Notes: a model not told the origin generated them from the sequence alone. Shown: positions 1 through 64,000, numbered from the stretch's first letter. The stretch: 64,000 nucleotides of DNA from an uncultured delta proteobacterium (GCA_963842085.1 CAWJET010000002.1:672001-736000); one strand, 5' to 3'. Program-made: numbers and translations.

Positions 1-438
1 GCTGATGCCGCGCGACTTCAAGTAGTCGCGCGCGAGCGCGCCGTCAGTCGTGTTCCACAGCACGTGCGCGAAGAATTCGGCCGCAACCTCGCTGGCTTTG
101 AGCATCGCTTCGCGCTCGCCGGCCGCCGGCCCGGATACATCGTGCTCGGGAATCGTAACGCCGTATTTTTTCGCGAGCGAACGCACCGCTTCGGGAAACG
201 TCAGGCCCTCGACACGCATGATGAAATTGAAAACGCTGCCGCCCGCGCCGCATCCAAAGCAATGAAAGAATCCGCGCTCGGCATTCACCGAGAACGACGG
301 TGTCTTCTCGTTATGAAACGGACACAGGCCGACGAAGTTGCGCCCCGCCCGGCGCAGGCGCACGTGCGCGCCGACAATCTCGACGATATCGACGCGCGAA
401 CGTACTTCCTCGATCTTGTCGTCGCCGAAGCGCCCCAT
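1..438 (-). CDS. dnaG: DNA primase, N-terminal part (runs off the window start)
   Basis: Not in the ORF track. Manual translation gives MGRFGDDKIEEVRSRVDIVEIVG...GLCPFHNEKTPSF...FHCFGCGAGG, the CHC2 zinc finger. The ATG overlaps the upstream stop (TGATG). Confidence 0.95.
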   Translation of the reverse strand, partial: MGRFGDDKIEEVRSRVDIVEIVGAHVRLRRAGRNFVGLCPFHNEKTPSFSVNAERGFFHCFGCGAGGSVFNFIMRVEGLTFPEAVRSLAKKYGVTIPEHDVSGPAAGEREAMLKASEVAAEFFAHVLWNTTDGALARDYLKSRGIS

Positions 439-1142
439 CAGCCGCCCATCACCGTCCGCAACCGCTCCGGATAGTTGGTCATGATACCGTCAACACCGCA
501 TTCGATGAGCGCGCGCATCCGCGCGTCCGCGTCCACCGTCCAGGTGTACACCTTGAAGCCGCGCTCGTGCGCCGCCTTGCACAGATCGGCGGTCACCATG
601 TCCCAGCGCGGATTGATTGCATGCGCGCGCATCGCAACCGCGTTCATCATCAGGTCAACCGGCTTCTCGTCGGCAAGCAGACCGACGCGAATATTGAAAT
701 GGAGCTGCTGGATTTTCTTCAGATATTCCCAATCGAAGCTCGACACGATGCTGTCGCCGAACGCGCTGCGCGCCTGCATGATCTGTGCGACCTGATGCTC
801 GAGACCGCCCGCCTTGAGCTCGATATTGAGCCCGCACTTGCCGCTGATGACGGCGAACACCTCGTCCAGCGTGGGAATTCGCTCGCCCTTGACCGCGCCG
901 CGCTTGAACTTCGCGCCCGCGTCCAGTCGCTTGAGCTCCTCGAGGGTCAGCTCCGCGACTTCACCCTTGCCGTCGGTGGTGCGCTCGACCGTCTCGTCAT
1001 GAATTACCACGACGGCCCCGTCGCGGCTGAGCTGCACGTCCAGTTCGCACATGTCCGCACCCGCGTTGATTGCGGCGCCAAACGCGCTCAGGGTGTTCTC
1101 GGGAAAAGTACCGCTCGCCCCGCGATGGGCTATGTTCAGCAC
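438..1142 (-). CDS. Glycerophosphodiester phosphodiesterase (GDPD/UgpQ family)
   Basis: IAHRGAS..PENTL, ELDVQ, IHD, NIELK, WTVD, GVDGIMTNYP motifs. Confidence 0.93.
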   Translation of the reverse strand: MLNIAHRGASGTFPENTLSAFGAAINAGADMCELDVQLSRDGAVVVIHDETVERTTDGKGEVAELTLEELKRLDAGAKFKRGAVKGERIPTLDEVFAVISGKCGLNIELKAGGLEHQVAQIMQARSAFGDSIVSSFDWEYLKKIQQLHFNIRVGLLADEKPVDLMMNAVAMRAHAINPRWDMVTADLCKAAHERGFKVYTWTVDADARMRALIECGVDGIMTNYPERLRTVMGG

Positions 1143-1283
1143 AGCCCGCCTCCGCCACTTTGGAACAATTGAAGTCTGATAATGATGCGAGTGTACGCGC
1201 TCATCGAGCGCAGGCGCAAACGCGGTGGCCTTAACTTGTGAACAACGATTCCGCGAAACAGGCCTCGAAAGAAATCTGCGCCG

Positions 1284-2258
1284 ATGCCAAAGTCAGGGGG
1301 GAGAAGTATGCAACCCGGATTGGCATCGAGACGAAGTTACACGAGGGCGATATTCCGGACTCACGCGCATCTAGCGGATGAAGCCGCGGGCATCCTAGTG
1401 GCCGGCGGCGCCATCGGATGCGCCGTCGCCGGGATGAAGCTGCCGCGCGCGCGCGCACAAAAGACTGTCGCGTTGGAAGCATACTTTGACCGGATCTCCG
1501 CGAAAGAGTTGGCGCGACTCAAGCTCATGATGGCGCAAGCCGGGATGCTCGCTGACGCCACACGAGACGGCGCGGCGGGTGACGGCGCTCGCGATGGCGG
1601 CCTGAGGAGAATCGTCGACCCCGGATGGTCGACGCTGTGGATGCGGCGGTTCGGGCCGTTTCGCGTCGGGCGGCGAATGCTGATCGTGCCGCCGTGGAAG
1701 CGCAAAAACGAGCGCGGGCGAACGACGATCGTGGTCCAACCCGCGCGCGCTTTCGGCACCGGACACCATCCCACCACGGCCGGCGCACTGCGCGCGATCG
1801 AATCTATCGTCGCCGCGCACGCGCCGAAATCGATTCTCGACGCAGGCACCGGCTCGGGAGTGTTGGCCATCGCGGCGGCGCTGCTCGGCAAGGGCGAGCG
1901 CGAAATAATCGCCATCGACATCGATCCGGCGGCGCTGGAAAATGCGCGTGCGAACGCGCGCCTGAACGGGGTGGAGAAATCAATCCGATTCTCGTCGGTC
2001 CCACTCGCATCGATTCATCGCCACTTCGATCTGATCTTGGCCAATATTCTGAGCCACACCTTGATCGAGCTCGCGCCGCATCTGAAGCAACTCGTCGCGC
2101 CCGGTGGACGATTGGTCCTTGGCGGCTTTCTCGCGGACGAGGCCGACGAAGTGCTGAGTCACTACAGGTCGCCGCTACGGCCGCGGCCGTACCGATGTCT
2201 CAGCCGCAAGACCCATCGCGGATGGACGACGCTCGTGATGGCGCGAGCGCCACGCTGA
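1284..2258 (+). CDS. prmA: Ribosomal protein L11 methyltransferase (true start may be ATG 1308)
   Basis: AFGTGHHPTT, LDAGTGSG SAM motif, DIDP, ANIL. Confidence 0.9.
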   Translation: MPKSGGRSMQPGLASRRSYTRAIFRTHAHLADEAAGILVAGGAIGCAVAGMKLPRARAQKTVALEAYFDRISAKELARLKLMMAQAGMLADATRDGAAGDGARDGGLRRIVDPGWSTLWMRRFGPFRVGRRMLIVPPWKRKNERGRTTIVVQPARAFGTGHHPTTAGALRAIESIVAAHAPKSILDAGTGSGVLAIAAALLGKGEREIIAIDIDPAALENARANARLNGVEKSIRFSSVPLASIHRHFDLILANILSHTLIELAPHLKQLVAPGGRLVLGGFLADEADEVLSHYRSPLRPRPYRCLSRKTHRGWTTLVMARAPR

Positions 2259-3019
2259 TGGGTGTTTCGTTGAGGCCGCGGTGTTTTTCTATCGTGCGCG
2301 CGCCGGATGCGACCGGTTTGGCACACGTCGAGGGCGCGGAGTTGCATCACATGCGCACGGTCTTGCGATTGGCGGTGGGCGTTCGCGTGTCGTTGCTCGA
2401 TCCCACGGGCTTCAAGCATCAGGGCGTAATCGAGCGCTACGAACGCGACCGCGCCGCGATTCGCATCGAATCATCGTCATCGTCGCATCCGCAAACTCGG
2501 ATCATCGTGGCCGCCGCAATCATAAAAGGCGCGCGAATGGACTTCATCATCGAAAAGGCCGCCGAGTTGGGCGTTTCCGAATTATGGCCGATCGTCTGTG
2601 CGCGCGGATTGGTCCGTTCGCCGGGCACGGAGCGGCTGGCGCGATGGCGCAGGCTCGCGCTCGCCGCGGCCAAGCAGAGCCAGTCCGCGGCCACAATGGA
2701 AGTGAGATCGCCGATCGGCGTTGATGACTTGATTCGCGGCGTGCCGCCGGTGACGCTCGCCGTAATCTGCGCGCAAGGCGGAGAGCCGCTCGGCGCCGTG
2801 ATTCGACGCGCGCATCCGCGTGGGATATTGATAGCGGTTGGACCGGAGGGCGATTTCGACGACGGCGAGCGCGCGAAGATTGCGAAGGCGGGATTCGTTG
2901 CGGCCGGACTCGGGCCGAATCGCCTCCGGAGCGAGACAGCGGCCCTGGCAGCGGTCGGCATAGCGGCAGGATTGCTTCACGATGGACAAGGGTCAGGCGA
3001 AGATGCCGAAACGGAATAA
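2258..3019 (+). CDS. rsmE: 16S rRNA m3U1498 methyltransferase
   Basis: HMRTVLR, EKAAELGV, AAKQS, VGPEGDF, LGPNRLRSETAA; ATG overlaps the prmA stop (TGATG). Confidence 0.92.
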   Translation: MGVSLRPRCFSIVRAPDATGLAHVEGAELHHMRTVLRLAVGVRVSLLDPTGFKHQGVIERYERDRAAIRIESSSSSHPQTRIIVAAAIIKGARMDFIIEKAAELGVSELWPIVCARGLVRSPGTERLARWRRLALAAAKQSQSAATMEVRSPIGVDDLIRGVPPVTLAVICAQGGEPLGAVIRRAHPRGILIAVGPEGDFDDGERAKIAKAGFVAAGLGPNRLRSETAALAAVGIAAGLLHDGQGSGEDAETE

Positions 3020-3983
3020 GACGGTGGCGCGCAAGTTCGCGTTTATCATGGACCCGCTCGAGCGGGTGCTGGTCGACAAAGACACGACGTTCGTGTTCAT
3101 GCTCGAGGCGCAATTGCGCGGCCATGCGCTTTATTTTCTCGGCATCCGCGACCTTTACGCGCGCGGGCCGCAAGCGATCGCGCGGGCGCGTCAATGCGAG
3201 GTGATGCGCGGGAATCCTCATTACCGGTTCCTCGACGAGGGCGCCGAGTATCCGCTCGAGACCTTCGATGCGGTCTTCATGCGCAAGGATCCGCCCGCCG
3301 ATGCAGCCTATCTCTACGCCACGATGTTGCTAAGCCTGGCCGACAGCCGCCGCACGTTCGTGCTCAACCATCCGGCGGGTCTGCGCGAGGCCAACGAAAA
3401 GCTCTACTCGCTGAATTTCCCCGACGCGATTCCGCCGACGCTCGTCACCTATGAGATTCCGCGCCTGAAGACGTTTCTCGACGAACAGGGCGGCGAGATG
3501 ATCGTGAAGCCGCTGGACGGTCACGGCGGCGAAGGCGTGTTTCTCGTCACCGCGAAGGACCGCAACCTGGGCGCGATTCTCGAGACGGTCACCCAATACG
3601 AGTCGCGCCTCATCATGGCCCAGCGCTACCTCGCCGCGGCTCGCAACGGCGACAAGCGGCTGATCGTGCTCAACGGCGAGCCGCTGGGATGCACGCTGCG
3701 GGTGCCGCGCGACGACGAGCATCGCGGCAACATCCACGTCGGCGGCACCTGCGTGAAGGCGCCCGTCACTGCGCGCGATCGCGAGATCTGCCGGATGCTG
3801 AAGCCGCGGCTGGAGCGCGACGGGCTGTACTTCGTCGGCCTCGACATCATCGGCGACTACCTGACCGAGGTGAACGTGACGAGTCCGACCGGCGTGCAGG
3901 AGATCGACCGGCTCGAGGGCGCAAACCTGGAAGCCAAGGTAATCGATTTCGTCGAGTCGCGAGTGGCCGGCCTCAAGCGATGA
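2982..3983 (+). CDS. gshB: Glutathione synthetase
   Basis: FIMDP, DTT, MRKDPP, ANEK, KPLDGHGG, GDKR, EVNVTSPTG; rsmE-gshB synteny. Confidence 0.95.
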   Translation: MDKGQAKMPKRNKTVARKFAFIMDPLERVLVDKDTTFVFMLEAQLRGHALYFLGIRDLYARGPQAIARARQCEVMRGNPHYRFLDEGAEYPLETFDAVFMRKDPPADAAYLYATMLLSLADSRRTFVLNHPAGLREANEKLYSLNFPDAIPPTLVTYEIPRLKTFLDEQGGEMIVKPLDGHGGEGVFLVTAKDRNLGAILETVTQYESRLIMAQRYLAAARNGDKRLIVLNGEPLGCTLRVPRDDEHRGNIHVGGTCVKAPVTARDREICRMLKPRLERDGLYFVGLDIIGDYLTEVNVTSPTGVQEIDRLEGANLEAKVIDFVESRVAGLKR

Positions 3984-4058
3984 AGGGGCCGTTGCACGGC
4001 GCGGCAATCATCGGTACCAATGAAAGTTCGCTTCACCGCGAACGCGTCCAATCACGGT

Positions 4059-4134
4059 GGGCAGGTAGCTCAGTCGGTAGAGCAAAGGACTGAAAATCCT
4101 TGTGTCGAGTGTTCGATTCACTCCCTGCCCACCA
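4059..4134 (+). tRNA. tRNA-Phe (GAA)
   Basis: 76-nt cloverleaf: acceptor GGGCAGG/CCTGCCC, anticodon stem AAGGA/TCCTT with loop CTGAAAA, T arm GAGTG-TTCGATT-CACTC, encoded CCA. Confidence 0.97.
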
Positions 4135-4206
4135 AAGACCGCAACCGAAGCCGAGGTTTGCTCGCTCGGAACGGCATCAGACGAGCGTCGGCCCGGCGAA
4201 CGGCGG

Positions 4207-4659
4207 TTACCGGCGCGGGGCGCGCCAGACCTCGGGCTTCTTGCCGGTCGTCATTTCGGCCAGCGAGGTCAGTTCGACGCGATCAGCCGTTATCAGCATC
4301 AGGCCGAAGTCCTTCGATTCGGGACCGCCGGGCCAGAACTGCGCGAGGTCGTAGTCAAAGACCTTGCCGCTCCAGATTCGCTTCTTCTCCGCCACGTCTT
4401 CGACAAACTTGGCCTTGCCGGTGACGGTCAGGTGAATCATCTCGGGCCCGATTTGGTAGAAGAGCTCGACCCTGGGATTTTTGTCGATGTGACGTGCCTT
4501 GGCCGAACCGCGTCCGGTCGCGACCCACACGCGCTCACCCTCGAACGCCGGATGCACGACGCGGACCTTGGGCTGGGTTCCGTCGGCGGTCGCGAGATAT
4601 GCCCAGGTCGCCTTTGCGGCGGCCGCGTGAGCCTTGTCCCAGAATGTTGGATCGCTCAT
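4207..4659 (-). CDS. Pyridoxamine 5'-phosphate oxidase-like flavin split-barrel protein
   Basis: YLATADGTQPKVRVV..WVAT..SAK..IDKNPRVEL; GGAGG upstream of ATG 4659. Confidence 0.8.
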   Translation of the reverse strand: MSDPTFWDKAHAAAAKATWAYLATADGTQPKVRVVHPAFEGERVWVATGRGSAKARHIDKNPRVELFYQIGPEMIHLTVTGKAKFVEDVAEKKRIWSGKVFDYDLAQFWPGGPESKDFGLMLITADRVELTSLAEMTTGKKPEVWRAPRR

Positions 4660-4703
4660 CTGAATGCCTCCCGAACGTATTCCGTAACACGCCCGCGATT
4701 GGT

Positions 4704-4741
4704 TTGACACTGCGCGGCATCCCGAACTACGGTTAGAGTTC
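4704..4741 (+). promoter_or_regulatory. Putative sigma70 promoter of the tetR operon with an overlapping inverted repeat
   Basis: TTGACA (4704-4709), 18 nt, TACGGT (4728-4733); GAACT-N8-AGTTC at 4724-4741. Confidence 0.5.
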
Positions 4742-4757
4742 CGCACGGAGAAGCGCG

Positions 4758-5426
4758 ATGGAACGCCACGCCCGACGCGCGCAAGTGTTGCGCCATGCCA
4801 AGCGCATCTTTGCCCGCAAGGGATATCACAGGACCAATGTCGCGGACATCATTGCCCGCGCCCGCATCGCGCGCGGCACCTTCTATCTTTATTTCCAGAA
4901 CAAGAAGGACCTGTTCGAGGAATTGCTCGAGCAGGTGGTCACCGAGCTGACGCAGAGGATTCAGCGGCTGCGCGTCGGACCGGGCCAGGACGACCCGGTC
5001 GATCAATTGCGCGCGAACCTGACGCGAGTGCTCAACTACGTGCTGGCTGAGCGCGAGCTGACCGACATCCTGCTGAACCATTCGACCGGATTCGATCACG
5101 AGCTCGACGACAAGATCCAGAACTTTTACGATCGGATCGCGGCCCTCATTAAACGCTCGCTCGATCTGGGAATCGAGATGAACCTGGTGCGCGCCGCGGA
5201 TACGCGCGCGGTGTCGTACGCGATCCTGGGCGGAATCAAGGAAGTGATCGGGATGCTCTCGCGCAGCAACGACGTGGAGATCTCGGCGCTGGTCGAGGAG
5301 ATACTGCAGTTCGGGCTGAGCGGCGTCGCGCGTCCCGAGTTGTTGAGATTCGTGCGCACGCAAGGCGAAGACGGGCGCGAGCCGCTTCCGGGCAACGGCT
5401 CTTTTTTTGGGCCCAAACTAGACTGA
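4758..5426 (+). CDS. TetR/AcrR family transcriptional regulator
   Basis: FARKGYHRTNVADIIARARIARGTFYLYFQNK helix-turn-helix. Confidence 0.93.
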   Translation: MERHARRAQVLRHAKRIFARKGYHRTNVADIIARARIARGTFYLYFQNKKDLFEELLEQVVTELTQRIQRLRVGPGQDDPVDQLRANLTRVLNYVLAERELTDILLNHSTGFDHELDDKIQNFYDRIAALIKRSLDLGIEMNLVRAADTRAVSYAILGGIKEVIGMLSRSNDVEISALVEEILQFGLSGVARPELLRFVRTQGEDGREPLPGNGSFFGPKLD

Positions 5427-5427
5427 C

Positions 5428-6240
5428 ATGTCAGTTTACGCGCATAAGAAACCGCCCAGGTCACACGCGCCCAGGACCGTCAAGCGCCGTGCCGCCTTTT
5501 ACGATCTGGACGGCACGCTGGTCGATCTGAACCTGGTGCATGCCGCGATTTTCACGCTCGCCAACGTCGGTGAATGGACCGGACGTGCTTCGTACCTGCT
5601 CGGATTCGCCGCGCGAATCCCGCGCTTGTACGTTGCCGAACAGCGCGACCGCCGACTGCTGAATACGGTGCTGTTCGAGGCGTTCAAAGGTATCTCGCGC
5701 GACCGGCTGTCTTCGCTGGGCGAGGAATATTGCGAGCGCATCCTCATAGGGCATCTGTTTCCGCGCGCGCTGGAATTGATCGCGGCGAATCGCGCGGCCG
5801 GAATCGAGCCGGTGCTGGTGACGGGTTCGCCGGACTTCATCGTGGCGCCCCTGGCGCGTCACCTGGGGATCGCCGACTTCGCCGCGAACCGATTTGTCTT
5901 CAGCCGCGGCCGCGCGACCGGCCGGCTGGCCGAACCGGTTATGGCGGGCGACGAGAAAGCGGTCTGGTGCGAGGACTACGCTGCCGCGCACGACATCGAC
6001 CTGGCGGATTGCTGGGCTTACGCCGACTCGCACTACGACACCGCGTTTTTGGCCGCGGCCGGGCATCCCGTGGCCGTCAACCCCGACCGCAGATTGCGCG
6101 CGGCCGCGCTCAGCCGGCAATGGCCGGTGCTCCACTTCGAGACGGCAGCGTCTTCGGAGCGGGCCTACGATTTCGACAACGACCTGGACCCCAACCACGA
6201 CGGCGAACGATCGACGCGAGGCTCGAATGGCGCGCCCTGA
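5428..6240 (+). CDS. HAD-IB (SerB-like) phosphatase
   Basis: Motif I FYDLDGT, motif II VTGS, motif III K, motif IV YADSHYD, PVAVNPD. Confidence 0.9.
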   Translation: MSVYAHKKPPRSHAPRTVKRRAAFYDLDGTLVDLNLVHAAIFTLANVGEWTGRASYLLGFAARIPRLYVAEQRDRRLLNTVLFEAFKGISRDRLSSLGEEYCERILIGHLFPRALELIAANRAAGIEPVLVTGSPDFIVAPLARHLGIADFAANRFVFSRGRATGRLAEPVMAGDEKAVWCEDYAAAHDIDLADCWAYADSHYDTAFLAAAGHPVAVNPDRRLRAAALSRQWPVLHFETAASSERAYDFDNDLDPNHDGERSTRGSNGAP

Positions 6241-7867
6241 AGCAAAGCTCAAGGAACTGAAAACTGCCGAGCTGCGGCACGAGGTCGGCGCGCGAAGCGA
6301 GCTGGTCGTCAAGGTGAATCGGCGCTCGGAGCGCCGCGTCATCCCGTACGGCGAGGAATTTCTGTTCGAGAAACTGCCGGTCTGCACGCGCGTGATCTAT
6401 CCGCCGCCGCCGCTCGATCCTCTCGCCGACCCTGACCAGGCGATTCGCTACGCGCTGTTGCATCCGGAGAACCAGGATCCGTTGTTCGCGCAGCTCAGTC
6501 CCAACATGCGCGTAACGATCGCGATCGACGACATCAGCCTGCCGCTGCCGCAGATGCGCCGGCCCGATATCCGCGAGCGGCTGTTGAACCAGGTGTTGCA
6601 GACGCTCGCCGATTACGGGGTTGACGACGTTCACCTGGTGATCGCGACGTCGCTGCATCGGCGGATGACCGAGGCGGAGATTCGCCGCGTCGTGGGCGAG
6701 CGCGCGTTCAAGCAGTACTGGCCGGACCGGCTGTACAACTTTGACGCGGAAAATCGCGCCGAGCTTTCGATGCTCGGCAAGACGGAGAATGGCGAAGAAG
6801 TGTGGCTGTCGCGGCGCGCGGCGGAGTCGGACCTGCTCATCTATTTGAACATCAACCTGGTGCCGATGGACGGCGGGCACAAGTCGGTCGCGGTCGGACT
6901 CGCGCCCTACCAGAGCCTGCGGCATCACCACAACGTCTCGACGTTGCGCGATTCGCATTCGTACATGGACCCGACACGGTCGGCGTTGCATCGCTCGTCG
7001 GACCGGATGGGCAAGCTGATTCACCAGTCGCTCAACATTTTTCAAGTCGAAACGGCGGTGAATACGCGGATGTACGGCGGGATGCTCGACTTCCTGCACA
7101 AGAACGAGGACCGCTTCACCGACTGGGATCGCACGCGTCTGAAAGGCTTTCAGTGGACGATGCGCAACATGTCCAATGAGATGCGGCGCACCGTGCTGCA
7201 CAACTACGCGGCCCCGTACGGAATGATCGGCGTGTGGGCGGGCGATACCGAGGCGGTGCATCGCAACGCGCTTGCACGCGTGTTCCAGCAATACGCGGTG
7301 CCGGTGAAGGGCCAGGCGGACATTCTAATTGTCGGCGTGCCGTACATCTGTCCATACAACGTGAACTCGATCATGAATCCTGTGCTCGTGCAGTGCACCG
7401 GGCTGGGCTACCTGTTCAACATGTATCGGAACAAGCCGCTGGTGCGCGAAGGCGGCACGATGATCGTCTGTCATCCGCTGCGCGACGAATTTCATCCCGA
7501 GCATCATCCGAGTTACATCGAGTTTTTCCATCGATGCCTGGCGGAGACGACCGATGCGGTTGAGCTCGAGAAAACTTTCGAGCGCGAGTTCGCGCGCAAC
7601 CCGACGTACATTCATATGTACCGCTACGGCAACGCGTACCACGGCGTGCATCCGTTCTACATGTGGTACTGGGGTGAGCCGGCGCGGCAGCACGTCGGGC
7701 GCGTGATCGCGGCGGGATGCGAAGAGCCGGACGTCGCGGCGCGCCTTGGATGGGAAGCGGCGGACACGCTCGACGAGGCGATCGCGATGGCGACGTCGGA
7801 GCTGGGGCGCTCGGCCTCCATAACCTACCTGCACCTGCCGCCGCTGGTGATCGCGGATGTCGAGTAG
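6227..7867 (+). CDS. Lactate racemase (LarA/DUF2088) fold protein
   Basis: [28 protein letters not shown]; ATG 6227 overlaps the end of the HAD gene. Confidence 0.8.
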
Positions 7868-10800
7868 CAACGGCAAACGCAACGGGGCCGCGGCGCGCGG
7901 CGGGTCGTCGATGCCGGCGCTCGAACAGGTGCTGCGCGGGCGTCGTATCCTGTTGACGGGCGCGACCGGATTTCTCGGCAAGGTGTTTCTCGCGCTCCTG
8001 CTGCGATGGCATCCTGAGATCGAGCGCGTGTATCTGCTGATTCGCGGCGATCGGCGCAGCAGCGTCGGCCGCTTTCGCCGCGAGATTCTCGACTCGCCGG
8101 TGTTTGCGCCCCTGCGCGAACATCTCGGCGATAAGTTCGATCGCTACATCGATGAAAAAATCGTCGTCGTTCCCGGCGACATCACCAACGACGGCCTGCT
8201 CGGCGAAGAAGCAAAGCCGTTCAAGCCCGGCAGCCTCGACGCGGTCGTGCATAGCGCGGGGCTGGTGAACTTCGAGGCATCGCTGGAAAAGGCGATCGAG
8301 GTCAACACGACGGGCGTCGCCAACGTGATCGAGTTCTGCCGCAAGCTCGGCGCCGCGATGATGCACGTATCGACCTGCTACGTCGCGGGCAGCGCCGACG
8401 GGCATCGCTACGAAGACGACATCCCCGACGACTGGTGCCCCAACGGGCGCAAGTCGTTCAGGCTGGAGCGGGAGATTCGCGACGCGTTGGCGGCTATCCA
8501 GCGCGTGCAGTCCGAGTCGCGCGATCAGTTGCGTCACGCGGAGTTTCGCGGCGACGAGGACGACGCCGGTAGCTCTCGCGAGTCGGCCGTCGAGCACCGG
8601 CGCAAGCAGTGGGTCGAGGAACGCCTCAAGTACGTCGGCCGGGTACGCGCGCAGAGTTGGGGATGGCCCAACACGTACAGCTATACCAAGAGTCTCGGCG
8701 AACAGTTGATGCTCGCGAATCGCGACACGCTCGACGTCACGGTCGTGCGTCCGGCGGTGATCGAAAGCGCGCTGCGCGATCCGTTCCCCGGCTGGAACCA
8801 GGGCGTCAACACCAGCGCGCCCCTGACTTATCTCGCCGGCCGCGGCTACCGATTTTATCCCGCCAAGGCGGAGTTGGTGCTCGACGTGATCCCGGTCGAT
8901 CTCGCGGCGCACGCGATGATTCCGATCCTCGCCGCGCTGCTATCGCGCAAGCACAAGCCCATCTACCAGCTTTGCACATCGGATCGGAATCCGCTGCCGA
9001 TGCGCCGGCTGGTCGAGCTAACCGCGCTCAGCAATCGCCGCGAGCATCGCAAGGACGGCGGCACGATGCGCTGGCTGGGGCCCCATCTGGAAGCCGTCGT
9101 CGTGTCGCAGAGCACTTACGACCTCGCGAGCAGCACCGTTCCGAAAATACTCAAGCAAGCGGCGGCGTTCGCGCGGAGCGTGGTGGGCGACGAGAATCGG
9201 CGAGCGAAAAACATTGAGAGCGCGATTGACAAGTTCAAGGAAAACACCGACCTCGCGCGCGAGTTGGTCGAGGTCTATCGTCCCTACATCCAGGAGCTCG
9301 TTTATACTTTTCACGCGAGCAACATTCGCGCGCTTTACGCGTCGCTCGAGCCGGTTGACGCCGAGCGCCATCCGTTTCGTCCCGATCTGATCGATTGGCG
9401 CGACTACTGGATCAACATTCATCTGCCGGGCCTGCGCCGCCATATTTTTCCGCAGCTCGATCTCCACGCCCGCGGCAGGCCCAAGTCGCTGCCCCGTCAT
9501 CGCACTCTCGTCGATATGCTCGATCGCGCCGCCGACCGCTACGGTTCCCGACCCGCGATGGTTGCGCGGCGGCCGTCCGGCGAGCAGACGCTGACCACCT
9601 ATCGCGAGCTGCGCGACCGGGTGCATCGGGCAGCTCTCCTGCTCGCGACGCGCGGAATCAAGCCCGGCGATCGCGTGCTTCTGATCGGCGACAACTCGCC
9701 CGACTGGGTGCTCGGCTATTTCGCGATCCTGTGCGCAGGCGCGATCGCCGTGCCGCTGGACCAGCTGATTTCCGCCGAGGAGCTGGCGCCGATCTGCAAG
9801 ATCGCCGAGCCGGCCGCGGCGCTGCGGTCAAGCGCAGTTCATAAGCGCCTCGGCTCCGCGCTTGGCGACGCTCATCCCAAGCTCATCGAGCTCGATCTCG
9901 CCGAGCTCGCGCGGCCGTTCATTCTGCGTGGCGATGCGAAGACGCCGCCGGCGCCGCCGGAGCGAAAAGCGCTGGCGTCGATCCTGTTCACCTCCGGCAG
10001 CACCGGCGCGCCCAAGGGCGTGATGCTGACGCACGGCAACTTCGCCGCTGAAGTGGCGATGTTGTCGCGCGTCTTTGTTCTCGGCGCCGACGATGTGGTG
10101 CTGTCGCTGCTGCCATTGCATCATGCATTCGAGTTCACCTGCGGGATGCTGTTGCCGCTCGCCAGCGGCGCCACCATCGTCTATCCGCTAGAGGTCGATG
10201 CGAAGACGCTCTCGCGCACGCTCGCTGACGTGCGCCCGACCGCGCTGATAGGAGTGCCCGCGGTGTGGGAGGCGGTCCATCGGCGCATCGTCGATCAAGT
10301 CGAGGCGCGCGGTCCCTTCTTTCACGCGGCCTTCGACAATCTGCGCGATCTGAATCGCCGTCTGGACGCGAAATCCGGCCTTAACTTCGGCGCTATAGTT
10401 TTCCGCCAGGTTCATTCCGGCTTGGGTGGACGCCTGCGGCTCGCCGTGAGCGGCGGTTCTGCCCTGCCCCATCGCGTCGCGGAGTTTTTCAATGACATCG
10501 GAATTCCGTTGCTCGAAGGTTACGGGTTGACCGAAGCGGCTCCCGTTTTATCCGTTGCGCGGCCTGACGAACCGCTGCAAGTCGGCGCGGTGGGACGGCC
10601 GCTGAACGGCGTCGAGCTCAAGCTGATGCCCGCAACTGGCTCGATCGGCGAGATAGTCGCGCACGGGCCGAACGTGATGGCAGGTTACTATCGCAACGAA
10701 GCCGCAACCGCCGAAGTGTTGATCGACGGGTGGCTTCACACGGGAGACCTCGGGCGCCTCGACGACGACGGCCGCCTGTACATCGTCGGGCGCGCCAAGG

Positions 10801-12236
10801 AAGTTATCGTCGATTCCGGCGGCAACAACATCTACATCGAAGAGCTCGAGGAAATTTACGGCCGTTCGCAGTACGTCAAGGAGATGGCGGTGGTCGGCTT
10901 GAAGGTCGGCCAGGGCGAGCAGGTCGCTGCGCTCGTGGTGCCCGCTTACTCGCGCGGCGAGAGCCGTCGCGCCGTTGAGGACCGGCTGCGCAGCGACTTC
11001 GACCAGGTCGCGCGCGACCTCAGCGCGCACAAACGAATCAGGATCCTGCGCTTCACCGACGCAGAACTGCCGCGCACGCGCACCCGCAAGATCAAACGCG
11101 CCGATGTTGCCGCAATGCTGCGGCGGATGCTCGACGTCAGCGCGCGCGAAGTCGTCGTTGATACCGCGAACCCCGAGGTCGAGACGTGGCTCGCAGAGGC
11201 GCTCGCGTCGGTCGCCACCGAGCCGGTCAACATCACGCCGGCGACGCGGCTGATCGAGGATCTCGGCCTCGACTCGCTGGCACTGGCTGAAATCGGCGAG
11301 CTGATCGGCGAACGTGCGTCCCGCGAGATCGCGCCGGAGGAGATCGCCGACTTGCGCACCGTCGCGGACCTCCAGCTTCTCGCCGCGCAACCCCTCAGCG
11401 TCAGCGGGCGGCATCGAATGCCCTCCTACGCGAAGTTCGCCGAACCTTACACTCCGCGCCTGCCGGCGCCGCTGAAGTGGCTCGGTCGCTTCGCGGTGCG
11501 CGGGGCGGAGCGCGCGATTTTCGACGGATGGCTGAAGCCGAAGATCCTCGGGCGCGGCAACGTCCCGGCCAATCGCAACTTCATCGTCGTCGCGAATCAT
11601 TCCAGTCATCTCGACTTCAGCCTGGTCGGCTACGCGCTCGGCGCGATCGGCGAAGACCTCCGCGTGCTCGCCGCCAAGGACTATTTTTTCAACACGCCGG
11701 CGCGGCGCTTTCTCGCGTCGAACTTCACTTCGCTGATGCCATTCGATCGGGAACGAGCGCAACTCGAATCGCTCGAAGACGCGCTCGCCGAATTAGCGCG
11801 GGGACGCAGTGTTTTGATGTTCCCCGAGGGCACGCGCTCGCCCGACGGCGAAATTCACGAGTTCAAGAGCGGCGCCGGATACCTGGCGCTGCGCAGCCGA
11901 TGCGACGTGCTGCCGGTCCTGATTCGCGGCACTCATGACGTGATGGGCAAGGGCAGCCTCGTCCCGCGGCGGCATCCGGTGGAAGTCCGTATAGGCCGCG
12001 CGATCGCTGCGGCCCGGCTGCACGAAGTGGCCGAAAGTTCAGAAGGCGCCGGCGCCTATCGCAAGATCGCAGACCTGATGCGCACGGCGGTCATCACGCT
12101 TTCCGGCTCGCCCCCGAAGTTACCGCTCACCTTCGACGCGACAACCGCGGCCTCAAACGGCGCCGCGCCGGTCAAGCACGCACACTCAGGGACCGCTCGC
12201 TCGCCCGACCTGCCTCGCGGCCACGCCAAGGCGTGA
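7857..12236 (+). CDS. ElbD-like multidomain enzyme: fatty acyl reductase + adenylation (acyl-CoA synthetase) + ACP + PlsC-type acyltransferase
   Basis: TGATGFLG and YSYTK (reductase); FTSGSTGAPKG, GYGLTE, HTGDLG, PRTRTRKIKR (adenylation); LGLDSL (ACP serine); NHSSHLD and FPEGTRS (acyltransferase). Confidence 0.9.
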   Translation: MSSSNGKRNGAAARGGSSMPALEQVLRGRRILLTGATGFLGKVFLALLLRWHPEIERVYLLIRGDRRSSVGRFRREILDSPVFAPLREHLGDKFDRYIDEKIVVVPGDITNDGLLGEEAKPFKPGSLDAVVHSAGLVNFEASLEKAIEVNTTGVANVIEFCRKLGAAMMHVSTCYVAGSADGHRYEDDIPDDWCPNGRKSFRLEREIRDALAAIQRVQSESRDQLRHAEFRGDEDDAGSSRESAVEHRRKQWVEERLKYVGRVRAQSWGWPNTYSYTKSLGEQLMLANRDTLDVTVVRPAVIESALRDPFPGWNQGVNTSAPLTYLAGRGYRFYPAKAELVLDVIPVDLAAHAMIPILAALLSRKHKPIYQLCTSDRNPLPMRRLVELTALSNRREHRKDGGTMRWLGPHLEAVVVSQSTYDLASSTVPKILKQAAAFARSVVGDENRRAKNIESAIDKFKENTDLARELVEVYRPYIQELVYTFHASNIRALYASLEPVDAERHPFRPDLIDWRDYWINIHLPGLRRHIFPQLDLHARGRPKSLPRHRTLVDMLDRAADRYGSRPAMVARRPSGEQTLTTYRELRDRVHRAALLLATRGIKPGDRVLLIGDNSPDWVLGYFAILCAGAIAVPLDQLISAEELAPICKIAEPAAALRSSAVHKRLGSALGDAHPKLIELDLAELARPFILRGDAKTPPAPPERKALASILFTSGSTGAPKGVMLTHGNFAAEVAMLSRVFVLGADDVVLSLLPLHHAFEFTCGMLLPLASGATIVYPLEVDAKTLSRTLADVRPTALIGVPAVWEAVHRRIVDQVEARGPFFHAAFDNLRDLNRRLDAKSGLNFGAIVFRQVHSGLGGRLRLAVSGGSALPHRVAEFFNDIGIPLLEGYGLTEAAPVLSVARPDEPLQVGAVGRPLNGVELKLMPATGSIGEIVAHGPNVMAGYYRNEAATAEVLIDGWLHTGDLGRLDDDGRLYIVGRAKEVIVDSGGNNIYIEELEEIYGRSQYVKEMAVVGLKVGQGEQVAALVVPAYSRGESRRAVEDRLRSDFDQVARDLSAHKRIRILRFTDAELPRTRTRKIKRADVAAMLRRMLDVSAREVVVDTANPEVETWLAEALASVATEPVNITPATRLIEDLGLDSLALAEIGELIGERASREIAPEEIADLRTVADLQLLAAQPLSVSGRHRMPSYAKFAEPYTPRLPAPLKWLGRFAVRGAERAIFDGWLKPKILGRGNVPANRNFIVVANHSSHLDFSLVGYALGAIGEDLRVLAAKDYFFNTPARRFLASNFTSLMPFDRERAQLESLEDALAELARGRSVLMFPEGTRSPDGEIHEFKSGAGYLALRSRCDVLPVLIRGTHDVMGKGSLVPRRHPVEVRIGRAIAAARLHEVAESSEGAGAYRKIADLMRTAVITLSGSPPKLPLTFDATTAASNGAAPVKHAHSGTARSPDLPRGHAKA

Positions 12237-12319
12237 TGCCAGCTTACGCCAACGCCGCTGCATCTCCCGCGTCAAGCTGATGCTGGAATACTTACCCGCC
12301 GGATGGTTACATTTGAGTC

Positions 12320-12856
12320 ATGGTTGATTGGTTCAGCAAACGCCCCGACCACACCCTGCGGCCGACTCGCAACGGCCGCCGCCCGTCGGTCAGCGTGATC
12401 TCAGACGAACTGCTGGTCGGCGAATATCCGAATGAGGCCGATATCGCGTGGCTGAAGGACACCTACGGCATCACCGCGGTGCACAATCTCCAGGACGACG
12501 ACGATCTGCGCATGAACGGGTTGGACGATCGCGGCCTCTGCGCGGAGTACACGGCCCACGGCATCGATTACGTGCGGACGCCGATCCAGGACGGCAGCGC
12601 GGACGCGATGGCCGCGCGGCTCGAAGCCGCACTGCATGACCTTCGCGACCTGGTCGGTTCGGGCGCCCGCGTCTATCTTCATTGCAACGCCGGGATGAAT
12701 CGGGCGCCCACGCTGGCGATTGCGTTCCTGCGTGCTTATCGGCAAATGTCACTCGAAGAAGCGATGATGCTCGTGAAAAAGCAGCGCGCATGCGGACCGT
12801 TCATGACGGTGCTCGAGGAGTACTTCGGGCCGCGCGACCACAAGCCGGAAAAATGA
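12320..12856 (+). CDS. Dual-specificity (CX5R) phosphatase
   Basis: VYLHCNAGMNRAPT P-loop; PIQD general-acid loop. Confidence 0.88.
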   Translation: MVDWFSKRPDHTLRPTRNGRRPSVSVISDELLVGEYPNEADIAWLKDTYGITAVHNLQDDDDLRMNGLDDRGLCAEYTAHGIDYVRTPIQDGSADAMAARLEAALHDLRDLVGSGARVYLHCNAGMNRAPTLAIAFLRAYRQMSLEEAMMLVKKQRACGPFMTVLEEYFGPRDHKPEK

Positions 12857-12857
12857 C

Positions 12858-13634
12858 TTGACCTCGTCAGGCGCAGCCGGAAGTCTACCGCGGGCGGTGC
12901 CGAGGCAGAAGTTTCTCACGGCCTGCGCGTGGGGCGTACATCTATATACCGCGCTCGGCGCGGCGCTCGGCCTGCTCGCGATCTTCTTCGCCTCGCGCGG
13001 CGACTTCCGCGCGTCATTCCTCGCGATGGGCGCGGCGACCATCATCGATTCCAGCGACGGTCCGCTCGCGCGCCGGCTGATGGTCAAGACCCGCGTGCCC
13101 AGCTTCGACGGCGCGCTGCTCGACAACATTGTCGACTACCTGACCTACACCGTGGCGCCCGTGTTCCTGATGCTGGAAGCGGGCCTAATCCCGGATTCGC
13201 GATGGGGCCTGGCGCTGGCGTGTTTCGTCATGCTCGCGAGCGTTTACGGATTCTGCCACACCGAAGCCAAAACCCCGGACCACTACTTCCTCGGATTCCC
13301 GAACTATTGGAACCTCGTCGCGTTTTATCTTTACTGTCTCGGCGCCGGCACCGTATTCAACGTTGCCGTACTGATGCTGCTGGGCGTGATGGTGTTCTTG
13401 CCGCTCAAATACATTTATCCAAATCGAACCGTCTCGCTCCGCCGGACCACGCTCACGCTTGGAATCATTTGGGGGTTTGTGACAGTCGCCTCGCTGTTGA
13501 TGCTGCCGACCGTGAATCCGATTATGTTGTGGGCCGGGCTCAGTTTCATCGCTTACTACTTCATTGCGTCGTTCGTGCTCCAGGCTCGCGCCGCGCTGAA
13601 GTCCAATCGCAGCCGTGCCGACCGGGATGCCTGA
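12858..13634 (+). CDS. pcs: Phosphatidylcholine synthase-like CDP-alcohol phosphatidyltransferase
   Basis: AWGVHLYTALG; DG-x2-AR-x12-G-x3-D-x3-D (Pcs-type spacing); KTPDHYFLGFP; many transmembrane segments. Confidence 0.8.
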   Translation: MTSSGAAGSLPRAVPRQKFLTACAWGVHLYTALGAALGLLAIFFASRGDFRASFLAMGAATIIDSSDGPLARRLMVKTRVPSFDGALLDNIVDYLTYTVAPVFLMLEAGLIPDSRWGLALACFVMLASVYGFCHTEAKTPDHYFLGFPNYWNLVAFYLYCLGAGTVFNVAVLMLLGVMVFLPLKYIYPNRTVSLRRTTLTLGIIWGFVTVASLLMLPTVNPIMLWAGLSFIAYYFIASFVLQARAALKSNRSRADRDA

Positions 13635-15417
13635 ATCCGCGTCGCATACCGCAACCGCCGCCTCCGAGTCATGGCTCGAGGTGATCGATTCCGATTCTCC
13701 CCTGCTCCTGATAGCGCCGCACGGCGGACGCGCTGAACCACGCACGCGCTCGATCCTCAATCCCAAGGTCAACGACCTCCACACGGCAGACATCACGCGC
13801 GGACTTGCGGCGCGGCTGGACGCGTCGGCGCTGATCAACGTCGCGATGGATCGCAATCGGCTCGACTGCAACCGTCTCTCCCAAATAATCGAGCGCGCGC
13901 CGTGGCTGCTCGAACTGATCGCAGAGCGCGTCGGCGCGATCGTCGCGCGTCACGGCCGCGTCACGGTGCTGCTCATCCACGGATGGAACATCATCGAGCC
14001 GCGCCTCGATTTCGGACTCGGACTGCGGCACTCGGGAGGCGAATTGCGGCCGCCCGGTTCCGCCTGCGTCTCGGCCAGCGACGATTTCATCAACGGTCCG
14101 CTCGCCGGACTCGCCGACCGCCTCAATCGGCATGGAATCAAACCAACCTACGGCATGCGTTACCCCGGCGGCGGTCTCCAGAACCTGTTGCAGGCATTCA
14201 CCGCGCGGCATCGGCACAGCCCCCACGCGCCGCTCAGATCGATTTCCGAGACCGCCATGAACGGTGTCGTCGATGCGGCCCAACTCGAACTGTCAGTTGC
14301 GCTGCGAATGCCCGGCGAGTTGCGCAATCGATGCGAGAACGCCATCGCCGAAGTATTCTCGGCCAACGGCGCTGATTCGCCCGCCGCGCGGGCGCCCCTG
14401 GTTGTGAATCGCGCGCCGCATCGCGCGGTCGCCAAATCCGAAATCGGCGCGGCCGCGACGGTCGCCGCGCCCGGACGCATCGGGATCGAATTTTACGATC
14501 CGGCGGCGCGATTCGGCGCGATGGCGAGCTTCGACGTCGGCGGTGCGGGCATGGGCGCGCGGATCATGATGCTGTTCGATCGCAATCACGCGGCGCTGTT
14601 TACCGCCGAAGGACGGCCCACACGTTCCGCAAGCGCCGTCACACACGGCTCGCTCTCGCTCCGGCGCGAGGGCAAATCGATCGTGCTCGCGTTCCGCGGA
14701 CCTGTTGTCATCGTACCCGACGCCACCGCCTATCTAAGCATCGAACGCGCTCTGGCTTCAGGCCGGCTCGACGGCGACACGGAAGTTAGTGTCAGTCTTG
14801 AAATTGATCGCGCCGGCAGTGAATTCGACTTCGACCGGATTCTTTCGCTGCCCGGCGCCGCGCTGGGGGTTCCGTCCTCGACCGCTGCATTCGGACGAAT
14901 TGGGGGACAAGTTCGCGTTGACGGTGCCGCACGGACGGTGAACGGACTTGCGCGCGCGGGAATGTCCTTCACCGGACTGGGGCCGCAGAAATTCACTGCG
15001 CGCCGGATGATTTGGGCGTGCTTCGAAGATCAAGAGGCGCCGCGCGCGCTGGAAGCCCGCTCGGTCGCGACCGACGATGCGCCGCCAAGTCGGAGTGCCA
15101 GGATTCTCGGCGCCGGCGGCTGGTCACCGTGCGAGCTGAGCGATCTAACGATCGAGACGTCGTCAATCGAGAAACCACCGCATCGCATTTCTGGATCGGT
15201 GACGCGTCCCGACGGGTCGTTATGCGAATTCGAGGGCAGCGTCGAATGCTTCATTCCGTTATCGCGTCCCAGGCCGGAGCAGTCGCGCATCTACACGTCA
15301 CTCGGATTCGCGAGCTTTCGCACGGGGAGTCATCGCGGGGCCGGGATGTTTGAATACTCGCGCATCGCCGATTCGGTGCCGGCCGCGGCTGATGACAACG
15401 ACGACGATTCCGATTGA
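13627..15417 (+). CDS. Hypothetical protein: N-terminal Zn-amidohydrolase-like domain plus beta-rich C-terminal domain
   Basis: LIAPHGG..ND..DCNR..LLIHG resembles the N-formylglutamate amidohydrolase / PghP fold; 8-nt overlap with pcs. Confidence 0.65.
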   Translation: MPESASHTATAASESWLEVIDSDSPLLLIAPHGGRAEPRTRSILNPKVNDLHTADITRGLAARLDASALINVAMDRNRLDCNRLSQIIERAPWLLELIAERVGAIVARHGRVTVLLIHGWNIIEPRLDFGLGLRHSGGELRPPGSACVSASDDFINGPLAGLADRLNRHGIKPTYGMRYPGGGLQNLLQAFTARHRHSPHAPLRSISETAMNGVVDAAQLELSVALRMPGELRNRCENAIAEVFSANGADSPAARAPLVVNRAPHRAVAKSEIGAAATVAAPGRIGIEFYDPAARFGAMASFDVGGAGMGARIMMLFDRNHAALFTAEGRPTRSASAVTHGSLSLRREGKSIVLAFRGPVVIVPDATAYLSIERALASGRLDGDTEVSVSLEIDRAGSEFDFDRILSLPGAALGVPSSTAAFGRIGGQVRVDGAARTVNGLARAGMSFTGLGPQKFTARRMIWACFEDQEAPRALEARSVATDDAPPSRSARILGAGGWSPCELSDLTIETSSIEKPPHRISGSVTRPDGSLCEFEGSVECFIPLSRPRPEQSRIYTSLGFASFRTGSHRGAGMFEYSRIADSVPAAADDNDDDSD

Positions 15418-15427
15418 TTGAAGCGCG

Positions 15428-16366
15428 TTAGGCGGGCGTGACTGCTGCGCGAGTGCGCGTGGCGGCGATCGCGTCAACCTGGTTGGCGATGTCGGCGAGC
15501 GCTTTGCCAGTCGGCGTTGACCCGTACTCGCGAACGAACAGCACGCCGCGATCGGTGCAGTCGGCGAGCCGCGGTTCAAACGCAAGCCGCGCCAGTATCG
15601 GCACCGCGGCCCCGCGCGCGATTCCGTGGAGATCGCCTTCCGGCCACAGCGGCCGAACCGCGCGGCATCCGTCGCAATTGAAGCCGACCATATTTTCGAC
15701 GATTCCGACAATTGGCAGGTCGAGTGCGCGGCCAAGCTCCATCGCCTGCCGCGCGGCGCCGGCGTCCTGCGCGGACGGATGACTCAGGAGCAGAACGCCG
15801 TCGAGCGCTACCAGGGCGGCCAACGAGTACAATCGATCGAGGCCGGTCGCCAGATCGATTATCAACAAATCCACGCTCCCCAACTGCGATTGCGCCAGGA
15901 TTCGGCCGAGCGCTGCGCGATAGCTCAGCTCAGCAGGGCGGCGCGCCGCGGCGAGCGCAACCGGCTCTGCGCCATTGTTGCCGTCGAGTTGATCGTAATC
16001 CTGCACAAAGCTGATTGGTGGCGCCTCGCCGCCGGGAAGTTGATCGCTCGAAACTATGCGCAAGCCATGCGGTCCCGCCGCCGGCTCGATCCCTTCGATC
16101 ATCGGGAGTCGGCGCTGCGGTTTCATTCCGAGCATCGCCGCGACGCTGGGCGAATTCAAATCCGCGTCCACGATTGCAACCTTGCGGCCTTTCATCGCCA
16201 ACGCCGCCGCGATATTCACCGCGAGCATGCTCTTGCCGACTCCGCCGCGCGCACTCGCAAGGGCGATGGTCGCGCCGACGCCGGAAAGATTGGCGCGAAT
16301 CCGGTCGCGCAAGCCGACAAGATCGACAGACGATCCGCCGTTCTCAATATCGAAAAATATTCTCAT
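15428..16366 (-). CDS. Mrp/NBP35 (ApbC-like) P-loop NTPase, divergent
   Basis: ASARGGVGKS, VDADLNSPS, GIVENM..FNCDGC. Confidence 0.85.
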   Translation of the reverse strand: MRIFFDIENGGSSVDLVGLRDRIRANLSGVGATIALASARGGVGKSMLAVNIAAALAMKGRKVAIVDADLNSPSVAAMLGMKPQRRLPMIEGIEPAAGPHGLRIVSSDQLPGGEAPPISFVQDYDQLDGNNGAEPVALAAARRPAELSYRAALGRILAQSQLGSVDLLIIDLATGLDRLYSLAALVALDGVLLLSHPSAQDAGAARQAMELGRALDLPIVGIVENMVGFNCDGCRAVRPLWPEGDLHGIARGAAVPILARLAFEPRLADCTDRGVLFVREYGSTPTGKALADIANQVDAIAATRTRAAVTPA

Positions 16367-16500
16367 CAGCCGGCCGCTGAACTCCCAACGCAGCGATCCT
16401 AACGGTCGTTAAGGACTGCGGGTGCTGCGCAAGTTGTTCTGCTTAGGATGACTGTTTTGGGCTGCCCGGTAAACAATGCCCGCCGAAGGCGGCTCGCCGC

Positions 16501-16953
16501 CTAGGCGCTCTCGTCGTCGGCGTCGGTCGACCCTATTTTGCGGTAGGTGTTGCGCTCGTCATCGAATCGTCGCTGCGATTTTGCCTCGCGTTCCTGATCC
16601 TGCTGGCAATCCCGGCACAGCCGCGAAAACGGCATCGCTTCGAGGCGGTCCTCGGCGATTTCCAGTCCGCAGGACTCGCAGACGCCGTAGGTGCCTTCGT
16701 CGAGCCGCTCGAGCGCGTCGTCGATTTGCTTGAGCTTGACGCGTTCACGGTCCGACAGGATGAAGTTGATCTCGCGATCGCGCTCCTCGGACGCAAGGTC
16801 GTAGGTATCCATGCCCTCGTCCTTGTTGCCTTCGCGTTCGGCCCGCGATTCCGAATCGATCTCACCGAGCAGTTTGCTTTTGGTCTCCAGCAGTTGTTCG
16901 CGCACCCTCGCAAGGAACTTCTTTCGGTTCGCGGCAACTGGTTTCTTCGCCAT
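16501..16953 (-). CDS. dksA: DksA/TraR family zinc-finger transcription factor
   Basis: DTYDLA (DxxDxA), CESC...CRDC; AGGAG ribosome-binding site. Confidence 0.85.
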   Translation of the reverse strand: MAKKPVAANRKKFLARVREQLLETKSKLLGEIDSESRAEREGNKDEGMDTYDLASEERDREINFILSDRERVKLKQIDDALERLDEGTYGVCESCGLEIAEDRLEAMPFSRLCRDCQQDQEREAKSQRRFDDERNTYRKIGSTDADDESA

Positions 16954-16970
16954 TTCCAACTCCTGGTATA

Positions 16971-18311
16971 TTAGGCGGCCGCGCCGGCGACCGTTGCATG
17001 TAAATCGTAGCTGAGCGCCTTGTCGATTCGTGCGCGGACGAATTCGCCCGCCTCGGCGTCGCCCGCAAGAAGCACCGAGCCGTCGATTTCCGGCGCCTGG
17101 CCCGAGGTTCGCCCGCGCAGCCGCGTCGAGCGTCCAGGCATCGGACCCTCGACCAGCACTTCCACTTCGCGTCCGACGAGGCAGCGATTCTTGGCGAGCG
17201 AAATCTCCGCCTGCGTCGCCATCAGGCGCGCCCGCCGCGCGCGCTTGACACGCTCGGGCACCTGGTCCGGCATGTCGTAAGCCGCGGTATTCTCTTCGCG
17301 TGAGTAGTTGAAAACCCCGACGCGATCGAACTGCTCATTGCGGACGAAGTCCACCAGCCGCTCGAAGGCAGCGTCAGTCTCGCCGGGAAAGCCGACAATA
17401 AACGACGTTCGCAGCACGACGCCCGGTATTCGCGCTCGCACGCGGTCGAGCAGCTTGACCAGCGCGGCGCCGGAGCGCTCGCGACGCATCGCTTGCAGCA
17501 TCGCATCGTCGGCGTGCTGCAACGGCATGTCGATATACTTGACGACCTTGGGCAACTCGGCGATTGCGTCGAGCAGTTCAGCGGTCAGGAAATTCGGATA
17601 GCAATAGAGCAACCGTATCCAGCGGAGCTCGTCGATCGTCGAGAGTTCATGCAACAGCGCCGCCAGCGACGACGGCTCATCGAGGTCGCGGCCGTAGGCG
17701 GTCAGATCCTGCGCGATCAAATTGATTTCGCGGACGCCGGCGGCCGCCAGGTTGCGCGCCTCGGCGACGAGATCGGCGATCGGGCGGCTCTCATGCAGGC
17801 CGCGAATCTTCGGAATAATGCAGAAAGCGCACTTGTGATTGCAGCCCTCGGAAATCTTCAAGTAGGATGTGAAGAAATCTCCGGTCTTGACGCGCGGAAT
17901 CGCCGACGTCGGCAGCAGATGCGCCGCGCCGGCGTACGGGATCGGCCGCGTCTCGGGTGCTTCGGTGCGCCGCAGCAGTTCCGGCAGCTCGAGGAAGTTG
18001 CCGGTACCGACGAACACGTCCACCTCTGGCATCGTGGCGGCGAGTTCAGTGGCGTAGCGCTGCGACAAACATCCCGCGACCACCAGCCGCTTGCCGCAGC
18101 CGCGCTGCTTGACCTCCGCCGCTTCGAGAATCGCGTCGATCGATTCCTTCTTGGCCGCCTCGATAAACGCGCAGGTGTTCACCAACAGTACTTGCGCCGC
18201 TTCGGGATCGAGCGTGATCTCGAATCCGGCCGCGGTCAGCGCACCGAGCATCAGCTCGCTGTCGGCGAGATTCTTGGGGCATCCCAACGTGAGTAAGTGA
18301 ACTTTTTCCAT
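16971..18311 (-). CDS. rimO: Ribosomal protein S12 methylthiotransferase
   Basis: LGCPKNLADSE, NTCAFI, KISEGCNHKCAFC, APEIDG TRAM domain. Confidence 0.95.
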   Translation of the reverse strand: MEKVHLLTLGCPKNLADSELMLGALTAAGFEITLDPEAAQVLLVNTCAFIEAAKKESIDAILEAAEVKQRGCGKRLVVAGCLSQRYATELAATMPEVDVFVGTGNFLELPELLRRTEAPETRPIPYAGAAHLLPTSAIPRVKTGDFFTSYLKISEGCNHKCAFCIIPKIRGLHESRPIADLVAEARNLAAAGVREINLIAQDLTAYGRDLDEPSSLAALLHELSTIDELRWIRLLYCYPNFLTAELLDAIAELPKVVKYIDMPLQHADDAMLQAMRRERSGAALVKLLDRVRARIPGVVLRTSFIVGFPGETDAAFERLVDFVRNEQFDRVGVFNYSREENTAAYDMPDQVPERVKRARRARLMATQAEISLAKNRCLVGREVEVLVEGPMPGRSTRLRGRTSGQAPEIDGSVLLAGDAEAGEFVRARIDKALSYDLHATVAGAAA

Positions 18312-18423
18312 GACCGAATCGGGAAATTTACGGGGCCTTTATAAATACCTGTCGCATACCGGCGAGGCAATCACGGTTCCAGGCTTCGTCGCGGCGATCG
18401 TGTTTTTTCAGTCTATCACAGCG

Positions 18424-19122
18424 TCACGGCGAGGCCGGCGCCGTCACGATATCTGCGCCCGCCGGCGCCTTGAATTCGAACATCGACTCGGGCAGTTCAA
18501 CATTATCACGGATGTCGCTGAAATCGATCTTCGTCACGTCGCCGAGCTGATCGGTGAGCGTCAATGTAATTAGATTATAGCTCTTCGGATCGAGTCCCAC
18601 CTCAATTTTGTAACCGCCGGTCTTCGCGTCGAGGTTCAGGTCGATCAGGCCGGTGGGCGTCGCGGGACTCGCGAATGCAGCCTTGAAGTCGCGGTTGATA
18701 TTCCCGATTCCAAGCAGGAACGACGTCGCGCTGCTCGACTTGAGCGCCTGCTTCAGCGGAGTCTCCACCACCTGGTTGAGATCCGGATCGTAGCTGTAGA
18801 GCGTCTCGCCGTCGCTGACGATCGTTTGCTTTTCCGGCGTCTCGAAGTCCCATCGCATGCGGCCGGGCTTGCGAAATGAAACCGTGCCATTGCGGTTGCG
18901 TTTCGGCGCGCCGACGGCCGCGATCTCCTCGTTGAATTTCGCCGAGAATGAATTGGTGTTGCGATAATGATGCTGCAGGCGATCGAGCACCTGCTTCAGG
19001 TCTTTGCTGGCGGGAGCACCGCTCGGCGCCATCGTCTCGGCGCGAACGGTTGCGGCGGTTGCGAGCAAGATCGCGATTGCTGGAAAGATCGCTCTCCACA
19101 TTTTTTCAGGAAAGTCGCGCAC
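18424..19122 (-). CDS. lolA: Outer-membrane lipoprotein carrier
   Basis: Signal peptide; KPGRMRW, IVSDG, YDPDLNQV; ftsK-lolA synteny. Confidence 0.9.
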   Translation of the reverse strand: MRDFPEKMWRAIFPAIAILLATAATVRAETMAPSGAPASKDLKQVLDRLQHHYRNTNSFSAKFNEEIAAVGAPKRNRNGTVSFRKPGRMRWDFETPEKQTIVSDGETLYSYDPDLNQVVETPLKQALKSSSATSFLLGIGNINRDFKAAFASPATPTGLIDLNLDAKTGGYKIEVGLDPKSYNLITLTLTDQLGDVTKIDFSDIRDNVELPESMFEFKAPAGADIVTAPASP

Positions 19123-19123
19123 C

Positions 19124-21361
19124 TCATCGCGCGCTGCGCAACCGGACTTCGCGTGGCTTGGCGCCGTCCGCGGGCATCACGATTCCTTCGCGCTCCATCT
19201 GCTCGACCATCCGGGCCGCGCGATTGTAGCCGATTCGGAGCCGCCGTTGGATCATCGAGATCGACGCCTGGTTGGTTTCCATCACGATCCGCACCGCTTC
19301 ATCATACATCTCGTCCTGCACGTCGGCGCCGAATCCCGGGCCGTCCTCCTCGCCGGGGGCCTTGGTGTCGAGGATTTCCATACGGTATTCGGGCGCGCCC
19401 TGCGCGCGGAGAAAATCAGTCAGCCTGCGAATCTCATGCTCGCCGACGAACGGTCCGTGCAGGCGGCGAAGTTTCGCGCTACCAGGCGGCATGAAAAGCA
19501 TATCGCCGGCCCCGAGCAGGCGTTCGGCGCCGATAGAATCGAGAATCGTGCGCGAATCGACCCGCGACGTCACTTGAAGCGAGATTCGAGCCGGCAGGTT
19601 CGCCTTGATAAGCCCCGTGATTACATCGACCGACGGCCGCTGCGTCGCCAGGATTAGATGAATCCCCGCAGCGCGCGCTTTTTGCGCCAGCCGCGTGATA
19701 TCGCGCTCGACGGTCTTGCCCTCGCTCAGCAGCAAGTCCGCAAGCTCGTCGATGACGATCACGATCTTCGGCATCTTGCGATGCTCGATTGCGCCGGCCG
19801 CCGGCTGATTGGGGTCGTCCGACGCGGGCGCGCTCTGCCCCGCCATCTTGAGCTGCGCCAGCGACACGCCCGACGCGAGCGCGTGATTGTAGCCGTCGAT
19901 ATTGCGCACGCCCAGCTCGCGCATCCGGATGTAGCGACTCTCCATTTCCTGCGTCGCCCACAGCAGCGCGGACGCAGCCTTCTGCGGATCGACGACGACC
20001 GGAACCAGCAGATGCGGAATATTTTCGTACACCGACAGCTCAAGCATCTTGGGATCGACGAGAATCAGGCGCACGTCGTCGGCGGTCGCGTTGAACAGAA
20101 TCGACGCGATCATCGTGTGGAGCGAGACTGATTTGCCGGTGCCGGTCGCGCCGGCTATCAGCAGATGCGGCATCTTGGCCAAGTCGGTTGCCACCGGACG
20201 TCCGGCGATATCTTTTCCGAGCGCGATCGTGAGCTGGCTCTGCGCGGCCACAAATTCTTCGGCCTCGAGAATCTCGCGCAGATATACACGCTCGCGCTTG
20301 CGATTCGGCACTTCGATTCCGACCACCGCTTCGCCCGGCACCGGCGCCTGGATCCGCACTGCCGCGGCTCTGAGAGCCATCGAAAGATCGTCGGCAAGAT
20401 TGACGATCTGGCTCACTTTGATCCCGGAGCCCGGCTCGAATTTGTACATCGTGACGACCGGGCCAGGCTGCACCTCGACCACGCGTCCCTCCACGCCGAA
20501 GTCCGCGAGCTTCTGCTCGAGCACGCGCGCGCTGCGCTCGAGCTGGGCCTCGTCCACCTGCGCATGCTCGGCCGGCGGCAGATCCAGCAGCGACTGCGGC
20601 GGAAGTTTGAACGCACCCTTCTGACGCGGCTTCGAGGCCGCCGCCTTGTCGCGCTTCTCGCGAATTTCGAGCAACCTGACCTTGAGAGGAGTGGGTTTAC
20701 CGTTGACGCTATCGATGTCGGTGTCGACCTCGTCACCCGCACTCAGCGAGAAGGGAGCCGGCGCATCATCGGCAAGCTCGAACACTTCGCGGGGTCGTCG
20801 GATTCTGTTGGCGACGCCCGCCAGCAGCTCGGTCGGCGCCCGCTTGAGCATCAGGGCCAGCCCGCAGATGAATCCGAGCGCGACGGCGATCGCGCCGCCG
20901 GCCAGGTTGAGCGAATCGCTAAGGAGGGTGGCGATGTCCGCGCCAACTTCACCGCCCATCTTAGCGTCGTGCAGATCCCACAGCGCGCCTGCCGTTGCGA
21001 GGGCGAGAATCAGGATGACGCCGCCGCCAATCTCGCGCGCAATGGTGCCGACTCCCGCGCCGGTCCAAATGCGCTGCGCCAGCCACGCGACCAGTATCAT
21101 CGCGGTGTACGACTGGTACCCGATGAGGCCGCCGAGCGTAGCCGCGATCGCCGCACCGACCGGGCCGCCCAAGTTGGGACTCCGGCCGATATCGACGCTT
21201 ACCAGGCTCACCGTGCCGAAGGCCGCGAAAGCAAGCAGCGCGAGTGCACAAAGCTCGCGCGCGATTCGGCCGCCCGGCGATGACGCGAGCGAAAGCTCTT
21301 CGACCGGTGGCGCAGCAGGCAGCTCGATCGGCGTTTTCTCTTTGCGCGCGATGGGGGTCAC
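19124..21361 (-). CDS. ftsK: DNA translocase FtsK
   Basis: N-terminal TMs, PHLLIAGATGTGKS, IDELAD, ATQRPSVD, gamma domain QRRLRIGYNRAAR. Confidence 0.96.
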   Translation of the reverse strand: MTPIARKEKTPIELPAAPPVEELSLASSPGGRIARELCALALLAFAAFGTVSLVSVDIGRSPNLGGPVGAAIAATLGGLIGYQSYTAMILVAWLAQRIWTGAGVGTIAREIGGGVILILALATAGALWDLHDAKMGGEVGADIATLLSDSLNLAGGAIAVALGFICGLALMLKRAPTELLAGVANRIRRPREVFELADDAPAPFSLSAGDEVDTDIDSVNGKPTPLKVRLLEIREKRDKAAASKPRQKGAFKLPPQSLLDLPPAEHAQVDEAQLERSARVLEQKLADFGVEGRVVEVQPGPVVTMYKFEPGSGIKVSQIVNLADDLSMALRAAAVRIQAPVPGEAVVGIEVPNRKRERVYLREILEAEEFVAAQSQLTIALGKDIAGRPVATDLAKMPHLLIAGATGTGKSVSLHTMIASILFNATADDVRLILVDPKMLELSVYENIPHLLVPVVVDPQKAASALLWATQEMESRYIRMRELGVRNIDGYNHALASGVSLAQLKMAGQSAPASDDPNQPAAGAIEHRKMPKIVIVIDELADLLLSEGKTVERDITRLAQKARAAGIHLILATQRPSVDVITGLIKANLPARISLQVTSRVDSRTILDSIGAERLLGAGDMLFMPPGSAKLRRLHGPFVGEHEIRRLTDFLRAQGAPEYRMEILDTKAPGEEDGPGFGADVQDEMYDEAVRIVMETNQASISMIQRRLRIGYNRAARMVEQMEREGIVMPADGAKPREVRLRSAR

Positions 21362-23049
21362 ACCTCCGTCACGTACGGAATCACCAGCGGCCGCTTGCCA
21401 AGCTCATCGCTGAAGTAGCGCCGAATCGCGCGCACAATCTCTTCTTTCACACGCGGCTCGTTGGCGTGCAGCGGACCGCCGAGCGCGGTCAGGCGCCGCG
21501 TCAATTCCTCCTTCGCGCGCCGCATGTGCGCCGAAGTACCGTCGCCACTTACGAGACCTCGCGAAAGTAGATCGGGACCCGCGACGATACGCCCGGTTTT
21601 CGACGAGAGCACCACGACCGCCGTCACCGTGCCGTCGCGCGCAAGCACCCGGCGCTCGCCGACCACGGCGGCGTCGCCTCCGTCCGCGCCTTCGAGCGCA
21701 ATACGGCCGGCCTCGACCGTGGGGCCACGGCGCGCCTCGCCACCGCTCAGCACGAGCGAGTCGCCGTCTTCGAGCAGGAAGCAGCTGTGTTCCGGTATTC
21801 CCGCTGCGATCGCAAGCGCGACGTGACGGCTCAGATGACGATATTCGCCGTGAATCGGGACGAAGTGGCGCGGCCGCGTCAGCGCGATCATCTCCGCCAA
21901 CTCGTCCTGGCCGGCGTGTCCCGAAACGTGAACCGGAGCGACCGCGTCGTAAATGACCTCGGCGCCTTGCCGGTAGAGACGATTCACCAGCGTGTTAATG
22001 GTGCGCTCATTGCCGGGAATGAAGCGCGACGACAGCACCACCACATCACCATGCTCAACACGAACGCGCGGATGTGAGTCGGCAGCGAGTTTCGCCAGCG
22101 CGGAGAGCGGCTCGCCCTGGCTCCCGCTGGTCAGGTAGCTCAGGCGATGCCCGTCGATAAACTCAGCCTCGCCCGGCTCGACAAACATCGCCTGCGCGAA
22201 TGGAAGCTGGCCGGTTTCGAGCCCCAGCCGCACGCTCTCCGCCATCGCGCGCCCGAGCGGAACGACGCGGCGTCCGAACTCGCGCGAGACCTCGACCACC
22301 TGGCGAATCCGATGCAGATGCGACGAAAAGGCCGACAGGAAAACCCTGCCGCGAGCGCGCGACGTGAGCTCGCGCAGGACGGGCTTGAGCGAACTTTCAG
22401 AGCCCGAGCGGCCGGGGCGCTCGACGTTGGTGGAATCGGAGAGCAACACGGCCACGCCTTCCGCGCCAAGCTCGGCAAAGCGTTCGCGATCGAACATCTG
22501 GCCGTCCACGGGAGTGTCGTCGATCTTGAAGTCGCCGCTATGAACGATGATCCCCGCGGGGGTTCGAATCGCGAGCGCAATCGAATTCGGCGTCGAGTGC
22601 GTGACGCGAATCGGCTCGACCGTGAACGGCCCAGCCTCGAAAGGATGGCGCGGCGCAATCGTCCGCAGATCAACCGGATCGTCGAACTCCGCATCGGCGA
22701 GGCGCCGCCGCGTGAACGCAAGCGTAACGTCGGTTCCATAAACGGGGACGTTGAAGCGGCGCAGCAGATGCGGGAGCGCGCCGATGTGATCCTCGTGGGC
22801 GTGCGTGAGCACCACCGCCTCGACCGCGACGCGGCTGCGCTCCAGCCACGTCATTTCGGGGATACAGATGCCCAGTCCGAGCGCGGGCTCGTCCGGGAAC
22901 ATCACGCCGCAATCGATCACGATCGCGCGCCCGGCGCATTCGATCGCCATCAAGTTGAGGCCGATCTCGCCGAGCCCGCCGAGGGCCACGATTCGGACCG
23001 GCGCGGTCGTGGAAGTGCTTGCCGCCATCGCCCTGTCCTGCCTCCCCAC
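21358..23049 (-). CDS. rnj: Ribonuclease J (start GTG 23049 or ATG 23028)
   Basis: GGLGEIG, THAHEDHIG, DSTN, GSQGEP, HVSGH, PIHGEYRH; TATAAT on the minus strand at 23058-23063. Confidence 0.95.
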   Translation of the reverse strand: MGRQDRAMAASTSTTAPVRIVALGGLGEIGLNLMAIECAGRAIVIDCGVMFPDEPALGLGICIPEMTWLERSRVAVEAVVLTHAHEDHIGALPHLLRRFNVPVYGTDVTLAFTRRRLADAEFDDPVDLRTIAPRHPFEAGPFTVEPIRVTHSTPNSIALAIRTPAGIIVHSGDFKIDDTPVDGQMFDRERFAELGAEGVAVLLSDSTNVERPGRSGSESSLKPVLRELTSRARGRVFLSAFSSHLHRIRQVVEVSREFGRRVVPLGRAMAESVRLGLETGQLPFAQAMFVEPGEAEFIDGHRLSYLTSGSQGEPLSALAKLAADSHPRVRVEHGDVVVLSSRFIPGNERTINTLVNRLYRQGAEVIYDAVAPVHVSGHAGQDELAEMIALTRPRHFVPIHGEYRHLSRHVALAIAAGIPEHSCFLLEDGDSLVLSGGEARRGPTVEAGRIALEGADGGDAAVVGERRVLARDGTVTAVVVLSSKTGRIVAGPDLLSRGLVSGDGTSAHMRRAKEELTRRLTALGGPLHANEPRVKEEIVRAIRRYFSDELGKRPLVIPYVTEV

Positions 23050-23166
23050 CGAAGCGAATTATATCGGTCACAAATCGGCCGCGAAAGCCGCTGTTCATCC
23101 AACTAACACGCTGACTTGCCTTGAGAACGGGGCGGGACTACTTTTTCGGATGACGAGGTGGCGAAG

Positions 23167-23634
23167 ATGGCGGCGTCGGTAAACAAAGTAATTCTAATCG
23201 GCAATCTCGGACGCGATCCCGAAACTCGCTTCACCAACTCGGGTACTTCCGTCACGAACTTTTCAATTGCGACCAAGGACTCGTTCGCCGACAAGAGCGG
23301 GGCGCGGCAGGAGCGCACCGACTGGCACAACATCATCGTGTGGGGCAAGCAGGGCGAGACCTGCGCCCAATATCTCAAGAAAGGCAGCCCGGTTTACGTC
23401 GAGGGGCGAATTTCCTACCGCGAATACGAAGCCAAGGACGGCAGCGGCAAGCGCAAGGTCACGGAGATTGTAGCGACGCGCGTGCAGTTCCTCAGCTCGC
23501 GCGGCGGCGCCCCGATGGGCGATGACAGCGGTGACTTTGGCGGCGGCGCCGCTCGTGGCCGCGCACCAGCGGGCGGCGGCGGCGGCGCGGGCGAGGACGT
23601 CGCGCCGATGGACGACGAAGACATTCCGTTCTGA
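23167..23634 (+). CDS. ssb: Single-stranded DNA-binding protein
   Basis: VNKVILIGNLGRDPE OB fold; C-terminal DDEDIPF. Confidence 0.97.
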   Translation: MAASVNKVILIGNLGRDPETRFTNSGTSVTNFSIATKDSFADKSGARQERTDWHNIIVWGKQGETCAQYLKKGSPVYVEGRISYREYEAKDGSGKRKVTEIVATRVQFLSSRGGAPMGDDSGDFGGGAARGRAPAGGGGGAGEDVAPMDDEDIPF

Positions 23635-23848
23635 GGTCACGCCTGAAATACGCACTTTGGCCGACACTCACGCTGCTATCAGATCGTGATGCTGCACGTG
23701 ACGGCAGCACCTGATTGCCGACTGCGCGAGTCACTCGCTCGACCCCTGGAAAGCGCGGCGCGAATGAAGGTACATCGCTTGCATTTTGGCGCGCGCGAGT
23801 CACGCCGGTATCGAAGCCGACGGTCTGTGAGCGAGGGGGCTCATCGAA

Positions 23849-25705
23849 TTGATCCAGCCAGGGACCAACTGTTCCGGTTACGCTCGACTGTTCGCTTTTG
23901 TTACCACTCTCGCGATCGCTCTGAGCACGAGCGACGCCTTCTCGACGACGCTGCTGCCGCCTGATTCATCGACCACCACGTGGTCGGTCGCGAGCGATCG
24001 CAAGACCATCCTCCAGTCATTGAACGGCGGCCAGCCTTTGCCGTTCGTCGTCAAGGGCGTCGACTACTCGCCGCGTCCTATCGACGACGCCGCGTCGACG
24101 ATTCCCGGGTCGGATTACTTCTGGGGCGATCCCGCTCACCTCACCTACGGTCCGATCTGGATACGCGATCTGTGGGGCACGACCTACAACGACAACGGAG
24201 CGCAAATCAGCCTTCCCGACGGGCTCATCCGTCAACTCGGCGCCAACAGCATCCGCACCTACGCCTGGTGGAAATGGGTTCCGATGTCGCCGTCCGACTA
24301 TTCGAAGTGGAGCACGCTCGATTGGAGTGTAAGTCCGAGAGTCCGCTTCGGCGTGACCTCCGCACCCGCGGGTTTCGCGGGCTGGCCGGCGCACGACGGC
24401 GGCGATCAATTCCTGGACCTATGCTGGAATCATGGCGTCAAGCCAATTTACGTAGTCATCGGAATCTCACTCGATCCGTGGCTCGCCTTTCCCGGCGCCA
24501 ATCCAGATTCCACGTTAGCGCATGACGAGCGGATGTATATCCAGCGCACTACTCAATGGCTGGCGCAGCGTTATGGCTATCATCCAGCAGTGCTCGGATT
24601 TGCTATTGGCAACGAAACCAACCTGCCATTCGCGCGCGGGACAGATAGATACATTGACTATTGGCAGTATATTAATCTGCTCGGTGCAGTCGCGAAGCGC
24701 TACGCACCCGGCAAACTGACTATGACGGCGTTTGCGGACTACCCAACCGGCGAGACGCCGATGCTCCTCAAACCGCTAGTCACTTTCAAAAACTCCGCCG
24801 ATGCGCACCCAGGCGCGCCGACTGTTCCGGTCTGCGTCGATCCGGGCTGCGCGAACCCGGGCCCTGACTGCTCGTCGGCGCATCGCCGGCCCGCTTATCC
24901 CGCCGACATCTACGCGCTCGACGTCTGGGGATTCAACGCCTATCGCAGACCCGAGACCGAAGACGTCGCGAACTTCAAGCGCTGGATAGTCGAGGGCCAC
25001 TACACAAACGGCACTGGCATCGGGCCCGAACTACCTAATCCAGTTCCCAAGCCGATCGTTCTGACCGAATGGGGCGCGCCGGCTTCGATTCGAACCCGCG
25101 AGGGACAGCCACCGCCGCCGCCGAACCCCCAATGGGTAAGCGCGAGTCCCGCGGTTGCCAATGAATTCCACGGCGCGCCCGGATACCGCGCCGCCAAGCT
25201 GATTCAGCGGATCGCATCCGATATCTACGGACCTCATTCCACGCTTTCGACGACCGCAGGCGGCATCCTGTCGGGCGGATACTTGTTCGAGTTCCAGGAC
25301 GAATGGTGGAAGGAAGCGAAGCACCGGCCCGACACATGGTCGTCGCACGATACCACAGTTCTCAAGAGCCAGTTTCCCTTCGGCGAGCCCGGCAGCGGCT
25401 TCGCATCCTACTGGGACGAGGAATGGTTCGGGCTGATGTCGGTCGCGCCAAACCCGGGGCGCATACCTCGGTTCGAGCGCAGCAGCGCGATTGTGGGCAG
25501 CGGCCCCGGCCGTGTTGACTATCCGGTGCTCACCCCCGCCGATGGCACGGGATGGTTGAATGGCGGCGCCGACGTGCTCACGCCGCGCGCCGGGTTCTAC
25601 GCACTGCAGGCCGCGTTCAAAGACACTGCATCGTTGGCCGCGCCAATAGTCAATCGCCCGAACCTCACGCCAATATCATTTCCGCTGCGCGCCAATAGTC
25701 ACTGA
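23849..25705 (+). CDS. Secreted clan GH-A glycoside hydrolase (GH158/GH72/GH2-like TIM barrel)
   Basis: KGVDYSP, LGANSIRTY, FAIGNE (acid/base), LTEWG (nucleophile), FEFQDEWWK, EEWFG; signal peptide. Confidence 0.75.
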   Translation: MIQPGTNCSGYARLFAFVTTLAIALSTSDAFSTTLLPPDSSTTTWSVASDRKTILQSLNGGQPLPFVVKGVDYSPRPIDDAASTIPGSDYFWGDPAHLTYGPIWIRDLWGTTYNDNGAQISLPDGLIRQLGANSIRTYAWWKWVPMSPSDYSKWSTLDWSVSPRVRFGVTSAPAGFAGWPAHDGGDQFLDLCWNHGVKPIYVVIGISLDPWLAFPGANPDSTLAHDERMYIQRTTQWLAQRYGYHPAVLGFAIGNETNLPFARGTDRYIDYWQYINLLGAVAKRYAPGKLTMTAFADYPTGETPMLLKPLVTFKNSADAHPGAPTVPVCVDPGCANPGPDCSSAHRRPAYPADIYALDVWGFNAYRRPETEDVANFKRWIVEGHYTNGTGIGPELPNPVPKPIVLTEWGAPASIRTREGQPPPPPNPQWVSASPAVANEFHGAPGYRAAKLIQRIASDIYGPHSTLSTTAGGILSGGYLFEFQDEWWKEAKHRPDTWSSHDTTVLKSQFPFGEPGSGFASYWDEEWFGLMSVAPNPGRIPRFERSSAIVGSGPGRVDYPVLTPADGTGWLNGGADVLTPRAGFYALQAAFKDTASLAAPIVNRPNLTPISFPLRANSH

Positions 25706-25714
25706 GTATTCGCC

Positions 25715-26719
25715 TCAACCGAGCCACTTAAGGTTTCTCGACGTTCCGTCGAAGGTGTCGCGCGTCTTGTAGTATTCGAACTGGCCACCCTTCGCGGCCT
25801 CCGCCGTCTTGGCGAGGATCGCCGCAACCTGCGTCCCGGTCAGCGGCCGAAACGTCCGCACTGCGTCGAGAGCCTGCTGAAGATATCCGATCCATTCGCA
25901 TCCGGTGACCAGCGTGCCGATCGGCAGGTTCATCGTGTAGTGGAGCGCTTCGAGCGGCGTGACGGTTTTACTCTGCAGGATAAAATTGTCGCCGAAGCAC
26001 TTCATCGCGATCACGCCCATGTTTTTCTCGAGCGCGACCGGCAGCACATTGTGCTGGAAGCTGTCGTAATGCGCGTCCATGACGTTGAGCGGCATCTGGA
26101 CCGTGTCGAAAGTGACGCCATATCGATCGGCCAGCCGGATCATCTTGAGCAGCATCGCCGGAGTCTTATGACCCGAGAAGCCGAAGAAGCGAATCTTGCC
26201 GGATTTCTTCGCCGCCAGCAGCGCTTCGATCGCGCCGTCGCGGCCGAAGACCCGGTCGGGATCGTTGTCGCGGATCACTTCGTGAATCTGCAGCAGATCT
26301 ACGTGGTCGGTCTGCAGCCGCTTCAACGACTCATCGAGTTGCGAATCGACGGTCCACCGCGTGCGCCCGTCAACCTTGGTCATCAGGAAGACCTTATCCC
26401 GGTAGCCGTCGCGCAGCGCCTTGCCCATTCGGAGTTCGCTCTCGCCGAGATGGTAATCCCAAGAGTTGTCCATGAAGGTCACGCCGTTGTCGATCGCGGT
26501 GCGGACGATCGCGATCCCGTCGCGGGGGTCCTTAGGTTGTCCGATATGGTAGCCGCCGATGCCGATGAGCGAGACCTTCGCCCCCGTGCGCCCAAGCGTC
26601 CGATATTGCATCCCACCGGAGCGCGCGATCGACGCCAGCGCTTTGCCGGCAGTCATCGACAAGAGCGCACCAACCCGAGCCGCCATCGCTAGAAATCGTC
26701 GTCTGGTCACAATCTGCAA
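25715..26719 (-). CDS. Aldo/keto reductase with a twin-arginine leader
   Basis: TRRRFL..ALA; YRTLGRTG, DNSWDY, SLKRLQTDHVDL. Confidence 0.9.
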   Translation of the reverse strand: MQIVTRRRFLAMAARVGALLSMTAGKALASIARSGGMQYRTLGRTGAKVSLIGIGGYHIGQPKDPRDGIAIVRTAIDNGVTFMDNSWDYHLGESELRMGKALRDGYRDKVFLMTKVDGRTRWTVDSQLDESLKRLQTDHVDLLQIHEVIRDNDPDRVFGRDGAIEALLAAKKSGKIRFFGFSGHKTPAMLLKMIRLADRYGVTFDTVQMPLNVMDAHYDSFQHNVLPVALEKNMGVIAMKCFGDNFILQSKTVTPLEALHYTMNLPIGTLVTGCEWIGYLQQALDAVRTFRPLTGTQVAAILAKTAEAAKGGQFEYYKTRDTFDGTSRNLKWLG

Positions 26720-26845
26720 CCGCTCCCTTCAGCGCCGCATCTTATACGGATGAAAGTGCTGACTCGACTCACGCTTCCCGACCGATGCTTGAAACCTGTC
26801 ACAACAAAATGATGCGCACGGAGAGGGCCAGCCTTTCCGTCAAAT

Positions 26846-27217
26846 TCAAGCACCTGACTTCGCGGTTCGGCGTAATCGCGGCGGCTTGGGAAGCGGGCGG
26901 CCGTCGGCGCGGGTTGCGATTTCGATGAAGCGGCTCAGCGCGGCGCGCAGTTCGGCAACGGCGAGGCCCATGTGCTCGGGTGGAATAGGGTCGAGCTTGG
27001 CCGACGCTTTCTCGTACAACGACCGTGCGCCTTCGAGGTTTCCACGCTGCGCATGCAGAATCGCGACCGCGGCCTGTATCAGTCCCTGGTAGAAGAGTTT
27101 CGTCTCACCGTCGGAGCGCTTCCAGATTTCCTCCCACGCCTCGTGACACTCGAAAAACCGCCCCTCGTTGAAGAGGTCGATTCCTCGCTCGTAAAAGTCT
27201 GGGTGCGCCCGCTTCAC
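26846..27217 (-). CDS. DUF309 domain protein
   Basis: GIDLFNEGRFFECHEAWEEIW..YQGLIQ; GTG start overlaps the upstream stop (GTGA). Confidence 0.88.
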   Translation of the reverse strand: MKRAHPDFYERGIDLFNEGRFFECHEAWEEIWKRSDGETKLFYQGLIQAAVAILHAQRGNLEGARSLYEKASAKLDPIPPEHMGLAVAELRAALSRFIEIATRADGRPLPKPPRLRRTAKSGA

Positions 27218-27879
27218 ACGATTCGATGTTCGGATGCGACGATGAACGGAAACGGTACGGACAGGAAGTTCGGCTCGTCGAGGCGCACTTTGACGTACTC
27301 GTCGGCGTTGCCCGAATCCCGCACCGCTTGAAAGTCGTCGAACCAGAGCTCGGCGACGCCGTCGTAGCGCGGTGCACGCCCGTCCGCGTATCCGGACGGC
27401 CGCACATGGCATTGCACGTAGCGCCTCACCTGCGGAATCTTCGCGGCTAGTGGACCGTGATGCGTTCGCCAGTATTCCTGGAACGCTGCCACCTCGGTGC
27501 CTTGCTTGCGCGTGAGCAGCGAGAACATCTTCACGGCGCCGGCGCCGGGCGTTCCCTCTTTCTGGACGATCTCGTCGACGACGATTGAACCGGCCTGCGA
27601 CGTATCGACGAACTTCGTATCGTCCGCCGAGGCCGCGCGCCGCGGCGGCGAGTCGACGTTGGCGCGTATCGCGTTTTCATCGTCGAACCAGGCCTCGGAA
27701 ATTCCGTCATACAGCGGCTCGCGATTGCGGTAAGCCGACGGCAGCGTGAGCGATGCGACGTACCTGCGCAGTTCCGGGATCGCGCGAATGAGCGCGGCGT
27801 GCTGGTTCAGCCAGTAGCTGCGGAAATCGTCAACGCTGAGACCGGGCTTGCGCTTGAAGAAGTTGAACGCCTTGACCAT
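27214..27879 (-). CDS. Tandem EthD-domain protein
   Basis: Two repeats of RKPG..F..YW...H..L..IP..RRY..YDG..E.WFD. Confidence 0.88.
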   Translation of the reverse strand: MVKAFNFFKRKPGLSVDDFRSYWLNQHAALIRAIPELRRYVASLTLPSAYRNREPLYDGISEAWFDDENAIRANVDSPPRRAASADDTKFVDTSQAGSIVVDEIVQKEGTPGAGAVKMFSLLTRKQGTEVAAFQEYWRTHHGPLAAKIPQVRRYVQCHVRPSGYADGRAPRYDGVAELWFDDFQAVRDSGNADEYVKVRLDEPNFLSVPFPFIVASEHRIV

Positions 27880-27904
27880 CGGGGACGCGCCGCGCTTGCG
27901 CCGG

Positions 27905-28450
27905 CTACTGCCTGGTCGTGCCGGGTTCGAGCTCGACGCCGACCGGCACCAGCACGCGGACGACCATGTTGTAGAAGGCGACGTTCTGCACCAGCTCCAT
28001 CAGGCGGCGCGTGTCGAGAAACGTCTTCAATGCGTTCCAGGTCGCATCGCTGACGCGCACGTTGCTGGTCGCCTCGACGGCGTAACGAATCACGGCGCGC
28101 TCGTGGTCGCTGAACTTCGAGGATTTCTCCCAGTCGCCGAGAGCTTCGAGCTGCTCGCGCGAGACGCCGACGCGGAGCGCGAGGTTCCAATGATGCACGA
28201 ACTCATATTGCGCGTCGGTGAGCCGGCCGACCGTGCAAATAGCGAGTTCGCGGAGCTTTGGGTCGAGCGCGGTTTTGTTGCGAAGCTCGCTGCCGATCTG
28301 ACAGAAGCGGCGCAACAGGTTTGGCGTATGCGCTAGCGCGCGGAAGATATTGCCGACGGTGCCGCCGCGCTCGGCAGCCAGGTTGTCGAAGATCACGCGG
28401 TCGGCTTCGGGAAGGTCCTCGCGATTCAGGTAGGGTACGCGCGCCGCCAT
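27905..28450 (-). CDS. Carboxymuconolactone decarboxylase/AhpD family protein
   Basis: LDPKLRELAI, YEFVHH, FSDHERAVIRYA, FYNMVVR. Confidence 0.88.
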   Translation of the reverse strand: MAARVPYLNREDLPEADRVIFDNLAAERGGTVGNIFRALAHTPNLLRRFCQIGSELRNKTALDPKLRELAICTVGRLTDAQYEFVHHWNLALRVGVSREQLEALGDWEKSSKFSDHERAVIRYAVEATSNVRVSDATWNALKTFLDTRRLMELVQNVAFYNMVVRVLVPVGVELEPGTTRQ

Positions 28451-28550
28451 CAGTGCACCTCCTGCTTTTGGTCTCTCATAACCACCTGCACGCGCTGAGA
28501 GCGGAAGCAGAATCTTGAATCGCGCGCAAAAGATGCGCGCTGGAAAAGGA

Positions 28551-28587
28551 CCCTCACCTTCGATCCTCTCGCTTGCAGGGAGAGGGG
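28551..28587. repeat. BoxC-like palindromic intergenic element
   Basis: CCCTCACC..CCTCTC..GGGAGAGGGG just downstream of the ilvB stop. Confidence 0.6.
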
Positions 28588-28594
28588 AAAACGT

Positions 28595-30292
28595 TCAGGC
28601 GAACAGCATCTCGGACATCGCGCCGCCGGGCGGAATCATCGGCATCACGGCCTCTTCCTTGGGGATCACGACGTCGATGAGCACCGGGCCGGGCGTGGCG
28701 AACGCTTCCTTCATCGTCGCGACCAGGTCTTTCGCCTTCTCAATCCGGAAACCGCGCGCGCCGTAAGCGTCCGCCAGCTTGACGAAGTTCGGCACCGACA
28801 TCGCGGAATACGAATAACGTTCGGCGTAAAACTTCTCCTGCCATTGGCGAACCATTCCGAGGTAGTAGTTATTCAGAATGATCACTTTGATGTCGACGTT
28901 ATATTGAACCGCCGTACCCAGTTCCTGGATGTTCATCTGGATCGAGCCGTCGCCGGAAACCACCACCACTTTCTTGTCGGGTGCGGCGAAGGTTGCGCCG
29001 ATTCCCGCCGGCAGTCCGTAGCCCATGGTACCCAGTCCGCCGGAAGTCAGCCACGAGCGCGGATTCTCAAACGGGAACATCTGAGCGACCCACATCTGAT
29101 GCTGCCCGACGTCAGTGGCGATTATGCAATCGCCCTTGACGATGTTGTGCATCTCGGCGATGACGTCGAGCGGAGAGACGCTGTCGCCACGATGACCGTT
29201 CTCGTAGAGCGGCTTCTCCTTCTGCCACTTGAGGATTTGCTGATGCCATTTGGTCCAGTCGGCGTGGCGCTTGGCGATACTCTCGCGGCCTTTGATGGTA
29301 GTCAGCATGTCGGTGAGTACTGACTTGATATCGCCGACAATTGGAATATCGACCTTGACGTTTTTCGAAATTGACGACGGGTCGATGTCGATGTGGATAA
29401 TCGTCTCGGCCTTAGGTGCGAATTCGGAAATCTTGCCGGTGACGCGATCGTCGAAGCGCGCGCCGACGGCGATCAGGCAGTCAGTGTTACAGACTGCGGT
29501 GTTGGTGCCGTACGAACCGTGCATCCCGAGCATCCCCAGCCGCAGCGGATCGGAGGCCGGGTACGAGCCCAGTCCCATCAGCGTCTCGGTAACCGGAATA
29601 CCAAGTCCCTTGACCAGTTCGCGCAACTCGGGCGCAGCGCCGGACCATTGCACGCCGCCGCCGACATAGAACAGCGGCGTCGAACTTTTCTCGATCGCCT
29701 CGATGGCGCGCTCGATTTGGCGCGGATTGCCGCGAATCGTCGGCTTGTAGCCGCGCAGGTCAACTTTCTCGGAAAGGTGAAAGGCATGTTCGGCCTGTTG
29801 CACGTCCTTGGGCAAGTCAACGACGACCGGACCGGGACGTCCGCTGCCGGCAATATAAAACGCTTCCTTGATGATGCGGGCGACGTCCTTGACGTTCTTG
29901 ACCAGGAAATTGTGCTTGGTGCACGGCCGCGTGATGCCGACGAAGTCCGCTTCCTGGAACGCGTCGTTGCCGATCATCGTGGTCGGAACCTGGCCCGACA
30001 GCACCACCATCGGGGTGGAGTCCATGTACGCGTCGACGATTCCGGTGACGGTGTTGGTCGCGCCGGGCCCCGAGGTCACGAGGACGACTCCCGGGCGTCC
30101 GCTGACGCGCGCATAGCCCTCGGCCATGTGGGTGGCGCCCTGCTCATGGCGGACGAGAACGTGCTTGATCTTCGAGTCGAGCAAGGCGTCGTAAGTCGGC
30201 AGGATGGCGCCGCCGGGATAGCCGAAGATGACATCGACGCCCTCGGCAATCAGGCTCTCGATAACGATTTGTGCTCCCGTGAGTTTTTTCAT
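28595..30292 (-). CDS. ilvB: Acetolactate synthase large subunit, biosynthetic type
   Basis: FGYPGGA, RHEQGA, FDDRVTG, DVGQHQMW, GDGS..N ThDP motif, GMVRQWQ; start MKKLTG. Confidence 0.95.
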   Translation of the reverse strand: MKKLTGAQIVIESLIAEGVDVIFGYPGGAILPTYDALLDSKIKHVLVRHEQGATHMAEGYARVSGRPGVVLVTSGPGATNTVTGIVDAYMDSTPMVVLSGQVPTTMIGNDAFQEADFVGITRPCTKHNFLVKNVKDVARIIKEAFYIAGSGRPGPVVVDLPKDVQQAEHAFHLSEKVDLRGYKPTIRGNPRQIERAIEAIEKSSTPLFYVGGGVQWSGAAPELRELVKGLGIPVTETLMGLGSYPASDPLRLGMLGMHGSYGTNTAVCNTDCLIAVGARFDDRVTGKISEFAPKAETIIHIDIDPSSISKNVKVDIPIVGDIKSVLTDMLTTIKGRESIAKRHADWTKWHQQILKWQKEKPLYENGHRGDSVSPLDVIAEMHNIVKGDCIIATDVGQHQMWVAQMFPFENPRSWLTSGGLGTMGYGLPAGIGATFAAPDKKVVVVSGDGSIQMNIQELGTAVQYNVDIKVIILNNYYLGMVRQWQEKFYAERYSYSAMSVPNFVKLADAYGARGFRIEKAKDLVATMKEAFATPGPVLIDVVIPKEEAVMPMIPPGGAMSEMLFA

Positions 30293-30842
30293 CGACCGAT
30301 TTTCTGACGTTTTTGTTTTGATTTGAGCATTCAAAGTTACACTACCAGCAGATACCGGCACAACTTGTGCTGGAAAACGGGCACTGGTTCGGTTTAACGA
30401 ACTGACAAACTGAGCCAACGCCGACATCGCGCAACTGGTCACGCTCGGTCATGCAGTCGGTGAAGGTCAATAGAACGCGCTCCCGCCGCGAAAGTTCGGA
30501 GTGCGACCAGCGCGATTCGGTCTGATCGAACAGAGGCGAGACGAGCAATTCATACCATCTGTTGTGGTTCTGGGAACCTTCGCCTACCATCGGTGGGTTC
30601 GTTCCGTCAAAATTAATATTTCGCGCACGCCGGCGCCTCCCGAAGCCGAGCGAGCCGGGCGGGTACGGGACATCCTGGCGGTTGACCATAGCGTATGTGT
30701 AGCACGCCAAATCCGCCGAGGTCAGGCTGAACTAGATCATCCACAAAGCGGGGCCTGAAAGCAAAATTGGAAGCAGCGACTCTAAACCGGTACCGGCTTC
30801 GCTGGCGCGAAGCTGTCCGAGATCCTTCCTCAGCTCGCCGGT

Positions 30843-31055
30843 GCTCGCGTCGTCAGGATGACAAAGGGCTGCGCGCGTTGCTCGCGTCGTCAGGATGACA
30901 GAGGGCTGCGTTCGCGTTGCTCGCGTCGTCAGGATGACAAACGGCTGCGTTCGCGTTGCTCGCGTCGTCAGGATGACGGAGTGGGCGCTTGCGTCGCTCG
31001 CTTCGGTCAGGATGACAAAGGGGCTGCGCGCGTTGCTCGCGTCGGTCAGGATGAC
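30843..31055. repeat. Tandem array of six REP-like (TGTC/CGTC-tagged) units, period 37-39 bp
   Basis: CAGGATGAC at 30854, 30891, 30930, 30969, 31008 and 31047; core GCTCGCGTCGTCAGGATGAC. Confidence 0.92.
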
Positions 31056-31076
31056 AATCACAACGGGTTCTGACAG

Positions 31077-31523
31077 CTAGTAATGCTGCCCGGGCGCGAA
31101 GGGGCCGCCGCCCTGCTCCGTGCCCATTACTTCAAAAGTCTGATTGTTCGCGGCGAACATGCCGCGGACCGTCATGGTCTGGCCGGGCTGCATCTTCGCG
31201 AAGGTGTCCTCGCCCAGACCGGTGACGTTGAAGTTGGGTTTGTACTGGCGGACCAACTGCCAGACGTCCGGCCAATGGATTATGCCCCTGGGATCATCGA
31301 CGTAGGCGTCGTTGAGCACGAACTTGTAGGTTTTCCCGTTTACGCCCATCGTGACCACCTGCTTGTCACCGTAGATCTGCCCGGGCGCGGGCTTGGTGAT
31401 GACCAGCGTGGTGGTGAGAGGAATCATCATCGGGCGCATCTGGGCGTCTCCGCGGGCAGCAAAACAAACGATCGCCAAAAACGCCATCGCGAACATAGTG
31501 AGCGTGGAAAGAGTTTGTTTCAT
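31077..31523 (-). CDS. Hypothetical exported protein
   Basis: MKQTLSTLTMFAMAFLAIVCFAARGDAQ signal peptide; host-like codon usage. Confidence 0.75.
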   Translation of the reverse strand: MKQTLSTLTMFAMAFLAIVCFAARGDAQMRPMMIPLTTTLVITKPAPGQIYGDKQVVTMGVNGKTYKFVLNDAYVDDPRGIIHWPDVWQLVRQYKPNFNVTGLGEDTFAKMQPGQTMTVRGMFAANNQTFEVMGTEQGGGPFAPGQHY

Positions 31524-31665
31524 GCGAGTGACCTCGGCCGCTCCGGCTGAATCATAGGGAGTGCGTCGATGAACGATCAAGCGGGACATTTTCGATGCGA
31601 GCCTAACTACTGTAAGATGGCCGGCGACGCGTCCGGAATCGGCGCGATACACCCGGGGAGGACTC

Positions 31666-33012
31666 ATGCGACTGTCATCGCTCCGAATCATGGCCGGAAC
31701 CCTGTTGGCAGCGATACTGTGCTCGTTGCCGTCTGCGCAAGCCGGCGTCAAGCCCGGCGACGTGATCACCAAAGATAATGCGTACAAGGTCGCAGAGCTG
31801 CTGAGCCCCGGCAACTACGTGCTGGTCCGCGAGGGCATGCAGCTCAGGATCGTGCCGACCGACAAGCTCGACTGGCCGCCGCCGTTCAAAACCGCGACCG
31901 AGAAGTACTCACCCCAGGTCCAGCTCGGGCCAGACGGCAGCCTCAAGGGTTATGTCGCCGGGCAACCGTTTCCGCTGCTCGATCCGAACGATCCGCAAAT
32001 AGCGACCAAAGTGATGTGGAACTACAGCTACCGGCCGCTCTACAGCGACGACATCGACATGCGCTATCCGGAGGTTGCGACCTTCGCCAGGAACTCGACC
32101 GGCCGGCCGCTCAGCTATTACACGGTGGGGCACTTCGCGTTCTACAACAATATCGGCCGTATCGAAGTGCCGCCGATACCTACCGATCCCGACGCTCTGA
32201 AGAGCGGCCTTCGTTACCGCTTCGGCTTCTTTCCCTTCCTCGAACCAACGAGTTTGCGGGGCTATGGGATGGTGCGGGAGCGGTACATCAATCCCAAGGT
32301 CGAGGACAACTTCTGGGTGTACAGTCCGGGGACACGCAAGCTGCGCCGTGAATCGGCGGGCGTGCTGGCGGACAGTATCGGGGCGTTGCCGGGATTTGGC
32401 GGCGGCGGTGGTGGCGGCCTCGGCGGTGGTATGGGAGGCGCCAGCGGATCCACTGCTTACGCGAATACGCTCGATCCGGATTCGTACTTCGGTTTCTCGG
32501 CGAAGGTCGAAGACTTCAACTACCGATTCCTGGGCGAGCGCGAGATGCTCGCGTCGGTGCATGCCGAGCATTCGCCCGAGCCGCAGTGCCCGTTCGACGG
32601 CGGCAAGACTATTTGCCCGGAGAACTGGGAGATGCGCCATCTCTACGTGGTCGAAGCGACCGTGAAACCGGGCCTTGGCGCCACGATTCCGAAGCGAATC
32701 CTGTACATCGATTCAGAGGGATGGTTTGTGACTGCGTCAGATCAGTACGATCGCGACGGCAAGTTATGGAAGACCATCGCGACCTTCAACACTTATCGCG
32801 ATCGGCCGGTGCCGGATGCGCGAATCGCCATTTATCCGTACAAGCGGATGTTCCAGCTCGGCCTGGTCGATGAGGATCTCACCAGCGGTTACAGCTCCGT
32901 CGTCTATATGCCCGGAACGACCGCGCCCGATCACGAGTGCTGGTATATCGACATGGGAACCGTGACCAACGCGATGCTGGCGCCGCAAGCGCTCGTGCGA
33001 GAAGGACACTGA
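31666..33012 (+). CDS. DUF1329 family exported protein
   Basis: PGDVITKDNA, GQPFP..DP..A.KVMWN, WVYSPGTRKLRR, KRILYID..YDRDGKLWK. Confidence 0.82.
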   Translation: MRLSSLRIMAGTLLAAILCSLPSAQAGVKPGDVITKDNAYKVAELLSPGNYVLVREGMQLRIVPTDKLDWPPPFKTATEKYSPQVQLGPDGSLKGYVAGQPFPLLDPNDPQIATKVMWNYSYRPLYSDDIDMRYPEVATFARNSTGRPLSYYTVGHFAFYNNIGRIEVPPIPTDPDALKSGLRYRFGFFPFLEPTSLRGYGMVRERYINPKVEDNFWVYSPGTRKLRRESAGVLADSIGALPGFGGGGGGGLGGGMGGASGSTAYANTLDPDSYFGFSAKVEDFNYRFLGEREMLASVHAEHSPEPQCPFDGGKTICPENWEMRHLYVVEATVKPGLGATIPKRILYIDSEGWFVTASDQYDRDGKLWKTIATFNTYRDRPVPDARIAIYPYKRMFQLGLVDEDLTSGYSSVVYMPGTTAPDHECWYIDMGTVTNAMLAPQALVREGH

Positions 33013-33027
33013 GCGGTAAGAACGCAG

Positions 33028-34671
33028 CTACAGTTGCAGCACGAAGCGGATGTCGCCCAGACGCAACTGGCTGCCAGCGCTGAGAAACGCCGAGCCGTGG
33101 ATCTGGCGGTCGTCCACGTAGCTGCCGTTGGTCGAATTCAGGTCCATCAGCTCGAACCCACCGTCGCGGCGCATCAGGCGCGCGTGCTGTCGCGAGACGC
33201 TGGCGTGCGGAATAACGACGTCGTTGTTCTCGCCGCGGCCAATGGTTATCTCGTCCTTCATCAGCGAGTATTCCGCCGGCACCGGATCGATGCGATCGAC
33301 TGCCACCAGCCGCGCGCCCTGGGTATGTCCCACGCCGCGCGGCGCGGTGGTCGGCGATTGCGGCGGCCGGGCGGGCGCGCGTTGCGCGACGCGGGCCGCA
33401 GACGGCGGCGCCGACGGCATCCGGAGTGACGGAGCGCTCTGCGCCTCGATGATGGCCTTCAGTTCCTCGGCCGAGACCCCGAACCTCATCCGCGAGAGCC
33501 CGAAGAGCCCGATGATTGCGAGCAAGGGCACCGCGCCGTTCCACCAACTAAAGGAGAATTGCTTGAGCCCCGTGCCGGTCGAATTTCCGCCGGCCGTGCC
33601 TTCGTCCTCGGGCACGTTGATCGCCGCGCCGCCGAGACCGCGGACCTGATACGAGGTCTCCGCGTCGCCCGATTCACCATTGTAATCGACCTTCAGCGCG
33701 ACGCTGCGATTGGTGCCGTCTTCGATCGGCCGCGGCGTGCGGTAGGTCAGCGAATACTCGGTCGCGATCGAATGGCCTATTTCGCGCACCAGCGACGGGA
33801 AGCGGCCTTCCTCCGTGATGATATTGTACGAGCGGCCGTGCGTCGCATCGACGATTTCCTGGTACTCGGGCGCGATGAACGGCGGCGGCACCACCGCGTA
33901 CAGCGTGAGCCCGTTCTTCTTGAGCAGGTCGGCGACCTTGGTGCCGGTTAAATCCGTGACCTGGACGCCGCGGGTGTGATGGTCCCAGAAGGCCTGGTCG
34001 TGCGCCGTGTCGGCCGAGCCGTCGCCGTCATGATGAGGCGGCGCGTCGGTGACGATAATGATGATGCCTTCGGCCTCGGGGCGGAACGGAAACTTGGCGG
34101 CATAGGCAAGCGCGTCGAGCTGATCCTCGGGGATGTCGCCGCCGCCGCCGGCGTGCAGGCTGCCGACCCAGTCGCTGAACTGCTTGACGTTCGAGGTGAA
34201 CGAGTTGCGATAGGCGCAGTTGCAGTCGGGATACGCCGAGACCACGTAGTCCTCGAAGGTCACCAGTCCGAGCCGGTAGTCGCGGCTGTTGGACTGCAGG
34301 TCCTGGGCGAACGCGATCACATTCTGCTTGACGGCGTCGATGTAGGGCTGCATCGATTCGGTCACGTCCAGCACGAACACTATGTCAACGGGACGGCCCT
34401 GGCCGACGCCGCGAAAATCGATAATTTTGGCTTCCTTGCCGTCCTCAAAGACCTTCACGTTGTCGGGACGAAGGTTGCCGACCGGATTGCCGTTTTGGTC
34501 GGTCAAACCAAAGTCGAGCTGGACGCCGCCGTCGGCATCGAAATGCTCGAGGCCCGGATTTCCGGTGGTGATTTTCAGGCTCGCTTGTGCCGCGGTTGCC
34601 CGAAGCCCGAAGCACAGCAGAAGAAAAAGCGCGAACAGAAGATGGCGGGCGTTTCGATTCGGCGAGTTCAT
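33028..34671 (-). CDS. Signal peptide - VWA domain - transmembrane helix - FHA domain protein
   Basis: DIVFVLDVTES MIDAS, GGGDIPE, TDAPPH; TM WWNGAVPLLAIIGLFGL; FHA IGR..VSRQHA..STNG. Confidence 0.88.
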   Translation of the reverse strand: MNSPNRNARHLLFALFLLLCFGLRATAAQASLKITTGNPGLEHFDADGGVQLDFGLTDQNGNPVGNLRPDNVKVFEDGKEAKIIDFRGVGQGRPVDIVFVLDVTESMQPYIDAVKQNVIAFAQDLQSNSRDYRLGLVTFEDYVVSAYPDCNCAYRNSFTSNVKQFSDWVGSLHAGGGGDIPEDQLDALAYAAKFPFRPEAEGIIIIVTDAPPHHDGDGSADTAHDQAFWDHHTRGVQVTDLTGTKVADLLKKNGLTLYAVVPPPFIAPEYQEIVDATHGRSYNIITEEGRFPSLVREIGHSIATEYSLTYRTPRPIEDGTNRSVALKVDYNGESGDAETSYQVRGLGGAAINVPEDEGTAGGNSTGTGLKQFSFSWWNGAVPLLAIIGLFGLSRMRFGVSAEELKAIIEAQSAPSLRMPSAPPSAARVAQRAPARPPQSPTTAPRGVGHTQGARLVAVDRIDPVPAEYSLMKDEITIGRGENNDVVIPHASVSRQHARLMRRDGGFELMDLNSTNGSYVDDRQIHGSAFLSAGSQLRLGDIRFVLQL

Positions 34672-34832
34672 CGCTGGCAATGATTCTCCGGATCGGGAAG
34701 GCAATCAGTCAAGCTCCGTGATCAATTCGACGTTAACGCAAGCGATTGTATTCTTGCCTTCGCACACCGGTTAGGTTATCCCAAACGCTGACCAAATTCT
34801 TCTTTGATGGATTCCGAGTGAAAGATTTTTTT

Positions 34833-36956
34833 GTGCATCGGATTGCTCGCGGCCTGATTATACCTTTTGTCAGCGTGATTTGCGTGATTCTGGCCGGTGC
34901 CGGACCGGCCCGGGCCGGCAAAAATGCCCCGGTCGAGGTTGGATTTGTGGGCGTTCCGCCGCCGGGCTTTCAAAACGTTCTTCTCAATGTTCAAGCGGTT
35001 CGCATCAATCCCAATGCCAGCGCGGGCCCCGGCAGCGGCAAGTGGGCGACCATTCCGGTACCCCCGGGGGTTGGAGGCGGCAGCGGCCAGAAGGCGGAGT
35101 TGCAGATCGATCTGAATACTTCGCAGAATGTACCCCAGCTCTTCAACACCGCCAATGTGCGGGCCGACAGTTACCAGGTTGCGGAGATCCTGCTCGATCC
35201 GAACAATCCCGGCACGTTGATCCCCAACTGTCCGAAAGCACCGACTGTCGGCAGCACCGCCGACGGATGCATCAATTACCCGATCGCGTTGGCCAACGGC
35301 CAAGTCATCAGCACGCCAATCTCGGGGTTCTCACCGGGAAAGGGAAAACTGTCGCAGTTGGTGCTTCAAGTATCGATGACAATCACCCAGGCGCCGACGA
35401 CGGCGAACGGCGCTTACACCGTCAACATCGTTCTGAGCCCGATTACCAGTTCGGTGCTGGGCACGATCACGGGATCGGTGACGGTCAAAGCGGGGTCCGG
35501 CGGTTCGACGACCGGAAAGGTCCGCCAGTTGGCGGTGACCGCCGAAGCGATCGGAACCAATACCGCGATTGCGACCGCTCAGGTGCAGAGCGGGACGTTT
35601 ACCCTGGCGCTTCCTGCGGGCGGCGGCCCGGGGTCACCAGAGTCGCCACTCGGACTTGGAACGCTCTATGACCTCGCGGTTTCGGGCGGAGGAGATAGCT
35701 ACGCGGCAGACCGGTTGGTGCCGTTGTACCCGGGGCAATCGCTCACGGATGACTTCACCGTCACCGGGAATCAGACCCTGGGCAACATCACAGGCCAAAT
35801 CACCGACAATTGCGTGGCCACAAAACCGATTGTCGGTGCGACGCTGCAATTGCTGGTTCCGCCCAACAGCAACCCCACGGCTAACTGCTTCGACCTGACG
35901 ACCGCCGATCAATGCGTTACTGTCGCAACCGCGAATACCGACAACGCCGGCGACTTCCCGCTGCCAGGAACAATCACGATTCCGCCTCAGTTTCAAAACG
36001 TTCCGCAAGCGCCAAAAGCAAATCCGAACGGTGCCTATGCGATGGAGATCAGCGCGCCCGGCTATGACTCCCTAATCGTCCAGGCGAAGCCGAACGGGGG
36101 CAGCGGCAAGAAAAGCGGTGGCACGTGCGCACCTGTGGGCAGCACCACTTTCGGCACGTGCGATCTCGCGCTGAATACGGGATACATCACCGGCAGCATT
36201 CCGATCACATCCCCGAATCCGGGGCAGACCACCCTGGTCCAGGTATTCGCCGAGGACATGGGAACCAACACCGTCGAAAGCGCGCTGCCAATGCCGATAA
36301 GCGTCACGAACTCGAACCCCGGCTCCGTCAATTTCACGCTGAACGTTCCGACCTTTGATCAGGTTCCGGCCTTTGATCTGTACGCCACGACGATCGATCT
36401 CTACCAGGGCGTCACCGATCCATATCAAGGCCATACGATCGCAGTGCTGGGAGACGTGGCGGCGCCGGCGGTGCCGACCGGGCCGGGAATGTGCAATACG
36501 ACTCAGAACGCGAATTTTTCCCCCGACGAAACCATCAATTGCATCGGTCACGGCAGCGTGACGGGCACTGTCGCCAACGCCGACCTCGGCACCTCGGTGG
36601 TGTTATCGAAACAAGACCCGCTGTCGGGGAACAACGTGCAGATAGCGACCAGCCTCGTGCAGAATCAGTCGCCAAATTCCAGTCCAAGCAACAGTTACGC
36701 CTTCTGCGTTCCCGCCGACATCTATCAACTACAAACGGTGGAGATGCCGTTGCCCAGTCCCAGTGTAGTGCCGTCGGCGGCGCCAACACCCGAGCCCACG
36801 GGCAGCCCCACGATTACCGTCACGATTCCGCCGGCTCCGCTAGCCGGAGGCCCGGTGCCGACTCCGACGCCGGCGATCAAGTGCCCCACCACCTGCTCGA
36901 ATCCCAACGGCTCATGCCCCGGCATCTGCAACACCGTTATCCAGACGCTACCGTGA
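34833..36956 (+). CDS. Large exported Cys/Pro/Thr-rich beta-sandwich protein (DUF4382-like N-terminus); start uncertain
   Basis: Signal peptide ending ARA; FQNVLLNVQAVR, repeated G.ITG.V units, PTPTP linker. Confidence 0.7.
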   Translation: MHRIARGLIIPFVSVICVILAGAGPARAGKNAPVEVGFVGVPPPGFQNVLLNVQAVRINPNASAGPGSGKWATIPVPPGVGGGSGQKAELQIDLNTSQNVPQLFNTANVRADSYQVAEILLDPNNPGTLIPNCPKAPTVGSTADGCINYPIALANGQVISTPISGFSPGKGKLSQLVLQVSMTITQAPTTANGAYTVNIVLSPITSSVLGTITGSVTVKAGSGGSTTGKVRQLAVTAEAIGTNTAIATAQVQSGTFTLALPAGGGPGSPESPLGLGTLYDLAVSGGGDSYAADRLVPLYPGQSLTDDFTVTGNQTLGNITGQITDNCVATKPIVGATLQLLVPPNSNPTANCFDLTTADQCVTVATANTDNAGDFPLPGTITIPPQFQNVPQAPKANPNGAYAMEISAPGYDSLIVQAKPNGGSGKKSGGTCAPVGSTTFGTCDLALNTGYITGSIPITSPNPGQTTLVQVFAEDMGTNTVESALPMPISVTNSNPGSVNFTLNVPTFDQVPAFDLYATTIDLYQGVTDPYQGHTIAVLGDVAAPAVPTGPGMCNTTQNANFSPDETINCIGHGSVTGTVANADLGTSVVLSKQDPLSGNNVQIATSLVQNQSPNSSPSNSYAFCVPADIYQLQTVEMPLPSPSVVPSAAPTPEPTGSPTITVTIPPAPLAGGPVPTPTPAIKCPTTCSNPNGSCPGICNTVIQTLP

Positions 36957-36961
36957 TCGCG

Positions 36962-37645
36962 ATGGTGAACCGGGGAATGCGGAGTCTCGCGCGAACCTTG
37001 GCGATGAGCGCGCTCGGCGCCGCGATCGTCTTTGCAGTCGCGGCCTGCAACAACCAGACTGGATTTTCCGGCAGCGTCGGCAATACGCCCAACGCCCCCA
37101 AGCTGACCTCGTACGAAGTTCTCGGCACGGTCGGCACGCCATTTACTGCCACCGTCTCCGACACGCGATCGTCGTGGACGCTGCAGGGCAACGTTCCGCT
37201 CAGCATCTTTATCTGCAACAACCTGCCGCCGGCCGCAATCGTCGCGACCAAAACCAGCAGCAACAGCAACCTGCTGAGTCTCGAAATAATCTCCGGCAGC
37301 CGCGTGGCCGACCTCCAGTCCACCAGCGCGCCATTTGGAACCGTGTCGGTGCAGGTCGGAGGCACTCTCAGCTCGATCGCCTCGCCGGCGGACCCCGACC
37401 TGCGCATTTTCCTGAGCGGCCCCCTCAATGAGCACTATCAGGCGCTGGTCGAAGACATTTCGACGGGATTCGTAATCAGTTCAAGTGCGCCGACGTTGAT
37501 CCTGTTCGACAACCCGGACGGCAAGGTGGACGCCACCTTTTTCGGCAGCCAGGACTTCGGCACCTTCACCGCCAACATGACGCTTGGCGGCGAAGTGGTG
37601 GCAACCGTTATGCACGGCCCCAACGCGACGATTCGCGAGCCCTGA
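36962..37645 (+). CDS. Hypothetical lipoprotein
   Basis: Lipobox VAA-C after a hydrophobic stretch; ATG 5 nt after the upstream stop. Confidence 0.72.
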   Translation: MVNRGMRSLARTLAMSALGAAIVFAVAACNNQTGFSGSVGNTPNAPKLTSYEVLGTVGTPFTATVSDTRSSWTLQGNVPLSIFICNNLPPAAIVATKTSSNSNLLSLEIISGSRVADLQSTSAPFGTVSVQVGGTLSSIASPADPDLRIFLSGPLNEHYQALVEDISTGFVISSSAPTLILFDNPDGKVDATFFGSQDFGTFTANMTLGGEVVATVMHGPNATIREP

Positions 37646-37813
37646 CTGGCGTCGCGTGTTGAGTCAGTAGCGGCGGTAGCCGCGCAATCCGCTCGCAGAT
37701 CTTCGTTCATTCCGGTTCGTTTGACAGCCTTCCGCATTCGTCATACTTAGCCTCTGTAACAAGTGAGCGATTCGAGAAACGCACCTGGATCTCCCCGCCC
37801 CTGAAATCATCCT

Positions 37814-38995
37814 ATGAACTCGCAGCTCGTACGCCGGGTACTGTTGGTAGTGGTGATCATCGCGGTCGCCGCCGCCGCGATTCCCGGGTTTCACTACTAT
37901 CGCTACCTCGAAAGCCACGTCAGCACCGACGACGCCTATGTCGACGGCACCGTTGCGCTGGTTTCGTCGCGCGTCGCCGGCACGGTGACCAACGTTTACG
38001 TCGAAGACAACTGGACGGTTAAGGAAGGCCAGCTCTTGTTGACGCTGGATCCGCGCGACTTCGACGTCAAGGTTGAGCAGGCCCAGGCTCAGCTCGAACG
38101 CGCCCGGCAATCGGTCGACGAGCTCTACGCGGGGGTGGAAGCGGCGCAGTCGGGCGTGTCGCTCGCAAGGTCGCAGCTCAAGCAGGCGCAGATCGATTTC
38201 GATCGGGCCAAGGCGCTGAAGGAGCAAGGCGTCGTTTCCAGCGAGCAATACGATCAGGCCAACACCGGATTGCGCATCGCGCTCGCCGACGAAGCGCTGG
38301 CGGAGCATCAATTGACCCAGGCCAAGGCCGCGCTCGGCGCCGAAGGCGACGACCATTCGCGCTATGCACGCCCGGTCGTCAAACAGGCCCAAGCGGCTCT
38401 GGAAGCTGCCAAGCTCGATCTAGGCTACACCAGGATCAACGCGCCTTTTGCCGGCGTCGTGACGCATAAGACCGCCCACGTCGGCAATCGCGTCCAGGTT
38501 GGGGAGCCTCTGCTCGCGATCGTCCCGCTCGGCAAGCTCTACCTCACGGCGAATTTCAAGGAGACCCAGCTCACCGATGTGCGCGTCGGGCAGAAAGCGG
38601 AGATCGTCGCCGATATCTATCCCGGCTACACCTACCGGGGACACGTCGATTCGATCAGCATGGGCACCGGCGCCGCCTTCTCGCTGCTGCCGCCCGAGAA
38701 CGCGACCGGAAACTGGGTCAAGGTCGTGCAGCGCGTGCCGGTCAAGATTGTTATCGACGGGCCGGTACCGGAAGACAAACCGCTGCGGCTCGGACTCTCG
38801 GTCGAGGTGGCAATCGACCTGAGCAATCGCAGCGGACCGTTGCTCTCGTCGATGGTGCAGCAGCACTACCAGAGAAACGGCCAGACTCTGCCCAACGAGA
38901 CGCTCGAGACGGCGCCGATGCCGCAGCCCCAGCCTGAACCGTCGCCCGACACCGGAACGCAGCAGCATTTTATGAATCCGTTGTCGCCGCACTGA
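37814..38995 (+). CDS. EmrA/HlyD family membrane fusion protein
   Basis: STDDAYV, ANFKETQL, TGAAFSLLPPENATGNWVKVVQRVPV. Confidence 0.93.
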   Translation: MNSQLVRRVLLVVVIIAVAAAAIPGFHYYRYLESHVSTDDAYVDGTVALVSSRVAGTVTNVYVEDNWTVKEGQLLLTLDPRDFDVKVEQAQAQLERARQSVDELYAGVEAAQSGVSLARSQLKQAQIDFDRAKALKEQGVVSSEQYDQANTGLRIALADEALAEHQLTQAKAALGAEGDDHSRYARPVVKQAQAALEAAKLDLGYTRINAPFAGVVTHKTAHVGNRVQVGEPLLAIVPLGKLYLTANFKETQLTDVRVGQKAEIVADIYPGYTYRGHVDSISMGTGAAFSLLPPENATGNWVKVVQRVPVKIVIDGPVPEDKPLRLGLSVEVAIDLSNRSGPLLSSMVQQHYQRNGQTLPNETLETAPMPQPQPEPSPDTGTQQHFMNPLSPH

Positions 38996-39091
38996 CCGCC
39001 GCTCACCTGACACGAGTGTCAGTTCAATTGCGCCGAATTCCCTCGTGTACTACGCTGCGGTTCGCGCGGACTTTCCGCCCGCGTCTATCCG

Positions 39092-40177
39092 ATGCTCGAC
39101 CCCCGCGACATTGCGCAGCGCCTCTCCGCCCACCTTGGCGCACCGGTCGCGCGCCTGAGCATCCTTGCCAGCGGATGGGAAACCACGGTCTTCGAGTTTA
39201 CGCTCGAGGCGCCGTCGAAATCGTTGGCGACCTTACCGATTGGCGAGCCGATGGTTTTGCGCTTCTACCAGGGCTCCGCCGCCGACGCCAAAGGCGCTCG
39301 CGAACACACCACTATCGCTCGCCTGTTCGCGGCCGGCTATCCCGTCCCGCGTCCCTACGCCTTTGAGCCCGACCATCGCTCGTTGGGCGCGCCGTTTCTG
39401 ATCATGCAGCGCCTGGCGGGCGGCCCGCTGTTCGCGGTTCGCAGCTTTCCGAGCGCGTTCAAGACCTTCTCGATGGCATTTTTTTCGTTCGTCCGCACGC
39501 AGTCGCGACTCCACAAATTCGATCCCGCGAGCGCGGGCCTGCGCGAGATTCCGCGCGCTTATGCGCCGGTCGGTGAAAGCACCGCCGACTCGCCGCTGCT
39601 CGATCGCGTGCTCGCGATCATCGCCAATCGCGTCGAGACCGGCCCGCTGCCCGGCCTTCGCGAGGCGCTCAACCTCGTCACCGAACGGGCGCCCAAGTTC
39701 CGCCGCAGCCCGGATTCGGTGGTGCACATGGACTATCATCCGCTCAACGTGATGGTGCAGGGGGTGAGCGTGACCGGCGTGATCGATTGGGTGAATACCG
39801 ATGTCGGCGATCGCCATCTCGACGCGGCGATGACCAGCGTGATTCTGGCGTCGTCGGCGCTGGAGAAGCCGCGATGGATGCGCGACAACGTCGTCGGCAA
39901 CGGCCTTCGCGCGAGCTTCGCGGCGCTGTACATGCCGCTCTACCATGCGATGACGCCGATGGATTTCCAGCGCTTCCGTTACTGCCAGGCGGTCGCGGCC
40001 CTGCTGCGGCTCTCGATGCTCGGGATGATGCGCGCGCGGGGTCCGGAGGCCGTGGGCTTTCGCCGCGAGGCGATCAACGAAGTCACGCCCGCGGTCGTCA
40101 GACTGCTCAGCCGCTACGCCACCCGCAAGAGCGGTGCCTCGGTCCGCCTTGACGCGCCCGCGCCGCAGCCGGCGTGA
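39092..40177 (+). CDS. APH/choline-kinase-like phosphotransferase
   Basis: GYPVPRP, VHMDYHPLNV (Brenner motif), VIDW. Confidence 0.85.
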   Translation: MLDPRDIAQRLSAHLGAPVARLSILASGWETTVFEFTLEAPSKSLATLPIGEPMVLRFYQGSAADAKGAREHTTIARLFAAGYPVPRPYAFEPDHRSLGAPFLIMQRLAGGPLFAVRSFPSAFKTFSMAFFSFVRTQSRLHKFDPASAGLREIPRAYAPVGESTADSPLLDRVLAIIANRVETGPLPGLREALNLVTERAPKFRRSPDSVVHMDYHPLNVMVQGVSVTGVIDWVNTDVGDRHLDAAMTSVILASSALEKPRWMRDNVVGNGLRASFAALYMPLYHAMTPMDFQRFRYCQAVAALLRLSMLGMMRARGPEAVGFRREAINEVTPAVVRLLSRYATRKSGASVRLDAPAPQPA

Positions 40178-40231
40178 GTCGCGTTTGGGCAGTCATCTAC
40201 TGCCAGCGGGAGTACTCAAATCTTTAGCTCG

Positions 40232-41071
40232 TCACTTAAGGAAGAGGAACGTCACGCTCACGCGCGCTATCCACTGCGGTGCGCCATCCGGACGCTTTAG
40301 AAGGTCGTACGCGCCGAGCTGCAGACTCAGACTCTGGGAGCCGATATTGAAAGCCCTGCCGACATCGGCGCCCATCGGAATCGTCCACGCGTTGGCGGTA
40401 TCTGCGGTCCAATCGTAGGTCATCTGCGGATCGATGTCGGCGTACCATCCGCTCTCGAGGTTGTAGCTGATCATCGGCTCGATGTAGGTCTGATTCACGC
40501 TCCCGCGCTCGCGATTTCCGGCAAACGACAGCAGTTGGTCGGTGAGGATGGCGTTGAGCCACGGGCCCTCCGAGTACACAAGGGCCGCAGTTGGTCCGGC
40601 TGACCAGCGGCCGGTTCCCAATTCCGAGCTGCTGGCAGTGGGGAAGTCGAAGATCGGACCCACGCCCCAGATCCACGTGGCCGCGTTGTGCGGCGTTAGA
40701 AAAAAAGAAGTCTCGAAGTCTTCCAGCCCGGATTGTTCATGCGGAGTGGGGGCGTAAGCGACGGTCAGGCTCGGCCGTGCGAACAGGTCCCAATCCGCAT
40801 TCAGCGAGAACGGCAGTAACGGCTCGATGTTCCAGGCGTCGCCGGCCTTATGATGCGGACCTAGTTGAAATCCGGTCGTGGACTGAATCGGAACTTTGAC
40901 GAAATCCTCGAACGGATTGTGGACGGCAATTGCCAGCTCCTGATCGCTCATGGCGCTCGCCGGCGACGGTGCAGACGTCGAGGCTTGTTGCGCGTAGGTG
41001 GACGCCGCCAGAAAGGCGCTCAGCAGCAAGCCCAATACAGTGGCGGAGGGCAGAAGTTGCAAACTCAGCAC
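40232..41071 (-). CDS. Outer-membrane beta-barrel protein (MetA-pathway/SphA-like family); start uncertain
   Basis: Signal peptide, NPF..VPIQ, WGVGP..FPTAS..LGTG.WS.GP, C-terminal FLFLK. Confidence 0.7.
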   Translation of the reverse strand: MLSLQLLPSATVLGLLLSAFLAASTYAQQASTSAPSPASAMSDQELAIAVHNPFEDFVKVPIQSTTGFQLGPHHKAGDAWNIEPLLPFSLNADWDLFARPSLTVAYAPTPHEQSGLEDFETSFFLTPHNAATWIWGVGPIFDFPTASSSELGTGRWSAGPTAALVYSEGPWLNAILTDQLLSFAGNRERGSVNQTYIEPMISYNLESGWYADIDPQMTYDWTADTANAWTIPMGADVGRAFNIGSQSLSLQLGAYDLLKRPDGAPQWIARVSVTFLFLK

Positions 41072-41087
41072 TTCAAGTTGGCTCGTG

Positions 41088-42203
41088 CTAAGGGCTGCCG
41101 AACCACTTGTTGTAGATTTGCTGATAGGTGCCGTTCTCACGAAGCGCGATCAACGCAAGATTGATCTTTCTGCGCAGCGGGCTGTCCAGCTGCACCATGA
41201 TCGCGGCCGGCGCGGTATTAAATTCGGGACCGACAGTCTTCACCTGTCCCTTTCCCTCATGAGCTGCGTAGTAGAGGAGTAGGGGCGCGGGCAGGACTAC
41301 CGCATCCACTTTCTTGTCCAAGAGAGCTTTGTACACTTCATCGGGCGTCGCGAACTCCAGCACCTGTGCGTTCTGTGCTCGAAGATAATCTGCGGCGGTG
41401 CTGCTCGCTATCGTCGCGACCTGCTTGCCCGGCAAATCGCCCGGCCCCTCGATAGCGCCGCGAATCTGCTCGACGGTCAAGGTGGTCGTCAGCTGGGCGG
41501 TATAGAACGCAACGAAAACCACACCAGCGAATATCCAGAAGATTGCGAATGTGCGAGCCACCCATTGATGCGGCATCCCCTCCGGTGATCCCGTCAGCGT
41601 CGAAATCGCCCAAAAGAATGCCTCGAAGATTCCCGGAAAATAGTTCGGGCTCGAGATGATTCCATTCGGGCGGCGCCGTTCGAACAGCCATACGAGATGG
41701 GCCGGGATCAGGACGAGCAGCAGGGCGATGCCGAGCCACACTATGGTCGTTCGCGAAAACAGCAGACGGAGCATGTCCCAAACCGGGCTTGCGGTTTCTG
41801 CTTTCTCGCCAGTATCGCGCACCATGATTTGCAAGCCGGCTTGCAATGTTGGGATCGAAAAATCGAAATCCGTGTCACGCGCCGAAGTTATAAAGAGGCC
41901 GACGGTGAGGTCGGCGTTTTTGGACCGCAACGCTTCTTCCAAATGGCTAACGTCGGGCACGATCTCATAGCTCGTCTTTACCTTCAGCCGAGCGGCAATC
42001 GCGTTCCAAAGATCGATGCTGAATCCGGTCAGGGTGCCGTTCAGTTCCATAACGCTGGGTGGAGCAACGAACGTCGCCACACGAAGCTCCGGGGTTTCGG
42101 CTGGCGCAGAGGCGGCCGAGGAACTGACGGTTTGCGAATAGGCAGGAGCCGCGAGGACAGCGCCGATCGTCGCGACCGCGAGCATAGAAAGTCCCTTCTT
42201 CAA
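41088..42203 (-). CDS. GluR0-like ligand-gated ion channel (split periplasmic binding domain + M1-P-M2)
   Basis: S1 PP..GFSIDLW..IT..R..DFS.P; M1 ..VWLFER; P helix AFFWAISTLT; M2 FYTAQLTTTLT; S2 ..NGTYQQIYNKWF. Confidence 0.85.
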   Translation of the reverse strand: MKKGLSMLAVATIGAVLAAPAYSQTVSSSAASAPAETPELRVATFVAPPSVMELNGTLTGFSIDLWNAIAARLKVKTSYEIVPDVSHLEEALRSKNADLTVGLFITSARDTDFDFSIPTLQAGLQIMVRDTGEKAETASPVWDMLRLLFSRTTIVWLGIALLLVLIPAHLVWLFERRRPNGIISSPNYFPGIFEAFFWAISTLTGSPEGMPHQWVARTFAIFWIFAGVVFVAFYTAQLTTTLTVEQIRGAIEGPGDLPGKQVATIASSTAADYLRAQNAQVLEFATPDEVYKALLDKKVDAVVLPAPLLLYYAAHEGKGQVKTVGPEFNTAPAAIMVQLDSPLRRKINLALIALRENGTYQQIYNKWFGSP

Positions 42204-42284
42204 CGAGCGCCCCTTTCTCGCATTTTTCTCTCCGCGGATTTTGATAAATCGAGCCGGCTCTATGTCCGGGTTTTGGTTCAGCTC

Positions 42285-42440
42285 TTAGTAAGCCAATCCA
42301 GCTCTCAGCGCAAACAGCGTCGTGAACGCTTCGTTCACTTCGCGCAAGTCGATCTGAACGCTCGGCCGGTTCTCCATGCGACGAATCCAATTGTGTAGTC
42401 GCTGCCAGCTCGTATCCGGGTTCGGCGCTCTCAATTGACA
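42285..42440 (-). pseudogene. C-terminal relic resembling a glutathione S-transferase
   Basis: Manual translation APNPDTSWQRLHNWIRRMENRPSVQIDLREVNEAF..*; no N-terminal domain. Confidence 0.4.
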
Positions 42441-42470
42441 ACGCAGCGGGGAACACTGACACTGACCGCC

Positions 42471-43055
42471 ATGCGATTTGCTGTCATCTGTATCCTGGTG
42501 TCTGTGTTGATCCCCTCAATAACGCCGGCGCAGGAGGTTCCTGTTTTTGCGATTACGCCGGTAGAAAGTTCGATTAAGTTCGACGTGGAAGCGTCGGTGA
42601 CTATCAAGGGCACTTTCGACAAGTGGAGCGCCGCTCTGACATTTACGTCACCGGACGTGACGACAGGGGTATTGGACGTCGAGATTCAGGCTGCCACCGT
42701 CGATACCGGAAGCGGCATCAAGAATAGCAAGCTGAAGGGCCCGGACTTCTTCGATGTCGTCCAGAATCCGCTGATCACGTTTAAATCAACGAAACTAGTG
42801 CAGACAGGTCCTAACACTTTCGAGGTGGATGGCAACTTTACGATTCGCGGTGTTACAAGATCCGAGAAGCTGACGCTGACGGTGTCCGGCAAGGGTACCG
42901 GTTCAGGCACGATTAGCGGGATACTGTACTTCGACCGTAAGGACTACGGAATGAACAGCGGCATCCCGTTCATCAAGATTGCCAACCGGGTCGAGGTGAA
43001 CGTCGCCCTCAAGGGGACTCGAGTCAGCGGGCCTCCGTTGGTCTTCAAGCAGTAG
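42471..43055 (+). CDS. YceI family lipid/polyisoprenoid-binding protein
   Basis: SSIKF..GTF..TVDTG..LKGPDFFDV..P.ITF.S..GNFTIRGVT..DRKDYG; signal peptide. Confidence 0.88.
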   Translation: MRFAVICILVSVLIPSITPAQEVPVFAITPVESSIKFDVEASVTIKGTFDKWSAALTFTSPDVTTGVLDVEIQAATVDTGSGIKNSKLKGPDFFDVVQNPLITFKSTKLVQTGPNTFEVDGNFTIRGVTRSEKLTLTVSGKGTGSGTISGILYFDRKDYGMNSGIPFIKIANRVEVNVALKGTRVSGPPLVFKQ

Positions 43056-43075
43056 CCAGCCTGGCAGATTTGAGC

Positions 43076-44005
43076 TTACTGGCTGAAATAGTCTCTAACC
43101 TGCGGGAACGCGACGGTCAGACCGAAATTGATCGTTGTCTGAGGAGCGATCGAAGCGTACTGCCGATACGCCATCCACTGTCCCGTGACAAAGATACTCA
43201 TGGGTGGGAGGCCCGGACGCACAATCGTTCGTCCGAGGCCGATGCTCAGCGGCAACGTCGTGGGGTAATGACGACGCCAACCCATCGCCCAGTTGGCCTC
43301 CGCCGATCGCAGGTACCATTTGTCCCACAGATGAAGCGCGAAGACGGGTTGGAACTGAAATGTATTCTGCGGCAGACGATTCGGCGATGTGTACGCGAAG
43401 GAGACGGGGTTCTGCGCAATGAAACCGACCAGCAGTCCAGGGATGCCAGTGTAAATTGCGCCGAGCGCCGGACCGGCTTGCCACGCGCCCTGGCCAGCGC
43501 TTTTGGAAGTTGCGGTGGGAAACACAAAAGTCGGCCCGACACCGATCAGGAGCCCGGTTTTCTGCCTGTCGGGCCACGGCAGTACTGCAACATCGAAGAC
43601 AGGCAGGTCGCCGAACTCGGTCCGCGTGCCGCCTCGGGAGCTTTGTACTGTTACCACTGCAAATGTTGGGCGGATCAGCTGCGAAAACGGCAACAAGGAC
43701 TCAGGTGGTATGCGCGGGATCAATGGCCGAACGAGGACTTGGTTGGTCTGGTAATCTCTGAGGCATACTTGGGACGTGCAAGGTCCCGGTCCATAGTTGG
43801 CCGGAGTGTAGCTATCCCGGACGAGGATCTGTGGCAGAGTCGAAAGCGGGTCGGTGAAGTCCCGTTCCAGTTTCTCCTCCTCAGATAGAGCAGATGTCGC
43901 TGTTTGAGTCTGAGCGTACCCGACAACCGGCGCCGTCATAATCCATAGGGCGACCAACAGGAGCGAGCACGACGCGGCAGTCCGAACTGTGGACCTAGGA
44001 TTCAA
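43076..44005 (-). CDS. Second outer-membrane beta-barrel of the same family as 40232-41071 (probable TTG start)
   Basis: DPLSTL, FGD, GVGPTFVFPTAT..GQGAWQAGP; signal peptide; GAGG upstream of TTG 44005. Confidence 0.7.
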   Translation of the reverse strand: MNPRSTVRTAASCSLLLVALWIMTAPVVGYAQTQTATSALSEEEKLERDFTDPLSTLPQILVRDSYTPANYGPGPCTSQVCLRDYQTNQVLVRPLIPRIPPESLLPFSQLIRPTFAVVTVQSSRGGTRTEFGDLPVFDVAVLPWPDRQKTGLLIGVGPTFVFPTATSKSAGQGAWQAGPALGAIYTGIPGLLVGFIAQNPVSFAYTSPNRLPQNTFQFQPVFALHLWDKWYLRSAEANWAMGWRRHYPTTLPLSIGLGRTIVRPGLPPMSIFVTGQWMAYRQYASIAPQTTINFGLTVAFPQVRDYFSQ

Positions 44006-44098
44006 CAACCGCCTCGACCCGCTCCTCTCGGACTGCCCTGACGAACGCCCGATAATCGCGCTGATTCTGGTCGGCATAATCGACCGCGAAACTGAAGA
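43995..44098 (-). pseudogene. C-terminal relic of a DUF2252 family gene
   Basis: LFSFAVDYADQNQRDYRAFVRAVREERVEA* matches the recalled DUF2252 tail (FA..YADQN.RDY..F..AV); the rest of the gene is absent. Confidence 0.65.
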
Positions 44099-44182
44099 GG
44101 CCCGCCCCTGCGGCGAACGGCGCCCCCAGCGTCTCGACCCTTACCGGCGCCGCCGGTAGCCACATGCAGTAAACGCGACCTC

Positions 44183-46948
44183 TCACGCGCGAATCAACTC
44201 GCGCAGCACGAACGGCAGAATCCCGCCGTGCCGTAGGTACTCGACTTCCTCGGGAGTGTCCGCGCGCAGCGTGGCTTCGAACTCGGTCGTCTTGCCGCCG
44301 CTTGATTCCGCGCGCAGCTTCAGCGTCTGACGCGGTTTGATTCCCGCCTTCAGTCCCGTGATCGAAAATACTTCCTGCCCTGTGAGCCCGAGCTTCTGCC
44401 GATTCTCGCCGCTCTTGAACTCCAGCGCCAGCACGCCCATCCCAATCAGGTTGCTGCGATGGATTCGTTCGAAGTTCTCGGCAATCACCGCACGCACGCC
44501 GAGCAGTTGCACGCCCTTGGCGGCCCAATCGCGCGACGAACCCGTGCCGTATTCCTTGCCCGCGATCACGATCAGCGGAACGCCTTCCTTGCGGTAGCGC
44601 TCCGACGCCTCGAAAATCGTCATCTTCTCGCCGTCCGGCTGATGCGCGGTGAAGCCGCCTTCGACGCCCGGCACCATCAGGTTCTTGAGCCGGATATTCG
44701 CGAGAGTCCCGCGCATCATCACTTCATGATTTCCGCGCCGCGCCCCGTACGAGTTAAAGTCCCTGGGCTGCACGCCCCGCTCGATCAGGTACTTGCCCGC
44801 CGGACTGTCCGCCGCGATCGAGCCCGCCGGCGAAATGTGATCCGTCGTCACGCTGTCGCCCAGCACCGCCAGCGCCCGCGCTCCGCTGATATCCGAGAAC
44901 TCGCCAACTGTTGCGGTCACGCCGTCGAAAAACGGTGGCGCCTTCACGTACAGCGAATCCTTCTCCCAGCGGAACAGGTTGCCTTCCGGAACAGCGAGGC
45001 TCCTCCATCGCTCGTCGCCGTCGAACACCTGGCCGTACTCGCTCTTGAACATCGCGGCGTGAACTGAACCAGCCACCGCCGCCGCGACTTCATCCTGCGA
45101 CGGCCAGACGTCGCGCAGAAAAACCGGCCGCCCGTCGGAACCGGTGCCGAGCGGCTGATGCTCCACGTCGATATCCATCGTGCCCGCAATCGCGTACGCG
45201 ACCACCAGCGGCGGCGACGCCAGGTAGTTGAACCGCACCACCGGGTTGATGCGTCCCTCGAAATTGCGATTGCCGCTCAGGATCGCGCACGCCACCAGGT
45301 TGCCCTGCTTCACCGCGCCGGCGATCGCCTCCGCGACCGGCCCGCTGTTGCCAATGCAAGTCGTGCATCCGTAACCGACCAGGTTGAAGCGCAGCTTCTC
45401 GAGCGACTCCGTCAACCCCGCGCGCTTCAAGTACTGCGTAACGACCTTGGAGCCGGGCGCCAGGCTGGTCTTCACCCACGGCTTGACGGTCAGCCCGCGC
45501 GCGACCGCGTTGCGCGCCAGAAGCCCCGCCGCGAGCATCACCGACGGATTCGACGTGTTGGTGCAGCTCGTGATCGCGGCTATCACGATCGAGCCGTGGG
45601 TCAACGGAAACCGCCTTCCCTCGGAATTCACTTCGACTTTGTGCGCGATATGGCCGAGCTTCGATTCGAGTACTGTCCCCTCGCCTGCGACCGCGCCGTT
45701 GCCGCCTTCGGCCACCCACTTCGCCAGCTCGGCGCGATCGACGCTCGGATGCTCCTCGAATTCCTTGGCCAACTCGCGCCGGAAATCGCTCTTGGCCGAC
45801 GTGAGCGCGACTCGATCCTGCGGACGCCGCGGTCCCGCCATGCTCGGCACCACGCTGCCGAGATCGAGTTCGAGCGTGTCGGAAAATTTCGGCTCGGGCG
45901 CATCGGGAGAATTAAACAGTCCTTGCGCCTTGCAGTAGGCTTCGATCAGCTGGATCTGCTTGTCGCTCCGGCCCGTCAGCCGCAGGTAAGCGAGCGTCTG
46001 ATCGTCGACCGGGAAATATCCCATCGTCGCGCCGTACTCGGGCGACATATTGCCGAGCGTCGCGCGATCGGCGACCGGCAGTGACGCAAGCCCCGGCCCG
46101 AAGTATTCGACAAACTTGCCGACCACACCCTTGCGGCGCAGCATCTGCGTGACCGTCAGCACCAGGTCGGTCGCGGTCGCGCCCGGCCGCAGGCTGCCCG
46201 CCAGGCGAAACCCGATTACTTCGGGAATCAGCATCGGCACCGAGCGCCCGAGCATCGCGGCTTCGGCTTCGATTCCGCCAACGCCCCATCCGACGACGCC
46301 GAGACCGTTGATCATCGTCGTATGCGAGTCGGTGCCAATCACGGTGTCCGGATACGCTTCGCCGTTCTTGGACGAGAAGACCACCGGCGCGAGATATTCG
46401 AGATTCACCTGGTGAACGATCCCGGTGTCGGGCGGCACGACGCGGAAGTTGTCGAAGGCGCCCTGCCCCCAGCGCAGAAAGAGATAGCGCTCGCGGTTGC
46501 GCTCGAACTCCATCCGCGCGTTGGCCGCGAACGCGTCGGCGTTGCCAAACGAATCGACCTGCACCGAATGATCGATCACCAAATCCACCGGCTGCAGCGG
46601 GCTGATCTTGCCGGGATTACCGCCGAGCTTCTTGATCGCGTCGCGCATCACCGCCAGGTCCGCCACCACCGGCACGCCCGTGAAATCCTGCAGCAGCACA
46701 CGCGCCGGCATGAACGAGACTTCGCGCTCGCCGCCCTTGCCATTCCATCGAGCCAGCGCCTCGATCTGCGCGGCCGTCACGATCGCGCCGTCCTCGCGCC
46801 GCAACACGTTCTCGATCATCACCTTGATCGAATACGGCATCCGCGCCAACGAGAAGCCGCGCTTCTCGAGCGCTTCGAGCTTGAAGATCGTGTAGTTGTT
46901 GCCTTCGACTGAAAGCGTCGCGCGAGCACCAAAACTGTTTGTCGCCAC
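44183..46948 (-). CDS. acnA: Aconitate hydratase A
   Basis: LQDFTGVP, DHSVQVD, AITSCTNTSNP, GYGCTTCIGNSG, GSSRDWAAKG; probable GTG start at 46948. Confidence 0.97.
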   Translation of the reverse strand: MATNSFGARATLSVEGNNYTIFKLEALEKRGFSLARMPYSIKVMIENVLRREDGAIVTAAQIEALARWNGKGGEREVSFMPARVLLQDFTGVPVVADLAVMRDAIKKLGGNPGKISPLQPVDLVIDHSVQVDSFGNADAFAANARMEFERNRERYLFLRWGQGAFDNFRVVPPDTGIVHQVNLEYLAPVVFSSKNGEAYPDTVIGTDSHTTMINGLGVVGWGVGGIEAEAAMLGRSVPMLIPEVIGFRLAGSLRPGATATDLVLTVTQMLRRKGVVGKFVEYFGPGLASLPVADRATLGNMSPEYGATMGYFPVDDQTLAYLRLTGRSDKQIQLIEAYCKAQGLFNSPDAPEPKFSDTLELDLGSVVPSMAGPRRPQDRVALTSAKSDFRRELAKEFEEHPSVDRAELAKWVAEGGNGAVAGEGTVLESKLGHIAHKVEVNSEGRRFPLTHGSIVIAAITSCTNTSNPSVMLAAGLLARNAVARGLTVKPWVKTSLAPGSKVVTQYLKRAGLTESLEKLRFNLVGYGCTTCIGNSGPVAEAIAGAVKQGNLVACAILSGNRNFEGRINPVVRFNYLASPPLVVAYAIAGTMDIDVEHQPLGTGSDGRPVFLRDVWPSQDEVAAAVAGSVHAAMFKSEYGQVFDGDERWRSLAVPEGNLFRWEKDSLYVKAPPFFDGVTATVGEFSDISGARALAVLGDSVTTDHISPAGSIAADSPAGKYLIERGVQPRDFNSYGARRGNHEVMMRGTLANIRLKNLMVPGVEGGFTAHQPDGEKMTIFEASERYRKEGVPLIVIAGKEYGTGSSRDWAAKGVQLLGVRAVIAENFERIHRSNLIGMGVLALEFKSGENRQKLGLTGQEVFSITGLKAGIKPRQTLKLRAESSGGKTTEFEATLRADTPEEVEYLRHGGILPFVLRELIRA

Positions 46949-46986
46949 GAGTTCAGAATAGCGCGCGAGCGCGCCCAAGCAACCGG

Positions 46987-49900
46987 CTAGCTCGAACGGC
47001 GCGACGCGCGCGCGGGCGCCGGCCCATGCAGTCCGTCGTACACCAGCGAACGTCCATCGGAATGGAATCGCATCGCGGCCAGGATTCCGACGCGCGGCGA
47101 TTCGAGCGCCGGCACACCGTCGATCGAATCGATCGTGATACGCGGCTTCAGGACGAGCAGAGCAGCGATCGCCGCGCTGAAACTTTCGTCATCGACTTCG
47201 CCATCGCCGGCCGTGACCATCGCTCGCGCCTGCAATCCCGCAATCACGCGGCCGGCGCGAATCACGACCACGTTGGCGGCCTCACGCGCGACTCCGCATC
47301 CGGGAATCACGACGCCGTACGGATTGGCGGGATCGATCGCGCTCAGCGCAACCGGTTTTTCCCGGGCCGGAATGAGATTCCGCGCCGCGCGCAGCATCTC
47401 GACTGCCTCCGGCAGCGCATACTGCTCGCCCGAAAGCGATCGCGCGAACCATCCGCGCCGAATGGTGCCGCCATATTCCAGCCGCCGCAGCTCGAACACA
47501 ATTTCGTTCCACGAGATATGCGTCGATTCTACTGCGAGCATCTCGCGCGCGAGAATTCCGTGACGCTCGAGCAACTTGAGTGCAAGCTCGCGCGCGCCGT
47601 CAGCACCCTCAGCGCTCCTCTCACCCTCGCGTATCAACGACCAGCGGCCTGCCAGGCTCGACTTCAGCCGCGCGCGAACCGCAGCGTCGTGACGCGTTGT
47701 CGGGCGGCGCGCGACCGACTCGAGCGCGCGCTCGGCTGCGCGATCGTCGGCAAACATCCTGAGCGGCGCGAAGTTGTCGTTGCTAACGCGTCCGGCCGCC
47801 GCCATTCGCCACAGCGCGGACAGTGCGTCGCGCTCGGAGACATTCGCGCGCTCCGCCACCTCATCCAAATACTGCGCGCCGGCGGCTCCCAGAGCCTCCA
47901 GCACCGCCCGCTCCTTCGCATCTTCTGGAGCCGTTTCTTCGCGTGGCACAAACAGCGCGGCCTTCCGCGCGATGAACGTAACCCGCGACGGCGTGCTCGC
48001 CGGATGCGCACCATCGACGCTCTCGCCCGCAACGGCCACCCACTTCATCTGCCCGCTCATGCAGACCAGGTCGAGCATCTCGGGCCGATAGCCCGCGATT
48101 CGCGCCGGCAGAAAAGCGTGCTCCCAAATCTCCGGCGTCGCCGCGATTCCTGAAAGCTGCTCGAGCACCGCCGCAACCCCGCTCTGATCTGCCGCCAGCT
48201 CGGCCCCGCCGACGTGCATCCAGCGCAGCCTGAACGCCGCGTACTCGTGATCCGCGCACGGCTCGATTTCAGCCCGCACGCGCGCCAGCGTCATCCGATG
48301 AATCCGCTCGAGGTTGTAGCGGTCGCACCACTGGATCGTATCGGCCTGGGTAAAGTGACCGCGAAAAATCGCGCCATCCCCTTCCAGCGCCGCAAGACTC
48401 TGGTCGATGTCCGATTGCTTGATCTGAAGCCGCGCCGCGACTTCACCGGCGGTCGTCGGTCCGCAAGTCTTCAGCGCACGGCGTACGAGCTCCGTGCGGG
48501 CCGCGTCGCGATCGGTCGATGCGCCGGCATACGCGGCGGCGAAAAGCGCTTTGTCCTCGCTGGCAACAATTCTCTCCAGTGATTCACCGCTCAAACTGAC
48601 GCGCGAGAGTCTCCCCTCCGCGTCCAGCTCCGCAAGCATCGCGCGAGCGCCTTCGCCCGCGCGTTCATCGATTTCGGCCGGCGTCAGCGAGCCGTGCGAC
48701 CGAATCAATTCGTACAATTCGTCGCGCGAGCGTGGCCTGCGTCCGGCCGCAAGACCCGTCACTTCCGCGACGACGCTATCGACCGCGTCAGCCGAGAGCA
48801 GGTCCGACAGATCTTCCTTGCGGAACACGTCCTCGGCCATGCCGCGATTCATCGTGACGGTTCGCGAGCGGCGATTGGCGCGTTCGCCGTCGTCGAGGAA
48901 TGAATAGTCCCACGCAAGCAACAGGCGATGGGCAAACACGGACGGCGCGATCCCGTCGACGGCGACGATGCGAATCGCACCGCTCTCGATACCTTCGAGC
49001 ATCCGCACTGTGCGCGGCAGGTCGGTGGACTCCTCCAGGCATTCGCGAATCGTCTCGTCGATCACGAAGTGGTCGGGAAGTTCGATCGCGCCCGGGCGGT
49101 TCTCGAAGCACGCCTGCTGGCCGGGAAAAATCGCCGACAGCAGTTCTTGCGAGCGCAGGCGCTGAATCCAGGCGGGGACTTTCTTGCCGCGCGACGAGCG
49201 CATCACGGCGAGCGCGCGCGTGGCGACGTGGCGGAAGCGCACTTCAAACATCGGAGCCGCGAGGATCGCCTGGACTAGAACGTCGCGGGCGTTGCGCGCC
49301 TTGAGCATGCTGAACAGCGTGTCGAGCGCAAAACTGTGGCGCGAATTCAGCGCCAGCAGCACACCGTCATCGATCGCCTGCGCCTGGATCTCGAAATCGA
49401 ACGACTGGCAAAGGCGCTTTCGGATCGCCAGACCGAGTCCGCGATTGAGGCGGATTCCGAATGGCGTGTGGATGACGATCTGCGTGCCGCCCAAGCCGTC
49501 GAAGAAGCGCTCGACGACGACGGTCTTGTCGTCGGGAATCGCGCCGAGCGCCTCGACGCCGCGGCGGACGTAGTCGGCGGCCTGCGTGGCGGCGCGCTCC
49601 GACATCGAGCATTCGCTCATCAGCCAGTCGGTCGCCGATTCGTTGCGTTCGATGCGGCTCCAAATCTCGCGGCGAAGATCGCAAATCTCCGCCGACAGCG
49701 CCGGCGAGCGGCCGCCCGCCTCGGTCTGCCAGAACGGCAGCGTCGGCGCCATCCCAGGCGCCGGCTCGACCATCAGGCGCCCGCGCGAAATGCGCTGAAT
49801 CTGCCAGGGCATCGAGCCGAGCGAGAACACGTCGCCGCGCGACGACTCCTGCGCGAAGTCCTCTTCGACGTCGCCGATCTTGCGCCCCTCGGACTCGATC

Positions 49901-51468
49901 ACGACGTCGTAGTTGCCGGCTTCGGGAATCGTTCCGCCCGAGGTGATGGCCGCCAGGCGCGCGGAGCGGCGCGGGCGGATTCGGGCGTTGACGCGGTCGA
50001 AGAAGATTTTCGGCGCCGCGCCCATGATTCGCTCGGGCAACTCGGCGGCCAGCTGTTCGAGCAGATGGCGCAGCCTGGCGGCGTCGAGATCACCGAAGTT
50101 GTACGCGCTGCGGAGCACGCGCAGCAACTCGGCTTCGGAGATTTCCTCTTCCTCGGCGGCGATTGCGACGATTTGCTGCGCCGCGACGTCGGCGCATCCC
50201 ATCGGGATTTCAACTTCGTCGAGATGCCCGCGGCGAATCGCGCGCACCGCGGCGCCGCATTCGAGCAGATCGTCGGTGGTCAGCGCGGAGAAGCGGCCCT
50301 TGGGAGTCGCGCCGAGGCTGTGCCCCGAGCGGCCGATGCGCTGAATCGCGGCGGAGATGGATTTGGGCGTATCGAGCTGGCATACGAGTTCGACCGCGCC
50401 AACGTCGATGCCGAGTTCGAGCGACGCGGTCGCGACAATCGCCTTCAACTCGCCGCGCTTCAGGCGTTGCTCGGCGAGTAATCGCTCGGCCCGCGCGAGG
50501 CTGCCATGATGCGCCATCACGGCGTCGGCGCCGAGCCGTTTCTGCAGATTGAGCGCGACTCGCTCCGCGTGCCGGCGGCTCAGCGTAAAAACCAGCGTCG
50601 TGCGGTGCTCGCCGATGAGGCGCGCGACTTCGTCGTACATCGCCTCCCAATGCGGATGCGTGGCCAGCGGTCCCAGCTCCGGACCGGGCGCTATGACCTG
50701 CAGATCCATCTCGCGGACGCGATCGTCGGCGCGCACTATTTTAATCGGACGCGGCGAGCGCGAGTTGTCGCGCGTCACGTCGTAGCCGGCCAGGAATCCC
50801 GCGAGCTTTTCAATTGGATTCAACGTCGCCGACAGACCGATTCGATTCGGCCGCCGCTGGCCGCGGCTCGTCACAAAGCGTTCGAGGCGCTCCAGCGTCA
50901 GCGCGAGATGCGCGCCGCGCTTGTTGCCCGCGAGCGCGTGGAGCTCATCGACGATCACGTGGCGGACGGCGGCGAGCTTCTCGCGGAACTTCGGCGAGGT
51001 CAGCAGGATGAACAGCGACTCGGGCGTGGTGACGAGAATGTGCGGCGGCCGGCGGAGCATCGCAGTGCGCTCGCTCGCGGACGTGTCGCCGGTGCGAAGG
51101 CCGGCGCGGATGCGCGAAAGATCGAGCCCGGATTCGGCGCCGACGTCGCGCACGCCGTGGAGCGGCTCCTCGAGATTGAGCCGGATGTCGTTGGCCAGCG
51201 CCTTGAGCGGAGACACGTACAGCACCGAGACTTCATCGCGGAGAGCGTCGCGCGCCGCGTCAAGCACGAGGCCGTTGATTGCCCACATGAACGCTGCGAG
51301 CGTCTTGCCGCTGCCGGTCGGCGCGCAGAGCAGAACGTCGAAGCCGGGTGCCTGGTTGGCGGCGCCTATAACGGGCCAGCCAAGCTCCTGCGCGCGCGAA
51401 GGCAGACCAAAGCGCCGCTCGAACCAGGCGCGAACCGCAGGATTGAAGTCGTCGAGCGCTGTGGGCAT
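46987..51468 (-). CDS. lhr: Lhr family helicase, long form with C-terminal extension
   Basis: APTGSGKT, SPLKAL.ND, TTPESL, DELH, LSAT, QRIGRSGH, GGTIP, DPANPYG. Confidence 0.93.
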   Translation of the reverse strand: MPTALDDFNPAVRAWFERRFGLPSRAQELGWPVIGAANQAPGFDVLLCAPTGSGKTLAAFMWAINGLVLDAARDALRDEVSVLYVSPLKALANDIRLNLEEPLHGVRDVGAESGLDLSRIRAGLRTGDTSASERTAMLRRPPHILVTTPESLFILLTSPKFREKLAAVRHVIVDELHALAGNKRGAHLALTLERLERFVTSRGQRRPNRIGLSATLNPIEKLAGFLAGYDVTRDNSRSPRPIKIVRADDRVREMDLQVIAPGPELGPLATHPHWEAMYDEVARLIGEHRTTLVFTLSRRHAERVALNLQKRLGADAVMAHHGSLARAERLLAEQRLKRGELKAIVATASLELGIDVGAVELVCQLDTPKSISAAIQRIGRSGHSLGATPKGRFSALTTDDLLECGAAVRAIRRGHLDEVEIPMGCADVAAQQIVAIAAEEEEISEAELLRVLRSAYNFGDLDAARLRHLLEQLAAELPERIMGAAPKIFFDRVNARIRPRRSARLAAITSGGTIPEAGNYDVVIESEGRKIGDVEEDFAQESSRGDVFSLGSMPWQIQRISRGRLMVEPAPGMAPTLPFWQTEAGGRSPALSAEICDLRREIWSRIERNESATDWLMSECSMSERAATQAADYVRRGVEALGAIPDDKTVVVERFFDGLGGTQIVIHTPFGIRLNRGLGLAIRKRLCQSFDFEIQAQAIDDGVLLALNSRHSFALDTLFSMLKARNARDVLVQAILAAPMFEVRFRHVATRALAVMRSSRGKKVPAWIQRLRSQELLSAIFPGQQACFENRPGAIELPDHFVIDETIRECLEESTDLPRTVRMLEGIESGAIRIVAVDGIAPSVFAHRLLLAWDYSFLDDGERANRRSRTVTMNRGMAEDVFRKEDLSDLLSADAVDSVVAEVTGLAAGRRPRSRDELYELIRSHGSLTPAEIDERAGEGARAMLAELDAEGRLSRVSLSGESLERIVASEDKALFAAAYAGASTDRDAARTELVRRALKTCGPTTAGEVAARLQIKQSDIDQSLAALEGDGAIFRGHFTQADTIQWCDRYNLERIHRMTLARVRAEIEPCADHEYAAFRLRWMHVGGAELAADQSGVAAVLEQLSGIAATPEIWEHAFLPARIAGYRPEMLDLVCMSGQMKWVAVAGESVDGAHPASTPSRVTFIARKAALFVPREETAPEDAKERAVLEALGAAGAQYLDEVAERANVSERDALSALWRMAAAGRVSNDNFAPLRMFADDRAAERALESVARRPTTRHDAAVRARLKSSLAGRWSLIREGERSAEGADGARELALKLLERHGILAREMLAVESTHISWNEIVFELRRLEYGGTIRRGWFARSLSGEQYALPEAVEMLRAARNLIPAREKPVALSAIDPANPYGVVIPGCGVAREAANVVVIRAGRVIAGLQARAMVTAGDGEVDDESFSAAIAALLVLKPRITIDSIDGVPALESPRVGILAAMRFHSDGRSLVYDGLHGPAPARASRRSS

Positions 51469-51555
51469 GAGGAGAGAGTGTATCACCGGCGCGCAATTGG
51501 AAAGAACTTCAATTGCATGCGAAACGGCGAAACCGGCATCATCGATGCTTCGTAA

Positions 51556-51631
51556 TTGCGCGAGCGCGAATCCAGGCCTGGAGCATCCGGGATTAGTCCC
51601 GCGACCTGCTCCGGCCTCGCGTCTCGCGCAA
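51556..51631. other. Long imperfect inverted repeat (predicted five-segment hairpin)
   Basis: TTGCGCGAG/CTCGCGCAA, CGCG/CGCG, AGGCC/GGCCT, GGAGCA/TGCTCC, CGGGA/TCCCG with loop TTAG. Confidence 0.7.
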
Positions 51632-51695
51632 AATTTTTCGCTTCCGATTTTTTCAAGGTTGCGCGAAACAATATCTCGGTGAGATCGTAGCGGGC

Positions 51696-52211
51696 ATGGC
51701 GAAACGTGCCACGCCAAAAGCGAGCCGGCCCTACATGCCCGGCTACGGAATCCTCGACGCGGGCGGCGGCCGCGGGCTGTTGCCGTGGGACTGGGCCGTC
51801 GAGCGACTGAGCAGGGCGCGCAATTACTGGGTAGCGACCACCTGCCCCGACGGCCGGCCGCATTGCGTGCCGGTGTGGGGCATCTGGCTCGACGACGCGT
51901 TCTGCTTCAGCAGCGGCGCGAAGTCGCGCAAGGCGCGCAACCTGGCGGCGAACCCACATTGCGTCATTTGCCCCGAAGACGGCGTCCAGGCGGTCTCACT
52001 CGAAGGCGTCGCCGAGAAGATTACCGATGCAGAGACGATCCGCCGCTTCGTCGAGGCCTACAATCCCAAGTACCAGTGGAACTTAAAGCCCGAGACGGTG
52101 CTCGACCTGGGGCCCATTTTCGCCGTGCGGCCGCGCAAGGTGATCGCCGTTGACGCGACGCCCGGCGAATTTCAGGGCAGCGCGACGCGATGGCAGTTCG
52201 GGCAGAGGTGA
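51696..52211 (+). CDS. Pyridoxamine 5'-phosphate oxidase-like (flavin/F420) split-barrel protein
   Basis: LLPWDW..RL..ARNYWVAT..DGRPH.VPVW..SRKARNL..NP. Confidence 0.85.
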   Translation: MAKRATPKASRPYMPGYGILDAGGGRGLLPWDWAVERLSRARNYWVATTCPDGRPHCVPVWGIWLDDAFCFSSGAKSRKARNLAANPHCVICPEDGVQAVSLEGVAEKITDAETIRRFVEAYNPKYQWNLKPETVLDLGPIFAVRPRKVIAVDATPGEFQGSATRWQFGQR

Positions 52212-52304
52212 CCCCTGCACTCAATGTTAAAGCGATGGCGCCGTCGCGGGATGCAGGATTGCGTCGCTGTCAGGGAGCTGGGAGGAGATCCTCACGCGAC
52301 TGCC

Positions 52305-52790
52305 TCACGAGCCGTGGGAGCGGACCGGACGACGCTCGCGCGCGCCGCCCGTATTTCGCAAGCTCGACAGCGGGCGATGGCGGCGCATCTGATAGCGCCG
52401 TGAGGGCAGATCAGCAATTGTGAGAATCCGCAGGCGTGCGAGCAGGACGCGCGGCTCGATGCCAAGCGCGGCGCAAAGATTCTCAAAGCTGAAAATATCC
52501 CCGCGCCGTGCGCCAGCCATGGCCCCGGCTTCGAACCAGTTTCTGACCTCGACAAAGTCGCGGCGGCGTTCCCCGTCCTTCGCCTTCACGTTTCGCAGGT
52601 AGCATCGAATCGCGTCTTCCAAAACGGCCAGCAGAAGTTTCAGTTCGCCCTCGATGACATGATTGCGTCTGACCAGGTCGACATACTGCCCTGGCAGCAG
52701 CAGTCCGGCATCGATTCCTTTTTCGTGAGGAACGGGGCCGCCGCCGTTGGGAGTTTCGAGAGTCTTTTGGTCCGAAGTTTCGTTTAACAT
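52305..52790 (-). CDS. Conserved hypothetical helical protein
   Basis: LLPGQY..ELKLLLAVLEDAI..WF..FSFENLC.ALG pattern. Confidence 0.7.
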   Translation of the reverse strand: MLNETSDQKTLETPNGGGPVPHEKGIDAGLLLPGQYVDLVRRNHVIEGELKLLLAVLEDAIRCYLRNVKAKDGERRRDFVEVRNWFEAGAMAGARRGDIFSFENLCAALGIEPRVLLARLRILTIADLPSRRYQMRRHRPLSSLRNTGGARERRPVRSHGS

Positions 52791-52908
52791 CGCATCTACC
52801 CGGGCTAAAGAAGCGCGCGATCGCGCCAGCGCGAGGCTAAAGTTCACGCGATGACGAAACTACCAGACCAGTGTTTCGGCAATATGAATTCGGACGCCGC
52901 GAGAACAG

Positions 52909-53694
52909 CTACGACGTGAAATGAATGACGCCCAGGATTATTTCGAGCAAAATCAACAGCACGACGATGACCTCGAGCAAGACCAGGCGGCGATCTCGCG
53001 CTACGTCGAGCACCAGCACCAGCGAGTCCTGGATGCTCTGCAATTTGCTGGTCAGGGCGGCATACCGGTCGACGAGATCGAATTCGTCGCGCAGATCATC
53101 GTAAATGCGATCCATCGCGGGGTCTTCCCACGCAGCGTCGGGCTTGTCGAGCAGGTGCAGCACGGCAAGAACTTCAGTGCGCGACGAAATCGCCTCGCCG
53201 ATGAAGCGATGCAAGGGAGTCACGCGATAGGGCACGGTGCCGCGCGACGCCATCCGATCGACCAACTGCGCGGTCCGCGCGAACAGGCTGTCCACGATGC
53301 GCTCGTAGTATTCCATCGCCGCGCTCTGAGCGACCGTCAGCGCAACGATTCCCGCGCGCTGGGGAGTGAGCTTGTCAACCCGCAGCATTCCGGCGGTAAT
53401 ACCGATCTGCGCGGCGGGATCCTCCAGCACGGAGTAATCCTCGCGGATAATCCGGGTAGTAAGTTTGGGCAGGACCTGGGTGAGGCGCGCGAATATGCGT
53501 TCGCGATGCTCGACCGGAACATCGTGCGAGACGATTGCGCCAAAGGGGAAGATGTAGAGGCCGCCGTCGGGCTCGATTGGCACGAACATCTCAAGCGGCG
53601 ATGTTCTTGCCTCGGGAAAGGCGGGGGCTATCTGGCGGAGCGAAAAGTTCTCCTCGAACGCGACCGCGTAGAATTGGTGAGTCCGGCTCGGCAT
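52909..53694 (-). CDS. RMD1/DUF155 family protein
   Basis: FPFGAIV, AQSAAMEYYE, LLDKPD..W, EFDLVDR, C-terminal TM LEVIVVLLILLEI. Confidence 0.85.
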   Translation of the reverse strand: MPSRTHQFYAVAFEENFSLRQIAPAFPEARTSPLEMFVPIEPDGGLYIFPFGAIVSHDVPVEHRERIFARLTQVLPKLTTRIIREDYSVLEDPAAQIGITAGMLRVDKLTPQRAGIVALTVAQSAAMEYYERIVDSLFARTAQLVDRMASRGTVPYRVTPLHRFIGEAISSRTEVLAVLHLLDKPDAAWEDPAMDRIYDDLRDEFDLVDRYAALTSKLQSIQDSLVLVLDVARDRRLVLLEVIVVLLILLEIILGVIHFTS

Positions 53695-53856
53695 TCATTC
53701 ACCCAATTGCCAATAGTCCCAGTACAATGCATGCAATGAAAGCGGTTGCGAATGGCGCAACGCCAGTCAATAGCGCGGGAAATTACTCGTATGTGGTATA
53801 TGGAATAGCTCCGCGGACGCAGAAAGATGCGACGCGCAGAATTGCCGGAGGACACA

Positions 53857-54597
53857 ATGATCGAGGAAGCAGTCGAGATTCGCACGGCCGACGGGACGGC
53901 CGACGGTTTTCTGTATCGGGCCGATGGCGGGCGCCGCTTCCCGGGCGTCATTCATTTGACCGACATCGGCGGCATCCGCCCCTCGCATCGCGAGATGGCA
54001 AAGCGGTTGGCCGAGAAAGGCTACACCGTGCTGATGCCCAACGTGTTTTATCGCACGACCAAGCCGCCGGTTATCGACGTCAAGATAGGCGTGGGAGATG
54101 AACGCACGATGAAGCGGTTCGCCGAGCTGCGGGCGCCGATGACTCCTGAAGCCGTCGAGCGCGACGGCAAAGCTTACGTCAATTTTCTGGCGGCTCATGA
54201 TGCGGCGAGCGCGGGCTCGATCGGGGTCGTCGGCTACTGCTTCACCGGCGCGATGGCGATGCGCACGGCGGCCGCCATGCCCGACAAAGTTGCCGCGGTT
54301 GCCTCATTTCACGGCGGCGGTCTTTACACCGATGAGCCGACGAGCCCGCATCTGGTCCTGCCGCGCATCAAGGCTCGGCTCTATTTCGGACACGCGACCA
54401 ACGATCGCAGCATGCCGCCGGAGGCGATCGAGAAGTTCGATCGCGCGCTCGCCGCGTGGGGCGGGAAATACGAAAGCGAAGTGTACGAAGGCGCGTTTCA
54501 CGGCTGGACCGTACCAGACGCTCCGATTTACAATCAGCCTCAAGCCGACCGCGCGTTCGACAAGCTGGCGGAGCTGTTCGCGAGCACGCTGAAGTAG
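53857..54597 (+). CDS. Dienelactone hydrolase family protein
   Basis: GYCFTG nucleophile, SFHGG, HGW; GGAGGA ribosome-binding site. Confidence 0.92.
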   Translation: MIEEAVEIRTADGTADGFLYRADGGRRFPGVIHLTDIGGIRPSHREMAKRLAEKGYTVLMPNVFYRTTKPPVIDVKIGVGDERTMKRFAELRAPMTPEAVERDGKAYVNFLAAHDAASAGSIGVVGYCFTGAMAMRTAAAMPDKVAAVASFHGGGLYTDEPTSPHLVLPRIKARLYFGHATNDRSMPPEAIEKFDRALAAWGGKYESEVYEGAFHGWTVPDAPIYNQPQADRAFDKLAELFASTLK

Positions 54598-54617
54598 CCG
54601 CCTGAAGCGGGCACCCG

Positions 54618-55395
54618 CTACCGGACGGCGTTCGCCCGAGCTAGCGTCAGCACACCGACGATCAGCAGAACGACGCTGAAGTACAGGCGCGCGTGGCGCT
54701 CCGAAGGAAGCATCTGCGCCAGGCGCGGGCCGATTTGCCCGCCGACGACGACCCCGGGCAACACCCAGGTTGCGATCGTGACTATCTGCGACGAGTCGCG
54801 GCGCAGCGCCGAGATGAGCGACGGGCGCATTCGGCCGATGGTCGCGGCAAGACTGGTAAAAAAAATAATCATGACCAGAGATCCGATTGCCGCGCCCGGT
54901 GAGCGACTCGATCGAAGACGCAGCACGGATGGCATCGCAATGATTCCGATTCCGATCGAGATGAGCCCGGTGAGCGCGCCGCCCAGCAGCGCGATTGAAA
55001 CAGGGACCCGGTCATGACGATCGCGATCGCTGCGCATGCCGAGCCAGGAACAGCGGCGTCGCCGCCGACGCTGCAGCCGCGACTACCCACTGCAGGTTGC
55101 GACGCGCGTCCTGTCGATCGAGTGCGGATTCGCCCGCGCCAACGCTGTTCGACTCGGCGACCGCCGTGTAGCCGGCAGCCGCGACCTTCGCCTCGATTTC
55201 ACCGGCGGCAAGTTTGTCGCTGACGCGCGCGGTGAGCGTCTCGGCGGCGAAGTTCACGTGGGCGGCGATGACGCCGGGAATCGGCGCGACGGCTTTTTCG
55301 ATCGTGTCGGCGCAATTCGCGCAGTGCATGCCGCGAATTCGGAAACGCTCGATCTTTTCGTCGGCCCGGCTTTCGAGATTTTGTTGCGCGTCCAT
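54618..55395 (-). pseudogene. HMA domain + TauE/SafE-like membrane half, split by an apparent +1 frameshift near 55047
   Basis: 55012-55395 carries GMHCANC; 54618-55037 carries GGALTGLISIGIG..GVVVGGQIGPR; removing one base joins them into 258 aa. Confidence 0.55.
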
Positions 55396-55419
55396 CGGCG
55401 GGCGCAGGCCGGGACTCAG

Positions 55420-56022
55420 CTAGAGCGAGGCCTTGATTGGCCGGCCGGAAATGACCTCGTCAATCAGTCCGTACTCGACTGCCTGCGCGGCGGACATGAA
55501 GTTGTCGCGGTCAGTATCCTTCTCGATCTTCTTCGCATTTTGGCCGGTATGATGAGCGAGAATGTCGTTCAGGATTTCGCGCAGACGCAACGCCTCGCGT
55601 GCGTGAATCTCGATATCGCTCGCCTGTCCCTCGAACCCGCCGGAGACCTGGTGAATAAGTATCCGCGAGTGCGGCAGCGCATAGCGCCTGCCCTTGGCTC
55701 CTGCGGCCAACAGCAGCGACCCCATGCTGGCGGCCTGCCCGACGCAGAGCGTCGAGACCGGAGGCTTCACGAATTGCATCGTGTCGTAGATGGCCAGGCC
55801 GGCGGTGACCGAACCGCCCGGCGAGTTGATGTACATATTGATTTCGCGCTCCGGATCCTCGGATTCGAGGAACAGCAGTTGCGCGGTGATCAGGTTTGCG
55901 ACATCGTCGGTGACGGTGCCGCCCAGGAACACGATCCGATCCTTGAGCAAGCGCGAATAGATGTCGTAAGAACGCTCGCCGCGGCCGGTCTGCTCGACTA
56001 CATATGGTACCAGTACACTCAT
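55420..56022 (-). CDS. clpP: ATP-dependent Clp protease proteolytic subunit
   Basis: DIYSRLL, YINSPGG, AASMG, IHQ, DRDNF. Confidence 0.97.
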
Positions 56023-56042
56023 GCTACAAAGGTACTATTTGG

Positions 56043-56573
56043 ATGAGTAACTGGGAAGTGGGGCACGGGATTCGAAGGCGAGTCCTGATGACGGCGTTGG
56101 CAATGTTGCCGGCGTTGATCGTCGTCGCGAGCGCTGCGGCGGCGCCGCCGATGGACAAGCACTTCTACCTGCCGGATGCGGCCGCGTCGAAGATCGTTTC
56201 CGTCACGAAAGAGGGCACGCCAGAGGCCGAGGTGATCGTTCTGACGCAGGCGGTCGCAATCAAGGAGACAGGGCCCAAGGAGACGGTCGCCAAATTCGGC
56301 GAGGTTTACGCGTTCTCGCCGACCTTCATTGCGGTCCGCCGCGATGTCCCGACGATGCTTACGTTTTGGAATCTGCAGCCCGACGACGAACACGACTTCA
56401 TGCTCGCCGCTCCGGATTCAACTATCCTGATGCATTTGAAGCTGCAGCCGCTTACGAAAACGTCGTACGTATTCACGTTTCACAAGGACGGAATCTTCAA
56501 CTTCTACTGCGCGGTGCATCAGCCCGAGATGAACGGGCAAATCCTGGTGCTGCCACCCGACAGTGCGAAGTGA
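56043..56573 (+). CDS. Exported cupredoxin (type-1 copper) protein; start may be 56088
   Basis: FSP..I.V, EHDF, FYCAVHQPEM ligand loop; signal peptide. Confidence 0.8.
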   Translation: MSNWEVGHGIRRRVLMTALAMLPALIVVASAAAAPPMDKHFYLPDAAASKIVSVTKEGTPEAEVIVLTQAVAIKETGPKETVAKFGEVYAFSPTFIAVRRDVPTMLTFWNLQPDDEHDFMLAAPDSTILMHLKLQPLTKTSYVFTFHKDGIFNFYCAVHQPEMNGQILVLPPDSAK

Positions 56574-56588
56574 CCGGGCGTTGCAGGG

Positions 56589-58034
56589 TCAGGCGGGCTG
56601 CTCAATTCGGCGGACGGCGGCGTTAAGGCGCTCGACGGTTCGGCGCTTGCCGAGCACAGCGATCACTTCGTAAATCCCGGGACTTACGGTGCCGCCGGTA
56701 AGCGCGACGCGGACTGGCTGCGCAAGTTGCCCGAGCTTGAGGTTGAATCTCGCCAAAACAGATTCGAAAACCGCCTGCACCGACGCCTCGGAGACCTCGC
56801 CCTCATGCGACTCGAGCTCGGCCGCCAACGCGCGGATTGGTTCCGCGACTTCCGGCTTCAGGAATTTCGCCGCGGCCTTCGCATCGATCGCAATGTCATC
56901 CCTCAGATAGAACGATGCAAAGTCAACCAGCTCAACTAGCGTCTTGGCGCGCTCGTGCAGCGTCGCGACCGCTTTTTCGAGCCACCCGTCGTCGCCCGGA
57001 ATCGGCCATCGGCGTTTCGCGATGAACGGCTTGACCTCAGCCACCAGTCGCGGGAGCGGGCGCTCTTTCAGGTAATGGAAATTCAGCCAGAGCAATTTCT
57101 CGGGGTTAAATACGCCAGCTGACTTTCCGCATGCCTCAAAGCCGAAATAACTGATCAGTTCGTGCTTCGAGAAAATCTCCTGGTCACCATGCGACCATCC
57201 AAGCCGCGCCAGGTAGTTCAGCATCGCCTCAGGAAAATAACCGTTCTCGCGGTACGCGATTACGGAAGTCGCGCCGTGGCGCTTTGACAGCGGCGATCCG
57301 TCCGGCCCCAGCACTTGCGGCAAATGGGCAAAGGCCGGTGGCGTGAACCCGAGCGCGTAGGCCATCTGCATCTGCCGCGGAGTGTTCGAGACGTGATCGT
57401 CGCCGCGAACGATGTGCGTGATGCGCATGTCGACGTCGTCGAGGATGCTCGCGAAGTTGTAAATCGGCCAGCCATCCGAACGCACGATGATGAAGTCGTC
57501 GAGCTCGGCGTTCTGAAAGACCATTCGGCCCTTCACCAGGTCATCGACAACCGTCTCGCCGTCCAACGGCATCGCGAACCGGATCGTATAGTTGCGGCCG
57601 GCGGCTTTGTCGGGCAACGGCGAGTCCGCGGCGAAGTCGAGCCCGCGGCATTTGCGATCGTAAACCGGCCGGCGATGCTCGCGCTCAGCCTGCTTGCGCT
57701 TGGCGTCGAGTTCTTCCGCCGAGCAGTAGCACGGGTAGGCTTTTCGCTCGCGCAGCAGTTTCAGCGCGGCTTCGCGATGCCGCTCGACTCGATTGGCCTG
57801 AAAATATGCCGCGTCGGGCGGACCCTCGTCCCACTCCATCCCGAGCCAATTCAAATCCGCCAGGATTTCCTCGAGCGACTGCTTCGTCGAGCGCTCGCGA
57901 TCCGTGTCGTCGATGCGCAGTATGAATTGCCCGTGGTTGTGCCGCGCGTACAGGTACGCGAACAGCCCCGAGCGAACGTTGCCGATGTGCAGCGAGCCGG
58001 TCGGGCTCGGCGCAAAGCGCGTGCGAACCGTCAC
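56589..58034 (-). CDS. gltX: Glutamate--tRNA ligase
   Basis: RFAPSPTG.LHIG, RIDDTD, RGDDH, LSKRHG. Confidence 0.96.
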   Translation of the reverse strand: MTVRTRFAPSPTGSLHIGNVRSGLFAYLYARHNHGQFILRIDDTDRERSTKQSLEEILADLNWLGMEWDEGPPDAAYFQANRVERHREAALKLLRERKAYPCYCSAEELDAKRKQAEREHRRPVYDRKCRGLDFAADSPLPDKAAGRNYTIRFAMPLDGETVVDDLVKGRMVFQNAELDDFIIVRSDGWPIYNFASILDDVDMRITHIVRGDDHVSNTPRQMQMAYALGFTPPAFAHLPQVLGPDGSPLSKRHGATSVIAYRENGYFPEAMLNYLARLGWSHGDQEIFSKHELISYFGFEACGKSAGVFNPEKLLWLNFHYLKERPLPRLVAEVKPFIAKRRWPIPGDDGWLEKAVATLHERAKTLVELVDFASFYLRDDIAIDAKAAAKFLKPEVAEPIRALAAELESHEGEVSEASVQAVFESVLARFNLKLGQLAQPVRVALTGGTVSPGIYEVIAVLGKRRTVERLNAAVRRIEQPA

Positions 58035-58035
58035 C

Positions 58036-59565
58036 TCACTCCCACTCGATCGTCGCCGGCGGCTTCGACGTGATGTCGTAAACGACGCGGTTGACGCCCT
58101 TGACCTCGTTGGTAATCCGGCTCGAGACGCGCGCGAGAAACGCCGGCTCCAGCCGCGCCCAGTCCGCCGTCATCCCGTCCATCGACTCGACCGCGCGAAT
58201 TGCAATCACGCTTTCGTAGCTCCGCCCGTCGCCCATCACGCCGACTGTCTTGAGCGGCAGCAGCACCGCGAATGCCTGCCACAGTTTGAGTCCGAAGCCG
58301 GCGGCCGCCGTTTCTTCCATGACGATCGCGTCCGCGCGCCGCAGCAGGTCGAGCCGCTCGCGCGTGACCTCGCCTACGATTCGCACCGCCAGCCCTGGTC
58401 CCGGGAACGGCTCGCGCTCGACGACCTCCGCCGCCAGCCCGAGCCGCCGTCCCACTTCGCGCACTTCATCCTTGAATAACTCGCGCAGCGGTTCGACGAG
58501 TTCCAGCCGCATCCGCTCCGGCAATCCGCCGACATTGTGATGGCTCTTGATCACCACCGACGGGCCCTTGAACGATACCGACTCGATCACGTCCGGATAG
58601 AGCGTCCCCTGCCCGAGAAATTTCGCACCCCGCACGACTTCCTCGGACTCAAACACGTCGATGAAAGTGTGCCCGATGATGCGCCGCTTCTGCTCGGGGT
58701 CCAGCACGCCCGCCAGCCGCGACAGAAAAAGCTCGGACGCATCTGTAACCTTTAAATCGATCCCGAGCTGGCCCGCGAACGTATGCTCCATCCGCTCGCG
58801 CTCGCCCGCGCGCAGCAGTCCCGTGTCGACGAACACGCAATGCAGCCGCGAGCCGATCGCGCGATGTATCAGCGCCGCCGCCACGGAAGAATCAACGCCC
58901 CCTGACAGTCCCATCAGTACCTTGTCCGTCGGCCCGACCTGCTTGCGAATCTCCGCGAGTTTGGTCTCGACAAAATTCGCCATTGTCCAGTCGCCGCGCT
59001 CGCCGCAAATTTTCAGCACGAAGTTGCGCAGCACCTGCGCGCCGCACGAAGTATGCACGACCTCCGGATGAAACTGGATTCCACGAACGCGCCCGTCGCG
59101 CGATTTGAACGCCGCGTACGGCGAGTTGTCGCTATGCGCGATCGCGCACAGCGTGCCCGGAAGCGCCTCGACCCTGTCGCCGTGACTCATCCAGACGCGC
59201 TGCTCGCGACCGCTAAGCCCCTCGAACAGCACGTCGTCGCCCTCGATCACCAGCGTCGCGGGACCGTACTCGCGCTGCCGCGAGCCGACGCTGCGCGCGC
59301 CCATGTGCTGCGCGATAACGTACAGCCCGTAGCAGATTCCGAGCACGGGGCAGCCGAGGTGGAGCACCTCGTCGGAAATATCAGGCGCATTTTCCTCGTA
59401 GAGACTCGCCGGTCCGCCGGAAAGGATTATCCCGCGCGGATTCAGCGCGCGGATTTTTTCCGGCGCCAGGTTGAACGGATGGATTTCGCAATACACGTTC
59501 GCTTCGCGCACGCGCCGCGCAATCAGCTGCGTGTACTGGCTGCCGAAATCTAAAATCAGGATCAC
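58036..59565 (-). CDS. guaA: GMP synthase (glutamine-hydrolysing)
   Basis: LDFGSQY, GICYG, QFHPEV, SGGVDS, KSHHNVGG, KPPATIEWE; probable GTG start at 59565. Confidence 0.97.
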   Translation of the reverse strand: MILILDFGSQYTQLIARRVREANVYCEIHPFNLAPEKIRALNPRGIILSGGPASLYEENAPDISDEVLHLGCPVLGICYGLYVIAQHMGARSVGSRQREYGPATLVIEGDDVLFEGLSGREQRVWMSHGDRVEALPGTLCAIAHSDNSPYAAFKSRDGRVRGIQFHPEVVHTSCGAQVLRNFVLKICGERGDWTMANFVETKLAEIRKQVGPTDKVLMGLSGGVDSSVAAALIHRAIGSRLHCVFVDTGLLRAGERERMEHTFAGQLGIDLKVTDASELFLSRLAGVLDPEQKRRIIGHTFIDVFESEEVVRGAKFLGQGTLYPDVIESVSFKGPSVVIKSHHNVGGLPERMRLELVEPLRELFKDEVREVGRRLGLAAEVVEREPFPGPGLAVRIVGEVTRERLDLLRRADAIVMEETAAAGFGLKLWQAFAVLLPLKTVGVMGDGRSYESVIAIRAVESMDGMTADWARLEPAFLARVSSRITNEVKGVNRVVYDITSKPPATIEWE

Positions 59566-59644
59566 TGTATACTGAAATATACCGGACGCCGCGCGGGGTA
59601 AGAAACGCCGGCGCGCTCGACCCTCCACAAGCGATGCGACCGTC

Positions 59645-61096
59645 CTATGCGCGCACCGGCTTGCTTCGCGGCGCGGGCCGGCCGCGAGGCTTGCCGCGCG
59701 GCCGCGCCGGCGGACTGCCCTGCACCCACGAGCGGCCGGTGCGCCGAAAATCGAGCCGCAGCGGAGTGCCGACCAGCTCCAGCGCTTTTCGGAATCGTGT
59801 TTCGATGAAGCGCACGTAATGTGCCGGGATGCCGCGTTCGACGTTGGTGAAAAATCGAAGCCGCGGCGGCGCGCTGCCGACCTGCGTCACGTACATCAGG
59901 TTCAAGCGCCGCCTGTCCACCTGCGGCGGATCCATCGCGGCCGTCGCCTCGGCCAGCGTTCGATTAAGCCGCGAGGTCTGAAAAACTGCGCGCCACGAAT
60001 CTCCCGCAGCAATCGCCGCCGGAATGATCCCATCGACGCCGTCGCCCGTCACCGCCGACGTGAACACCATCGTCGCATACTCGAGGAACGGGTAGCGCTC
60101 GTGCGCGTCGCGGACGAACGCCGCCACTTTGCGTCCCTGCTTCGCCGCGACGTCCCACTTGTTGCACACGATCACCATCGCGCGATCGCTGGTGTCCGCC
60201 AGCCGCGCCAGCCGCGCGTCCTGGTCGGTGATCCCCTCACTCGCATCGATCACCAGCAGCACCACGTTGGCGCGCCGAATCGTTTCGATCGCCCTCCCGA
60301 CCGAATGATGTTCGAGTTCGCCTTCGACCCGCGGCGGCCTGCGGATTCCTGCCGTGTCGATCAACAGCACTTCGCGGCCATGCGACGCGAGCCGCACGTC
60401 CACCGGGTCGCGCGTCGTGCCGGGGCTGTCGTCCACGATCGCGCGCTCGAAGCCCGACAGGCGATTGAGCAGCGAGGACTTGCCCACGTTGGGGCGGCCG
60501 ATCAACGCGAGCCTCAAGTCAGGCGACGCGGCAGCGGCGCTTTCGTTCTTGGGCATTCGCGCTACAACTTGATCGAGCAGCTCATCGACTCCACGCCCGT
60601 GCGCCGCCGAGATGAAAAACAACTCGTCGCCGCCAAGCGCGTAGAACTCTGAGGCATCGGCTTCCTGTCCCGGACCATCGATCTTGTTGACCGCCATGAG
60701 CAGCGGGCATCCGGTTGCGCGCACCAGCGCTAGCGCCTCTGCGTCGGCCTCGCTAAGCCCGGCCTTGCCATCGAGGATGAATACGACAACGTCCGCCACG
60801 CCCACCGCGGCAAGCGCCTCGCTGACAATCCGCTCCGTCATCCGCTCATGCCCGCCAAGCTCCAGGCCGCCGCTATCGACCACGACGAATTCGCGATTGC
60901 CGTATTTGGCGCGCGCGAAGTTCAGATCGCGCGTAGTGCCCGGAATCGCGCTGGTGATCGCGCGCCCGCCCTTGGCTATTCGATTGAACAGCGTCGATTT
61001 GCCCGCGTTCGCGCGCCCCACCAGCACCACGGCCGGCAGTCCTTCGGCCGCAATCCGCCGCGCCTCGGCGCCCGAATCTCTGCGCGCATTCGTCAC
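59645..61096 (-). CDS. der: Ribosome biogenesis GTPase Der
   Basis: Two G domains (GRANAGKS, GRPNVGKS), TTRD, DTAG, C-terminal KH-like domain. Confidence 0.95.
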   Translation of the reverse strand: MTNARRDSGAEARRIAAEGLPAVVLVGRANAGKSTLFNRIAKGGRAITSAIPGTTRDLNFARAKYGNREFVVVDSGGLELGGHERMTERIVSEALAAVGVADVVVFILDGKAGLSEADAEALALVRATGCPLLMAVNKIDGPGQEADASEFYALGGDELFFISAAHGRGVDELLDQVVARMPKNESAAAASPDLRLALIGRPNVGKSSLLNRLSGFERAIVDDSPGTTRDPVDVRLASHGREVLLIDTAGIRRPPRVEGELEHHSVGRAIETIRRANVVLLVIDASEGITDQDARLARLADTSDRAMVIVCNKWDVAAKQGRKVAAFVRDAHERYPFLEYATMVFTSAVTGDGVDGIIPAAIAAGDSWRAVFQTSRLNRTLAEATAAMDPPQVDRRRLNLMYVTQVGSAPPRLRFFTNVERGIPAHYVRFIETRFRKALELVGTPLRLDFRRTGRSWVQGSPPARPRGKPRGRPAPRSKPVRA

Positions 61097-61980
61097 AGTC
61101 CGAACTCCGCGAGCTTGCGCGGATCGCTGGTCCAGTCGCGCTCGACTTTGACGATGATCTCCAAAAACACGCGCGACCCAAGAATTTCCTCGAGCTCGAG
61201 CCGCGCCGCCGTGCCGATCTCCTTGAGCGTGCGCCCGCCCGCGCCAATCAGCATGCCTTTGTGGGACTCGCGATCGACCACCATCGTCGCGCCGATCCGC
61301 TTGAGCCTGCGTTCCGCGTCGTCCTCGAATTTCTCCACTCTGACCGCGGTCGAGAACGGAATCTCCTGGCGCATTTTCAGAAAAATTTTCTCGCGGATAA
61401 TTTCCTCGGCGATCATTCGTTCGGTCTGATCGGTGTATTCATCGGACGGCATCAGCGCTGGGCTCTCCGGCAGCATCCGCTTTAGCGTCAGCAACAGCTC
61501 GCCGACATTTTCGCCGGTAAGCGCGCTGACGGGCACGATTTCCGCACCGGAAAATCCGCAGTTGATTTCCTCGATCAGCGGCAGCAGTTGCGCGCGCGGG
61601 ACGCGATCGACCTTGTTGATCGCGACGAGTGTCGGCCGGCCGAGCGCGCGGATGTCCACCAGCACCGCGCGATCCCCCGGGTTCAAATGATCGCCGGCTT
61701 CAACCACGGCCAGAATGACTTCACCCTCCGCGATTGCGCGGCGCGCCACCTGCACCATGCGCTGATTCAACTGCTTCTTCGCCTCGTGCAGTCCGGGCGT
61801 GTCGATCAGCAGGACCTGCGCGTCGGCGTCGCTGCGGATTCCGAGGATTCGCCGGCGGGTGGTCTGCGGCCTTGGCGTGACGATCGCGACCTTGTGCCCG
61901 ACCAGCCGGTTCACCAGCGTCGATTTGCCGACGTTGGAGCGGCCGGCGACCGCCACGAAACCTGCGCGACGCTCACTCAT
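61093..61980 (-). CDS. era: GTPase Era
   Basis: GRSNVGKS, QTTR, DTPG, NKVD, KH domain. Confidence 0.96.
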   Translation of the reverse strand: MSERRAGFVAVAGRSNVGKSTLVNRLVGHKVAIVTPRPQTTRRRILGIRSDADAQVLLIDTPGLHEAKKQLNQRMVQVARRAIAEGEVILAVVEAGDHLNPGDRAVLVDIRALGRPTLVAINKVDRVPRAQLLPLIEEINCGFSGAEIVPVSALTGENVGELLLTLKRMLPESPALMPSDEYTDQTERMIAEEIIREKIFLKMRQEIPFSTAVRVEKFEDDAERRLKRIGATMVVDRESHKGMLIGAGGRTLKEIGTAARLELEEILGSRVFLEIIVKVERDWTSDPRKLAEFGL

Positions 61981-62734
61981 GGCGCTCGCCGCGCTCTTCT
62001 TCTATCCGGTCCAGCGCGAGGCGTGCGGCCGCCTGCTCGCTCTGCTTCTTGCTGCCGCCTTCGGCCACGCCGAGATCACGGCCCGCAATTCGGATTCGAG
62101 TCGTGAAGCGCTTGGCGTGATCGGGTCCTTCCGTTCCGACCAGTTCGTACACCGGCTGCGTGCGAAAATGCCGGTACGCGACTTCCTGCAATTCGGTTTT
62201 GTAATCGCGCTCCGCGGCCGGGCCGCCGATATCGTTGGTGAACAGGCGCTCGACCACCAGCTGCGCCGGCGCGAGGCCGCCGTCGGTGTAGATCGCGCCA
62301 ATCACCGCCTCGAACACGGCCGCAAGAATCGAGGTCTTCTCGCGCCCGCCGCTTTTTTCTTCGCCTTTTCCCAGCCGGATCAACTCGTTCAATTCAATCG
62401 CCTGCGCCTTCAGCGCCAGCGTGCGCGCGTTCACAATCGACGCGCGCTGCTTGGACAGCGGGCCTTCCTTCGCCGTCGGAAATTTGCGCATCAGCAGGTC
62501 CGCGATCGCCAGATCGAGCACCGCGTCGCCAAGAAACTCCAGCCGCTCGTAATGGAGGTCGCTGCCGACCGACGCGCTCGGATGCGTCAGCGCCGTCTCC
62601 AGCAGTTCCGCCCGCGCGAACGAATAGCCGAGCACACGCTCGAGCTTGGTGCCGGGACTTTCAGGAGGCCCGGGCGCAGGCGGTTGGGTCCGCCCACGGC
62701 CGAACAATCTCCCCAACCAGTTGGGTACCTTCAA
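61973..62734 (-). CDS. rnc: Ribonuclease III
   Basis: ALTHPS, ERLEFLGDAVL, EAVIGAIY, dsRBD DYKTELQE..SKKQSEQ. Confidence 0.95.
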   Translation of the reverse strand: MKVPNWLGRLFGRGRTQPPAPGPPESPGTKLERVLGYSFARAELLETALTHPSASVGSDLHYERLEFLGDAVLDLAIADLLMRKFPTAKEGPLSKQRASIVNARTLALKAQAIELNELIRLGKGEEKSGGREKTSILAAVFEAVIGAIYTDGGLAPAQLVVERLFTNDIGGPAAERDYKTELQEVAYRHFRTQPVYELVGTEGPDHAKRFTTRIRIAGRDLGVAEGGSKKQSEQAAARLALDRIEEERGERHE

Positions 62735-63992
62735 CGGTTGACGCCTCCACCTCGACTTCGCGATTTGTCAGTTCATCGGGCCCCTGCGTCGATACCCGCA
62801 CGTAGTTGCGGCTGTAGCCGCGCAATTCGCCACCCGGCCCGCGTTCTTCAAGTAACACCTTAAGTTTTGCTCCGACGAACCTTCGTGCGAATTCCACCCG
62901 CTTGCGCTCGCCCAATTCGCGCATCAGCGCCGCGCGCCGCTTGATCTCGGCCGGCTTCACCCGCCCGGAAAACTTTGCGGCCGTAGTGCCGGCCCGGACC
63001 GAATACGGAAATACGTGAAAGTACGCGAGCGGCATCGATTCGACAAAGCTAAAGTACGACTCGAAATGCGCTCCCGTCTCGCCCGGAAACCCGACAATGA
63101 GATCGGTGCCAATCGCCGCGTCCGGCCACGCGCTCAGCACGCGCTCGACCCGATCGCGAAAATAGCAGCGGTCGTAACGGCGTCGCATCCGCGACAACGT
63201 CTCGTCGTCGCCCGACTGCAGCGGCAGATGCAGATGCGGGCAGAATTTTTCGCTGCCCGAAATTATTTCCGCTATCCGGTCGCTCAGCTCTTCCGGATCG
63301 AGCGAGCTTATCCGCACCCGCTCAAGCGGGCATCGCTCGGCGATCATCTCGAGCAGGTCGGCCAGCTCAACCGGCGGCTCGAGATCCTTGCCGTAGCCGC
63401 CAAGATGCACTCCAGTGAGAACGACTTCCTTGAAGCCGCGCGCATGAAGATCGTCGAGCGCCGCCATCACGCGGCGCGGCTCGACGCTGCGCGAGCTGCC
63501 CCGCGAAAACGGCACGATGCAGAACGTGCAGAACTGGTCGCAGCCCTCCTGCAATTTCAGAAATGCGCGCGTATGACCGTCGAGCGTGACCGCGGCCATT
63601 TCAATCTGCGCTTTTTCCTTGCGCAGGTTCGTGACCATCACGCGCTCGCCCGCTCCCGAAGCGGCCGCGCGTTCGAGGTCGTCGAGCCGGCCGAGTCCGA
63701 TCACCGCATCGACCTCCGCCGCTTTCGCCAGCACGTCGGGGCTCGCTTGCGCCAGGCATCCGGTCATGACCACGCGCGCGTTCGGATTGAGCCGCCGCGC
63801 GCGCCGCGCGAGCCGCAGACTCTCAGCGTCGGCGCGATCCGTAATCGTGCAGGTGTTGACGACATAGACGTCGGCTTGCTCGGTGAACTCGCGTCGCTCC
63901 ATGCCGCGCGCGCCCAGCCGCGACTCGATAATGGCCGAATCGTACTGATTGACCTTGCATCCGAGCGTGGCGATTGCGAAGCGCGTCGCCAT
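62661..63992 (-). CDS. mtaB: tRNA t6A methylthiotransferase
   Basis: TLGCKVNQYDS, NTCTIT, KLQEGCDQFCTFC, HVFPYS.R.GT. Confidence 0.93.
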   Translation of the reverse strand: MATRFAIATLGCKVNQYDSAIIESRLGARGMERREFTEQADVYVVNTCTITDRADAESLRLARRARRLNPNARVVMTGCLAQASPDVLAKAAEVDAVIGLGRLDDLERAAASGAGERVMVTNLRKEKAQIEMAAVTLDGHTRAFLKLQEGCDQFCTFCIVPFSRGSSRSVEPRRVMAALDDLHARGFKEVVLTGVHLGGYGKDLEPPVELADLLEMIAERCPLERVRISSLDPEELSDRIAEIISGSEKFCPHLHLPLQSGDDETLSRMRRRYDRCYFRDRVERVLSAWPDAAIGTDLIVGFPGETGAHFESYFSFVESMPLAYFHVFPYSVRAGTTAAKFSGRVKPAEIKRRAALMRELGERKRVEFARRFVGAKLKVLLEERGPGGELRGYSRNYVRVSTQGPDELTNREVEVEASTVEGTQLVGEIVRPWADPTACARAS

Positions 63993-64000
63993 AGTCAGCT

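Follow-up and report, generated by a model that had tools for sequence, protein, structure and literature searches.

A probable Binataceae membrane-lipid gene neighbourhood that places an elbB-elbC-elbD-like module beside a Pcs-like module

The closest described system to the locus analysed here is the elbABCDE operon of Myxococcus xanthus (MXAN_1531-1527; Lorenzen et al. 2014, as reported in the available text of PMC9131029 and PMC13012113). Its elbB gene encodes a HAD-like phosphohydrolase, according to the excerpted text of PMC9131029. Elb-like gene cluster families of sponge symbionts from the Poribacteria and Acidobacteriota share a core of elbD and elbB with variable neighbours. In the available part of the preprint describing them (bioRxiv 10.64898/2026.06.23.733905), clades 1 and 2 adjoin CDP-alcohol phosphatidyltransferase genes, clade 3 adjoins a phosphatase gene, and some families have only elbD and elbB left. 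The Pcs reaction joins CDP-diacylglycerol and choline in one step, as stated in the accessible portion of PMC7867332.

The window, which is the whole stretch of DNA that was analysed, comprises 64,000 nt (GCA_963842085.1 CAWJET010000002.1:672001-736000), and the locus occupies positions 4758-15417. All seven co-oriented genes that an earlier note had placed there were recovered on the + strand, closely packed and with unchanged coordinates, in the following order:

4758..5426, + strand: TetR-family regulator at the head of the cluster (Pfam TetR_N 58 bits, TetR_C_24 30 bits)
5428..6240, + strand: HAD-IB phosphatase, ElbB-like (Pfam HAD 108 bits; TIGR01490 118.8 bits, cut-off 98.3)
6227..7867, + strand: LarA homologue (LarAH14/15/16) in the ElbC position (NF052592 833 bits, cut-off 740; Lar_N 123 bits)
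7857..12236, + strand: ElbD-like four-domain enzyme with fatty-acyl reductase, adenylation, ACP and AGPAT-type acyltransferase domains (Pfam)
12237..12319, no strand: 83-bp spacer that separates the elb and Pcs modules (sequence read)
12320..12856, + strand: Cys-based dual-specificity-type phosphatase (DSPc 61.4 bits, cut-off 33.5)
12858..13634, + strand: Pcs-like CDP-alcohol phosphatidyltransferase (CDP-OH_P_transf 32.7 bits, cut-off 22)
13615..15417, + strand: 600-aa two-domain protein of an unnamed family (AlphaFold2 model and Foldseek)

The locus is best explained as a Binataceae-specific membrane-lipid neighbourhood in which two separable modules stand behind one TetR-type, weakly FadR-like regulator, and we put the probability of this reading at roughly 0.55. 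Module A would comprise the HAD-IB, LarA homologue and ElbD-like genes, and module B those for the Cys-phosphatase, the Pcs-like enzyme and the 600-aa protein.

Single nucleotides separate tetR from the HAD-IB gene and the phosphatase gene from the Pcs-like gene, and the junctions of the LarA homologue with ElbD and of Pcs with the 600-aa protein are overlaps of 11-20 nt (20 nt for the latter). The reading frame of the LarA homologue is open from 5894, and the ATG at 6227 is the likely start because the match to the family model begins at residue 138 of the long frame; the 14-nt overlap with the HAD-IB gene holds only with this start. Neither a terminator-like nor a promoter-like site was called in the 83-bp spacer, so the two modules are probably co-transcribed here. 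The spacer position is also the site at which relatives hold a Zn-phospholipase-C-like gene or insertions. Among 61 relatives with an adjacent ElbD gene, a PF00882 (Zn-phospholipase-C-like) gene is present there in 29, and a gap of less than 300 nt in 31. The locus is flanked by housekeeping genes, which upstream encode PrmA, an RsmE-like protein and GshB and downstream, on the opposite strand, an Mrp/NUBPL-type ATPase, DksA, a MiaB-like enzyme, LolA, FtsK and RNase J. A genome-wide search found every gene of the locus in a single copy. The gene order recurs in relatives down to approximately 47% identity of the last gene, and the arrangement is therefore not due to chance. The names on close homologues assign the host, a soil bacterium not in culture, to Candidatus Binatus and the family Binataceae, consistent with the non-myxobacterial lineage claimed previously.

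The ElbC protein of M. xanthus is presumably a LarA/DUF2088 protein. Judged from gene content and order, module A corresponds to the elbB-elbC-elbD core of myxobacteria. The HAD-IB and LarA-fold genes ahead of the ElbD-like gene agree with the elbB-elbC part of the M. xanthus operon, and the domain order of the large enzyme agrees, as had been claimed, with that of M. xanthus ElbD, so far as both are described in the available text of PMC9131029 and PMC13012113. Pfam places NAD_binding_4 at residues 33-354, AMP-binding at 555-945, AMP-binding_C at 996-1078, PP-binding at 1111-1172 and Acyltransferase at 1232-1356 of the ElbD-like enzyme, and its catalytic motifs GATGFLG, YSYTK, SGSTGAPK, LGLDSL, HSSHLD and FPEG are intact. 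The LarA homologue is the sole Lar_N gene of the genome, which encodes LarB, LarC and LarE elsewhere. Among solved structures 9Q2U and 9Q3J match it best (E 2.5e-28), and in the alignment to 9Q2U the residues numbered His115, Lys195 and His211 in a preprint on that structure are all kept. The best NCBIfam match of the TetR protein is a FadR-type fatty-acid regulator, with 64.8 bits far under the cut-off of 200, and the position of tetR in front of the HAD gene is retained in Binataceae.

Synteny was assessed in 80 Binataceae loci reached through the gene of the 600-aa protein. The Pcs gene lies directly upstream of it in 78 loci, and contig ends cut the other two. The phosphatase gene is present in all 72 assessable loci, and the ElbD gene ends at most 1.3 kb from it in 61 of 68. 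Where at least 8.3 kb of upstream sequence is available, tetR, HAD, LarAH and ElbD are complete in 51 of 57 loci. Full-length ElbD occurs in 15/17 Binataceae genomes plus the genome of the locus itself, and the whole gene set is kept together across at least nine genera of the family. Class-wide profile searches covered 151 Binatia genomes of 19 families. The Pcs-like gene was found in 148 genomes, with one match each, and in all 19 families; the phosphatase homologue was present in 81 genomes (10 families) and the 600-aa family in 114 (14 families). Full-length ElbD was found in none of the 133 genomes searched from the 18 families outside Binataceae. None of 12 Pcs loci outside Binataceae had the phosphatase, 600-aa or ElbD gene within 1.5 kb, and none of 20 loci with a 600-aa homologue, from 13 families, had another cluster gene within 8 kb. 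The neighbours of the 600-aa homologues there are enoyl-CoA hydratase, MFS, MaoC and acyl-CoA dehydrogenase genes. By these profile searches, modules A and B are found together only in Binataceae within the class Binatia.

The modules are separated in several members of the family. Searches of G041 (the same assembly as G047) and G042 found no full-length ElbD and no Lar_N gene, and the 3' trio is retained; their gene content points to a loss of HAD-LarAH-ElbD, with the trio kept, in two distinct genomes of Binatus. A truncated tetR (residues 1-196/199) is followed directly by the phospholipase-C-like, phosphatase, Pcs and 600-aa genes in G042 (locus L056) and in locus L048, and tetR of G041 (L026) is followed by a 1-kb gap without a phospholipase C match and then by the trio. 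The modules are split by 7-9 kb of unrelated genes in G015 and G043 and lie on separate contigs in G099, no phosphatase was found within 8 kb in G017, and the unpublished genome G018 has retained only Pcs.

This distribution makes it rather unlikely that all seven genes serve a single dedicated pathway leading from a fatty alcohol through a glycerol ether to a phosphocholine head group, with a plasmanyl-PC or PAF-like product and with the phosphatase and 600-aa protein specific to it. Such a pathway is favoured by the dense packing, by the complete order in most Binataceae loci, and by the same tetR remaining with the 3' module after elbBCD deletion. Coupling of the trio only in the family that bears elbBCD, kept across its genera, is the pattern expected of a functional link. 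However, the gene order has been inherited vertically inside a single family, which reduces the many loci to one ancestral event. Single-copy Pcs throughout Binatia, with ElbD confined to Binataceae, speaks against the dedicated pathway, as do the trio without ElbD in G041/G047 and G042 and the modules lying apart in G015, G017, G043 and G099. The same observations argue against the earlier note's view of the three 3' genes as an elb extension; their linkage to elbD homologues is real in most Binataceae but fails outside the family and in part of it. Moreover, Pcs takes a CDP-activated lipid, so that the path from ether lipid to phosphatidylcholine calls for no phosphatase.

Based on two separable modules, a lipid route can be proposed. 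By analogy with M. xanthus ElbD, for which this step was demonstrated in vitro, the adenylation domain would charge the ACP of the same enzyme with a long-chain fatty acid. The N-terminal FAR-type domain may then reduce the loaded acyl chain to an aldehyde or alcohol, the AGPAT-type domain may acylate the glycerol-phosphate backbone, and the predicted product of module A is 1-O-alkyl-2-acyl-glycerol phosphate. The HAD-IB phosphatase and the nickel-pincer-type LarA homologue would each act at some step of the route. Module B appears to be built around the cell's one Pcs-type enzyme, which, judged from its family, most likely converts CDP-diradylglycerol and choline to phosphatidylcholine for the whole membrane. 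The modules were probably brought side by side in an ancestor of Binataceae, and neither would require the other. If the Elb products were CDP-activated and taken by Pcs, ether-linked phosphatidylcholine would form as a by-product of the juxtaposition, not through a dedicated pathway. Our best guess is that the Cys-phosphatase and the 600-aa protein participate in head-group supply or lipid remodelling. Ether-linked choline lipids in the host of the locus are a reasonable and plausible prediction, not a demonstrated new pathway.

It is improbable that the ElbD-like module makes no ether lipids here and serves to recycle or reduce fatty acids (to aldehyde, alcohol or wax-type esters, or by lysolipid re-acylation) within a lipid-homeostasis regulon that includes Pcs under an acyl-CoA-sensing TetR. 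According to the excerpted text of PMC9131029, the in vitro demonstration for M. xanthus ElbD covers its acyl-CoA synthetase and ACP activities only, not the reductase or acyltransferase, and loss of elbE, which is absent from the operon and window here, lowers the ether lipids of M. xanthus. The available part of PMC11868695 describes Pontiella strains that bear elbD homologues and have no detected ether lipids, and 9 of 301 genomes from the phylum carry A-ACP-AT relatives lacking the FAR domain. Nevertheless, the elbB-elbC-elbD order and every catalytic motif are retained, disruption of elbD strongly cuts the alkyl and vinyl ether lipids of M. xanthus (same portion of PMC9131029), and even sponge-symbiont clusters that retain elbD and elbB alone are interpreted as putative ether-lipid clusters in the excerpted preprint (bioRxiv 10.64898/2026.06.23.733905).

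The assignment of the transferase to Pcs, made previously, is reasonable, since five NCBIfam Pcs models match the protein over its full length (E 4e-55 to 9e-38, versus 1.6e-9 for the PssA model), all of them under their cut-offs, with 187 bits against 440 for the best model, NF045886, and 130-148 bits for the other four. The protein has several predicted hydrophobic segments and an intact motif DG-x2-AR-x12-G-x3-D-x3-D at residues 67-93, the 12-residue spacer of which we take to be of the Pcs type. Its gene gives one match in the genome and encodes the only transferase of that type there. No BCCT or OpuAC-type choline uptake protein was found in this genome, which is rated 100% complete, and an ordinary choline-fed Pcs is thus not fully explained, which counts against the two-module reading. 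The Cys-phosphatase contains the motif HCNAGMNR at residue 121 and has no predicted hydrophobic segment. Of the solved proteins, the plant glucan phosphatases LSF2 (E 3.5e-18) and SEX4 come closest to it, with laforin also near, and PTPMT1 matches only at E 5.8e-4. The 600-aa protein has no match in Pfam or NCBIfam, and a search of 1.84 billion proteins at E<=0.001 puts 298 representative clusters in its family. In its AlphaFold2 model (pLDDT 88.2, pTM 0.90), the N-terminal part matches 2ODF, 2Q7S, 3A9L and 5ONJ in Foldseek, and the C-terminal part matches Fsa2/Phm7/CghA, AttH 2ICH, kievitone hydratase and 25-phosphosteroid lyase. The model indicates an N-terminal N-formylglutamate-amidohydrolase (FGase)/PghP-like domain followed by a C-terminal AttH/CrtC-like double beta-barrel; invariant residues include H36, D54, H122 and E225. 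The former label of unknown hydrolase is thereby refined to that of a two-domain protein.

The least probable alternative is that the Pcs-like enzyme is not fed by external free choline and depends for the head group on the phosphatase and the 600-aa hydrolase, which would provide or complete it; the lipid might then not be phosphatidylcholine. The two proteins could, for example, free the alcohol of a precursor that is phosphorylated or N-acylated, or dephosphorylate a phosphatidyl-X-phosphate as in PgsA/Pgp or PIP synthase/phosphatase pairs. The sub-threshold Pcs scores, the missing uptake proteins, the tight junctions on both sides of the Pcs gene and the non-protein substrates of the glucan phosphatases fit this idea, but the full-length Pcs matches and the motif spacer argue against it, the phosphatase neighbours elsewhere are uninformative housekeeping genes, and 9 of 19 families have Pcs but no phosphatase homologue, with the two genes far apart in other families.

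Like the M. xanthus elb operon, with which domain order and description were compared in the available text of PMC9131029 and PMC13012113, the locus contains co-oriented genes for a HAD-type phosphatase, a protein of unassigned function, and a FAR-like/acyl-CoA-synthetase-like/ACP/AGPAT-like enzyme. It differs in the leading TetR gene, the phosphatase-Pcs-600aa trio at its end and its Binataceae host, and also in the NAD-dependent epimerase, correctly reported as missing: no elbA- or elbE-type gene is present in the operon or the rest of the window. The earlier statement that the combination had not been described is true in part. Elb-like clusters with CDP-alcohol phosphatidyltransferases and a phosphatase appear in the 2026 preprint, whose available text mentions neither phosphatidylcholine nor Binatota and does not name Pcs (bioRxiv 10.64898/2026.06.23.733905); the transferase of the Binataceae locus, by comparison, belongs to the Pcs type, and its gene is a housekeeping gene across the class. 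The Pcs-like protein resembles bacterial Pcs of the Sinorhizobium, Legionella, Pseudomonas and Borrelia types in being a CDP-alcohol phosphatidyltransferase with several membrane segments and five full-length model matches. Unlike them, it scores under every curated cut-off, its gene is translationally coupled to those of a Cys-phosphatase and a two-domain hydrolase, and its host genome yielded no BCCT or OpuAC protein. The LarA homologue resembles LarA groups 14-16, in which the second catalytic histidine is missing (9Q2U, 9Q3J): the alignment retains the cofactor lysine, the nickel histidine and one of the catalytic histidines, the NCBIfam LarAH14/15/16 model is passed, and LarB, LarC and LarE accompany it in the genome. 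The solved members belong to sugar-metabolism contexts, whereas this homologue is in a lipid operon; LarAH14 from Frankia showed no activity with any of the acids tried. In common with the eukaryotic FAR1-GNPAT-AGPS route, as outlined in the excerpted text of PMC9131029, the locus encodes a FAR-like reductase and an AGPAT/GNPAT-like acyltransferase and has a predicted ether glycerophospholipid with a choline head group as product. In contrast to the eukaryotic plasmanyl-choline/PAF route, in which CDP-choline is joined to alkylacylglycerol, free choline would here be joined to a CDP-activated lipid.

Gene, Pfam and NCBIfam calls confirmed that the locus at 4758–15417 contains seven genes, all on the + strand, as an earlier note had claimed. 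Every catalytic motif looked for across the cluster is intact.

Genes of the cluster, in order
+ strand, TetR regulator; best NCBIfam match is a FadR-type model, 64.8 bits, far below its cut-off of 200
5428–6240, + strand, HAD-IB phosphatase; TIGR01490, 118.8 bits against a cut-off of 98.3
+ strand, LarA homologue; above the cut-off of the LarAH14/15/16 model NF052592, 833 bits against 740
+ strand, ElbD-like enzyme of 1459 aa; Pfam order NAD_binding_4, AMP-binding, PP-binding, Acyltransferase
+ strand, DSPc phosphatase of 178 aa; DSPc, 61.4 bits against a cut-off of 33.5
+ strand, CDP-alcohol phosphatidyltransferase (Pcs-like) of 258 aa; PF01066, 32.7 bits against a cut-off of 22
13615–15417, + strand, 600-aa protein without a Pfam or NCBIfam family

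The genes are tightly packed, with 1-nt gaps at the tetR/HAD and phosphatase/Pcs junctions and overlaps of 11–20 nt at the LarA homologue/ElbD and Pcs/600-aa junctions. The start of the LarA homologue is most likely the ATG at 6227 rather than the long-ORF start at 5894, and the gene's overlap with the HAD gene is then 14 nt. The exception to the tight packing is the 83-bp spacer between the ElbD-like and phosphatase genes (12237–12319). A promoter and terminator scan gave nothing above the shuffled expectation and called nothing in this spacer, and a search for an operator-like inverted repeat in the region 5' of tetR found none. The flanking genes are housekeeping genes, the downstream ones on the opposite strand, and no further lipid genes were detected in the remaining window at E≤1e-6. 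Directly 5' of tetR lies a 201-aa ORF (4102–4707, + strand) without a Pfam match, which occurs at the same place in many Binataceae loci with 42–71% identity. All 20 sequencing runs listed for positions 5418–15417 are of soil metagenome DNA, with no RNA run among them. By the names that its close homologues carry, the organism belongs to Candidatus Binatus (family Binataceae, class Binatia).

The distribution of the genes in the class Binatia separates the cluster into two modules: the elbBCD core (HAD-IB, LarA homologue and ElbD-like genes) and the 3' trio of phosphatase, Pcs and 600-aa genes. In a sample of 151 Binatia genomes from 19 families, which includes the window's own genome, 148 have the Pcs-like gene, each with a single match, and every family is represented. 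Binatia thus have Pcs as a core membrane-lipid gene, in single copy. The 600-aa family was found in 114 of these genomes (14 families) and the phosphatase in 81 (10 families). Full-length ElbD (E≤1e-100) is encoded in 15 of the 17 Binataceae genomes and in the window's own genome, and in none of the 133 genomes from the 18 other families; in an earlier draw, 22 of 24 genomes of the same genus had ElbD, and none of 16 from ten further families. Within the class, elbBCD is confined to Binataceae. A draw of 301 genomes across the phylum contained full-length ElbD in three, all of them Binataceae. Nine of the 301 encode ElbD-like proteins that lack the FAR part and consist of adenylation, ACP and acyltransferase parts (L183–L191); their open frames are 860–1033 aa long and share 32–42% identity with residues ~540–1455. 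A metagenome-assembled genome labelled Acidiferrales was rejected as a case from another phylum, because it belongs to the window's own phylum.

The linkage of phosphatase, Pcs and hydrolase to elbD, which the earlier note had made a test of its proposal, holds in most Binataceae loci and fails outside the family and in a few genomes within it. Eighty Binataceae loci were gathered via the 600-aa gene, in a scan of genome contigs with a 15-sequence alignment. Pcs lies directly upstream of the 600-aa gene in 78 of the 80, and the remaining two loci end at contig edges. The phosphatase is present in all 72 assessable loci, the end of ElbD is located within 1.3 kb of it in 61 of 68, and the set of tetR, HAD, LarA homologue and ElbD is complete in 51 of the 57 loci with enough upstream sequence. 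Since these loci are kin, the counts reflect one ancestral arrangement, and Mrp and DksA in the flanks are equally well conserved. In 29 of the 61 ElbD-adjacent loci, the space between ElbD and the phosphatase is occupied by a gene for a secreted protein similar to Zn-phospholipase C and S1-P1 nuclease (PF00882, PLC-like), whereas another 31 have the short gap of the window. The PLC-like gene is absent from the window and from its whole genome.

PLC-like genes in four loci of relatives; the equivalent position in the window is 12237–12319
L052:7810–8655
L070:7795–8655
L078:7666–8544
L085:7519–8502

Outside Binataceae, none of the other cluster genes was found within 1.5 kb of Pcs at any of 12 loci from five families, or within 8 kb of the 600-aa homologue at any of 20 loci from 13 families. 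Inside the family, the relatives' genomes G041 (the same assembly as G047) and G042 lack full-length ElbD and any Lar_N gene, and a truncated tetR is followed by the 3' module; this arrangement is a deletion of HAD, LarA homologue and ElbD. The tetR gene abuts the PLC-phosphatase-Pcs-600-aa genes directly in locus L056 of G042 and in locus L048, and in locus L026 of G041 it is separated from the phosphatase by a gap of 1 kb that has no PLC match. The absence of ElbD and Lar_N is genome-wide for G041/G047 and G042, and L048 is known from its locus only. In two other genomes (G015 and G043) an insertion of 7–9 kb of unrelated genes separates the phosphatase from the PLC-like gene; in G017 no phosphatase lies closer than 8 kb to ElbD, and in G099 the two modules are on different contigs. 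In the Binatus species of G015, the 7-kb insertion that splits ElbD-PLC from phosphatase-Pcs contains a PqiA/MlaD/ABC_trans_aux lipid-transport-like set on the opposite strand (L177:3965–7351). An unpublished Binatus genome of 94% completeness (G018, locus L132) retains Pcs alone beside Mrp and DksA, and no ElbD, phosphatase, 600-aa gene, Lar_N, LarB or LarC was detected in it.

Based on these distributions, the history of the locus can be outlined. In the ancestor of Binataceae, elbBCD, Pcs, the phosphatase, the 600-aa gene and the PLC-like gene were brought behind one TetR gene. The coming together of genes that are otherwise dispersed genuinely hints at common regulation or function, yet it was a single event, and the later history of the locus shows that neither module depends on the other. 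The earlier reading of the locus as one pathway from ether lipid to choline head group is partly supported: the proposed elbBCD core fits, and the modules are separable. In the most likely working picture, the elb-type module would produce an alkyl-acyl-glycerol phosphate, and a general Pcs would turn any CDP-activated lipid present into phosphatidylcholine (PC). In this picture, ether-PC would plausibly arise as a by-product.

The assignment of the Pcs-like protein combines family models with a motif. The protein matches five NCBIfam Pcs models over the models' full length with E-values from 4e-55 to 9e-38, all with scores below cut-off: NF045886 (187 bits against 440), NF045884 (148 against 350), NF045888 (142 against 400), NF045885 (135 against 400) and NF045887 (130 against 300). 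These models are lineage-specific, so the low scores reduce the certainty of the assignment and do not exclude Pcs membership. Residues 67–93 contain the motif DGPLAR-x12-G-x3-D-x3-D, and a 12-residue spacer in the CDP-alcohol transferase motif is, we assume, a mark of Pcs. The solved structures include no Pcs, and the best matches were to PssA (E 0.28). Apparent Pcs fusions in other families, seen as long open frames, were rejected; genes for PrpD and histidine kinase cover their upstream parts in different frames.

The phosphatase and the 600-aa protein might instead feed or finish the head group. This alternative is kept alive by the content of the window's own genome, which is rated 100% complete and has a Pcs-like gene but no match to either of the choline-uptake families searched, BCCT (PF02028) and OpuAC (PF04069). 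The phosphatase contains the active-site loop HCNAGMNR (HCX5R) at residue 121. Among solved structures it is closest to LSF2 (E 3.5e-18, residues 24–161) and SEX4, which are plant glucan phosphatases, and the lipid phosphatase PTPMT1 matches at E 5.8e-4 only. In other Binatia families its homologues have unrelated housekeeping neighbours (genes for citrate synthase, HemN-like protein, LexA, Clp ATPase, glycosyltransferase and others), which give no clue to function.

The family of the 600-aa protein is small, with 298 clusters at E≤0.001 in a HMMER search of 1.84 billion representative proteins. In the ESM Atlas only the query's own Binatota clusters were retrieved, with DUF7064 on 19–27% of members. 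The AlphaFold2 model, calculated from an alignment of 38 relatives, is confident (pLDDT 88.2, pTM 0.90), and a Foldseek comparison with the PDB splits it into two parts. The N-terminal part resembles N-formylglutamate amidohydrolase (2Q7S), Atu2144 (2ODF) and poly-gamma-glutamate hydrolases (3A9L, 5ONJ). The C-terminal part resembles the double β-barrel of AttH (2ICH), the cyclases Fsa2, Phm7 and CghA, kievitone hydratase and 25-phosphosteroid lyase, all of which bind hydrophobic ligands. Invariant residues of the family include H36, D54, H122 and E225. From its fold, the 600-aa protein is read as a putative soluble, lipid-directed metal hydrolase. Its homologues outside Binataceae adjoin genes for enoyl-CoA hydratase, MFS transporter, MaoC dehydratase or acyl-CoA dehydrogenase (L107–L126). 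A predicted complex of the protein with Pcs scored 0.00, with no controls folded.

The LarA homologue is located between the HAD and ElbD-like genes, in the position of elbC of the Myxococcus xanthus ether-lipid operon elbABCDE, and ElbC is presumably a DUF2088/LarA protein. Among solved structures, the LarA homologue of the operon is closest to 9Q2U and 9Q3J, which the accessible text of a preprint (bioRxiv 2025.08.19.671153) describes as LarA-like enzymes that have one catalytic histidine and lack a known substrate. The cofactor lysine, nickel histidine and first catalytic histidine align with those of 9Q2U, in the residue numbering of that text. Frankia LarAH14 was inactive on every hydroxy acid reported as tested in the available part of PMC7583248. 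The gene in the operon is the only Lar_N gene of the window's own genome, and the genes for LarC, LarE and LarB (208, 325 and 292 bits, each above its cut-off) are scattered on another contig.

Nickel-pincer cofactor genes of the window's own genome (G000), on the other contig
C1:2175423–2175917, LarC
C1:1038955–1039731, LarE
C1:1388453–1389079, LarB

The idea that LarB, LarC and LarE are kept solely for the ElbC-like enzyme is weakened by the Binatus genomes G041/G047 and G042, which have no Lar_N gene yet retain LarB and LarC. Their retention suggests another user of the nickel-pincer cofactor in the Binatus genomes that lost the operon.

A dedicated route to ether-PC in Binataceae, in which the nickel-pincer LarA homologue would form the ether, is improbable. 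According to this proposal, an acquired elbBCD would have been joined to a Cys-phosphatase, Pcs and a lipid-binding Zn-hydrolase under a fatty-acid-sensing TetR. The LarA homologue, of ElbC type, would temporarily oxidise an acyl-glycerol phosphate at its sn-2 hydroxyl, which would let the fatty alcohol made by ElbD replace the acyl group. This single redox-neutral step would do the job of AGPS and a reductase in eukaryotes.

Binatia are abundant, uncultured soil bacteria, and alkyl-ether glycerolipids and PC are both unusual in bacteria. The locus predicts alkyl-ether glycerolipids in one Binatia family and PC in nearly all Binatia, and these predictions bear on soil lipid biomarkers. The cluster also offers a compact gene set for studying the ether-forming chemistry of elb, including the role of the nickel-pincer LarA homologue.

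In the accessible parts of the published descriptions, elbA and elbE encode NAD-dependent epimerase/dehydratase proteins, elbB a HAD-like phosphohydrolase, elbC a protein whose function is not known and elbD a fusion of FAR-like, ACS, ACP and AGPAT-like parts; elbE contributes to the ether-lipid levels of M. xanthus and elbA does not (PMC9131029, PMC13012113). Disruption of elbD strongly lowered alkyl and vinyl ether lipids, and, as far as the available text of that paper goes, only the ACS and ACP activities of ElbD (MXAN_1528) were demonstrated in vitro (PMC9131029). The window shares with this described operon the HAD-type gene in the elbB position (TIGR01490 above cut-off) and an ElbD whose FAR-like, adenylation, ACP and AGPAT-like domains follow the elb order and have intact motifs; with the LarA homologue as the presumed elbC counterpart, it would have the B-C-D core in the same order. 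A Myxococcota-labelled cluster is the third-nearest to the ElbD-like enzyme in the ESM Atlas (score 0.94), a mere lead. Unlike elb, the cluster lacks elbA and elbE and has an added TetR gene; the absence of an epimerase, stated in the earlier note, holds, since no NAD-dependent epimerase/dehydratase of elbA/elbE type was found in the operon, its flanks or the rest of the window.

A full-text literature search, with most subscription journals outside its reach, found no paper on Binatota and ether lipids. ElbD homologues are known from many phyla and do not guarantee ether lipids, according to the accessible part of PMC11868695. The available text of a sponge-symbiont preprint (bioRxiv 10.64898/2026.06.23.733905) describes families of elb-like clusters in Poribacteria and Acidobacteriota: some have adjoining CDP-alcohol phosphatidyltransferases (clades 1–2), one has a phosphatase (clade 3), and others are reduced to elbD and elbB; that text names neither phosphatidylcholine nor Binatota. 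With related variants thus in print, the finding is useful and, for specialists, no surprise: elb and Pcs together form a neighbourhood that is specific to the lineage and consists of separable modules. The cluster is of the elbBCD type, the lineage is new for it, and the Pcs operon next to it is lineage-specific.
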